Position numbers and translations under genes: made by a program. The notes beneath the pieces are model-generated. The model did no database searches, was not told the DNA's origin, and saw only the letters and a list, made by a program, of their open reading frames with translations. From contig NMRA01000079.1 in the NCBI GenBank assembly GCA_002633005.1, positions 852,558 through 916,557 on the forward strand: DNA of 64,000 nt. Reading direction: 5' to 3'. This DNA comes from Phoronis australis. Lineage: Eukaryota > Animalia > Phoronida. Positions 1-64,000 of this stretch are shown in pieces (the stretch's first letter is position 1; every line of letters begins with the position of its first letter).

Positions 1-640
1 GTTATCTTTGTGAATAACTATTTTTGGCAATAGACCAGGCTTGTCATTTTTTGTAACCATACCACAGTTTAATGAACATGCTACGTTTAAAAATAACTGC
101 GAGCTACCTTTATGCAGTGAAAGTACGAAAAATGCGAAGTTCATCAGAAGGTGAGCCTAACTTAAATGTCTTAATGGTGCAATAAGTGCATTAATTTGGC
201 TTGGACACAGCCCTAGACCTACCGGAGCTAACTAATTGCCTTGTAGTTGAGCTATAAACCTGAGCTTTTTTAATCGAAATATTTCTTTCGAAGATTAGAA
301 AATCATGAACAGTGCTATTGACTCGACCTACATGCACTTTACTCGGGGAGTCCCACGGGCAGTTGTGACCTACTTTTCATTTGGCGGATATTAACAGACG
401 GCAGAATAAATATGTCTGCGAATCTTCACTGATTTTGTTCGAAAAATCATAAATTCTATGACAACGTACAGACAATTCGACTTTAAGGTACATACCCAGC
501 TTTACATGAACATATCGCATCATTCAGTGGCCTAGCCATTTGTCAGGTGAAAAGATGTTCTAAGGATTTTTCGCTGGCTGCGAAATACTATTCCTCGAAC
601 ACTTATTTTTTCATCGTCACTTTTCCAAATTCCCACATCA
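1..640 (-). mobile_element. Fragment of a second SWIM/YqaJ-type element family
   Basis: Minus strand encodes KSDDEKISVRGIVFRSQRK...DAICSCKAG; homologous to 58880-59540 and, inverted, to 10940-11500. Confidence 0.6.
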
Positions 641-824
641 TAAACGAGCACCCCAAATTTGAGAATTGGGCAAAAAGGTCCTCCTCAGCAAAACAAAAAG
701 TCCGAGTAAACGAGACAAAAGTCCACAATATCCACAGGAATTCCTCGTTGATTTTTTCAATAAAAGGTCCGCATACCGAAAATTTTGAGCCCCCCTATAT
801 TTTGGGCTATAATATAAAAAATAA

Positions 825-970
825 TTGCAGGCGGTCTGATACACGTTGTACCAGACGTGCGCAGGCCTCGCATGTGGGCCCATTGCACTGATCACCTGGA
901 AATATGTTTATGCTTTATTAAAATGTGCTTAAAACCGAGCTGAGGAGCTAGAAACCTAGCTCATGGGTTT
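825..970. repeat. Dispersed repeat with inverted homolog at ~61930-62065
   Basis: accagacgtgcgcagg...catgtgggccca.tgcactgatca...gctgaggagct matches the reverse complement of 61935-62056. Confidence 0.65.
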
Positions 971-1004
971 AGCGGGGTTACATGGTGGGACTCGGGCTAG
1001 GTGC

Positions 1005-4000
1005 GTGCATGTTATTATTGCTATTTTCCCGGGTACATGTCTGCGACAGGTGGTCACAAATTCCCAAAAGATTGAGATTACACTGTACCACAGGCGTGGA
1101 GAATTGCGGTCAAAAGGGTCAACCAAGTGACAAAAGTGTGTGGAAGCCGAAGCCTCACGCCCCGTGACGTGTGTGTGCTCTATGCTTTTCCATTGAGAGA
1201 CTACGTAATCACGTTACTTATTTGGTAAGTTTTTAGCAATTAAGTTTCTATGGGCATCGCTCAGTGATGTTATGCCCACCAGTTACACCAGTGAATAACG
1301 GGTTTATTCAGTGGAATTAAGTGTTTGCTTTCAGAAACTCACCCGGGAATGCTCCCAATATAAGAGGTGTATGTGACGTGGCGTTTAGAAGTCAAGGGTG
1401 AATTTTTCATAGCAGTTACTTAACAAACTATGCTATGTGCAATAAAATTCTCTAGATGAGTGAGTTTCCTCATTTTATAGCGGACACCACCCCCAGGAAT
1501 ACCAGATTATAGTTACCCAATTAACGTGAATGAGCTATTCTGACAGTAAACTCGTAACATTGTATTGGAATAAATATTGACACTTATAAACACATTTTAG
1601 GTGTCATGAAAAATACACATTCCTAAATCACTTTTAGCCTGTTTCACATATTTTAATTCATAATTTAAATAAGGATTGGGTACATAAATTATTAGTTTCT
1701 GCATATAAACACGAAGATGAAATGTCAAATAAGTCCTGCTTTACAAAAGTAGTTTTGTCGTGTGTTTTTTATAATTTGCTAATATTTCCCTGCTATTCTG
1801 TTAGAAGTGAGAGAAAAACCAGCCGCTTAATCGCCTATTTTACCTTTCGACAAAGTGAAAAGCAGTCCTTCAGCAATAACCTGAGGAATTGAACCTCTCA
1901 ATTCAGAAAGTCAGCCCTTGCATCGGGAAAATTATAATTGTTTTTAACAAATAATGTTGTTCCGTTGTATGTATGTGGTTGTTCAGTTTCCATTTCGTTT
2001 TTAAATACACTGATAATTGATTATTCTCAAATCTTGTACATAGCAGGTTCTCATCCAGCTAGCTACACTTGAAAACATACTTTTCTTGCATGTGGAACTT
2101 TTGTTGTAGACAAGGTAACACAAAACATTAAACTGTTCAAAGGCCTTCTTAAGAAAGCTCTAAAATAGTTTCACACATAAATCAAATGCAATCAAAGGGA
2201 ATACCTCGTTTTATCGCCAGACATTTCTATAGGTCAACAGGAAAATGACAATTCGTAATCAGTAATCACTTCAGCTTCATAAAGAAGCAACACAACTGCT
2301 TTAAAACTGAAGAAATATTATGGTTTGAATAATTAGTGAATAAATTGTTTGTTAATTTAAAAAAATAATCGATCATTAAAGTGTGACATTAACGGGCTTT
2401 TTACAATCGATGCAGCCCCTGAATGCCATTTCCGCATAAAGCGTACCAAGTTGAATGGTTTTTATCAATAGTATAAAGCCTTTCTTTTGAAAGGAAAAGT
2501 TAATGTCACTCAGTGAGAAAGGACAGGAATTTATAGCCACTAGGATCGAGTTTCAATGGCCTATAGAAGCGCTTGTAAAAATGGTCCAGTTTCTTTAAAG
2601 TCCACAATTAGATCCGTGAAGGTAAACACAACATCATATCACTTGACTTGCTTTGTGCTCAAAATCAAACCCTCAACTAGACCAGAGTGTTACCAGGTCT
2701 TCTTTAGCTTCAGGCTCTCATGTTTCTTCCAGGTAAGGAAATGAGCCATTGTTGTCCACACACGACTCATTGCCTATGAAAGGACATCCTCACCAATGAG
2801 GCTGGCTGGTGTAGCAGTCAGATATAGTTCGTCTTCACACACAAACAATCCACTGGCACATTTTCGTATGGTAACTTAGTACTTGCTTGTGCATTGTGCC
2901 ATGCACCACTGCTGGTGTGTGGACGACATGCTTAGGGAAGAGAAAGGAGTAACAATGCTTGTCTATGTTGCGGCTTGATGTGGTCTGAAAAATGTCACTG
3001 AACCTGGAACAAATGTTGAAACATGAATAATTAAATACGTCAAGTTGGGTCAAAAACGGTACCCTTAATTTTCAGAAATATGATATGGTAACTGCTTTAC
3101 AATTTCACACAGAATTATGTAATTACCATTTCAAGAAAGCAAGGGTGTGTATACATGTAAAATAAGTTTTAATTTTTAGAGAACTGCGTCTTTATTTTTC
3201 ATTCCTGGCTACAACAATGCTTTAAACGCATCACTTGTCTGCAAAATAAGTAAGTTATTTGAGAAAACTTCAAACTTTTGTTACCCATTTCCAAGCATTT
3301 TGATTTTTGATACTTTCAGCAATTATAAACACCGATTACAGATTCATGGGTTTGTCAAGCACACTTCTGGTCTAAGGCTGAGGGAATCGTCTCTGAGATA
3401 TTTTATTTTTCTTCTAATAGAGGATATGAAAATTTGGGTCACTTAAAAATGATGGATAATCTTTCTACTGTTTAAGAGTAATTAAAAATCCTAAGGCATC
3501 CTTAATTGCATATTGGCAGTAAGAACAATTTGTTCAAATATGACCTCACTCGTATGTTCACATCAAAACTGTAACTTTCACATATGAATTTGTAAACGAC
3601 TTGCAACATTTCAAGGCATGAGTTAAGACTGTCCAGTTATTGGGAACTAAGAGAATGTAATATATTTTAGGGTTTTACAATGGATAGCAAATAATTATAT
3701 GAAACGCGAAAGAACTTCATGCAGGTTAAGAATTACCTCACCGTGCTCTTTCTCCTAGACACTATTACCTGTTATTTCCACACATTCAGTTGCACCAAAT
3801 TTTACAACTCCAACCCCCTATGCCGACCTCCCGCTAAGGACCTGAATAAGTAAATTATATACCTTTCTTTAAAAATAGCTGTCCCTTTTCAAAGGCTTTT
3901 TTCTTTGTCTCCGATATAGAAATTAGGCTTTGACAACAGATTTGCACTGAAAAGGAGGATCTTTCTGGTTAGCTGCCTGCAGTCAACTGCTTAAAACCAA

Positions 4001-4682
4001 TTTATGTCCATTCATGGCGGTTGCAGAAGCGATGCATACCTCCTCTGCAAGGTACTAGCTCTCAAGCCTAAAAAACAAAGGTCAGGTGAAAACAGACGTG
4101 ATATAGTTCCATGTGTACAACGTGTACAAAACTTCCGGAGGACATAGGATAGGGAGTAAACAAATAGTCTAATGAATGGGTATTTGTCACGTACCCTTAT
4201 GGCTTAGATTGTAGTGTTACCTCACTAACAAATATCGAGTTAACAGCATAAACATTCAGCATTGATTGATGTAACTGTCACTGATAAAATGGTTAGAAAT
4301 TATTCCAAACATTAACAATACTGCTTTGATATACGAAAAGATCCCGAGTCAAGTATCGTATCACACGTCAGTCATCACAACAAACAATGATTAACCGACT
4401 GGCGACTGCCGCGAAGTCGACATCGGCCAGTACCTCAATTAACAGGTATCAGTATTGTAAACATGGAATAACCGTTAAAATATACACAAACCTTACCTTT
4501 GTATAAAGTCATGCTTACTACCCCTCGTAGAAGCATCCTTTTCACGCAATCAAAGATTCAGTTGGCCCGGCTGCAGGACATTTCACCGTGTATTTAAAGG
4601 GCTAGCGAAATCGAGGCTGCTTAATATATCACCACTAGTACACGCGCGCCATCTAGTAATGTGAAGATTGTCGAATAGCCCC
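1005..4682 (+). mobile_element. Decayed ISL2EU-like (PIF/Harbinger-related) DNA transposon: THAP remnant (+), YqaJ/lambda-exonuclease remnant (-)
   Basis: THAP-like GGHKFPK at ~1050. Minus-strand YqaJ-like pieces at 2555-3005 (TPAVVHG, GLFVCEDELYLTATP, LKLKK, FYKRFYRP). Terminus cgaatagcccc at 4672-4682; inverted homolog at 39077-43044. Confidence 0.65.
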
Positions 4683-5816
4683 GTTGTAACTCCTTCCAAT
4701 TACATACATGTGTCAGTTAACAGCTAGCTAGAAAAACGGAATTTTATTCCCATTGTGGTAACTCATACTTGTTACGAAAGAGCAAAATGGACTCATGTAA
4801 TTTTTTAATCAAGCAATCTGCCGTTTTGTGATGCAAGTCCCCACGTGTGTGAAGGTCCCACATTTCCTAGTCCAACAGGGTCTATGCAGGGGACATATCG
4901 CTACATCTGTGTGACTCAACTGCATGTTGTCTACCATGAACTCAGAAACCGTTTTAATTCAACCGATTATAATCTATGTACATGTATATATACTATTACT
5001 GGACGACATCTTTTCTCAGAGTGAAAGGACAGTTATGCAGCATGTGGAAACGTTGTGAATCTAAAATACAGAAAAAAAAATGCTTCACCCTCATCACAAT
5101 TTCGTAAGCGTTGTCCACACGTCTCTGCAACCTTTTGAAAACGGAAAACTTTCTTTTCCCATGCAGACTGTCCGAATACAAACTTTTGAAAACGCTCTCC
5201 AGAAAGGAGTTTTAGTATTCGTGTGGACAGGCGAGAACGTACATTCTCTAAAACGCCTGATGTCGCTATCGTGCACGTATATTATTGACATATTCAGGTG
5301 GACGGTAAGCTGTTTGAAAACGCGATCAGGAGGAGATTCTCTTCAGTTATACATGTACCCCTCTCGCCCGAAGTATTATGAAAACCTAGTCAGTGCACAG
5401 CGCCTTTTACTGAACCAGTGTACAGAGTCTGTGGAGACACTTTAACTAATGAAGTTAGGAAACATAATCAGCAGTCAGTAACAAACATATGTGCCTTCGG
5501 ATGCTAATAACAGTTGCGATGTGGTGTGTGGGGGAAATGCGGTTTGGTTATCGTACGCAGAGGGGGTTCGTAGACAAGAACAAGAGATGAGTCTTGACTA
5601 GTATATTGAAGTTTGTAAACGTTACATAAGGAGAACAACTCTCAATGCGGAGTAACCACTACTAATTCTACTAATACTGCTCATAACACTAATGATACTA
5701 CTATAGTACCTTAGTTGCAGGGTCACTGAGCTCTTCATGTTATTCGGAGAATCAGTGGTATATGACATACAAAACGCTGTTGACCTCCCTCGTCTAACAT
5801 TCGGTAATTCTCCAGC

Positions 5817-5959
5817 ATGGATCAATTAAGGGAATACAACAATCGCTTCAGGCAGCCAGCATTAGATTCTCTTCTAACCAAGTCGCGATTTTGCAACAAA
5901 GTTGTCATTGTGACAGGGGGAGCCTCTGGTATAGGCCGAGCAACTGTGGAGAGGTTCTG
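5817..5959 (+). CDS. SDR A exon 1 (MDQLREYNNRFRQPALDSLLTKSRFCNKVVIVTGGASGIGRATVERF)
   Basis: ATG in gcATGG context, Rossmann TGxxxGIG motif, phase-2 donor TG|gtaag; 143 nt like all paralogs. Confidence 0.8.
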
Positions 5960-6358
5960 GTAAGTTGACAACACCGACTCACACAGAGTTATTAATGATA
6001 ACTTAAGCTTGTCTTAAATTGTGTAACTCATTGTCGACGTCATTCACACGCCTGCATATGCCGAGATGTAAAATCCTTAAGATTCCGAAAAGCCAAATCA
6101 AGCATGGAGGCCACAACCACTGTTGGATACTCAAGACAGCGAAATCTGAAAGATGGAATGAACTCATCTCGCTTCAATTGTCACTCGTAATACACCCATG
6201 AACAAACTCTCGTGTGGGCAGGTGCATGAATCAAACTATCCAGTCATGGCGCCGTGAACAGTGATGTGAAATAATTCTGCAGTTGAAGTCGATCGCGATG
6301 TGTTGTAGCGATACGGTACTCGAAAAGAGCAACGGAGAATATAAAAAGGGCTTTCATA

Positions 6359-9300
6359 TAGTCCGGTCCCTTAGCAGCCAAAAACCCCAAAACATTTATA
6401 CCCCGGATTAAAGCACCAAATTTGGTACACAGATACTTTTGGACACGCTGAATCTCATGGGGGTCGGTTGCCCGAAATTTGAGGTCAAGGTCAAGGTCAA
6501 ATCAAGGTCAAAGTTCATGTGGGTAATTTTTTTGAAATGGCTTCAGACGAAATAACTGTTTCATTACTGTTTCAGGTGATAAGCAGGAGGCTTTATTTTT
6601 ATTTAAAATTAATGTTAATAACTTGTACAAATAATTTAAAAGTAAAAAAGTAATTTTCCAGACGCTTAAGATGGTATTATCCTAATTAATAGAACATATA
6701 CATTTTCAATAAAAAAGTCTATTTGTTTTCTCTGGCTGAGAAAAACTGTCAAACTAGTATGAATATGCATTAAATCAACTCTAAGATGTTTACCTTTAAC
6801 AGAAATTGAATTTTAAATGTTTTTGTTACAATATTTATGGTTAATTATGTAACAAATCGTCTCCGTAATTAAACGAAATCGGACATCTTGCTAAATTTCC
6901 AAAGAACAATTGCTGAAACTTTTATCATCATTTTTAATTTGATCATAGCTGACGCTAACTTTGTTAATTAATGAGTTTACATTTTAGTTTGAACTTGATG
7001 GTCACATAAACTAAACCAATTAAAGTAATTTAGGTCAACATGGTTTCCAGCAGAATGAAATAAAAAAGTCAGGTTTTACTTGTTGTATCACGATAAGGTG
7101 AAGCCCTTGTTGCACTATACTTTAAAACAGGTCCAGGCATAATGATTGTCTTGAGGAACATGTCCTATTATCCAATGTCTATTTTTAAGATTTGTGTCCA
7201 TCCAGTTAGTTGTGTTGACACATTATGTAACAACTGAAGCTGACCCTTGCTCATCCAGACAACAGTACCAAAGCAGGTGACATCAGGTCTGAGACTCGCA
7301 TGATGTTGACCTCTAGTTCATTGTTCTTGTAATATTATTTTGAATGAGATTTACTAATTTAGGTACATGTATGTACTTTTTTGAGTAACTATGTGATATG
7401 AAAATATCCTAAATTCATTTAACTGATTGGAGATAATCATATCGCGTTTGGTGGTGATAGACCGACCCAAAAAACCTCTCCTCATATTCGAATAGGTGGA
7501 AATTCCTGCGATTTCCACAAACCTTTGAGGAAAATGCGATTTCACGCCTATACACATTTCCTGATGGCATTAAGCTCCATTGCCAGATGTAATTTTCATG
7601 CTTATTGACCCTACAGCCCTAATGGGTAATAGACTATTGAAATTGCTGATAAAAGCGTGTCAAGTTTATAGTCCCTGTAACCCCTGAGATTCTATCACGG
7701 ATATTTCGCTTTATGACTTTTGGTGAACTTCAGCACATCCGAAGACAGGAGCAGGGATTTCCTGTTTAAATCAGTACAGTAGCTATTCTCATAAATACAA
7801 TGTAAGTTGTTTAATAAGGCATAAGAGACTAATTTTTCCAACAGCCCTATTCCGATAAATAATATCTACAAAAAATACACTTTGATTTCGCAGCAGATTC
7901 TTCCCAAGGACAAGTTGTTTGAGCAATGCCCTACTCCAGAGTCACCACTAGTAATTGCCCGACAACAGATTGTTCTAAAACTTTATTGAAAGCAGTTGAG
8001 ATAACGTACATTTTCTGAATAACAAGCCATAGGTACAATTAATAGAAATGTTTCGAAGACGGCTGGTTACCTGAGCTGAAACGATACATCAGCTCTCGTT
8101 AAATTACTATGACGTATTCATACTGCCTGCTTCAGGCCACACTGGCCTCAGTGGCTACAGTTGGTAGAGCTGATTACTTTCTTCAAGTTTCGCACTTGAC
8201 TAGAAAATGACATGCACATCTCTGGCAAAGCTTCAGGAAAAACCCTTTCTTATTGTGAGAAATGAAGGTGCAGTTTTCGACCAACATCTTTCTCCGGCTG
8301 GAAAAGTGATAACCAAAGAAGAAGTCCAAAATTTGATTTCTGAAATGTGATTTTACTGATCTTGATGTTCGTCCTTGCTCATAGCGAAGGCGGCAACTTG
8401 CCACTGTACAATGATGTCCTAGAATTTCTCGTGCTCTATTTTCTTGCTCTTGAGCTTCAAAATTATGCAAGATGGGTCCCTTTCCACATCCAAGACATGA
8501 CAGCTATGTCAGCTAACGTATAACAACATCTGAAGATTCTGTGCTATTGCAATTGACCAAGCGGATCAACAAAATAATGCCTTAGTCAAAGACAGTGATG
8601 GGGCTATTGGATTAACTGAAAATCCAAACGCTTTGGCAGGGTAGTGTTTGGAAGTGAGCTAGCCTGGTTGGTGACTGAGTTTGATTGTCAATAGCGTTTT
8701 GAGGAGACAAGCCACCACAAAGACAGGACATCCTTCCAGAACAACTTTAAAAACCATGTGAACAGTTTGTGTGGTGTAAGATGTAATTTCAGCCAAGAGA
8801 AACCCTTTCTTTGTCCATGGTGATAAACTTATGACGATAGATACTCTACAAGTCTTCAGATTATCGAAGTGAGTGGAAAACAGCAATATGACAACTATAA
8901 GCAAACAGTCCTAATTGTAAAGTCACAACCAATAAAGACTAATGTCAAGAAAAACAAGTATGCTGTTTTCAAAAAAGCTAGCGGGAAGGCAAAAAGAGCA
9001 ACTCAGCAACGCATGGATGACATCAAGAAAGACTGCAGCTTAGTCAGCTTTTTGTAGCTAGTCAATTTCTAGAAGGTAACCTGGATGATTTTCTTATTCA
9101 TGAGAAACATTCTTGGTCACCATCCCTGAACCAAAACGGCAGTCTCCGTTTACCTTCACAGAAGTCGCAGTTACTTAACATGTTAGAATTTCCTCATCCA
9201 AACGTTCCTGAATCCGTCGATGTCAAAGTCTTTGATCGACCAGCTATTGTGCACAGCTTTTCTCCAAACGAATCAGTGACATTCGGACAGTTCGGTGGGC

Positions 9301-10650
9301 ACACTCTAAACTTCACAACTGTAGTAGAGTTGACACTGTGTTTGCAGGTGCTTACACCGAAGGCAGCTTGAAGGCCACCGCAAAAGCTGATAGAGGTTCG
9401 GGTGACCTTGCCAAAGTTTCTCCCCAAATGCGACTGTCTGAATTTCCAGAATTTCTTGCAAAACTCGAAGAATAAAGAGGAATTGTTTGACAATCGACTG
9501 TTCTCCAGAACAAGATATATATGTTACCTACGGCCAGTCTGTTCTTTCCTCTGGTTCGGACATACCGCCGTGCGATCATGAGAAGTCGGACACCCCTATG
9601 GGTTTGTACATTGCAGACGTTTCATCAAAGGTAATCAGAAAATACTGGTTACTACAGTGGATACTGATGTTGTGGTCGTTCTTATTGGTGTTTTGATCAG
9701 TTTAAGGCTTTGCAGCCAGCAATTCTAGTACGGGTAGTGGTTAAAGCTGGAAAGAACGCGCGCTAGCTCTTTGCCAGTAGCGTGTTTGACCAGCTTGGGT
9801 ACGATTTGTGTGTAGCTCAACCAGTTTCATGTCTTAACAGGGTCGGACACAACATCCCAGTTCTATGGAGAAGGAAAGAAAACAGCATGGAAGACATGGA
9901 AAGCTAACTCTGATGCTACTCAGGCATTCTCATGCCAGCAATTTTAATTCCTTTCAGCAACTCACCATCACAGGAGTTCAAAACAAATGACATTTAAATA
10001 TCTCGTTTATCACCGAAAAGCCAAAACCAGCCAGGTCAATACTTTACAAAAGGAGCTTTCCCTCAAAAATTCAGATCATGCCAAATTTATCGCTTACCCA
10101 ATCTCCACTGATAAAGAATGTTAACAAATGCTTGTATCAAGCTGGCAGAGCGGTCTAGAGGGGTTTGGATGGCAGAGAGAGACACAGACCAACAATGGAC
10201 ACCAGGCTGGACAGACATGCCTGAAGTCTCCAAAGCTGGTAAGCTGCTCATTGAGTGTGGTTGCAAGAGCTTACAACTACATGTATGCGTCAAGTGATGT
10301 GGATGTGATTCCTTAGCATGCACAACGCTTAGCAAATGCCAGGGAACATGTCAGTGACATGGTTTGTTTTGGTGCAAAGGAACAGATGATAGTGTTAATT
10401 GAATTATGTGAGCTACAGTGACAATTTGACATTAATCCGTTTTATTGTGTTGATATTATAAGCAGTTGACAATCGGTTTATATTATGTAGACAGGAGCTA
10501 GAACAAGCATATTAACGTCATTTATCAAAGCTGGGCTCCGAGTTTTTGGTCGAGTCTGTCAAGTGCTATGCATATATTGGTCTCTTTATCATAACATTAA
10601 CCGAATTTCCATAATAATTGTGCAAATTAATGATAAATCGAGTTCATTTT
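6359..10650 (+). mobile_element. Decayed AcademX-like DNA transposon (DDE transposase + XPG/FEN-like nuclease + Cys-rich tail) in SDR A intron 1
   Basis: Begins TAGTCCGG exactly where homology with the empty paralogous site (~15062) stops. Frameshifted motifs: NYARWVPFHIQDM (8461), AIAIDQADQQNNALVK (~8540), PPCDHEKSDT (~9565), TTVDTDVVV (~9650), FHVLTGSDTTSQFYGEGKKTAW (~9825), ECGCK...CTTLSKCQGTC* (to ~10357). Right end not seen before the N at 10651. Confidence 0.7.
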
Positions 10651-10759
10651 NCTTGTAGACCACGAGCCTCGCCGTTATGTCAGTATACACTTCAAACTTT
10701 CGCCGCGATTCAAAAAGAAGCCAAAGTTTTGGTGCTCTTGCGAGGAATCTGCCCCACAA

Positions 10760-11500
10760 TTGAGCTATCACCAGCTCCGCCCCCTTGCGAAAAGTCACGT
10801 GACACCCGACAAACAAGCAAGATGACAGAGGCAAATACACAGTCGCTAAACGACGTTCCTGGTGGAATTGATGGGCGTTTTTTTGCTCTTCCCGAAAACG
10901 CTTTGACAAAGAAATCAGGTGGCACTTTTCAGCTTAGAATCGTATATTCGTGACTTGGGAATTTGTATAGCTGCGACGATAAAAAAGTGTTCGAGCAAAA
11001 GTATTTCGGAGTCAGCGAAAGTCCAAAGAACCCCACAAAGGGTTCACCTTCACTTGAAAACTGACAAGGCCACTGATTCGATAAGTTCATGTGAAGCTGG
11101 GTATTAAACTTAAAGTCGAATTATCTGTACGATGACATAGATTTCAGGATATTTTGAACAAAATCAGAGAAGACTCGCCGATATATTTATTCTGCCGTCT
11201 GCTAAATTCCGCCAAATGAAAAGTAGATCACAACTGATTGTATTCTCCAAGTAAAGTTTATATTTTCTGATCTTCCAGCGAAACTATTTGATTAAAAAAA
11301 TCAGATCGGTAGCTCAGGCACATAATCATCCTAGACAAGCAGTCAGCTCTGGTAGCTCTACGGCTGTGTCCAAAAGTCAAATTAACGCATGGAATTGGCC
11401 GTAATTCAGTGCACCATTAAGACGGTTAAGTTAGGCTTCACATTTTTGTACATTCATTGCATAATGGTAGTTTGCAGTTAACTTTAAACGTAGTATGATC
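10760..11500 (+). mobile_element. SWIM/YqaJ-type element fragment (inverted relative to the other two copies)
   Basis: MTEANTQSLNDVPGGIDG...HLHLKTDKATDSISSCEAG; reverse complement of 58970-59725. Confidence 0.6.
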
Positions 11501-11589
11501 ACGCTGTCTTATACTGCCCCATCGGTACAGTTACCAGTAGAGCACAAGCCTCTACAGTCAGTGCTTCCCCTCCTTACACTGCCACATCA

Positions 11590-11790
11590 TCCTGGGGGCG
11601 ACTGTATTGCCAGTGCCCCCCTCACTCACCACCCCATTTTCATCCCGGGGCAACTGTATTGCCAGTGTCCTGTTCATGGGCACCTTTAATGCCAGTGTCC
11701 ATTTCACTCACCCATTTTTCACCCTAGGGCGCCTGTATTGCCAGTGTCCTACTTCACTCATTCTCCATTTTCATTGGCATGCCCTTTCCA
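11590..11790. repeat. Degenerate minisatellite (ctgtattgccagtg motif)
   Basis: ctgtattgccagtg at ~11602, 11655 and 11733, plus tgccagtgtcc at ~11690. Confidence 0.55.
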
Positions 11791-12276
11791 CTCACCTTTT
11801 CGGGGTTCTCCCTCTCGGGCACTCCTTCCCGCCCCCTTTATACTTGTTGGTTTACCCCATGCCCTATTATGGGTGATTCTCCACTTAGCATTTTTCCATA
11901 CTTTATATAGGTTTACTTTTGACGGTGCAACCGTTTGCTGTTACTTATTTGTATGTATCTTCGTACATGTCACCGTTTCTGTTTAGTTAGGCTTATATAG
12001 ACACCTGCTTTTTGTTGGTTGACATGTTCCTTATGTATATTCTTTAGTTTTTATCTATTCATGTTGGACTTATATTCCTCTGGGTTTCAGTTACTATGAT
12101 TTCGACACCTTGTTGTGCCGCTCTATAACTTTGTCATGTTGCCTCTCTGTGTACCACTCCATGTTCGTATTTTCCTATTTACGTGCTTACTTTAGCCCCC
12201 TTTTTTCTTATGCCCCTTTTGGCAGCCTCGCTTGCTCTCCCTTGGGTGGGCAGATGCATCTTTCTGCTGCATCTGT

Positions 12277-12975
12277 GGCAGATTGTCACCCACCTTTACA
12301 GTTCAATATATTATGTAACTTTTGTAATTACCGATATCTGTAGTACATGTAGTTTAGTTTTATTGTCATAATATATATGATCTTTTATCTCATCTATACG
12401 TGTTGTTTCACTGTAAACTATCTTCGGTATCGCTTAGCAATTAGCGCATATAAAATTATTTAAGTATTAAATTGTTTTATGTAAGCTATACTGCTTCGAC
12501 CTCATTATCATATTGTTTGGATTCTCGGGTCAGTGACCCTCTTTGTTCTACGATTATTGGTTTAACTGCACCACGTGATCTTTATGTCTCGTCGCAGCAC
12601 TGGGCCATCGTTCACAATTCTCTCCAAATTTCAGTTTGCACTCAATTTCTCTTTCCCTCCCTACAGCAACACCAATTTTCCTTACTCCCCTGTTTATCCT
12701 TACCTTCCCCATGTCGCTGTCCTGGTGTTGCTGTTATGCTTCCGCATATTATTACTTAACATTCTATTCACCACTTATGTATACCTTCATTGCTACTAGG
12801 CAGATTGTCACCCACCTTTACAGTTCAACATATTATGTAACTTTTGTAATTACCGATATCTGTAGCAGTTTAGTTTGTCATAATGTACATGTATATGACC
12901 TTTTATCTCATCTACGCGTGTTGTTTCACTGTAAACTAGCTTCGTTATCGCTTCGCAGTTAGCGCATATAAAAAA
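12277..12975 (+). repeat. ~180-bp direct repeats (12277-12455, 12799-12975) at the end of a pyrimidine-rich insert
   Basis: ggcagattgtcacccacctttacagttcaa...ttagcgcatataaaa present twice. Confidence 0.75.
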
Positions 12976-13017
12976 CACTGTTGACCTCCCTCGTCTATCA
13001 CTCGGTAACTCGCCAGC

Positions 13018-13160
13018 AGGGATCAACTAAGCGAATACAACAATCGCTTCAGGCAGCCAGCATTAGATTCTCCTCTAACCAAGTCGCGATTTTGCAACAA
13101 AGTTGTCATTGTGACAGGGGGAGCCTCTGGTATAGGCCGAGCAACTGTGGAGAGGTTCTG
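13018..13160 (+). pseudogene. Duplicated SDR exon 1 with ATG->AGG
   Basis: 4 substitutions vs 5817-5959 over 143 nt, one destroying the start codon. Donor gtaag retained; downstream intron homology 14730-15062 to 6016-6358. Confidence 0.8.
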
Positions 13161-13188
13161 GTAAGTTGACAACACCAACTCACACACA

Positions 13189-14722
13189 CCCTTATCCTGC
13201 TAAGCTTCTTTGCAGACAACTTTAACATTGTGCTGAGCTAAGTAGGTCACCACTGCTGCTATGCACTGGGCTGTTAAAAAGGTCACTCAGATTACTGACC
13301 TGACATTTTTAAATCGGAAATTTGAAGGAGTAATGTCAACTTCACATAAAAATAGTCTACGCAAAAGTTGTTCAGAATTTAATGGGGATTTTTATTATAT
13401 ACATATCTTTACCATAGCTTTGCTGTCAATAATTCTATTAACTTTCAAACTGGACACCCTTTGTTTTTATCTGTTTTGCACATGAGAACATTATACATGT
13501 AGCTGACACGCACTCAAAAACCGTAATAAGCATTTTTAAAAGGGAATTCATGGGACTTGCATGTTTAATAAAGCAGATTTATTGTCTGTAACATCACATC
13601 TACAAACAAGAATGTACAGTATATAACATAGGGTCTACCTCTAGTTTGCACGATAACAAGTTTATGACTGGTGCAGTCGCTTACTAAAGTCTGTTTTGAA
13701 TTTCACCTTGGTGTGCAAATCTTGAAACACGGGTGGGGACACAAAACTATTCTTTGAAAAAGTCACAAAAATATCTAGTTCTGAATGAGTTCCATCATGT
13801 TTCAGAGGCTCTGTATTATGCCCGAAGGGCGTGAGCCAAGCATCGTCTAGGCCCGTCCAAGTTCAGCTTCAGGGACCGGTAACTCATCAAAAATCGCACT
13901 GAGATCCGAATCGATAGAATCTGCATTACTTGTGACTGTTGTATTAGTTTTCCTAGTCACTGTCACCGTCACTTTCGAGTGCCAATTCCAGCTCGTTTTC
14001 ACTATCTGAGTCCATCAACACTTCCTCAAGAAACTGGTCAACAGTCATCTTACCACGTTTGGCACCAGCCAAGATAAAACCTGCGTAAACTTTCAAATAT
14101 CTCGGCAACAACTCACCACAGCCATACGTTGTAAATCAGAAAAATGTACAGGAAACTATGATCTGTGGAATGCGCATGCTCACACATATATACAGCATAC
14201 GGGGCTTACACAATTTCTCAATGAAAAACACCAGTGTCCTGGGGNAATTGCACTGAGATCCGAATCGATAGAATCTGCATTATACTTGTGACTGTTGTAT
14301 TAGTTTTCCTAGTCACTGTCACCGTCACTTTCGAGTGCTAATTCCAGCTCGTTTTCACTATCTGAGTCCATCAACACTTCCTCAAGAAACTGGTCAACAG
14401 TCATCTTACCACGTTTGGCACCAGCCAAGATAAAACCTGCGTAAACTTTCAAATATCTCGGCAACAACTCACCACAGCCATACGTTGTAAATCAGAAAAA
14501 TGTACAGGAAACTACGATCTGTGGAATGCGCATGCTCACACATATAAACAGCATACGGGCTTACACAATTTCTCAATGAAAAACACCAGTGTCCTGGGGT
14601 GAGTACACCCTCCTTGCGCAGTCCAGTCGTAGCTTTTTATAGGCGATTGAGTACACCCGACGCATTTTAATAGGATAATTGGCTTCAGTTGTCGGCTGAC
14701 CTCACCTAGCGCAGGATAAGGG
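13189..14722. mobile_element. Non-autonomous TIR element (CCCTTATCCTGC...GCAGGATAAGGG; piggyBac-like ends)
   Basis: Perfect 12-bp TIR; absent from the paralogous intron at ~5985-6015; TTAA TSD not preserved. Confidence 0.6.
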
Positions 14723-15814
14723 TTGCCATAAACTGTGTACTTCATTGTCGATGTCATTCACACGCCTGCATGTGCCGAGTTGTGAAAACCGGAAGATTCT
14801 GAAAAGCCAAATCAAGCATAGAGGCCACAACCACTGTTGGATACTCAAGATAGCAAAATTTGAAAGATGGAATGAATTCATTTCTCTACAGTTGGCACTC
14901 TTCAAAGCACCCATGAACAAACTCTCGTGTTGGCAGGTGCATGAATCAGGCTATCCAGTCATTGTGCCAATGTGATGAGAAATGATTCTGCAGTTGAAGT
15001 CGATCGCGGCGTGTTGTGGTACACGCAAGGAGCAACGGGGAATATAAAAAAGGGTTTTCATAACTCGACTTCGTTTATTGCGCACTTGCATCGTTATTGC
15101 CGTTAAAATATCTATTGTTGTTCGGTTATCTGAAACAAAACAAAACCATACCCTTACAAAAATCAACTCAAGTTTTCATCCAAAAAGTTACTAGGTTTTG
15201 AATCACGAAAACTAAGTATTTTGATACACGTTTTTGACACAAAATTATGCGTTGTATCGTTACGGTAGTTGATTTGATTATTAAGGTTATCTGTAACAAA
15301 ACAAAACCCTATTAAGTGAGGTTGACCTAGGTAATCTCTTCACAATTCACCATCTAAATAATAATAACTATAATGCACTACAAAAAGCTAGCAGATTACA
15401 GAAACGATGCTATAAATTGTTCAACATTCTCTAACGGCACATTGACCCAGTCGCAGCAAACAACGCTATATATACAAACAATTAATTAGGTCAAATGTAC
15501 GCAATGTAAAGAGACACAATATCAGACAAGCCGTTCCGAGAGCAAGTGCATGTCCGACATACACGGGACGATAAGAGTATAAGACACACAAGCTAAACAC
15601 TAAATACCTAGCAGCAAGGTAATCCACAAATGAACCATCAACTGATAATCTTACAGCAATTGTCTCAGAAAGGTGGAGTCCATGCAGCAGTTCGACATAC
15701 ATGTATTACTGAGGATATTGAGATGGTAATGCACTCTCGCGCGAAAACTGTTTATCCCGGCACAATTCAACTTGAAGCACTATGATTGGCTGTAAATAAA
15801 CGAACATGCCTTTA

Positions 15815-16121
15815 CAGTGGGGGATTTAGGGGGGGGGGGGGGCAAGAGGGCCATGGCCCCCCTAAATTTCTACCAGATACCATTTGAGAGTTCCGGTGCG
15901 CGCAAGCAGGGGCTCGTCGAGGGTGAATAAACAACGCATAGGCCATGAACAAACTGAACAAACCCAGTTTACCGTTTCTTATTTTTTTAATCAAAAGGTC
16001 CGCAACCCCAAAAATTCGAGCACTCTGCTTCCTCACAGTTTAGGCTGGGCGCGCATCTTTCGAACTTCTGGTTATTTCCGTGCCCTTGCCCCCCTAAATC
16101 AAAATCCTGGATCCGCCCCTG
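15815..16121. mobile_element. MITE of the CAGTGGCGGAT family
   Basis: CAGTGGGGGATTTAGG...CCTGGATCCGCCCCTG; TSD CTTTA/CTTTT. Confidence 0.65.
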
Positions 16122-17069
16122 CTTTTGACTACGGTAAGCAAGAAGGACTATTACGAAATACTAAGAAAAATTATATACTTTAATGGTGGACTAAAATGAC
16201 CACCGGAGACAACTCCAGCTGGAACAACACTAATCGAAGGCACGAGTTCAGGGGTTCAAACCCCCCTCGGGACAGAATCAACAATACAAATTTAAAAATG
16301 TCGGCAGAAAAACGAAATCAGCTACTAAAAGCCAAACAAATCTTACACGGGAGGAGGGAAACCCCCTAACGACTTTCCCTCAACTCCGCACCTCGGATTC
16401 ACGCAAATCCTAACCCCCTCTTTACTGATAACGTATAGATCTGTCACTGTTAATGCATGGTCATTATCATCGCGTATTTGTAAATATATGAAGGTGATAA
16501 TTGAAAAGTTACCAATGTTTTTCATTTTGTTCTCATTTTTATACAACACAATTCAGTCCTTAAGTATCTGTGGAAAATTCCGAAACAAGAATGACCTCGA
16601 ATTTTAAAATTACCTCGTACTCACGCGTCAGAAAGAACATACAGAAATTTCTTTTGGTTTCTCAGGCCGCAAATACGGTGGTGTTTGAATTGATTGGACG
16701 AATTACATCAAGCGTGAGCCCTGCAGTTTATTACATTTTGTATAATACATCCATTTAAAATGAGTGAACATTCTGACAGGAAACAAAATAGTCCCTGGGG
16801 ATTGCAACTGGCTGTAGTACTGTATTTGTTTGATGAGTAAGTGGGATTACTTGAATGGAGTATTTCTAGGCAATTGTTCCCTTTGCCACTGACCAAACCT
16901 GGCAATGAAACTAAGAGGATTAAGCTCATTTTTGAACGACGTTGTCACTTTTTGCGCGCGTCCACACACATACAATTATTATATAAATGTATTTTTGTGT
17001 GACTGCCTAAAACCGCAAAATCTCTTGGTCTGTTTGCACCGATCTCTAGTCTACATGTATATACACTGT

Positions 17070-17111
17070 CACGACGTTTCGGTCGGTCTCTTCTCCGACC
17101 ATTGTCAGGTG
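17070..17111 (-). ncRNA. Second hammerhead motif, core-mutated (CTGACAA), perfect stem II
   Basis: Minus strand CAC-CTGACAA-T-GGTCGG-AGAAGAGA-CCGACC-GAAA-C-GTC-GTG. Confidence 0.55.
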
Positions 17112-17251
17112 TTCCCGCGTTCTTAGAAGAACGAGCACGGATACGTGGTACACTCATGGTGTGATTTCTTGTGTGACTTCTGAAACTGCAGATCATTAGA
17201 GTCCAGCACCTCAACCACTACAAAACAGAGTCATGCAATTAGAAATTGCAT

Positions 17252-17333
17252 GACTCCGTGGTGTAGTCGTTAAGGTGCTGGACTCGAATTATCTGTAGTT
17301 TCAGAGGTCGTGGGTTCAAATCCTGCCTCGCAC
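17252..17333 (+). mobile_element. tRNA-Ser-like Pol III head (SINE-like; not a functional tRNA)
   Basis: A box tggtgtagtcg; TTAAGGTGCTGGACTCGAA resembles tRNA-Ser(CGA); B box GGTTCAAATCC at 17313-17323; acceptor stem does not pair. Confidence 0.65.
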
Positions 17334-17392
17334 AAAAAATCACACCATGAGTGTACCACGTATCCATGCTCGTTCTTATAAGAACGTGGGAA

Positions 17393-17427
17393 CACCTGAC
17401 GATGGCCGGACCGACCGAAACGTCGTG
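17393..17427 (+). ncRNA. Minimal type I hammerhead ribozyme motif (Penelope/retrozyme-like)
   Basis: CAC-CTGACGA-T-GGCCG-GAC-CGACC-GAAA-C-GTC-GTG: conserved core, stem I CAC/GTG, palindromic ACGT stem III. Confidence 0.65.
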
Positions 17428-17856
17428 ACATTGTATATAGACTAGAGTTCGGTGTAAATAGACAAAGAGATTTAACAATAGTTGTATTTATGTGTGGTTG
17501 ATTATTGCCGCAATCTTTGATCGTGCGTCCAATCGTCGGGTCAAAGATATTTTTAAAAGAGGGGTCCAAGCCAACAATTTGAAAATTCTAGATTTGATAT
17601 CACACGAATCAAGGGAAAAATGTTTGATCTGGATCCCTTTGACCACCCCTTGGATCCGCCTGTGTCGTAACGTATTTCAACTACTTGTAGGATCATAATG
17701 AATTTTAGCAGGTAAATAAATCAAGCAAAAGTGCTAGTGTCAGTGTTAGCTTGATGAAAACTGACAATTGCGCTTTTCTATTTCTCAAAAAGTGTTCGCT
17801 TTGGTTTCACAATTTAAAAGTTAAAGCTCTGCTTAGGGTCTTCATTTTTATTTCAG

Positions 17857-18077
17857 CAATGATGGCGCACATGTCGCCATATTCGATATAAATACGCTTT
17901 GGGGTACCCACCTGGAACAAGAACTATTGTCCTAGGATAAGAAAGTGAAATTTTATACGGTTGACGTTAGCGACGAGGATCGTTGCGCTGAGAGCGTTCA
18001 AGCTGTTGCAGACGACAATGACGGCGTCGTGCATTTCCTGGTTAATTGCTGCGCTTACTTTGGTGGTGTGGTTACGC
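17857..18077 (+). pseudogene. SDR A exon 2 (contains premature TAG)
   Basis: tttcag acceptor, NDGAHVAIFDINTLWGTHLEQELLS*DKKVKFYTVDVSD...HFLVNCCAYFGG, gtgagt donor; 221 nt. Confidence 0.8.
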
Positions 18078-18389
18078 GTGAGTAATTATGGACGGTTGAG
18101 TGCCAAGTGAAGTAGGATTTTAAGCTTGACATACTTCGGCAGAACTTTGTCAGGCTCTGCTGAACTTGAAGCGAATTTTGCCAGTGTTATTTGGCAGTTT
18201 AGTCGAAAACTATGTTTGTGTGTCGATTTTAGTGTCATTTTTGTAAACTTAGTAGGATTTTCGTGTTATCCTAGACGACCGGAAGTGACACTTGGGGCCC
18301 GGATGATTTCCTGCCATAGTTTGTTATCATGTACCTTTTGTTTAATTCCTGTTGCGTCACTGTGTTCGTCACCTTGTCACAAGTCAGAC

Positions 18390-18630
18390 CAAAATGTGTT
18401 TTTCTCTGAGCCTGGAGGCTGCACTAGCATACCGTGCATGGTCAGGCCTCGAAGAATATCGGTGTTCTGCTTCACCGATTTCCAGTGGCCGACAGCATGA
18501 CAAGGTCTGTAGGAGTTGGTTCGTTCGTGTCAAGAAGGCAGCGTTGTACATTCTCTACCGCAGCTAATGAGCTAATGCGGTGCAAAACCAAAGTTTGTGT
18601 GCTGCAAAGGTTCTTAATCTAGAATTACGA
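18390..18630 (+). pseudogene. Degenerate THAP-like remnant
   Basis: Frameshifted PGGCTS...ISVFCF / KVCRSWFVRVKK / KTKVC pieces. Confidence 0.35.
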
Positions 18631-19181
18631 AAGGGTCATAAACGCAGAGATCATGGGATCTGTGTGTGAAGGTACTCTCCCGTCCTCAATGGAATACAAC
18701 CAATACAATGAATCGTCACACAACGTCACTTTCAGAGTAAACCATGTATTTAGTCGTTCATTAATATTATCGATTATTCAGAAGTATACGTCAGTATGAC
18801 TTTGTCTATAAGTTGTCATGAAAAGAATTTTACGCTAACGCAATTACCGGTCGAGGTCGGTCACCTCGACCGGTTTACTTACCTTTAAATCCGCCGCAAT
18901 CTTCAAAGAAGCCGTCCAGCTTCAGCTGATGTTGTTGTTCTGTGGAGATTAACTTGCTCTTGTTTATTAATGGTATGAAATCAATGGAATCAATGAGCAT
19001 GTGTTCATTTAGTGAACCAGGAAAACGTAGTTGAAAAATGACGCAATTTAGGAAAAATACATTGCTGTGAAACCTCTATACGCCCTTTAAAAAAGAGTGT
19101 GTCGCCAATCAATATTCTGCGACAGTTAAACAAACTTGAAAGGATGGTTTCATACATGATTATTCTTATCACACTTTGCAG

Positions 19182-19283
19182 CATTTTCACAGACAAGCAG
19201 CGACATCTGGTGGAAGACGTTACAAGTCAACGTTGTTGGTACTTCCAATATGACGAAAGCATGCCTTCCGTTTATGAAAACAG
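19182..19283 (+). CDS. SDR A exon 3 (FSQTSSDIWWKTLQVNVVGTSNMTKACLPFMKT)
   Basis: ttgcag acceptor, gtttgg donor, 102 nt, contains catalytic-tetrad Asn (VN); downstream of the premature stop. Confidence 0.7.
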
Positions 19284-20259
19284 GTTTGGTTGTAAGAGCT
19301 TAACATCCTAAAATACGGGTCTTTGGGGTGTGTTGGTTTCTTGTTCTATTTTACACCTGATTTTGGGTAGGAAATGAATTTGCTTTTCTGTGTATCCATA
19401 AATAGCTTGAAAACATACATGTACCTGCCGACGTGAAATCAAGGTAACTTGTTCGAACTGGACGAACGAACCATGGCGCTTGATTTATGAAATGATCGCC
19501 AAGAGCAGTCGGTTAAAGACCATACATGGCATGTGGACGCCGCAGCCGTATATACAATGTATGCAGCCATTCGATGGTTTGCGTGTTACCCAAGTGAGCT
19601 CCAGCTGTACACTAGGTGAAAGGTTCTATTGCCCGACTTTTCAAAGCAGGTTTGCGTCTCATACACGGTTAATACACTAACATATATAAATTATCCCATG
19701 CCATATTTTGTTGCTATGTGACATCGTACGTGTACGTATATGTGAGCGTAACCGCGCCAGCTGAGCGACAGGCTTTCTACAATTAAGTCGAGGTGTTCGG
19801 ATTATTAGCTAAATTTTAATTCAGTTTGTGAATATACAAGTTCAAACACTGACTCATTCAATGAAAATTTAAAGTTTTTCGGAAACTTAGAAACAATCCA
19901 TTCGGGAATATATTGAATTATTAACTGTTGTTCACCGGTTTGTCGTTTCAAAAAGCTTAAAATATTCATTTACGTTTTGACAAGTGACCACGTTGTTAGC
20001 ACCAGAACATTCCTTTACAGCATTGCATATCAAGTCAATGTCTCAAAAACGAAAACGCTGTAGAAAAGCGACTTTAATTGAACGTTTCTTAGCTCCTTAG
20101 ACATGAGTGTGACGCATGAACTCACCCAGTGCCAGACTGTCATGTCCACCAACAAGGCAAGTCTCTTGTACGAACTTGTGCCATATCCGCGCTTCTCCGA
20201 TGTACCACGGGAAAGCCTGAAGAGTTACGAACATGCAGTGCTTAAATACCGAGTTGTTA

Positions 20260-20759
20260 CAGCAGCGGATCTACGATATCACAAGGGGCGGGGGGGGCAA
20301 CATTTTATCTGTAAACATTTGCGCAAAGCACAATTGTGTATGCGCATAGCACCCAATGGGGAAGCTCGGTTTGCCCCCCTCCCGCCCAGGAAATGTTTCT
20401 GTTTTTCCTCTAAAAATCAAACATTTTCCTTGATTCCCGAAGTATTATTGAAGAAAAAAGGTAAAAACAAAAACTCGGAGAAAATGTCCAACAGGAAAAA
20501 CTGCAAGGACCACAGACTCGAACTCACGACTTACCGGATAGAGTTCGCGTGCTTTACGACTGCACCACCACGATTTATCTCCTAATTTAGTTACCAAGAG
20601 GCCTACTTGTTTATGGTTCACAGCGTTTGCATGCGAAACCTTCTTCTTTTTATAATGTATGTTACACTTTTTATATTTTGTGCAATCAGTTCGTAACAAA
20701 TTTGTTGTATTTAAAATAGTCTTCAATTGCCCCCTGCCCCCCCCCTAAATCCGCCTATG
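20260..20759 (+). mobile_element. MITE, same family, with tRNA-like cassette on - strand (20500-20576)
   Basis: CAGCAGCGGATCTACG...CTAAATCCGCCTATG; TSD TGTTA/TGCTA. Confidence 0.72.
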
Positions 20760-21671
20760 TGCTACAACCACCACAAACGCAACTCCTCAGCATTCTTTAT
20801 TACATCATAAACTGAGGGAAAACGAGCAGCGACATTTCACGACTATAACACTACACACGATGGAGAATGAATAATGTACGCAAAATCTATCGACCAATAA
20901 ATGCTCGTACATGTATCTCTAGATCAACAAACTACATATTATGGTCTAATGTCTTGGGTGAGAAAAACAGGCAGAAAAATCGAAGCTCATTGGAGGAGTA
21001 ACCTCCCAAGAATATAAATATTAACTTTAGAGAAGAAATCGAACGCTGGACAGCCTTGCGTGAGATGAGCTGAAAATTTTCAAAAAAGCCGAGCTTGCTC
21101 TGATATACATGTACAGACGGCTGGGTTTGCATTCTTCTCGCATCTGTTTTTAGAAAGCTTAAAGTATTTCTAGTGTCTGTTTATTTAAAAGATAAAATAC
21201 GCTGTTGAAATGATCTCACACAGTCTTCGTAATCATGTAGAACTCACAATGTTAAATCCCATTTGAAAAATTGATAACCTGATAATTATAAATGCTAGCC
21301 ACTTAGGCATTTTGTGTAACTTTTACCAGAAATTGTGTCGGTAAGTTCCGAGCACAGTGAGCTTGCTAGTCAGGCGGTTTCTTAAGATCACGTGGTTAAA
21401 CAGCTAAGGAAGGCAAAGGTCTCTGCCTTTGCAGATGTTTGCGGCAACAAGTTCAAAATGTAAACCTATTCATGTAAGGAAATCAATGTATTTTTGATGA
21501 ACAAGTTTTAAACACAACTGTTTAATTAAAGGTTGTTTGAGTGAAATTTGTATAATTCTTTTCAACTTTGTTCATTTTGTTCATCATGATTTATTATCAG
21601 TCATTATGTCACTTAATACATGTACATGGATGAGAGGTGATAACAAGTCTAAAGTATTTTTTGATTGACAG

Positions 21672-21859
21672 CTGGGAACGACACGTGTGTTGTAAACGTG
21701 AGTAGCGCTCGCGCCCATGTTGCTGGGCGCAACACCTCAGCGTACAGTACGTCGAAGGCCGCCGTCAATATGCTTACTAAATGCATGGCGCTTGACTTAT
21801 CTTCGAACGGTATACGAGTTAACGCAGTCAGTCCTGGCTCCGTCTGGACCCCAGCAATG
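21672..21859 (+). CDS. SDR A exon 4 (catalytic Ser and YxxxK)
   Basis: VVNVSSARAHVAGRNTSAYSTSKAAVNMLTKCMALDLSSNGIRVNAVSPGSVWTP; gacag/gtaagc boundaries; 188 nt. Confidence 0.75.
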
Positions 21860-22176
21860 GTAAGCTGCACTTTTTAGACGATACATTTAGATGGAAATTT
21901 TTTTCGACTACGTGAACGCCACCTTTCCTTAAGTAACGCGTTTAATTTTCGATGTATGCATCTCCGTGGTTTTACGTTCGATAATTATTTCTAGCGTCTT
22001 AAAATCGTGTCAGAAAAGACTTTTCAGTTATGGAGGTATATGTTTCACACTAGAAGCTTACCGTTTTTACACAGTAATGCAGGCGACTGTCGACACCGAG
22101 AGAATGTAGTAAGGGCTAGATGCTCTCCAAAATTGAATAATAAACATTCACGTAATAATTGGATGGATGCTTCCAG

Positions 22177-22389
22177 AGAGTTCATACCGATGAGCCACGT
22201 GGCGGTGACTTCGAAACGAAAGAAGTTGGAGGAAAACACCATATGAACGTAAAAGGGTTCATTGAAGCCGCGGGAATCGCATCTGTCATCGCTTTTCTCT
22301 GCAGCAAAGACGCCATGTACATAGATGGCGCTGACGTTCCGGTTGACTGTGGTTTCTCAGCGATGGGACCTGAAGCTCAAGGAAACTGA
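22177..22389 (+). CDS. SDR A exon 5
   Basis: ttccag acceptor; ...IASVIAFLCSKDAMYIDGADVPVDCGFSAMGPEAQGN*. Confidence 0.75.
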   Translation, partial: RVHTDEPRGGDFETKEVGGKHHMNVKGFIEAAGIASVIAFLCSKDAMYIDGADVPVDCGFSAMGPEAQGN

Positions 22390-25142
22390 CATACCTTTCC
22401 TGCTGATTACATGTCTGCGGATTGCAACATTCAAATATTTCTTTGAAAGATAACATCATTGTATTTTTCCATCGCAAAAGCTCTGTACATCAAAATATGT
22501 TGCAGTTGTCATTTTCACATTTACATTGTGTGTCATATACTATTAGTACTGCTTTATGCATCACTTACACATGTATGAACGCTATCGTACAATGGTTTTG
22601 CTTCTCTAGAGTTTCAGTTGTTTTCGATAATATTATATCGTGCTGTCCATAATATACACGCTGGGTCCACTCTTAAAGACGCAAGAAAGTCGTGCCATCT
22701 CACTCTGTACATTTAAACTCAGTCACAACTTGTTCACTACTCTAAGGATCTAATAGGTCGTTATAATGCCATTAAAGGGATATTATCGTTTCACTGACGA
22801 AAAAACGCACATTTGAGGCTACTGTATGATGGGATGACGTTTAGGGGTTATTAGCTGTGACCAGAGCTATAAAACAATCACACCTGTCACCGCGCTGTGC
22901 GGTAAGTTCTTGAAATGGATCACCAAACTGATGGTGTTCCCTGAACTGAACGAAAGAAATAACCACGTTGTGTTTTAATGAATCTGTGCGGTGGTCTGGC
23001 CATTTTATAAAGCTGCAAATCGACTAATCTAATTACCTGCACTACTCCAGTGTAGGCCCCGGCAGCATTCGTCCATGCAACCTCATGGAGTTCCAGTTCC
23101 ACAAAATCCATCTTTACGAAAGTTTTACGCGCACTATTGGGAATTAATCTCTTCCAGTGTTTGATTAGGCTGAGGTCATTAATTTATTTTAGCTTTTTAA
23201 AATAGGCTGGAATCGGTATTCTCCCTCTGATTATCGTTCGCAGAGACTGAGTTCACAGTCGCAGTTTCTTCTTCGCAGTGAGAAAAATGTTGCAAATGGT
23301 GTCCTTCATTCATAGACATTTCAAGACATTTGTCCTTTCCGTGAGACATAACAACACCACACCGCACAGCAGTGGGTAATTCCGGCATTACGAAAGCAGC
23401 TACTGTTATAAAAACGCTGTCCGTACGAGAAGGTTGAAACCTCCTGTCCGCATTACATGGGATCTGTAGGTGGCGCTGAACAACTGTTCACCAAAAGCCT
23501 GATCGCCGTCTGACGGATTATCGAACTTCAATAACGCGCGGCTATTTTGAAAGTCAGCCATTGAATCAAATCAATGTTAAGCTTGTGTGGGGAAATCTAT
23601 TGAAGCTAATAAAGTGGAAAAATAATCAGCAGTCAGTAACATGGAGTCCTTCGAATGCTGTCGCCAACTTCTAATTTCAGTGAATATTTCGCTGATTTTC
23701 AATAACCGTAACCCCAACTACATGTACTGTTCATGCTCGATCAGAAAAACATCGTGAAGGTTATATCTTTGGAGTTTCATGTTTTTTTATAAGTTAGATC
23801 TGACTTATGTTTGTCACTGTTATTGATTTGACAATTAAGATTCACCAACTCTAACAAAAGATTAGTGTTAAACACACGAGTGATGTAAAGAGTACCACTT
23901 TTCTGGGCTCTTGGATGGAAATGTAACAATCCCTATGCATGCATTAGCGCAAAATTAAAATGGCGTAACTGAGGCATTTTACTTAGTGATGAAAAACTGA
24001 TGTTTGCGTTTATACAGTGTAGGCCTATTTGTGTGAACGTATAGAACTTGTTTGAAAACGATACTAAGGCAGGGTAATGCTGACGGAAGCTTCATGAAAA
24101 CGCAAAGAGAAAGTTGCGGTTTGGAAATGAAAGTCGTTTCATAGCCCAGGTCCCAGACAGTTACAATAACAGCCCACCGCGACCTGCATGCGTTTGGGAA
24201 GGGCTACGCCAGCAGACGATTGCCAGTGAAAAACAAGCACTCGATAATAGGTCGCGAGAAAAATCTTGGGGTTTTCGGACATCCGCGTCCAGGACCACGG
24301 GGCTAGTCCGGCCGAGGCTTTGCCAACGAAATGAAACCGCACTCGCCCAGTAGCAAGAGTATTTTTACCACAGGCTTTTGGTTTCAGCGAGTGACTAGCA
24401 GGCAACTGCGAGAATTATCGATCGGCATGTAAATGTAATATATTGTCCTACGGGTTTCTAAGATTTTTAGCTCAAGAAGTCTTATTACGTCCCATTAACT
24501 AAGTGTTCTAAAAAGTCATTTGAGATCAGACGAGTCAGGTAAAATTGAATTTTATAGATTTGCATTTTTTACATTGACAGAATACCTGTAATACTTCACC
24601 GCGCCCTTAAGATACCCCGGCTTTGATGGCTGAGAGAGACGAGAGCATGCGGTTATATGGCAAATGATACTTGGGCGAATTGTTGTTTCTAGAACAGAAA
24701 TTTCAGATAACCCGATTACCGATTTTGGCCAAGGATTTACAGCCTAACTTAACTAAATTCGAGGCGACGATCTCACGAGCTATTTTGGTGCTATAGGAAC
24801 CCAGAAAGTTGGGGTGTGTAGTGTGAAACCATTGTAAACTCAAACGCGCGAAAAAATGGCGGACAATTTTTAACCCTCTAAATGTCACTTCCAGTGAAAG
24901 ATACTTTGTGTACTAGTAAATAAAACTAGGGGAAGCTGTTATTAACTGAAAGATATGGTTGGGATAAAATGACATGAAAAAGGTTGCCTTCTCACCGACG
25001 ACCACCTTGTTTTGTACACCTGGGCCACCGAGGAATAGGAAACACGTTTTTTTATCTGTGACCTTTATACCGGTATCTAGCAACAGACATACACGTACGA
25101 GACAACGTTGCCCTCGTTTTTTCGATTCGCCAATTTGTGAGC

Positions 25143-25285
25143 ATGGATGAACCAACCGAGTACAACATACGCTTCAGGCAGCCGGATTTGGATTCTTCTC
25201 TGACCAAGTCGCGATTTTGCAACAAAGTCGTTATTGTGACAGGGGGCGCTTCTGGTATAGGGCGAGCCACAGTGGAGAGATTTTG
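25143..25285 (+). CDS. SDR B exon 1
   Basis: MDEPTEYNIRFRQPDLDSSLTKSRFCNKVVIVTGGASGIGRATVERF; TG|gtaag. Confidence 0.9.
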
Positions 25286-28200
25286 GTAAGTCGACAACAC
25301 GGGCTCAAACTCGATCCTACAATGTCTTTTAAGCCTTGTCTACTAAGTGTTGGACGAGTCCCAGTCGCAGGATGTTAATAAGCAGGTTGTTGCGCTCTTT
25401 GTTGCAACTATCACCTAACCTCAGTTTGGACCAGTTGCTGTGCAAAGCACACAGTGCAATGTTGGAATATGTCTAGCAAACAGAGTTCATCTATGTAGTG
25501 ATCTGCAGAAGAACATGGGCAAAGGTTGCGACTGCGACTGTAACATTATGTGGACCAGGTTCAAAGCTCCTCTGCCGAGTAAAGTGTCTTTGTCATGCAA
25601 GTGTACACGTACAGCCTATATGACAAATTTGAGAAGCCTGAAATCCTTTCCCACAAAAACGAAGCTCCTGTGTTAGTGAATGAGTAAATGAGGACCGTCT
25701 CCGCATTGATTACATTATAGTCTTCAAAATTAACCAGACAGACTTCGAGAAAGTTCTGCTATGGCCACACAATATCTTGCCAGAATTATATGTTCGTTGA
25801 GTTGGAATTTTGTCGCAATAACATCGTTTCATCAAACTTTTGTGACAGTTGGTGTATTTGCGCCTAGATGCCAGTTGTCTATTTGTTTAATGGATTTGCG
25901 CACTGAACTGGGATTTCGACAAGGTGAGTGAAGCAACACTTACGGAGATATAGTCGAAATTTAGCCACAAATGAAACGGATCCTTATTGAAAACAAATAA
26001 AAAATTTGTCGCGATTTTGTGAACCGTATCAACTTATGTTGAAGATTTCTTTTCGCGAACTGTAACTTTCATGTACCAAGTCAATAACGTATCACTCTCG
26101 CAGGTCTACCCATTTTTGTTTTCGATTGGGTTTTCATGGGCTTGAGGAGAATCATGAGTTGTAAGGTTACATCGTTTCACTGAACACTGAGAATAGTGCG
26201 AAACTATTAGCAACCACGGTACCAAGCTACATGTATTTAATCGATCTGACCCCTGAGAGAAGCTCGTCTAACGTCAAAGACCTAGTACTTGATGATTGGA
26301 CCAAGGAGTTAACTACAGTAGGGGTGTTCACTGGTGAGTTCGCTGTAATCGCTACTAGTGCCACCAAGTTGCGAATGAGCAATAGTCAAGTACAAAAAGC
26401 GGGAACAATTGGGGAAGGACACTTTTTGCAGCGCAATAATTTGCACAAATTCACCCACGAAAACACTAGAACTCTCATTTCTACGTGACCTAAGGGTGCA
26501 GAAAGGCAGGAAATATTTGTTATTAATAATACGATAAACCGTCGTTCATTTTGTGTGTCAAAATATCAAAACAGAAGTAAACCACCCGAACAATAGCAGG
26601 TACTGTATAATACTAGAAAAACATACCGATGGCCATACGTCAACATGGCCGGTGACAGCCACAGTCACAACCACGAGGCCTCAAATCTATTTATGAGTCA
26701 AGTTAGAGAACCTGTGGGTCTCGATGAAAAAATCGAAAATTTTAATGTGCCATTTGGCCCTAGTTAAGCAACACCAGCGCGTCAATGACAACGTCTAATC
26801 TCCAATGATTCCGGGCGCGGCACTAAAATTGTCTCTGGATCGACACTTGAAATAAAGTAGGAAAATACACAGGGATGGTACTGACAAGAAGTCATTAGGG
26901 ACATGCACAATACGAGGGCCCGAATTCACTTCAGCCTTGTTATCATTGGTCACAGGGGATCCAGCAACCACAGTTGTAACGATGGGAGGAGCTTTACACC
27001 CATGTGACGCCCCTTGCATTTTTCCTGTTTTTCACTCCTCACATGTATCCCATGGGAGGAGGTCAACACCCATTTGGCGCCTACCTGATTTTAATTTGTT
27101 TTGCAATTCTCCCATGTAGCCCCACCCCTTCCGCTGGCAACTGGAGGTGGGTACATCATGGAATTCACGAAAATTACATAGTCCGTGGAGGCATGAAATA
27201 AAATTAAGAACGGCAATTTTCTTTTTTATAAACTCAACTGTGGATCAAATGGTCTTTGACTGGAGCTTCAAGAGAACAAAATTTACATTTTCGTTCTCTT
27301 AAAGCTCCATTCAATTACATTTTATTGCATCTTACACTTTAACAATGACTAAAACACACATTTTCATTCTTATTTGATTATAAGTGAATGTAAACATACG
27401 CATTTTACCCATTTTTAATCACACGGTAATTTTATTGCACGTTGAACGTCATTTAAGTATGAATTAGTCAGTGATTACATGATTCAGACTCCTGCCGCTA
27501 ACATAGTTTTGCTTATTCGCCGCTTACAGCGCTAGTTTTTCGACTGACAACCATTCAGGCAGCGAATGAAAACATGGCGGGGTGGGACCTCCTATTGTAC
27601 TACACTCCCTGATTGGACCCAATAATTGCAAAAGTACATGCGAACCGCTGATGTCGCGTGCAATGGTTGATAATCCTCCAAGGGACGTTTGTAATCATGT
27701 GACTCAGTAACAGTTTCAGTGGTACATGAACACAACGTTATGAATCTGTTGTACATGCAGTAGGGAACGTTCCCCCGCATTTTGCTTTGTGGATCTGTAA
27801 AACTTCGCAACAACTTTGGTGGGCGTGGTCTTGCCGCGGAACAACTCCCTACAGGCACCAAGCCTTTGGACGTCTTGGAGTATATTTGCTTACGCGCCTT
27901 GATCATTTCAGCAATGACGGCGCGCATGTTGCCATATTCGATATCAATACACTATGGGGTAACCAGTTGGAAGAAGAACTCTTGTCGCTGGACAAGAAAG
28001 CGAAATTTTATACTGTTGACGTCAGCGACAATGGCCGTTGTGCTGAGGGAGTGCAAACTGTTGCAGACGACAATGGAGGCGTTGTGCATTTCCTGGTTAA
28101 CTGTTGCGCCTACTTTGGTGGTTTGCTAACGCGTGAGTAATTGAGACCGAGTCTCACGTATTCTCCAGCTAACTGGTGTTTTACAGACAGGAGTGAAGTC

Positions 28201-31200
28201 TACTTTCTGCTAATTGTGTTTAACTTACACGTTTCTTCACGATCCAACACTAAAGACACTTCAGTATGTTTGACTCACCCGGTGGGGAACTTTACGTTAT
28301 GGACATCGCATTGAAGTTTGTTCAGTTTGAAAATGATAACATCACAAAACGGAATTAAGAAAGATTTTACTTCAATTCTGGATGGATTTGAAACTGAATT
28401 CTTATCTAGTGGAGTATCTAGATTTTATCTGGCCGATATCTTATCATACTTCATTTGTAAAACTGGAAAGTGTCTTTGCGGTCATTCATATTTGCCCATG
28501 GTCTTTTACGTCCCGGGTTCTATGTATCCCAAAAGAAAATTATTTGAATGAAGGATTCCGCGTCTCACGGGTTTAAAGTTTTCCAAGATTCACGTGAGCT
28601 GGATCCATAGAGAATCCCCACCACATGTGACATATACCTGCACCTAAAGCAGCCGTGGGTGTGGAAGGTCGTTGTTACTTTTGAATAATTAGTGTGCCAG
28701 TAGTACAGTTGTATTTGAAATAGTTTGGAATATCTATACAGCACAATAGTTTTCAGCATAACCGGGAAAACGTTAAAATTCGGGACACAAAAGAGCTAAT
28801 GAATGTCTACTGGGTTCCTACTACAATCTGTTTGGACTATGGCTAAACGTCGCCAAAACCGCGACGGGTGTTGTCCCATTCAAGTTGCCGAAATTGCTAC
28901 ATCTAATTGCCCAGAAAAGCCCCTTGCAATGAGATATGCAATCAAGAAATGTTATCGTTTTTGCCGGGTTGGCGCTCGTGAAAATGGACGAATGGAACGT
29001 TGTCAGCGGCTTTATAAGTATAGAATGCAATCAAACCACACGTGTAGATCCTGATTAAAGTGACGAAAATAGTTAAATAGCTTGAAATGGAACTCAAAAC
29101 AGCCGAACACCCTATTGATGAATGAAATTCCCCGGTAGCTCAGTGTTCTGAGCGTTAGCATATTGTATATAAACTGGCGTTGTTTTCATTGAGTGGGGAA
29201 AGAATGGGAGTTGGCGATTTCTACGTGTAATAAAATCACACAATCACAACGTTTTTGTCCTACTAAGCTCTCGACGAAGCTGACAACTTCCAGAAATCGA
29301 TATCACCTACAGTAGCAATAAGCACAAAATTGCGTTCTTTGGCGGTAAAAACGATATTGTTCCTTTCATTTCAAGTAGCTTGATAAATCTAATATTAATT
29401 TCATATAGGCTTCTTCAATAGACTATTCATTTACATTTTGCAGCGTTTTCACTGACAAGCAGTGACACCTTACGGAAAACGTTAGAAGTCAACGTCGTTG
29501 GAGCATCAAATATGGCGAAAGCATGCCTTCCGTTTATGGAGAAAGGTTTGGCTATATTGTGTGGACGTACATCTTAAATGACGGGCCGTAAACTATGCGC
29601 TGCTTTCCTACAATGATTATTCTTTTGCGTTGATGAACTGCATTGCAGAATTGTTTTCTGTAGAATAAGTTATCTTGTTTTAGAACCAGTCTTGACATAA
29701 CATCAGTATCACTGCTGACAAAGAAACAAGCCCGAGTTTCGGAACGCTGGGAATAATTTATTACAACGTGTGGTAAACCAAAAAAAAAAAACAAACAAAA
29801 CTTTCACTTTCTTAGTCACCAGGAAACCACCTAAAGTTTATTGAACATCAGTGTGGTTGTATACGATTCATTAAAAAAACTCTTGCGTGTATTCACAAGT
29901 AGTCAATTTCAGCTTAACATTTAGTGACATTTTAAAGTATCGTGCTTGTCTAAGACGGATCAGTATCATATTTTCGGTATAACCTGGAACAGGCTTGCGC
30001 ACACAACGAGCCTTCGTTCTCTAGAATTGGAGAATTTATTGTCAGTGGCCCTAAACTCAAATGTCCCGTCGGCCATTTTTACGCATTTGTGGAACGAATA
30101 GCGAATTTTTTAATTATAAAAGACCTTACATGTATATTAACGTTAAAAATTATCACAAATATTTAAATATATTTTAAATATATGTAATGTATTCTACAGA
30201 TTGTTTTTATTTTCCTAATCAACTTCAGTCGTGTGGAGTCAGATTTTAGTTCCTGGGTGATGCGTCCCCTTATCCTCACAGGTACATGTACACTGTAGGA
30301 TTCACAGGTTGGGTTCCTGCTATCAAAAGTTTTTTCAGATTTGTAGATCTCATTGTAAGAAAAGGAGGCATTTAATTTCATTTTCACATCTCCATATGAT
30401 ATAATACTTAATGTTGACACAAAGTTGGGCAGATGGCTGCCGACCAGGCCAGGAGGGGGCACCAGACGGGGAACCCGCGTAAGTTATTGCGGGAGACAAG
30501 TGAACAATTCATGTGGCAAGCGACATTTGAAGGACCATTTCCCGCATAAAGATAATTCCGCTACCTTCGACGTTAGCAGTGGCTAACCGCGAAGTTAAGT
30601 GTCTCTGTTCCCACCAGCTTCGAAGTTATTCAGACAACTGATTCCGTTAGAGTTATCGCTGCTTGTCTGAGTATCAGGCTATCTGAACAATAAGTAAAAC
30701 TGGAACTCGTTTTGCGAACGTTCAGTGATTTTTGGAAACGTGAAAAATCCAGCAAATACATGGATGAATTGAAACGGAATGCTTATATTGCCGAAATAAT
30801 AAATGAAAGGGCAAAATATTAACCAGTCACACTCCGCTGTTGGCAAACACAATGGCTAAGTAACTTCGGAGACATCGAAGTTAAACTTTCCCATTTTAGT
30901 GAAGCGTCGACATTTCGCTATTAAATCTACGTATTTACCCCGGAGTACTCTCGCGCTGTAAACTTAGATCCAACACCAAAGTTAAGTGTTCCCATTGACA
31001 GAAACTTCGCCCTTACCGAATCTTTGAAACCAGGGCGGATGACCTTTGCCACAAAATTATTCACACTGCTTTCTCATAAATCGGACCAATATACTTTCTT
31101 TTCTTCCAGCTGGTTCCGACGCTGGCATCGTAAACGTCAGCAGCATTCGCGCCCATATTGCTGGGCCTGACCGGTCTTCGTATAGCTCGTCGAAGGCTGC

Positions 31201-34200
31201 CCTGAGTATGCTCACAAAATGTATGGCGCTTGATTTGTCATCGAAAGGAATACGTGTGAACGCTGTTAGTCCGGGCTTCGTCTTCACACCATCGAAGGTA
31301 AACATTTTCTTCTTTTTGGCGGAAGTTTCTCGCCAACACGAGTACAGTAGGGCATGTCTTGGGAATGTGTGCGCGGAGACTCTGCTTATGCGTGCAGAGG
31401 TGTATGTATCTGCTAGTCTTACGCTACAGTAGTTGAACAAATTTTTTCAAAAAATAGGCAAGTCTCTGCCAGACTACTTTAAGCATACATGTATATCAAA
31501 ATCTTGCCTGTTTTTTAACAGCTTGGTCGAAACCCCGTCGCAATCAAGCGGGCGTTTTGTCGAATTTTTCTCGGAATTCAAGTAGATTTAATTGCGCCTA
31601 GCTGCCGATTGCTTATTTGTAATGGACTTGCAAAGTTAGTTGTTGCGATTTTGACGAGATTTATTCAGTAGAGTACCGCTTTCTAGTAAAAAAGATATTA
31701 TGCGAGGTTTTGTGCACTGAAACGTCGTCGGCTTATGATGCTGTCTAGTTTAGTTTGAAAACTATTGTAAAAACGGCCGTGATTCGTGGTGTGGTGGAGC
31801 AAACAAATTTGAGATGAAAGGAGAATCTTTTTTAACATTTACCATTACCGCTAATCTGTCAACAGTATCGGGACCTCACCTTTAGGGTATAATGGCAAGA
31901 GAATACAGTGTGTAGCAGGCTTAAAGGAGAATGCAACCCGATTTAATTAGTCTTTTTTGCCGTCTTAATCGGTCCATATCCACATCGCCGCGCATACGGT
32001 CGACCTTACCTTGCCAAGAGGTGTCGCGTTAACCTGTGAGGAAGGTGAGAAACGACGCTAGCGACTTCAGTGGTTCATCTGCCGAATGCCGCTATGTTGC
32101 GGTGCATCGTTCCCGCTTGTCCGAACTATGCAGCTGGGAGGAAAGCGGGAATATCGTTTTTTCGACTTCCTCGAGAAACCGAAATGCTTGGGAAGTGGCT
32201 AATGGTAGTGAAGAATGAAAGGTACGCTGTAAATAGCAAGTATGAGGCCGTGAAACATCTCCGTGTCTGTGTCCTGCAGTCGTCGACAGTGCCTGACGAA
32301 TTCCGGCTTACCAAATAACTATCCAATCCACGCGCCTCTCTAGTGTTTCTTCATCACTGTATTCCTGTTCGAATTGATAATCTGTGAAACTTAACGATCC
32401 ACCTGCGAAGTCTTCAGTAGGGATCGACTGATGAGCTCTTCAAAATGAATTATTCTCACCCTAACCAATACTTATATAAAACTGAAACAAAATCTGCCTC
32501 ATTAGATGCAATTTGTAATGCCTTTGGAGTGTTCGTGAGTGCAAATGGTTTGAGAAGCCAGCAATGAATAAATCACTGCGTTACCGGCTTTAGGTGCACT
32601 AAATCTAATTGACGGGACACCGAGGCCGTGTGAGCTCATGCTAATTTAGTGTTTGCTGGCAGAAACTGTTGTGAAACAACTCAGTCGATTTCCACCCCAC
32701 GGCCTGGTGTTAGAGGAGTCTTTATTTACATTTACATTATTAAAATAATGATTGTCAATGTATAACTTTTCCCTTGAACGTGCTGTGGCCAAAGCGGAAC
32801 CTAAATTCGCGGCTACCGACGAGTAAGTAGATTTGCAGTTTCGTGGGTAATTCACCAAGATAATCACGTGTGCATTACTTTGGCTCACTAGTATAGTATT
32901 TTCTTGACTGGAAGTTCAGTTTCTTACTTTGGATGGTATATGTTCGTGATGTCTGATCAGTTTCCGAGCCACTGGCCGGGATAATGAGTCATCCGGCCGG
33001 CCGCGACGGGCCTGATCGGGCTCCAAGCCACTGGCCAAGATAATTAAGCGTTTTGTGTGTTTCATTGAACTCAAAAAATCACAAGTCTAAACAACACAGA
33101 TCTGGGTTCTCCTGTCTGTATCTCACGGAAAATACTTCGAATTCGTCTCCGAACAGACCCCAAACTCCTGATACGGAGCTTATTGGCATGCCTAACTTTG
33201 GAGGTTACGGTGTGTCCAAATTCCAATAAGTCCGTAACATCGAAATAAAATAACACGTTTTTATAAGAACTCGGTGTATTTTTAAGGGTTTTACATCGAA
33301 GTTTGATGATTTATTGGTGTTAAAGGATGAATTCAAGCGATAAGCTGACACCAGTAACCCGTGTTGTGAACTGCTGATCAGACTGCGTGTGAAACCAATT
33401 ACGTCATTGGATAATTTCAACCCACCCGTCTGCCGTCAGGTGTCAGATAACGCAACCGTACGTGCCGTTATGGAGTAGAACTAGTCGATCTAAATTGATA
33501 CAAATTAGGTTGTTTTTTGGGTGGCATGTTCCTATAAATAGCATTTAGTTATTGAGCTTAACAGCATGGGAAATGGCTACGCTTCTGTTGTGATGACAAA
33601 AGACACGTGAAACAGAAAGGGTGTACAAAATGACTTTATTATCAAATACTGTATAATTTAATTTGAATCTAGCTATGTAAAAGCTATTATTATCTTGAAG
33701 AGCAGAGAGGAGGTCCAAAGTGGTTCGGTTTTCAAACTATTTGCGTTTGACTGTATAAAACTTTTAACACCTTGCATTCAATTGTAAGTGCAGGGCTAGT
33801 TATACATTCAAAATAATCGTGTGGGTCTAGTACGCACTAAAGACAAGTAAGTGCGCATCAGCTTTTACGGAGACGCTCTGTCTTGATAAATTTTGGTCCT
33901 GGTGTGATTGTTGTTGGACCTCAGTTCTATCGCGACAGCGAAGTCAATGCATGTACACTTTACTGCGCTCACTAAATGCTGATGTTACAGAGAGTCAGCG
34001 ATTTTGCACTTAAATAATGCCACAATGCCCTTAAGGCATTTTTACGCTGACAGGATTTTCACGCAAGTCGACAAAAAAGCGCCCACTGCTCAACCAAGAG
34101 TAGCTAGCGAATTCTTGGGCACATCAAGGGCTTGATGGCGCAGTCACAGATTTATGGGCAAGTCGCTCTTTATGGGCGAGGTCGAATGTGTACCTTTGGA

Positions 34201-34816
34201 TAAGAGATAATTACGGTGGTAACCAACGCGCCTGTTTGGCGTATTAGTTTCGAAGTCAAAAAATCAAATAATAAGCGAGGCAAACGGAAATCTAACTTTT
34301 TTGAAATTGAAAAGTAAATGCTATCCGCTTTCAAAATTTTAAAATCGCTGCATAATACGATGAATTAACGTACGGTTCATTCATATGTTTTCTTAACTAG
34401 GGTGGCTACCGCACACCTATTCTGTGAATCGATCATGACGAGTTAGTCATGGTCTGGTTTAAGCTAGTTCAGCCGTTTGAGCAATACAACCTCAGAAATT
34501 TGTTGCCTCACGCCCAACCTGTTACACCTAAGGATAAAGGCCAGGGGTTCACCAAACTTGAAAGATTGAGGAATCGTGTGAAATGTTCGTTTACCTCTTT
34601 CAGTCTGTGCACAGTGATGAACCACGTGGTGGAGACTTCGAGACTAATACAGTTGGACGAAAATATCATATGAACGTGAAAGGATTCATTGAAGCGGCCG
34701 GAATCGCGTCTGTCATCACTTTTCTCTGCAGCAAAGACGCTACGTACATAGATGGCGCTGACCTTCCAGTCGACTGTGGATTTACAGCAATGGGACCCGG
34801 AGGTCAAGGGAAATAA
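25143..34816 (+). CDS. SDR paralog B, intact 5-exon classical NAD(H)-type SDR oxidoreductase, 288 aa
   Basis: Exons 25143-25285, 27912-28132, 29444-29545, 31110-31297, 34604-34816 sum to 867 nt in frame, all GT-AG. TGGASGIG, Asp after beta2 (IFDIN), N-S-Y-K tetrad (VNVVG, NVSS, YSSSK). Confidence 0.9.
27912..28132 (+). CDS. SDR B exon 2
   Basis: NDGAHVAIFDINTLWGNQLEEELLSLDKKAKFYTVDVSD...HFLVNCCAYFGGLLT; tttcag/gtgagt. Confidence 0.9.
29444..29545 (+). CDS. SDR B exon 3
   Basis: FSLTSSDTLRKTLEVNVVGASNMAKACLPFMEK; ttgcag/gtttgg. Confidence 0.88.
31110..31297 (+). CDS. SDR B exon 4
   Basis: GSDAGIVNVSSIRAHIAGPDRSSYSSSKAALSMLTKCMALDLSSKGIRVNAVSPGFVFTPSK; ttccag/gtaaac. Confidence 0.9.
31925..33533 (+). 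mobile_element. Kolobok-like non-autonomous element with THAP remnant (copy 1, SDR B intron 4)
   Basis: TTAA|AGGAGAATGCAACCC...GGGTGGCATGTTCCT|ATAA; THAP-like MLRCIVPACPNY...SFFRLPRETEMLGKWL...LRVC. Confidence 0.75.
34604..34816 (+). CDS. SDR B exon 5
   Basis: SVHSDEPRGGDFETNTVGRKYHMNVKGFIEAAGIASVITFLCSKDATYIDGADLPVDCGFTAMGPGGQGK*. Confidence 0.9.
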   Translation, partial: SVHSDEPRGGDFETNTVGRKYHMNVKGFIEAAGIASVITFLCSKDATYIDGADLPVDCGFTAMGPGGQGK

Positions 34817-35187
34817 CAAATTTTCTTGAAACTATCCTATCCACTTCAGTTTAACGCACTCTTATGACTTTGTTGAAGACAACATGAGCCTCATTGTATA
34901 TAATTTTGCAAAATGATACAGCCGCGCCACCTTCCGTTCACAGGATAATGAGCCACCACTTGAATGTTGCGTTTAATAGTAATGAACGTGACGCAGTTGT
35001 TACATGTTTGAGGAATAATAAGTATGCGAAACAAACTCGTTAAATTTAATTGTCTTACACCCAGCCTTCATCACAGCATTGCAATCTTGTGAAGAGCTGC
35101 CATCTTGTTCTCTTTGGTCGTTTTAGGATAAAGTCAATCCGTGAATTTAAACCAGCTGAACATGAATAAAAGCTTTTGCAAATTTAA

Positions 35188-35526
35188 GGGGTCATTAAAC
35201 GATTACAGCTGAGAATTGCAAATGGCAATTTTAAGATTGGTGTTGATGAAGTTATTAGCTTTTACTAGAGCTGTAGAACAACAAAATCTGTTGTGATTTT
35301 GATTGATTACAAATCTCCAATTTTCGGCGTTCACTGTCTGCCAGACAATCGCCAAATCAAGACAGGTGTCTGGACCAGACCAATCCGCTTAAATATTTTG
35401 CCATTCATCGATAAGTGGGACTGAACTGGGCCACCATAGTGTTTGGCTGTGACCGTGGAATTTCCAGGCTTATTTCTTGACTGAGACTGTTCTCATGGAA
35501 TTATTTTGATCCAAGATAATGCCCCT
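35188..35526. mobile_element. Short TTAA-flanked MITE (Kolobok-like ends)
   Basis: TTAA|GGGGTCATTA...TAATGCCCCT|TTAA. Confidence 0.45.
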
Positions 35527-36583
35527 TTAATTTACAATCACAGTAGTACTAGTGTTATAATTTCAGAATTACTTCAGGAATAAATTGGAGTTATGTCGCA
35601 CTTGGCTAACACTCTAAGGTGCCCCACTGGAACTGCGTGGTTACAGTATGTACATTACACTAAGTGTGGTACGCGCACGGCGCACCTGTACAACGCAATG
35701 CTGTTGGCGGGGATTCTAACGACTTACTTCTCATGTCTTTAACAGTAGATTTACGCTTTCCTTCTCCCTTACGGAGTGTTTGCTCAATTATTTTTGCAAA
35801 ACAGGAAATACATGAATATGCTTCCCGCGGAGGAATCTACAGTAGGTTCCGTCAAATTGGATGATTATTTTGGCGGACTCTGATATTATCTCGAGTCGGT
35901 GTTGATTGGTATTGTCATCTCGGATATACATGTACTTGTTATAACTACAAGTACAGCAAGACATGACCGTGGCGACTGGGCGATACTTTTTATTGAGTAG
36001 GAGCGGCGTGCGGGTGTGACGAACGCACTGATACGCCGTAACTCTGGAGGCAGAAAACTTTGGAGAATTAGCGACTAGTCGGATATGGCTGCGGTCACCG
36101 GGTCACTAGAAGAGCTGGTAAAGGACAAACAAAACACGCAACAATTATATGTGGAACGGGCCCCAATATTCTTAGAAGAACTAATGAACTGAAAGCTTTG
36201 AACTCGATTTCATTGAAAGTGGGTTCATTTGTACTCAACAAAAACGGCCAATGTCGATGTCAGCGATGTTTTATATGCTGTTTTTATGCGATGTTGCAAA
36301 AGGGTTAATATACCATATTCCCTTATCTGTCTACAACCACGCGTGTTGTTGACAGCTAGCTGCAACACAAAAAAATGTCGCCTTATGAGACACGTGACTT
36401 CACGCCCATTAATACTAGAATGTCCAAACACTGTCTTTATTTACATGTGCTTCGGACTAACGAACATTGACTAAAACCAATTTTAAATTATGCTTCATCT
36501 TAAAACATAATAGAAAGAGAAAGTGCATGTTTTTGTAGTCCGAAACGCCGACCGTCAGCTTTTTCGGACTATTGAGCCTTTAA

Positions 36584-38461
36584 AGGCTAATGCCACCCGA
36601 TTTAATTAGTCTTTTTTACCGTCTTAATCGGTCTGGGGCCACATCGGCTCGTACACGGTCGACATTATCTTGCCGAGAGGTGTCGCGTTAGCCTGTGAGG
36701 AAGGTGAGAAAGTCCGCAGCGACGTCAGTGGTTCGTATGCTGAGTGAATTCCGCCATGGTGTGGTGTGTCGTTCCTGCCTGTTCGAACTATGAAGCGGCG
36801 AGGAAAGCGGGTACATCGTTTTTTCGATTTCCTCGAGAGCCCGAAATGCTTCAGAAGTGGCTCACGGCAGTGAAAAATGACAACAGTACGGAGTTCATAC
36901 CAAGTACGAGGCCGTGAAACATCTCCGTGTCTGTGGCCGACATTTCGTGGACAGTGATTTCACTGACGAATTCCGGCTTGCCAAACAGCTCATACCAGGG
37001 CAGAAAAAGCAACCGAGGCTGAAGTCAGATGCTGTGCCTAGTGTGTTTGCGTCCTTCAGGCAGGAAGCAAAGAAACGTGGATCAGTTGTTTCCATTATGG
37101 TGTTGTTAGCGCACTGATACCATGAGACGGTTTTCGGAACTATCCATGTGCTCCATTGTTTGTGCACGTTCACGGCGCCTGTCTAATACTTCTTGATCAG
37201 TGTACTCTAGCAGGTTCGAACTGATATCCTGAGAAAACTAACGATCTACCTGGGAAGTCTTCGTCAGATGAGTACTCCTCCAAGTCGGGATTGCGAGTTG
37301 CCATGTTGACGTTTATTACTCAGTAAGCGTTCCGTTTCAAAATGAATTATTCTCACCCTAACCGATACTTATATATAAAACTGAAAGAAAGTGTGTCCCA
37401 TTAGATGCAATTTGTAATGCCTTTGGAGTGTTCGTGAGTGCAAATGATTTGAGAAGCCAGCAATCAATAAATCACTGCGTTACCGGCTTCAGGTGCAATA
37501 AAACTAATTTGACCGGACACCGAGGCCGTGTGAGCGCAAGCTAATTCAGTGTTTGCTGACAGAATCTGTTGTGAAACAATAACTCGATATTCCATCCCAC
37601 GGCCAGGTGTTAGGGGAATCTTTATTTACTTATACATTATTCAAATAATGATTGTCAATGTACAACTTCTGCCCTGGCGGTTCTGTGGCCAAACGGGAAC
37701 CTGAATTCACGGCCCCCGACGATCGGCCTTAGTAGATTTGCAGTTTCGTGGTTTCACCAAAATAATCACGTGCACATTACTTCTTTAGCTCAATAGTATA
37801 GTATTTTCTTGACTTCAAGCTTAGTTTCCAACTTTGGATGGTTAATGTTTGTTGTGTCTTCAGTCCGGTCGCGACGGGCCTGATTGGGTTCCGAGCCACT
37901 GGCCGGGATAACGAGTCAGTCCGGCCTCGACGGGCCTGATCGGGTTTCTAGACACTGGCCGGGATAACAAGCGTTTTTTGTGTTTAGAACTAAAAAATAC
38001 AAGTCTAAACAACACACATCTAGGTCAGTCCTACTGTCTGTATTTCACGGAAAAATACTTAGAATTTATCTCCGAACAGAACACGAACTCCTGCTACGGA
38101 CCTTGGTAAATTGGACTGCCGAAATTTGTTGGCTACGGTGTGTCCAAATACCAATAAATCCGTAACAGTGAAATAAGACAACACGTTTTTATAAGAACTC
38201 GGTGTATTTTTAAGGGTTTTACATCGAAGTTTGATCATTTATTGGTGTTAAATGATGAATTCAAGCGATAAGCTGACACCAGTTACCCGTGTTGTGAACT
38301 GCTGAACAGACTGCGTGTGAAACCGATGACCTCAGTGGAAAATTTCATCACCTCCGTCTGCCGTCAGGTGTCAGGTAACGCAACCGTACGTGCCGCTATC
38401 GAGGAGAACTACTCGATCTAAATTGATACAAATTAGGTTGTTTTTTGGGTGGCATGCTCCT
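36584..38461 (+). mobile_element. Kolobok-like non-autonomous element with THAP remnant (copy 2)
   Basis: TTAA|AGGCTAATGCCACCC...GGGTGGCATGCTCCT|TTAA. THAP from ATG 36756: MVWCVVPACSNY...FFRFPREPEMLQKWL, frameshift, LRVCGRHFVDSDF...LKSDAVPSVF. Confidence 0.8.
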
Positions 38462-39076
38462 TTAAACTATCGACCTAGACCCGGTTTGAGCAAAACGATC
38501 GTGTCCTTTCAGAGTGCCAAAATATATTCTATTTCCGCAGCTGGCCTTCCATTTTATGTATGCGGTTTCAACTGTTGATACCACCACTATTTCAGACATG
38601 ATTGACATCATAGGAACAATGATATTTCTTTCAGCTCTTAAGCTAAAACACGTTATTATGCCGCCACTTTTTACGTTATTGGCTCGCGCTTCTCAAAGGC
38701 GATCGTTTGCTACTGCACGAACAGAATCTGTCAACCTGTCACCAATAACTGCGTGTTTTTATTTTCATCCACCACAATCTCTTTAAGAAATTGTCATTCG
38801 CATTAAGGTATTAGACAGAACCCATCGGCATCAAAAACTTTGGTCTTGCTCTTTTTGTGTGTACCATTAGTGATGACTTCAAGGCAGTGAAACACTGGCT
38901 GAAATAAATCAACCTATCGTAGATTAAAATGGGTGTTTTTTTCTCTCAAATTGTCTTCTGAAATTGAATTCTCCGTTTAAAAAATGTTATTATCGTTTGT
39001 TGCCGAAGAATGCAATTTCATTTTTTCTGTTGTGTTTACAAAGGGATTGTGTTTGCTGTAATGACGGATACTCAAT

Positions 39077-42000
39077 GGGGCTATTCGGAAAATTTACATT
39101 AACTAGAGGGCGCGCGTGTACTAGTGGTCATACATGTACATGTAGAAAAGCAGCCTCAATTTCGCGAGCCCTTTAAATACATGCAGCCGTGCCAACTGAA
39201 TCTGAGATTGCGTGAAGGGTGCTTCTATGAGAAGAAGTAAGCACGCCCAAAGGTAAGGCTCGTGATTATTTTAACGATTATTCCATGTTTATTCTACTGA
39301 TGCCAGTTAACTGAGGTACTCGCCGATGTCGACTTCGCAGCAGTCGCCAGTCGGGTTAATCTTTGTTGTGATGTGTGTTACGATACTTTACGTGACACTC
39401 GGGATCTTTTTGTACATCAAAGCAGTACTATTGTTTGGAGTTATTTCTGACAGGTTGATCAGTGAAGTAAAATCAATCAATGCTGAATGTTTATGCTGTC
39501 AACTCTATATTGGTTAGTACAATCCAAGCCCAATGGCAAAGGGTACGTGACAAATATCCATTAAGCTATTTGTTTACTCCCTATCCTATGTCTTCCGGAA
39601 ATCTGTTACACGTTGAAATGGAATCCATCATGCCTGTTTTCACGTGACATTTGGTTTTTAGGTTTGAGGGCTTGTACCGTGCAGAGGAGATTTGCATCGC
39701 TTCTGCACCGTCCCTGAATGGACAAACATTGGTTTTAAGCAGTTGACTGCAGCTACAACCAGCAAGATCTTCTCATCCAGTGCAGATCTGTTGTCAAAGC
39801 CTACTTTCTATATTGGAGACAAAGCCTTTGAAAAGAAACAGCTATTTTTAAAGAAAGGTATGTAAGTTATTTAGTTAATTACTTATTCAGATCCTTAGAG
39901 GGGATTGGCATAGGGGGTTGGGGTTGTAATATTTGGTGCAACTGAATGTGTGGAAATAACAGGTAATACATGTTTGGGGGAAGAGCATGGTGAGGTCATT
40001 CTTAACCATCATGAAGTTCCTTCAACTTTATTTCATGAAACTGTTTTGCTATCAATTGTAAACCCATAAAAATATATTAAATTTTCTGAATTCTCAGTGA
40101 CTGAATAGTCTTAACTCATGCCCTGAACAGTGGCGGATTTAGAGGGGGGCCAAGGGGGCCATGGCGGCCCCTAAAATTCTCCCAGATTCCATTTGGCAGT
40201 ACGGGGGTACGAATGTCTGACGGACAAAATCTCGGCTATTACTCTGACCTGCCTCCCCAACTCAAAATCCTCGATTCGCCCCTGCTGGAATGTTGCAAGT
40301 CGTTTATAAATTCAAATGACTGCCATTTTTTGTGAAAATTGCATTTTTGATGGTGCCTTACGATTTGTAATTACTCCTAAACAACAGAAAGATTCAAGAT
40401 TATCCACCATTTTCAAATGACCCAAGTCTCCATATCTTCTATTAGAAGAAAAATAAAAAAGTCTGAGATACGGTTCACTTGAAGCCTTAGACTAGAAGTA
40501 TACTTGACAGATTTATGATTTTGTAAGTGGAGTTTAAATTTGCTGAAAGTATCAAAAAGAGCAAGGCTTGAAAACGGGTAACAAAGGTTTGAAATTGTCT
40601 CAAAAACGTGCATAATTTGCAGACAAGTGATGCGTTTAAAGAATTATGGCTACGAATGAAAAATAAAGACGCAGTTTTATGCAATACTTATTATAAACAC
40701 CCTTGGTTTCTGAGAATAGTAATCATTTAATTTTATGTGAAATTGTAGAGCAGTCACTATTTCATATTTTTGAAAAACAGGGTTAGCATTTTTGACCCAA
40801 CCTGGAGTACTTAATTATTCATATTTCAATATTCGTTCCAGGTTCAGTAATATTTTAAGTCCACTTCAAGCCGCAACATAGACAAGCTTTGTTACTCCGT
40901 TCTCTTCCCACAGTACTTCCACACACCAGCAGTGCTGCATGGCACAATGTAGAAGTCAGTGGCCCTGGAGAAATGTGAATTGCAGTCCTAAGTTACCATC
41001 AGACAATGTGTCAGTGGACTGTTTGTGTATGAAGAGGAACTTTATCTGACTGCTACACAAGTCAGCCTCGTTGGTGAGGATGCCCTTTCATATGCAATGA
41101 GTCATGTGTGGACGATCCTTTCTTGGAAGAAATATGAGGGACTGAAGCTAAAGAAGACGTAGTGACATTCTGGTCTAGTTCAGGGTCAGATTTTGGCAAC
41201 AAAACGAGTCAAGTGATATGCTGTTGTATGTACCTTCAAGGATCTAATTGTGGATGTTATTGAGGCTGAATGAGGTTGCATGAAATCCATGTGCCGAAAC
41301 TGGACCTTTTTTTACAAGCGCTTCTATAGTCCATTGAAACTGGATCCCAGATAAATGAAGACCACATGCATCTGGTATAAATACCCGTGCTTTCTCACTG
41401 AGTGACAATAACTTTTCCTTTCAGAAGAAAGGCTTTATACTAATGGTAAAACATTTTTAACTTGCCACAAATTAAGAGGAAATGACATTCAGTGACTGCA
41501 TCGATTGTCTTATCGTCAGTTGTAGAAAGCCCGTTAAGCACTTTTATGATCGAATAAATTTTTCATCAACAGGCACGTTTGTCACTAATTGTTAAAACCA
41601 CAACATTTCTTCAGTTTTAAAGCCCCATGCAGTACAGTTGTGCTTATTCTTTATAAAGCTGAAATGATTACCGAATACGCTTGCGAATTGTCATTTTTCT
41701 GCTGACCTATGGAAATGTGCAGCGATCAAAATGAAGTATTCTATTTGTTTGAACGAGATTCTTAAGAAGCCCTTTGAACAATTTTAAGTTTTGTGTTAAC
41801 TTGTCTATAAGCAAAAGTTCCACGTGCAAGAAAAGTATGTTTTCAATTGTAGCTAGCTGGATAAGAATCTGTTATGCACAATAATCGAGAATAAAAAAAT
41901 ATCAGTGTATTTAAAAACAAAATGTCAAACTGAAAACCACATACAACAAAGAACAACATTGCTAAAAACAATTGTAATGTTTTCCAATGCAAGGGAGTCC

Positions 42001-43044
42001 ATAATCAGGCATATTAAGCGCTGCATTTCTGAATTAGGTTCAATTTTCTCAGGTTATTGCTGAAGGATTGCTTTTCACTTGATCTAAAGGTAAAATAGAC
42101 GGTCAAGCGGCTGGTTTCAGTCGTTTTCTCTCACCTGTAACAGAATAGTCAGAGAAATAATTAAAAATAATAAAAGAAGACACAAGAAAAAAACTACTTT
42201 TGTAAGGCAGAACATACTTGACGTTTCATCTTCACGTTTGTATGTAGAAACTAATAATCTTTGTACGCAAATCATATTTAAAGATCAAAATTAAAATATT
42301 TGAAACAGGCTAAAAGTGATTTAACGATGTGTATTTTTCACGACACCTAAAATGTGCTTCTTATCTCAACAAGTAAAATTCGTTCCAATGTAATTTTACG
42401 AAATTAATTGAACAGCTTATTCATGTTAATTCCGCAAATAATGTGGTAGTAGCCCTGGGGGTGGGGGCCGCTATAAAATAAGAAGACTTACTCATCTAGA
42501 GAACTTTATTGGACATAGCAAACCTTTGAAGAGAACCTGCTGTGAAAAAGACACCCTTGACTTCTGAGTGTCACGTAGCATACACCTCTTATGTTTGGCG
42601 CATTCCCACCCAGGACAATATGTGAATATGTGCTGCTAGCCTACCCGGCATCCGAGTCCCGGGTGGGTTTCCGAAAAGAAACACTTAGTTCCACTCATAA
42701 ATTATTCAGTGGGATCACTGCAGGTGGAGATAACGTCGATGTCGATAGAAACTGGTTGCTAAAAACTTACCGAGTAACGTTACAGTATGTAGTCTCCTAA
42801 TGGAAGCAAATAGCACACACAGGACTTCGGCATCCACACATTTTTTGTCAGTTGGTTGACCCTTTTGATCGCAATTCTCCACGAATGTAGTAACCTTAGG
42901 TCTTTTGGAAATTTGTGACCACCTGTCGAAGACTTGTACATGGGAAAATAGCAATACGACGTTTTTTGGTAACATTTCCGTCTTTTTTGCCAGCTGTTTA
43001 CATGCAGACAGCGACGCATGCGCAATTCAATCACCACTAGTACA
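39077..43044 (-). mobile_element. Decayed ISL2EU-like DNA transposon, second copy, inverted
   Basis: AT|GGGGCTATTCG terminus; subterminal inverted repeat tgtactagtggt(c/g)a at ~39117 and ~43031-43044. THAP-like ORF 42780-43037(-) SYCYFPMYKSSTGGHKFPKDLRLLHSWRIAIKR; YqaJ remnant ~40840-41335(+). Confidence 0.7.
40128..40284. mobile_element. Short MITE nested in the ISL2EU-like copy 2
   Basis: CAGTGGCGGATTTAG...GATTCGCCCCTG; absent at the matching position (~3610) of copy 1; reverse-complement homolog at 62871-63028. Confidence 0.75.
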
Positions 43045-43344
43045 GCAGCGACACCGCGACCGCCCTATGGGTTTATGACCCGTGAACGCCAACAAAAGAT
43101 TACAAGAACGCTTTAACATTAAAAATTTGTTACCTTATCCTGGAAACTCCTTCCCTCTGAAGTTGAAAATGTACGGGGTACATTTGACTATACCACGAGA
43201 CTACTCGTGTTAAAAAACAATGGAAAGCACACAGGGACACATCTATAAATTCGACCTGGCACATATGATAGAATTTAATTCAAACAATGCGAGAAAGAAA
43301 GTGTTACAAAGACCACGCAAACTCATGAAATATGACGTCGCTTT

Positions 43345-43486
43345 CGTAAAATGTAACACTGGTACATTTCTTGCATGTACATGTACATTCGACGTAAATT
43401 GTAACAATTGCATCTATTGTAACAACTTATTGCATTTTAGGAGAGGACTATTAACGTAAAATGTAACAATGACGTAAAATGTAACA
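43345..43486. repeat. Four spaced copies of CGTAAA(A/T)TGTAACA
   Basis: At ~43345, 43393, 43455, 43472; pattern resembles subterminal repeats of DNA transposons. Confidence 0.6.
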
Positions 43487-43973
43487 GTTATTACAGATTG
43501 TTTTTACATTCTTCCTTAGTTTTAACTTTCAAGAATAGCTGATTACCGTAGATTATGTTACGGCAGGGTCAAATGTTCTGGAAAAATATCTTACCTCCTG
43601 GGGCTGAAAGAATTCCGGTCGCAACCGCACACCCTGTCTAAATCTGACAGAATGAGTTCTGATTGAGGCTTTGAATAAAACGGTATTTTGCGATAAACAC
43701 TAATATTCAATTGAATGTGTAGCTATCTCCTGTAGGCAATTCCCATATACTACCTGCGAAAGCACGGGTAACGGCCAACCGAGCCGTTAGTTTTCGACAG
43801 ACTGTGACCTGTGCCGATCCGTTTCAAGCGGTAGTTACTTGACCCTGACATACATGTATATCGTCTATATGGGCTTGAGCTTTTTGCTGCGTTTTTATTA
43901 GTGACCTCCACACTGTTAACTAGAACATAATTCATAGCATTTACCTAATTTGTGAAATCCATAACTCGAAAGC

Positions 43974-44116
43974 ATGAGCGACATAACTGAATACAACAAC
44001 CGATTCAAGCAACCAGCTTTGGATTCTCCACTGACCAAGTTGCGATTTTGCAACAAAATTGTCATTGTGGCAGGTGGAGCTTCTGGTATTGGCCGAGCAA
44101 CTGTCGAGAGGTTCTG
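43974..44116 (+). CDS. SDR C exon 1
   Basis: MSDITEYNNRFKQPALDSPLTKLRFCNKIVIVAGGASGIGRATVERF; TG|gtaac. Confidence 0.88.
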
Positions 44117-44302
44117 GTAACGGCGCGATGCCAGATGATGAATACCCATACACTTTTTCCACAGAATGTTGCACGAGTACCAATTAAGCATGGCCTTTTC
44201 ACAACGTGTTAAATGCAGTTGGTGCAAGCTGTTACGTAAAGACAACTACATTTACAGTTACTGGACTAGAAGAGAATTGAGAAGTTGTTTCATATATATA
44301 TA

Positions 44303-44367
<65 letters not shown>

Positions 44368-47300
44368 GAACCTTAAGGTTGTGGTTGCTGCTCTAGCAAG
44401 AATATGTGAAACAGGTTGAATGCTAGTTTGACGACAAAAATTAGCGCGGAAATAAGAATTTACAAACATGTCGGAGCAGTTGAATCTTCGTGAAACAAAA
44501 TTCGGCCGACGTTTTCTGAGTTCAAAAACTTATGTTTTCAATAATTGCAATGATCAACAAAACAAAACAAAACAAAATTATGCATTGGAAGGATTTCCGT
44601 AGTCTGTTCTTATTAGCAAAATTATACATACAGCACACATCACGAATTTTTGGCCGACCGGTCGGAAATTGGTCGACGACCGGCCGTCGACCGGTCGTCT
44701 AGCCGACCAGCAGCCGACCAACAACGGTCGGCTAGGAGCCGTCTGCAGAGTCGCCTCTGTGGTCGGCACTTGGGTCGGCTAAATGGTCGCCTAGCGTAGA
44801 CGACCAATTCGGATTAAGCGTGTCCTTGGTCGGCAATTACCATTTTATGACTTAGCGGGTGACCTTTGGCCAAACAAACATTGAACAGTTCGCTGTTCGT
44901 TCAGCAGCGGCAACTCCGGTCTTGACATCGGTTTATCAACTTATGTTCAACTATTGAAAGGGGTTAAANGAGCAGAACAGAGGGTTTTTGTTTTACAATT
45001 CAGCAGGTAAGGCAGCTTTGAAGGTCACACATTCCAAAATTAACATTGCTAACAAAGCTATTAATCAGCGCCAGAATATAGGGTACCCTGGCTGCAGTCT
45101 GGAATTGGAATGCATTTCTCAATTATACATGTAGGTTCTACCAGTCCTAGCGTACAAGTGTGAGTTCAGATAAATACTTACAGTAGTGTTCCCTTTAAAT
45201 GTCTAGCTAGTGCAGTCCTTGAAAATAAACATGTAGGGTTAGACAAAAAGCGTAAAGAATAAACAAGGACAAATGTGATGAAACGAAGTATTGTAGAATT
45301 GATCGTAATAGTTGCTTTCTTTTGAACAACAATAACGCAGGGTATAGGGGTTAAGGGGCCATTGCCCCCTAAAATTCTTCCGCATTCCAATTGTCTGACT
45401 GGTAAAAACCTGGCTAATACACTGCCCTGCCTCCCCCACTAACTCAAAATATCGGACCCACCCCTGTATATTTCACACGGCAAAACATTTTGAGCGTCTG
45501 TTAATCGAGCCCTTACTGCTTAAGTCCATTTATTGTGGGCAAACCAGGTATGAAATTTGGAGATCCCCAGTGGACTTGTTTGCAGAAGAAAACCCGATTC
45601 CAACAGGAATTAAGTCTTCCGGCATAGATTGCAGATGCTGCGTTTCGGACTACTCTTGTTTCTAAGTGGGACCTATTTCCAGAAGTATTCAAGAGTCAGT
45701 TCCACAGACCCCTAGTTGTCTTATATATAGACGACACTTTAATTCTGACAGGAATTAAGACTAATGGGATGGGTTACAGTTGCTGCTTTTCGATACGTGG
45801 GAACTTTTCTCATTTTTAACGACATCTATTTCCAGCAGTATTCCTGAGTCGCCTAAGCCAAATAGTGGCAATTAAGGCAAGGGACTAAACACAAATTCTG
45901 TTTTTACCTTACGCACTTCGATCATTTCAGCAATGACGGCACATATGTTGCCATATTCGATATAAATACACTTTGGGGTAAGCACTTGGAAGAAGAACTC
46001 TTGTCGCAGGGAAAGAAAGCGAAATTCTATACCTTTGATGTCACCGATGAGGATCGTTGCCTTGAGAGCGTTCGAGCTTTTGCAGACGACAACTGTGATG
46101 GCGTTGTGAACTTCCTCGTTAATTTCTGCGCCTACTTTGGCGGAACAGGCGTGTGTAAGTAATTGAAACCAGTGTGACTGCCTTCGTGAGGAAGAATAAC
46201 ATTGCAGATGGCCATGCTCACCTTCGGCTTTCCCAACCCAAAACTATAAGCCTTTTCAACCCTCATGTGTACATGTATCTTTAGGTTAAGCCGCAGCTGA
46301 GCTTTTACGTTTTGGAGATCATTTATTGGGTTCTGTTCATGTACACTGTACAGTGTACTATTCAGTTTGTCGAGAAGACCATGCAGATAGTATTTTGAGT
46401 TTTTCTAGGGAATTTTAGAAAGACCTCGTAGCACTTCGAATTACAGACACATATTCTGGTCACGTGGTATACACAGATCTTTTCGGATGTATAAAATGTG
46501 ATAAGTGACATTTTCACTAATCAAACCACGCTCTGTCTACGTTTTATTTGATCTGAAATCAGTACGCCAATGGGGTACCTTCTGTGTTTCGATTAGACAA
46601 GGGCGCTGCTACGAAATCAGAAATTAGCTGGAGTTTTCGCAGGGGAGGCTGTGACCGGTATCCCCCCAAACAACTGGGAAAATCGAGTATTTTTTGCATG
46701 CCAACAATCGTGCGGCCGCCAGCTTAACGGCCAGCATCGTCACTTTAAGCCTGTGATTTAGGAATACATTTTACTGTATGCACATTGTCTTTGTGAATAC
46801 AGCAACAACTAGAGTCCTTAACTGTTAGAATACATCGTATGCTGGTGATTGATTCACCCTTTCCACAATTGTAATTTACTGAGACATTTGGGTAGTTATT
46901 CTCGACGTTCCTGTTTTTGCATTGACTTCGAAGGGTGGCGATTGATTTTCACAGACATCATTACGCCGTACTATTGCTTGACAAACAAACACGAATAACA
47001 TGCTGGATTCATTAATATGTAAGTTAAAACGATCAGTCCGTTTTCAAAGTTTTTAAAATTTACATATGACATGTGATAAGTATTTGTCCTTTTATTTTGA
47101 GGATGTATGCTAAGCTCACTGACCGTACACGTAGCATAGCCGCGATGCTGAAGAATATTAATTTCCTAATTTCGTTCATAATGCATCAATTTTTACTTTT
47201 TAATTTAAAAAAAGTCATGTTTGTCGTTTTGCCTTTTTAAGTTTGAAACTCGTACGCTAAACAGGCGCGTCGGTTTACGAACGCAGTTACCTCATCCAGC

Positions 47301-50300
47301 ACGTTCACACAAGCTCATGAATAGAGACTACATGTACGTGTAGTTCACTTCAATCCTTGACAGTGCCATCTGGAGTAAACGGTCCCACGCGTTCTCGTCC
47401 AAATGTGTGCAAATCTTTTTAGCGTAAGATTTGCCTGATGAGAACACAATGACGTAATGACTGAATTCATAATTTTAGTTTAGTTGCACTTAATGCGTTC
47501 TTTTTCTATCTATAATTGGTTAAAAGAAAAAAAAATACTTACGAATAAGTCTTCCAAATTTGTGTTCACCCACCTGCAGACAGACCCTCCGAGATATTAA
47601 ACGCAGTTTCTTCAGTGTGACTCATCCCTACAACATCATTGCGGATGAATGATTAAATGAAATTCCCGTTAAATTGATCAAACCATAATTTCAAACTAAA
47701 ACATTTTTCTACAACACAACGTCGACCTGGTCAATTGTGAAGCGTTGCAGATGATTTGTTGTAGGTAAAGCAAACGTAAGTAAAATCACGAAGCAATATT
47801 CAATACACCTACATGTATAGTACCGATGTAGTTGGATTGCAGTTCTCGCAATTAAGCAATGGCAATGTTATTTGTCGCTAAAGACGTACAGGAAGACACA
47901 ATCCATTCAATTGCAATCCACTTCACAGAAATATGAATCCCAAGAATGTTCACACGTCTTATGATTAAAATTTCAGCGTTTACCGAGACAAGCCGCGACA
48001 CCTTGCGGAAATCATTGGACGTCAACGTTGTTGGAGCGTCCAATATGGCGAAAGCATGCTTTCCATTTATGAAGAAAAGTCAGTAGGTCACAACAGCTTT
48101 ACATCCTGATTCTTTTTTTCTAGAGGAAAACGACGGAAATGAATTTTGATGAAGACACTTTTGTCTTACATGACAACAGAGCTAATTGAAGCCAAACGGA
48201 CACTTACGTTTCTGCGCGTGATCATCACGAGCCGTCAATTTCAACTTAAAATTTAGTGACAAGTTTAAATGCCGTGCTTGTCAACGGTAAGCACAAGACC
48301 TAAGTTTATAGCAGTATTTCTAAACAAAACCAAGTGTGTCAACTTTTGCCTTCAGATGAGCTGTCCATTAAAACTCGGGCTGGGGACTGCCGTCGCGATC
48401 GCGCCCAATGTCCACGTCTTCAAACAGAAATACTGGGACTTTGTACTCAGGAATATTTTACTCTATTTGATCTTATTTATTCATATTAATATTCATTTCA
48501 TATTAACTAATTTTTATACTATTTGTATTGAATAATATTTTCAATCTAATTATGCATAGCTCTTTGTATTTTATTTCATGTAATTATATCCAGCTGGTTC
48601 CACTTGAATATCAGTGTATTCAGTGAAGTCGTCTACTAGTCTTTTAAAGAAGTTTAAATAAATAATGTATATAACTTAACCTGTAACAAGTGTAATTGTG
48701 CGAGTTTATGTAGGCGATGCCTGCCAGACATTTACGTCATGGTCGGTGAATTTACCAGTTAAAAACTTGTGAAAGAATCTGCCCTTTATCGAGTGAGGGG
48801 CTCCGCCATATGAGGTTAAAATGAGATGAAATATTATCGTAATGTTCAACAAAATTCAGTGACACTGTACTCAATTAAACAGAAGAAGAAATCCAATTAT
48901 TTCCTCCACTAAATAAAATCAAATTGTAAATATCACAGAGTATACATGTATATGAGTATTTAAATGCACCGTGATATACTGAGGTATTTTAGTGATAGTA
49001 TAATTGTTTTGAAGTAAACCGACTTCAGTAGCGTTGCATCCGGCTGTTGGTCAGCGCATTTAACGTCCCAGCAAGGCCAAAGAATAGCCACATGTATGTA
49101 TACAGTATGTAACCAGAAGACACCATGTATGTAACCTAGCCACACTGCGTAGTGTTTTTGTAATGTAATTTCTCTTATAATTAAATACGTATAGAATTTC
49201 ACTAATCTTAGACATCAATACCGTCTAATAATGTACACGTCTATCCCCACGATATCTCACGATTAGTTGTGCCTTTCCGCGAGGTTCTTGTGTCTACAGA
49301 ACGCAGCGCTGGTTATATACAGTGGCGGATCTAGAATATCATAAGGGGGGCCAACATTTTGTCTGGGGCAAATCAGCAAAGCGACTGGATGCGCGCACGC
49401 AGCCTCAAAAAAAGATAGGGGGACTCGAGGGTCTAAAGCAAACGGAGGAATAGAAAAAGAAAACGGTTGCGCAGGTCGTCGGGGCCTCGGGGAGGGACAC
49501 TTAAAGTGGAGTGTTAGCCCCCCCCCCCTCAGCCGCCTGTTAATAATTGTTGAACTCAATGTTTCCTGACGCTCTTGCTGTTTTATTTTTTGCGGCAGTG
49601 AGGGGGGAGCGCCCGGGCTACTTGGGCTCCCCTTAGTCCGCCTATGATGTAGCACGAGGCAGGTCAGAATAGGTGGGACCTTGGCAGTCTACCTCAATTG
49701 ACTTACTCATAGCTCTGAGCTGGCAGCTCACACCAACTGAAAACCTGAAAATAAATGTACGACTTGGATGAGCTAGGTTGACCGTTCTAAAGGTACATGT
49801 AGGTCATGTTTCAGTTGAGACGGACATCTCGCCTGTCATACGTGTACGTCTACGCTAACCCTAAGAACAAAAATCATCAGTGTCAGAAAGCTTAATTTAA
49901 GGTCATGCTTTAAACATGCGTTTTAAACGGGCGAGGTGGTTGTAAACTCCCGTTAAACGGATACCAAATTCAGCTTGGCCTGTTCACATAAATGGGCAGC
50001 GCAGCAATGAAAATTGAGTGGGGCTAAAGCCCCTAGCCCTCCTGTGGTGCACCGCCTATAGACCACGGGCGGCGCAGCACTGAAAAAAATGGGGCTATAG
50101 CCCCCCAGCCTCCTACATGTACATGTATGTCGCGCTGCCCATGACATATATTAAAAACAACTTTCCCACGTCATGCTCTCTAAGCTATAAAAATTGCCCA
50201 CAAGAATTTTTACATACTTCAGTTCTCATGAACAATACTGATATTTCCAGAATGTATCCAGTTTTACAAAAAAGTCCAGTGCAATACAACCATATAATAA

Positions 50301-53300
50301 TATTTTCAGTATCCACTTCCCGTGCGACTTCATCAGTGACCTCTGACACGGAATGTTCAAAAGGTACATGTAGGTCAAAGTCGACTCGACGTCGTTAGCC
50401 GGTTCGATCATCAAAATTTCCGAATATAATTTAAAGTAAAGCAGTTGCAGCAGTATAAATAACACACGGCCTGCACTCAGGCCCCAAACGTAACATCTGG
50501 TACAAAATTGTTAATTATATGACACTTTTGTCTCAGTTTTCAATTGCTAGATATTATATCGTCTGCAACTCAGGTGTCGATTCCTCGTTAACTACGATTG
50601 AAAATATTGTTGTTATACATGTATAACTATTTCCAGGAGATGTTACATGTTCAATGCACAGTAACCGATGTATTCATCTTTGTGAACTCTTTTCAAGTAG
50701 CAAATCTTTACATTTAAACTTGTTTCTTTTACTATAGGAAACTTGCAACCGAAACAAGCAAGTACATGTAGATACATATAGCCTGAGTGTATTTAAAAAA
50801 TCTGCCGCAAAACTGAAAGTAACTTAGGAATTCAAAGCGCATGGGGTAAATACAAAACGTACCTCGATTTGCGTACTCTCGGTACGTTTTGTGTATTTAT
50901 TAAAACAGTGCCAAAAAGATAAGACTGGGTTTTTCTTTTGATCTGAAGTCAGTACTCCACTGGGGTACCATCGGCGATTTTTCTTACTAAGGGCGCTACT
51001 ACCAAATCCAAATTTCGTCGGAGTTCTCGTAGGGCGACCGTGGCTGGTAACCACAACCAATAAACTCGATTCTGTTCCTAATTGTTTGAATAAAGCTGAA
51101 AATTACTTTTAGTTTCTGAGGCAGAGCAGTTATTGTATGGAGGGAAGTATTTGACTAATTGCTAATTGATATGGAATGAATTCTGTTATATTGATTGGGA
51201 AAATCGAGTATTTTTGTGCATATCAACAACCGGACGGCCACCAGAGCAACGGTCAGCATCGTCCCTTTAAGCTTGTTTTCAGACTACGTGCCCTGACCTT
51301 GTGAGTCTAAGAACTTGAGTCGTGAACTGGCAGAACATATTGTACGGTGGTGCTTGATTCACCCTTTCCACGTAGTTAGTCACCTTTGGGTACTTTATTC
51401 TCCACGTTCCTGTTTTTGCTTTGGTTTTGAAGGGATTGCCCATCCGCCACCAACATCATGACGTCGTACTATTGCTAGTCGACCATTCAGTTTTCAGGTT
51501 TTTTAAATTGACATGATGTGTGATAAGCCAGATTGTGACTAACCTGTCCTATCCCATGCTCGTGGCTTAGCCGCGGTGTTGAAGAAAAACTATACGCTAA
51601 TTTCTCTCATAATGGATCGATTTCAGAAATTCAAAGATGGCTTACTTACTTTTCATGTCGGTCGTTTGCCTCAATCGTTGTTCGCGTTTTTTACTTAAAA
51701 CTCGTACGCTAAACAGGCGTGTTGGTTTACGACCGCAATTAACTCATCCAGCACGTTCCGCCAAGCCTGTGAATAGCGACAATCTCACTTCAACCGTGAC
51801 AGGGCAATCACGTGATGTGCCGAATACTTTTCCTTGGATATTTTGGGGTGAACTGTCCCGCGCTTTTTCGCTCACTTGTGTGCAGATCTTGTTAGCGTAA
51901 GACGATAATTTAATGACGTAATAACTAGATTTATAATTTTGGTACAGTTGCACTTATTTTGTATCTTGGTTTTTTCCCGTCTATATTTGGTCAAAAGGAA
52001 AAAAAGCTTATTACCAGTCTGTCTTCAGCTCCTGACAGACAGACCCTACATGTACGAGACTTTAACCATGGTTTCTTCAATGACTCTTCCAAACACCATT
52101 ATTTTGGATTCCGGATGATTAGTTAAATAAAATACACGTGTAAGGGAAAGCTTACGAATCATGAACCATAAAATCCATCCAATCTTTCACAGAGACAGCA
52201 CGTTTGTAGGTCTAATAACTATGTGTTTTTAGTTGAATCATTCTTTTAATACCCAGTGAGTCGACAGTGGTGCATTAGCAGGTGACTGGATGAGGATTGG
52301 TTAAAATAACTAAAACACGATATACTGTTTCTTTAAATCACGGATAGCCCAGTTTCTAGTAGTTGGGTACAAATGATAGACAGAGTGACCGAAAAATTTA
52401 CCGACTCACTTTTCAGCGCAAACACTGGAGTTCAAATTCTGTTCCGTGCATCAGATTTTGCTCCTGGGCCTAGCGTACATGTACAAAACTGTATGAATAC
52501 ACCTTGTTTTGAAACTGTGTGCGTAAGTCATTACGTGCTCTGTATGCAGGAGGATGGTAAAAAATTGTCCACTTGAACTTGAGAATCCAGTGAAATAATA
52601 CGCTGTGTAAAAACCTTGCTGTCCAAAGTTTCTCAAACTTTTCGAAATACATGTCCATGTACACGTATGAGGGGACTACACCTGTAAGTGCGTGTTTACA
52701 AGTGATCATAGAAGATCTACATTGCAAAAAGTGGTTCGCCTAACGATTAATTTGATACCCATTATCCTTAAAGTGTAAATCAAACACTCGTGTTCTCTTA
52801 AACTTCTCTCTGCTCTATGTTTTGCTGGATTTCTTTTCTCGACTACTCTGGCCACGCACCTCTTCCAGTTTACTCGGTTTAACCGAGACACCTGCAAATT
52901 ATTGGGGTGGGGGTGCCCACCGGCTCCGCTAGATACATCGAGATAAGCGAATTTTAGGCAAAATTACTGAAATTGTCAATCAATAATCTTCGTTGTTTTG
53001 CAGCTGGGCCCGACGCCTGTATTGTGAACATCTCAAGCTTTGTCGGGCATACCGCTCTACCAGCCATGTCTTCATACAGCGCGACAAAGGCAGCCATCAG
53101 TATGCTCACAAAATCTATGGCGCTTGATCTGTCATCAGAAGGAATGCGAGTGAACGCTGTCAGCCCGGGTTTCGTCTGGACGCCAATACTGGTAAGCTGT
53201 AATATTTTTAATGCTGCAAGTTCTTCTTTCGCGTGTCTGCGTGAGAGCTCAGCTATCTTGAACATGTCTAAAATTGTTAATGTGACGCTATAACCGGTGA

Positions 53301-54543
53301 TTCTGGGCTACGATGAGCGGGTGTAGCAAGCAAATTTGTGACGAGGAGAACTGTTTTCTTTTCAACATACATTACCAACATCGATCAACAAAATCAAAAC
53401 ATCTCCTTTGGGCTAAAATGCCAAGACAAGAAGCAATAATTCTGTATGTTCTTGTCAAAAATAAAAAAAAATCTGTATATTGTTTCACATTCCCAAAACA
53501 TGATCAACGTACCAGTAATTTATTTAAAAACGGGGGAGTCATCGACGGAAACGGTTTATATAACACCAACAGAGTTTACCTAATATAGGACGAGGGCATA
53601 AGAAACGTCACACCTCGTCTTTCTTTCTACTCACTCACGTTATCCTGGATTGATACAACGATTATGGTCGTAAAGCACGTGGGAAATCTCGGTCGTAAAT
53701 ATGTACATGTAGTTATGGGCGACACGTTCCCCCGAAACAGCCCACGATAACTGACGACGCAGAACACATATATACATTCGAAGAGTGTGACGGAAGCGTT
53801 TCAAGCAAAATGTGTCAATTTTTCAGACACATGCGTCTGACTTCGTGATTGTGTTACACTCTAAAACGCAAAGTTATTCACTCAAAAGTCCAAGTAGTGG
53901 ACCTACACCTGCGTTTGGAATCATAAAGGCTGAATATCAGAGGAAATAATCACTTGCACAGGGCAAGGTTTTGCGTTAGCTTCATCCCCTTGTTCGGTGA
54001 AACAGAATGGTTCCCAGAGTGCGAGACCTCTGTAATTGACTATTGGGGACACGGAGTCTTGTCTCCCTCTCTGGTCTAGAGTCGTGGCCTAAAGTCTGCT
54101 ACCGTCTGATCACTGTGGTCGGACCCCTTTTGTAATACACTGGGAGTTGCAGTGAGTTTACATGTATAATTAGGCCAAAACAGTGATGACATGGCATCTT
54201 GTCTGAAGTAACGGAGGATAATGACGATCTCGTACCTTGAAAAGTACGGAAAAGTTACGGTGCACACATTGAGCAGTAGCTTGTCAAATTCTCCATAAAG
54301 TAAAACGTTCTCGTTATAAATTGGTCGTTTCAGTCTGCTTACTCAAATGAGCCACGTGGTGGAAACATGGAAGAAAACGTTGGAAGACGATGTCATATGA
54401 ACGTTAAAGGGTTCATCGAAGCCGCCGGAATCGCTTCTGTCATCGCCTTTCTCTGCAGCAGAGACGCTATGTACATAGATGGCGCTGACATTCCAGTCGA
54501 TTGTGGCCTCACAGCAATGGGACCGGAAGGTCAAGGGAATTAA
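43974..54543 (+). CDS. SDR paralog C, intact 5-exon classical SDR oxidoreductase, 288 aa
   Basis: Exons 43974-44116, 45931-46154, 47977-48078, 53004-53191, 54334-54543 sum to 867 nt in frame, all GT-AG. AGGASGIG, IFDIN, VNVVG, NISS, YSATK. Confidence 0.9.
44306..44365. repeat. (GT)n microsatellite, ~30 units, SDR C intron 1
   Basis: Direct reading. Confidence 0.95.
44628..44835. repeat. GC-rich cluster of inverted CCGACC/GGTCGG motifs (probable transposon subterminal repeats)
   Basis: Repeated gccgacc/ggtcggc/ggtcg motifs in both orientations. Confidence 0.5.
45931..46154 (+). CDS. SDR C exon 2
   Basis: NDGTYVAIFDINTLWGKHLEEELLSQGKKAKFYTFDVTD...NFLVNFCAYFGGTGV; tttcag/gtaagt; one extra codon vs A/B. 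Confidence 0.88.
46549..47660 (+). repeat. Dispersed repeat, copy 1 (SDR C intron 2)
   Basis: Collinear similarity to 50939-52130; partial inverted copy ~34000-34420. Confidence 0.7.
47977..48078 (+). CDS. SDR C exon 3
   Basis: FTETSRDTLRKSLDVNVVGASNMAKACFPFMKK; tttcag/gtcagt. Confidence 0.87.
49320..49646 (+). mobile_element. MITE of the CAGTGGCGGATC family
   Basis: CAGTGGCGGATCTAG...TTAGTCCGCCTATG; TSD ATATA/ATGTA. Confidence 0.7.
50939..52130 (+). repeat. Dispersed repeat, copy 2 (SDR C intron 3)
   Basis: Shared blocks such as tgatctgaa.tcagtac, tgggaaaatcgagtattttt, aaactcgtacgctaaacaggcg. Confidence 0.7.
53004..53191 (+). CDS. SDR C exon 4
   Basis: GPDACIVNISSFVGHTALPAMSSYSATKAAISMLTKSMALDLSSEGMRVNAVSPGFVWTPIL; ttgcag/gtaagc. 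Confidence 0.9.
54334..54543 (+). CDS. SDR C exon 5
   Basis: SAYSNEPRGGNMEENVGRRCHMNVKGFIEAAGIASVIAFLCSRDAMYIDGADIPVDCGLTAMGPEGQGN*. Confidence 0.9.
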   Translation, partial: SAYSNEPRGGNMEENVGRRCHMNVKGFIEAAGIASVIAFLCSRDAMYIDGADIPVDCGLTAMGPEGQGN

Positions 54544-55031
54544 CAGTCTTTTCAGAACACAAGTCTTCGGTTCTAGTAGTGTTAGGAATCTACGAATAAT
54601 CCTAAATATAGACATTCATTTTAAAACACCATGTTTCGCTTTAAGAATATCACAAGCATAATTTAGGGACCTTTATGCTAACTCGTATCTAAAAAGAAAC
54701 TGGCTCTGTCAACTAGTAAAAGTTAAAATATTCCAAGAGAAAAAAAAGATGGATGTTACTAATTCTTACACTTTTTGTGCCATTATTATTATTACGTTGC
54801 CACATATTTAAGCCAAATAAAAAGGCACATTCATAGCAAAATAACCACTTGTTGGATTTCAATGGAACCTTTTTTAATGAAAACTTTACAATTTGCTTTT
54901 GAAAAACTATCGGCCGAGTGTTCTCATGAACTGGGACATGCTATACATGTACATGTAGGTAGTCCTCCGTCGTTGCTCAAAAACCAGACATGTAACTACT
55001 GTGTTTTCTTGCACTGAGAAAACCTCGAGCA

Positions 55032-56305
55032 CAGTGACAGATCTAGGATATCGTAAGAGGGGGGGGGTCCAACATTTCGTCTCGTCGACAATGGCACGTA
55101 GAGCACGACGAGGCTCTTAGCGGCGAATGGGGGGGGGAGGTCGGGAGGGGGGTTCCCCCATCTGACCAGGGGAAATTTTGTTTTTGCCTCTGAAAACAAT
55201 CATTTTCCTTTGATTTCTGCAACCATTTCTTTAGCCAGGTCGATACTTGCGACAAGCGCGGCCAAATCCCATGACCCAGATCTCATTCTGGAATCCGACA
55301 TCGCTGCGCAGCAAGTTTTCGACTCCATAAGCTGCCCGAAATAAAAAAATGCCCTTTATTCTAGACTTTTACCTGCTTTACGTAGCCCTTTATGTTTTTT
55401 CCCGATGGCGAACAGATACAGTGTACATAACCAGGCACATAATTTATGACGCATACTCAAATGACTTTTTCATACATGTATATGAAAAAACTCTGTGAGT
55501 ATTTACATCACCTCCTGTTGGAGGATTTTTAGATAAACAAATTACCAATTTATGCTTAAAGCATTTAAACAGTTTAACGGCGGTATCGCCACTTGTGATT
55601 TAAAAAGTAAAAACTCACGACTTTTTGGTCAGAGAGCACACACAATTCCACTGCGCCACCACGGATCCGAATAAAACAAAATGCTAAAACACATTCTTGT
55701 TTATGGTCCACTCAGCTTGCATGCGAAACTGCTCTTCCCTGTAATGTTTATTCCACATTTTATATTTTGTGCAACCAGTTTGTAGCAAGAGGTGGTTTTA
55801 AAACAGTCCACATTTGCAAACCGTCTCAATTTTAAAGTTTAACAAAGAGAGAACTGTGAGTTTCTGAGTGATTCACTAAGGCTTCGCTTAAAATTTACAT
55901 CTTACCATTAGCTTCTGTTTCTTCATCGTCACTCAGCTTCCGTTTTCTCTGAAAAATATGAAGTAGTTCTCTTAATTGCACAGTGGAGCAGACAGCGGAT
56001 TCGGAGTGGTAGTGCGCAGCGCCACTGCCGGTCGCCTGGGATATCACGCGCATAATGACCGGGAGCGGCATTACTTAGCCATAGTTTCCGGTTGTCTGAA
56101 TCAGACACTTGATATCGGGTCTGAGCCCCCTCCCCGCATACACGCACACACAAACTAAAACTCCACGCATTGTCAAATCTTGTTTCGTCGGTATAATGTT
56201 AATTACCGGGGTTAATTTATAAACTCAAATTTCCTCGCGCGTTTGTTTTTTATTTCTTGCGGCCTCCAATGGGGGAGCCCTGGAACCCCCCTAAATCCGC
56301 CTATG
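55032..56305 (+). mobile_element. Long MITE, same family as 57028-58005, opposite orientation
   Basis: CAGTGACAGATCTAGG...CTAAATCCGCCTATG; 55680-56060 is the reverse complement of 57240-57660; TSD not preserved. Confidence 0.7.
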
Positions 56306-56461
56306 GATGTTCACATTATTAGGGAAAAGTAAGTCTATACCCAATGAAAACTTTGGTCAACGAAGAAAGTATCATTTTGTCAATCAGTGTCAATGGTGTA
56401 CAACGTCGTAGACTTCATACGAGACTTCCAAGGTTACATGTACAGTGTACATGTCAGTTTT

Positions 56462-56547
56462 TCGAAGGTTCACTACTGCGAAGGTCCACTTCTCCGAAGG
56501 TCCACTACTCTGAAGGTTCACTATTCCTAAGGTTCGCTACCTTCGAA
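56462..56547. repeat. 16-bp tandem repeat (cgaaggt(t/c)cactact), ~5 units
   Basis: Direct reading. Confidence 0.8.
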
Positions 56548-57027
56548 TGTCCGAAACCAGAACTCCTACAGTTAATTACTGGAATTGTCAGCTAATGAGT
56601 GGGAACTGACATGAATAAATACACAATACGTTCCGAGAGTGGCGTATATACATGTAAGTTATATCGCACTCGATATTATTCAGCGATAGGCAGAATAATG
56701 TCAAGTGGGAGTATTACTTCATCTAAGCCAGTCGAGGTACGTTTTGTATTGATCACATAGGCTTCAAATTCCAAAGTATCGTTCATTTCTTCTGCAGAAT
56801 TTTTATACTTCACACAGAGTACATGTATTCACGTAGCGGATCACATCCTATACATGTACATGTATGTATTTACTATTACCCGTTACAAGTTACTAGTAGG
56901 TTACAAGTTTTTTCTAGTAAAAGAAAATTTTTAAATGTAACGATTGATGACGTGGAAAGAGACCACGGAGAAGACAAAAAAACCCGGTGATTCTGCATTG
57001 AATTTTAACATTTACTGAAAACAGTTC

Positions 57028-58005
57028 CATAGGCGGATTTAGGGGGGGGGGGGGGGNGGGCCCCCTCCACCTTGGCTGCTGCAAAAAAATAAAACAGCAA
57101 GAGCGTAGGGAAATTTTGAGTTGATTAATTAACCCCGGCAATTAAAATTATACGGATGAAACCAGATTGAAATGTGTGCACTTTTAGTGTCAAATTCGGA
57201 ACACGGCGCATTCGTAACGGAACTATGGCTAATTATAGGCTCTCCTCGCGATATCCAAGGCGACCGGCAATGGCGCTGCGCACTACGACTTCGTTTTCGT
57301 CGTCTGCTCCACTATGCAATGAACAAAATTTACTTCATTTTTTAAAGAAAATATAACCTAAGTGACGATGAAAAAACAGAAGCTGCTGGTAAGATGTAAA
57401 ATTTAATCGAAGCCTTAGTGAATCACTCAGAAACTCATAATTCTCTCTTTTTCAAACCTTAACTTAAGACGATTTCCAAAGCAATACCGTCATTATTACC
57501 AACACGAAAAACGGATTTGGTCCTTTTGGCATTTGAAGACTATTTTAAATACAACAAATGTGTTATGAACCGATTGCACAAAATATAAAACGTGTAATAA
57601 GCATTACAAAAAGAAGTAGGCTTCGCCGGCAAACGCTGTAGACCATAAACAAGTAGGTCTGTTAGTATAGCATTAGTAGTTAAATCGTGGTGGTGTAGTG
57701 GTAAAGTACGCGCGCTTTATCCTCCAGGTCGTGAGATCGAGTCTGTGGTACTTGCAGTTTTTCCTGTTTGAAACCTTCTCCATGTTTTTTGCCTTTTTTT
57801 CTTGGATAATACTTCAGGAATCAAGGAAAATGCTTGATTTTTAGAGGAAAAAACAGAAAATTTCCTGGGCGGGAGGGGGGCAAACCCCTCTCTCGACCTC
57901 CCCCCATTCGGTGCTATACGCATCTACAATCGTGGTTTGCGCAAATGCTTACAGCCGAACAAAATGTTGGGCCTCCCCCCTTGTGATATCCTAGATCCGC
58001 CACTG
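57028..58005 (-). mobile_element. Long MITE (CATAGGCGGATTTAGG...CTAGATCCGCCACTG) with internal tRNA-like cassette
   Basis: Exact 5-bp TSD AGTTC; A/B-box-like cassette 57683-57750; homologous to 20260-20759 and 55032-56305. Confidence 0.8.
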
Positions 58006-58879
58006 AGTTCAATAACAACCGGTTAGCGACGTCCATTCGACATTGACCTACATGTACAGCTGTAGATACTGATCAATCAGAATGCAGCATCCTTGACAAA
58101 CCTTCGTCTGCGTTTCCATGCCGCTATTTTACCCGACAAACGACACTTTGATCGTGTAAAACTTATTTTAGTCTATAGCACAAGACACTGTGTGATAAGA
58201 ATGGTGAAGCGGTGATGATATGCCGTGTGTAATTCGGACAGTCGTTATGCAGCTCGAGAATGATATCCTGTTAGTTTTGGGCATTCCGTAGGTCAAAAAA
58301 TGACTTTGTAAACGATGGATAGTCAAACTGTGTGAACGGCCACACGAGCAGCTAAACTTGACAATGTTGTTTGATTACTCAAAGGTTAAACACAAATATT
58401 ATTGTTCCACGATACGCACTTTTCAGTTTGGAGGCTATAGTGTACAGTAGGCCTATCAGATTTTGACTCGTCTGACTGCCTAATTGTTTCGTCACCTGCT
58501 GGCCGGATCTCGCCACTAGTCTAATGATAGTCCCCGGAAACTCTTTTTAAGGAGATTTTAATTATTTTTAATTTATTTTGGCATAATGAACATCGTTTTG
58601 TTTCGTAACATAGGCACATTTTTGTTATTTATATACCTGTAGGCTGGCTTTCAACTGAACTTCTCTCGAAAATTGAGAGATTCGATCGTCATAGGGAAGG
58701 GCACTACCGGGATTACTGAACTCAAAGCCTTGTTCGAGCTGTTTTCACGAAAAAATAAACAGTTCAATTACTTTTTGATGAGAACCTCTAGTATACACTT
58801 CGACTGTAGAGTAAGCGAGAGCGCTCATTTTAAGTTATTCAAACATGATATTTCGATTTACGAAGCTTTAAAAAAGAAT

Positions 58880-59725
58880 TTGAGTTATTTTTGTGAATAG
58901 CCATTATAACTTTTTGCCACTACACCCGAGACTTGTCATCTTTTGCAACCATACCACAGCTAAGTGATCATGCTACGTTTATAACTAACTGAAAGCTACC
59001 GCTAAGCAATGAAATTACAAAAATGCGAAGTTCATCAGATTTTTTAGATGCGATTACTGCCAACTTCATACATTCATTTAACTTGGACACAGCTCTAGAC
59101 CTACTGAAAATAACTGCTTGCCTAGCACAAGATGAGTGTGTAATTGAGCTATGAACTTGAGTTTTTTTTTCAATCAAAATATTTTGTACGAAGATTAGAA
59201 AGCGTAAACAGTGCTATCTAGGCATACTCGATCTACGTTACTCGGGGAGTTCCACCAGTTGTGACTTACTTTTCGTTAAGCGGAATTTAGCAGACGCCAG
59301 AATAAAAATATCTGTGAATCTTCACTGATTTTGTTCAAAAGAACCTGGAATCTATGACATCGTACAGATAATTCAACTTTAAGGTACATACCCAGCTTTA
59401 CATGAACACATCGCATCAGTGGCCTTGTCATTTGTCAGGTGAAGGTGAACCTCGTTTGGTTCTTCACGTTTTCGCTGGCTCCGAAATATTTTCCCTCGAA
59501 CATTAGTTTTTTCATCGTCACCTTCACAAATTCGCACATCACGAACGTACGATTCTCAATTGAAAAGCATCGGTTGTTATATTTGTTGAAGCGTTTTCGG
59601 TTAATGCAAAAAAAAAACACTCATCGATTCCACCAAGAACGTCGTTTAGCGACAGTATATTTGCCTCCGACATCTTGTTTGTTTGTCGGGTGTCACGTGA
59701 CTTTTCGCAAGAGGGCGATAGGTCA
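58880..59725 (-). mobile_element. SWIM/YqaJ-type element fragment abutting the SDR D promoter
   Basis: Minus strand in-frame VRGKIFRSQRKREEPNEVHLHLTNDKATDAMCSCKAG followed by a gtatg donor (SWIM CxC half); homology to the 10760 copy ends ~59730. Confidence 0.62.
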
Positions 59726-59828
59726 ATTCGTGGACATTAGTGATCTTATCTGTACTTTGATTCCGTCATTTGCCAACAAAACTTTGACCTTGCTATCAAG
59801 CGTGGGACTTCGTGTATGAATTGCAAAC

Positions 59829-59971
59829 ATGGAAGTTTTAAAAGCCTATGACAGGCGCTTTAAGCAGCCAGAGTTGGACTCTCCTCTGACCAAGTCCCGT
59901 TTTAACAACAAAGTTGTTATTGTGACAGGTGGTGCCTCTGGTATAGGCCGGGCAACAGCGGAGAGGTTTTG
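59829..59971 (+). CDS. SDR paralog D exon 1 (rest of gene presumably beyond the window)
   Basis: MEVLKAYDRRFKQPELDSPLTKSRFNNKVVIVTGGASGIGRATAERF; 143 nt; TG|gtaag; no exon 2 seen before 64000. Confidence 0.85.
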
Positions 59972-60701
59972 GTAAGTTCGCTGGGGAGCACACGGTCGAT
60001 AACATTCTCAGTAGTAAAAGGTAAGGAATGCCCGCTAGAACAAGAACATCTGTTATCCATTTTGGCTTGCGAATATTTGTTTTCTATTCCTAGGCGTGTT
60101 AAGATTTTGTTCTGGGGATTTGGGCATGTGAACTAAACCCCAGCTCTAAGCACCTGTCCTGGGAAGGTTCTTCCTTTACCACTGTGAATATTGTGTTTGC
60201 ATTGAAATCAACCTGCAACGCATAACGGTGAATTGCGCCCACGACTGCACCGTAAAGGTTGTGCATCTAGAATTATAGAGTGTAGTGTCATAAAATGGCC
60301 ATTAGATGCCGCAGAAAATGCCGGAATCCCTCATTGGAAAAGAGCCGTCGTCTCTCTAACACGCAACCACTTTTACAAAATATCCGAGAAACTCTCTGAT
60401 GATCTCCGAAGATACAGTGGCAAACATGCCCATCGATACGAAGTTGTCTTTACTGTATTTCCGCGTGACGTCATCGTGTACACTAGAACATATAATGCAT
60501 ATAGAGCTTTTGTAACGTATTTGGCAAGTTTTTCTCAATTTTGAGTGAATCCATAGACTATAGTACATGTACCGCCGACTCTGCATACTTTCAATGGATG
60601 AAATCTTTGAACTTACGCACAAGCCCTTACGTCATTATTCACTGGCGACACCTGGCTAAATTATCTGGTGTAATTTCCGGCAAGTATGTCGTCTGCTAAT
60701 C

Positions 60702-60911
60702 ATGGTCGGCTGCTGTGTGGCCGGTTGTTCGGCTACACAGGCGAAATGCAAATGCGTTAGCTTCCATACCATCCGAAGACCCCATAATCGGCTGTGGGAA
60801 GAAAAGCTTATTTCTTGTGCCAACGTGAATGGCAGTTGTTTCAGCAATAAGACTTTATACATTTGTTCAAGGCACTTTGAAGAAGAATGTTTTTTTAAGA
60901 GGCTCTGGTAG
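60702..60911 (+). pseudogene. THAP zinc-finger remnant of a DNA transposon in SDR D intron 1
   Basis: MVGCCVAGCS...VSFHTI...LW...LYICSRHFEEECF (C2CH THAP signature), then stop. Confidence 0.65.
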
Positions 60912-62870
60912 GCCTACTACTAAATCCTGTCTTCACAAATCCATTTTTGTTTCCTCCGTTTTGATGAAAACTATCTGGTGAACTTTTTGACGAAAATTGT
61001 CCTCTAAATTTCTTCCAAAGATAGTGACTCATGAACTCCTGTCCTTACGAGGAACTACAGCCATAGTCTAGTGAGCGAATTAACCAAATTACTCTTCGCT
61101 GGCCCTGATCAGACGGTTGGTCTCAGCAGAATTCGCACATTTTTGCCAGGATTTGGATCAGCGATTTCAACAAATTCACATTCGTGTACAAATACGTGTA
61201 AATAGATCGCTGGTAAAACCTTTAACACTAAATGAAGGTTACATTAATACTTTAGAAATAAACAAATGGACCAGTCAAAATCTATCTCGTAATTCAACAG
61301 CAGGTTACACACTCATTTCATGACGAATACATGCCGCACGAAATCTCTCGACTGCATTCTATGAAAATGCTACTAACTTCTTTGAAAACATGGAACAGGA
61401 ACACCAGAGGGGTGTGAAGGTTGTCTTTATTCTTCAATGTTAAATTTTGTAAGTGGACAAAGGGTTTTTAAATTTCCGCCTTAAGTCCTAACATTTCCAA
61501 ACTTAAGCCTTTCAAACGAACGTTTGAATGACGAAAAAAAATTCTTCAACCAGTTTTGTAAAGTCCTATGCCACCTGTAGGGTACATACATGTAATGATC
61601 CAATACCACTCCTAATGTAACAAAAGGATCCCGTGCATAAAGGAAACTAAGTATTGCCCTTCTGAATATTATCGTATTCGCCCCAATAAGCGGCTAGGGA
61701 GCTTAGAAATAAAAACTGCTTCAAGAAGGGGGGCGCTTATTATAGCCCAAAAGTGGTTGAAACCCGGTCTCCCAAACAGGTGAAATCGTAAGCTAGAATT
61801 TATCAAATTTACAATCTGTGACGCATCTGTAACCCATGAGAGAGTTTCTACAAAACTGCAGTGCATCGCTATCAAACTTTCGTGTTAACTTACGAGCATT
61901 TTTCAGAAAATCCCACTGCCAAAAATTCCCGTGAATCAGGTTTCAAGCTCCTCAGCTTGGTTTAACTATATATTTATAAACCATAAAAATGGTTCCAAGT
62001 GATCAGTGCAGTGGGCCCACATGCGCTGCCTGCGCACGTCTGGTAAAAAGTGTATAATGCAGGTCCTGATTTAAAAAAAGTCTCGTTTTTTAATTTTGGT
62101 CCGGTATAAATAACGCCACAGTCCTGGAAATCCAGCGAAACACGTCTACCTTACAATTCTGACAATCCCTAGTCTCAGAAAATTTGAGCACCCGGCAAAA
62201 GATACTGATGATGAAATTCCGGTGATGATAATCACCCACTTGTTTATTTACTTCACCTACACAATTTGAAATAGTTGTAAAACGAAGCTCATTCGGGTAA
62301 GCACCATGTGGGTCCCAATGCCAACCCAATATATGATAGAACCCAGCAAGCTCAAGTTGTAGTCAAATCAGGATGGGCATAAATAAGGAAATTTACGGTA
62401 TAAACAGACTGGCCAAAAAGAATAAGATACAAAGTGTTGCTACAGTGCATACTTGGTGTATTATTTGCCCGCCGTAAATGCATGAAACAATCAGATCACC
62501 AATGGCGCCAAGTTTTCGAAAACATCTTAGGGAGTCCGCAACTGTCACTGCTCTATTTTCAAAACTTTGTTGTGTTACATTTAATTTATTTTCTATTCAA
62601 CTCAATGAAGCCACTTAATATGAATGCATTCAACACAATTAATGCATTGTAAAAACCAAAAGTTATGCTTTATCAACATTAGACAAAATCAGTACTCCCC
62701 TTTCTTAAAAATGAACAAAAGTTTCCATCACTTGTAACGTCGATTTTCGACATTGATATCGGGGCGGAACATCAGTTTGGCGACAGCAACACGAAATCCT
62801 ACGAAGGGGATGATTTTCGAAATTCGATTCGTTTTTGTTGTACATGAATGTCTTTTTTCCCTACGGTTCA

Positions 62871-63028
62871 CAGGAGCGGATCCTGAATTTTGAGTTAGGG
62901 GGGCCATGACAGAGTATTAGCCAGGATTTTGCCCGTTAGACATTGGCATCCCCCATCTTACAAATGTAAACTGGGAGAATTTTAAGGGGGGCCATGGCCC
63001 CCGTGGCCCCCCTCTAAATACGCCACTG
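62871..63028. mobile_element. Short MITE
   Basis: CAGGAGCGGATCC...AAATACGCCACTG with exact 5-bp TSD GTTCA. Confidence 0.75.
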
Positions 63029-64000
63029 GTTCAGGGTTACTTCTGAATCCAGGAACAAGAACTGAAAGATAACGTTGGAGAACGGTAACATTTATATCAG
63101 ATGTTACAACTGTCATCGGTATTGTCATTTCCTCTGCTTTCATCCAAGCTTTCCTGATGAAAACTTGAATGAAGAGGAACGCCAGTACTTGAGTGAGCAC
63201 GGTGTACTGTGTGATTTATGTTGAATTATTCAACGGTTCATTTAAGAACCATTTCACGCTATACCTAAGGTTCATGCACAGTACAACCAACGGCCCTTTT
63301 AAGGGCCACTCAACACTTCACAAAAGAACTGCTCACTTGAGAATGTTGAATTATAAACATGCACAGGTTTAGTCAAATCGTTGCGGAGGCACATTTTTTA
63401 ATTTGAACAACTTTAATATTTTTCTAAACCAAAGACGTTATATAAGTATCTTGCATTCACAGGTACTCCTTGGAATTTGTGCACAAACATGCTTTCGTAG
63501 TTTTCTCAGTAGGCCTATGTGAACCATAAATCACAAACTGTCCGATAACTATGCTGCTATTGGGCAAGCAGACGACATAATCAGTCGGCACCGAAGTTTG
63601 AATTTTGTAATCAATTACCAGTGGCATTGCCAAAAGTACTCACAATACCAACACTTCTACTAGTAGAAGGATTTGGACAGCGTTTCAATGCCGAAATTAT
63701 TATTTTTTGTTATGCTGGACAGTAAAGTAGATGCGAGAATTTCCCGTCAAAATACACTAACGGGAAACTGCACCAGATAATTTAGGAGAGTGGCGGCGCC
63801 TCTTGGCTAACATAATCAAATGTCGGAGTTGCTAATCGTTGTCTATAATCTATGGTGAATCTAAATACTTAGATTATCCCGTCAAAGTCCGAGGCTAAAT
63901 GGAGAGGCGCTGATACCTTGCGTCTTAAGAGGCAGTCCATATAAAAACCAGTAGATTTTCAAAAATCAGTCTATACGTCAAAATTTAAAACAACTTCATT

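Follow-up and report, generated by a model that had tools for sequence, protein, structure and literature searches.

Host locus and anatomy of the inverted pair

The analysed window, a stretch of 64,000 nucleotides from Phoronis australis, contained a cluster of three five-exon SDR genes (5817-54545), with a further exon 1 at 59779-59997. Two inverted repeat copies formed a palindrome in the first of these tandem genes, within its intron 1. Exon 2 of this gene (17857..18077, + strand) carried an in-frame TAG (17933-17935) where the paralogues have Leu or Gln. Exon 1 of the same gene copy was duplicated (at ~5.8 kb and ~13.0 kb), the nearer, second copy being devoid of ATG. The best homologues of the SDR proteins were 54-67% identical and included a bacterial one. 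The initial annotation had proposed that the repeat would form long dsRNA in the SDR pre-mRNA; a hairpin does lie in SDR intron 1 but, because of the nonsense codon of its host copy, this idea may concern a pseudogene. The locus is a decayed insertion, intronic to a gene copy that a nonsense codon interrupts, and shows no sign of a host function. Elsewhere in the window, a 1.5-1.8 kb repeat was present twice (31921-33481 and 36580-38409, 83-93% identical) with internal GC-rich tandem units of 56-59 nt, and a 3-kb element without long ORF was present as two inverted copies (1345-4501 and 39248-42607, 80-89% identical in blocks).

The arms of the palindrome (17018-17240 on the - strand and 17244-17473 on the + strand) were identical at 189 of 210 aligned columns, displayed three indels and were separated by a 3-nt loop; their BLAST identity, gaps counted, was 78%. 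The 536-nt palindrome folded into a single long hairpin (z = -30 versus 100 shuffles). Rfam miRNA matches at 17187-17297 merely reflected this hairpin and were discarded. BLAST detected no further copy of the unit elsewhere in the 64-kb window. Information on the family was drawn from Logan contigs of four runs of one sample (including X1 and X2), which are possibly from the source sample and are not independent. The right copy (17250..17486, + strand) was composed of head, spacer, hammerhead and tail: depth rose from bin 17247-17255 and fell past 17480, while one contig reached 17486. Its 3' part (17428..17486, + strand) included a T run (17471-17473), for which the family and the left arm have four T. 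A 13-nt tail followed and stopped where sister copies display the 5' arm of an AC-rich stem-loop (stem-loop read by eye). The left copy (17018..17234, - strand) stopped at the T4 run, with no tail, and its head lacked 20 nt including the B box, so that this box was kept in the right arm only, as had been noticed initially. Between the two copies, a central palindrome (17235..17249) consisted of a 6-bp inverted extension common to both arms and the 3-nt loop.

The head-to-head palindrome was initially delimited as 16962..17497. The inverted pair itself was confirmed, but its outer limits were not, the element ending at ~17018 and ~17486. The outer 55 bases (16962-17017) rather belonged to the flank or target site: they comprised an AT-rich self-hairpin (16962..17001, DNA fold -6.9 kcal/mol), which accounts for the earlier boundary, and one copy of a direct repeat. 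This degenerate 30-nt repeat (16988..17017 and 17483..17512, both + strand) lay directly outside both arms, its right copy overlapping the last 4 nt of the element. Its copies were identical at 23 of 30 positions, a score equalled by 0.12% of 4987 random pairs and 0.02% of 5000 shuffles in a test run after the repeat had been noticed. It represents a possible target-site duplication, though long and diverged (77% identity versus 90% for the arms); those of rotifer Penelopes, as reported in passages of PMC3846280, are shorter (8-10 bp).

Besides the 6-nt extension, the arms shared alleles at 17360, 17436 and 17443 which are in the minority in the family, and this combination favoured one template. 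The same common features, together with a centre spanned by no listed contig, would also suit a single insertion mirrored later by a local DNA event, or a mirror created by the assembly. Such an origin is very improbable given the 21 differing columns out of 210 and the three indels between the arms. In addition, X1 contigs (possibly from the source sample) read both outer junctions without difference, the mirror ended at the ends of the element, and inverted joints were encountered at other loci.

tRNA-like head and hammerhead motifs

The right copy opened with a tRNA-like head (17252..17334, + strand) identified by a box scan and by an Rfam tRNA match below gathering. Its A box (17259-17269) and B box (17313-17323) were situated near the 5' end of the unit, as in tRNA-derived SINEs. 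The Rfam match (17258-17334) was weak (18.8 bits, gathering 29, E 2.1) and ARAGORN found no tRNA at the head; with relaxed scores this program returned noise everywhere and the results were discarded. The B-box site was the only one in the 64-kb window, for an expectation of 0.3 per 64 kb (10 resampled sequences), and displayed one mismatch to the SINE consensus taken from passages of PMC8969392. Spacing between the boxes was 43 nt, above the 30-35 nt of the SINE consensus, and the A box improved with family-majority letters (17268 being G in 99% of depth). In the Rfam alignment, the head displayed a short variable loop and 13 nt instead of 3 in the anticodon loop. The initial assignment to a tRNA-Ser(CGA)-like sequence could be kept as far as tRNA likeness is concerned, on account of the boxes and the weak Rfam match; given the short variable loop, the 13-nt anticodon-loop segment and the 43-nt spacing, the Ser(CGA) identity was not established. 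From the length of this segment, the head may derive from an intron-containing tRNA with a short variable arm, and not from a tRNA-Ser.

A match under the Rfam cut-off could also mean that the tRNA segment is a passenger in an ordinary Pol II-transcribed Penelope pLTR, the short copies being 5' truncations in which Pol III plays no role. Depth in the contigs was ~2x higher over the 3' part than over the head, as expected from 5' truncation. This reading is nonetheless improbable in view of the A box improved by the family majority, of the nearly consensual B box, and of the starts of both arms and of a joint at another locus (17251), which all fell at most 10 nt from the first base of the head.

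The right copy contained a minimal type I hammerhead (17393..17427, + strand) with an intact core, a 7-nt deletion in loop II, an ATG at 17402-17404 and a predicted cut after C17424. Its stem II folded at only -0.4 kcal/mol, in agreement with the conserved core and weakened stem II described initially. The strict hammerhead pattern matched once in the 64-kb window and in none of 100 shuffles, whereas the loose core pattern alone was not beyond chance (one match versus 0.81 expected). Rfam hammerhead models did not match the palindrome.

In the left hammerhead (17111-17070, - strand), a 6-bp stem II of -9.2 kcal/mol was accompanied by a G8->A change at 17103. This change had been correctly reported; the stem II described along with it as perfect proved to be a minority state, since the U-A pair of the left arm is a 10% allele, the third pair being a C.A mismatch in the family majority (17098, 90% of depth). 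The expectation of an intact consensus was borne out for G8, which was present in 86% of X1 depth, G8->A being private to the left arm, and for loop II, whose 7 nt missing from the right arm were restored by loose ends and insertions of the family; it failed for stem II, where the C.A mismatch prevails.

Variants of at least 8% were listed at none of 15 core places versus 18 variable places in ~236 nt, which is not significant and not beyond neutral expectation, and the variant table was incomplete, omitting 17268, which another table gives at 99%. The loose-end consensus of X1 (17 contigs) displayed CpG decay in stem III. On these grounds, neither selection on the ribozyme nor covariation was demonstrated.

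As their anatomy indicates, the two ribozymes of this locus are divergent, one on each strand; any one transcript holds a single sense motif, base-paired with its complement, so that a cis dimer is impossible. Each motif is also damaged (right stem II, left G8->A), and this locus would not act as a dimer. When the ribozyme of either arm was cofolded with itself, the minimum-energy structure was not the canonical dimer; the stem III duplex alone amounted to -3.1 kcal/mol. In the right arm, the frame opened by the stem II ATG ran for 8 codons before closing, and in the left arm for 18; the letters carried by the family majority at 17090 and 17436 would likewise close it.

The repeat family in sequencing contigs

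The right arm was matched by 547 contigs in X1 and 459 in X2, which established for this one sample that the unit, a repeat of 230 bases, is abundant and not single-copy. Summed X1 depth ranged from ~7,000 to 45,000 over 17256-17471 versus 15.8 in the flank; this ratio roughly corresponds to 350-1,100 copies, summed depth being no true copy number. Other copies retained the predicted linkage between tRNA-like head and ribozyme, as seen from bridging contigs such as 17258-17430 and 17261-17442. All listed bridging contigs began at 17250-17261.

Three of the seven listed joints changed strand (17251|17416, 17259|17409 and 17362|17438), so that the inverted arrangement was encountered at other loci too. 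In two of these three, the short side equalled the exact distance to 17473. They were read as putative head-to-head joints to 5'-truncated copies. This count relied on the right arm alone as reference and leaves aside opposite-strand joints defined with a two-arm reference. None of the seven listed joints was head-to-tail (go-back), in contigs that break in repeats, and no tandem copies were present in the window.

Between 31 and 33 contigs of one sample displayed long loose 3' ends. Beyond 17473 these agreed at 0.50-0.51 (null 0.36) and appeared, by eye, to form a 5-bp stem round an AC-rich loop. The right copy stopped at the first base of this loop, the left copy earlier, at the T4 run. Upstream of 17250, loose ends agreed at 0.66 (seven contigs) and 0.67 (eight contigs), for nulls of 0.47 and 0.45 and 99.9th percentiles of 0.54 and 0.51. 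Such agreement fits four of seven, or five of eight, contigs sharing a common sequence before the head, although these are seven to eight contigs of one sample and duplicated loci could produce it. If about four of seven contigs do share this sequence, there may be a longer Penelope element that has the unit as its terminal repeat. The upstream consensus was open in one frame and loosely resembled a Penelope C-terminus, but this resemblance was too weak to be used.

These boundaries bear on whether the unit stands alone. A non-coding SINE or retrozyme comparable to Sm-alpha, born from a single fusion of a tRNA promoter to a captured Penelope pLTR, would be copied only in trans, and its head would occur on no coding element. 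The closed stem II ATG frame, a T4 run situated ~220 nt from the head and the start of listed bridging contigs at 17250-17261 all suit this alternative. Passages of PMC2770079 and PMC6765202 present Sm-alpha as a hammerhead-bearing SINE of tRNA origin, and a passage of 10.64898/2026.07.22.740005 reports that animal retrozymes derive from PLEs and are non-autonomous. It is less easily reconciled with the common sequence upstream of the head in about four of seven contigs, with copies that go past the T4 run and carry a PLE-like tail, and with the absence of head-to-tail joints among those listed, since Sm-alpha and retrozymes are tandem. We regard this origin as a tentative option with less than even chances.

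A second abundant repeat was located ~60 nt to the right of the palindrome (17544-17636). Its summed X1 depth reached 98,000 and its loose ends contained inverted motifs with G/C runs, giving it a MITE-like appearance.

Relation to Penelope elements and other hammerhead repeats

According to passages of PMC4209133, the minimal hammerhead of metazoan PLEs is recognised from a base left unpaired ahead of stem II, a G10.1-C11.1 pair and a palindromic 15.2-16.2, and hammerhead pairs are found 100-700 bp apart on opposite strands. The right hammerhead agreed with these features, including the bulged base and the spacing of the pair. The same core pattern was found in public sequences with at least 121 matches in at least 117 loci, the metagenome part of the scan covering 37 of 64 parts. 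Among the matches listed, a G followed one extra base in 107 of 121 and an ATG was found there in 10 of 121; divergent core pairs on opposite strands occurred at 7 of 118 listed loci, some of which represent the same element. A Pfam search of 33 of the 58 upstream frames (at least 90 aa, listed loci) returned two RVT_1 and one DDE domains and no GIY-YIG. One of these loci, L041, displayed an RVT_1 frame upstream of its hammerhead core (E 2e-7), and the C-terminal part of its protein, which we take to be GIY-YIG-like from its motif, matched L117 (E 2e-17) and L019 (E 7e-14). In other animals, RT/endonuclease frames thus precede this core. A PLE protein used as query matched nothing in the 64-kb window, in which no ORF of a coding parent was seen. 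A and B boxes at most 300 nt upstream were associated with none of the 121 related cores among the matches listed, all from other organisms (115 with at least 200 nt available), and the tRNA-like head thus appeared special to this repeat family.

The inverted pair resembled in several respects the inverted pLTRs of EN+ PLEs, as described in passages of PMC3846280, PMC4209133 and, for PAc, PMC11167929. A minimal type I hammerhead with a bulged base and a palindromic stem III, opposite-strand core pairs 100-700 bp apart, a head-to-head inversion whose junction forms a palindrome, a putative tail borne by one arm, an ATG where stem II begins and an AC-rich 3' stem-loop are common to both. Head-to-head copies with 5' truncation are reported in passages of 10.1101/2021.04.23.441226 and PMC3846280, the latter also mentioning palindromic junctions and a tail carried by one of the arms. 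Here, the right arm was 13 nt longer than the left one at its 3' end, for an optional PLE tail of 30-40 bp, and the family's loose ends beyond it agreed above their null. In passages on PAc (PMC11167929), the ORF begins at stem II, as does the ATG found here (17402); an AC-rich stem-loop, in which copies also end, is the internal starting place of reverse transcription, and the enzyme cuts AT-rich DNA. Two differences from EN+ PLEs emerged with respect to the same sources: the present repeat opens with a tRNA-like A/B-box head, whereas the described pLTR promoter is TATA/Inr-like, and its stem II ATG frame is closed, with no ORF seen in the window.

Likeness to Sm-alpha and Sj-alpha of Schistosoma (passages of PMC2770079 and PMC6765202), for which Pol III transcription has been proposed, lay in a short repeat of high abundance whose tRNA-derived head precedes a type I hammerhead. 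Their hammerheads are canonical and often in tandem, in contrast to the minimal PLE-type motif, the dispersed and inverted copies and the PLE-like tail encountered here. With animal non-LTR retrozymes (passages of PMC7229834, 10.64898/2026.07.22.740005 and PMC7761336), the unit shared a short non-coding format, a type I hammerhead and kinship to PLE pLTRs; these retrozymes are however defined by tandem units yielding circular RNA, while no tandem joint was listed here. The searched passages of these three sources contained no mention of a tRNA head on retrozymes, and the passage concerned in 10.1101/596502 merely mentions short non-autonomous Penelopes. Titles, abstracts and searched passages yielded no description of a tRNA-headed Penelope terminal repeat, although supplements, subscription papers and Repbase may hold such entries. 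Hammerhead SINEs derived from tRNA (Sm-alpha, Sj-alpha) and retrozymes as PLE derivatives are already known; a tRNA head on a Penelope-type terminal repeat was not found described.

Taking these characters together, we favour, with a probability of about one half, the reading of the palindrome as two head-to-head copies of a probable Penelope-type pLTR, likely resulting from one insertion, whose tRNA-like head would be a Pol III promoter feeding short copies. A Pol III-driven, self-cleaving, non-autonomous element, possibly mobilised by Penelope, had been put forward in the initial annotation. Its Penelope connection was strengthened by several independent hallmarks (bulged base, head-to-head junctions elsewhere, AC-rich 3' stem-loop, TSD-like repeat), but its non-autonomous status became doubtful, as some copies run upstream into common sequence.

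Transcription by Pol III would begin at ~17250. A Penelope RT/endonuclease, acting in trans or supplied by a longer parent, would nick AT-rich DNA, and a self-primed or template-jumped second copy would then give the head-to-head pair with its small junction palindrome. Both copies would later have decayed independently, leaving each ribozyme damaged. Cleavage by intact sister copies would require a dimer formed through the 4-nt palindrome of stem III, or the help of a protein; the PAc ribozyme, as reported in passages of PMC11167929, cuts only with protein and is dispensable for insertion in vitro. The lack of any ORF in the window and the closed stem II ATG frame count against the favoured reading, and the T4 run ahead of the tail is one that transcription by Pol III would need to pass. 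Also against it are the small number of contigs behind the upstream agreement, the length and divergence of the flanking 30-nt repeat, the lack of A and B boxes upstream of the 121 related cores listed, and a core conservation no greater than neutral expectation.

LINEs are the elements that SINEs are described to parasitise, and which promoter and ribozyme roles the terminal repeats of Penelope play is not yet settled. A repeat with a tRNA head and Penelope insertion marks would be either a SINE-like family copied by the Penelope machinery or a Pol III-driven Penelope. In the latter form, a coding Penelope would carry a tRNA-derived Pol III promoter in its terminal repeat, driving both the autonomous element and hundreds of SINE-like ribozyme copies. 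This is unlikely on present evidence; if true, it would show how Penelope ends can lead directly to hammerhead SINEs of the Sm-alpha kind. The ~240-nt unit is a compact, testable substrate for the cis needs of the Penelope protein and for the timing of the minimal hammerhead cut.

Some other sequences were examined for a similar layout. In viral contigs, the 19-nt family motif matched once (L118), with no further similarity, and a Penelope endonuclease query gave one weak locus (L119) with neither hammerhead nor boxes; both were set aside. L117, a contig in a bacterial MAG, displayed a Penelope-like endonuclease frame and a hammerhead, and is likely animal host DNA in the bin. Rfam applied to 20 of the 117 listed loci gave one tRNA-like match, and this locus (L058) was rejected as an instance of the same layout, the match being downstream and on the opposite strand. 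It corresponds to a tRNA-like SINE head (L058:1687-1762, 26.1 bits) situated ~150 nt downstream of a Penelope-type hammerhead.
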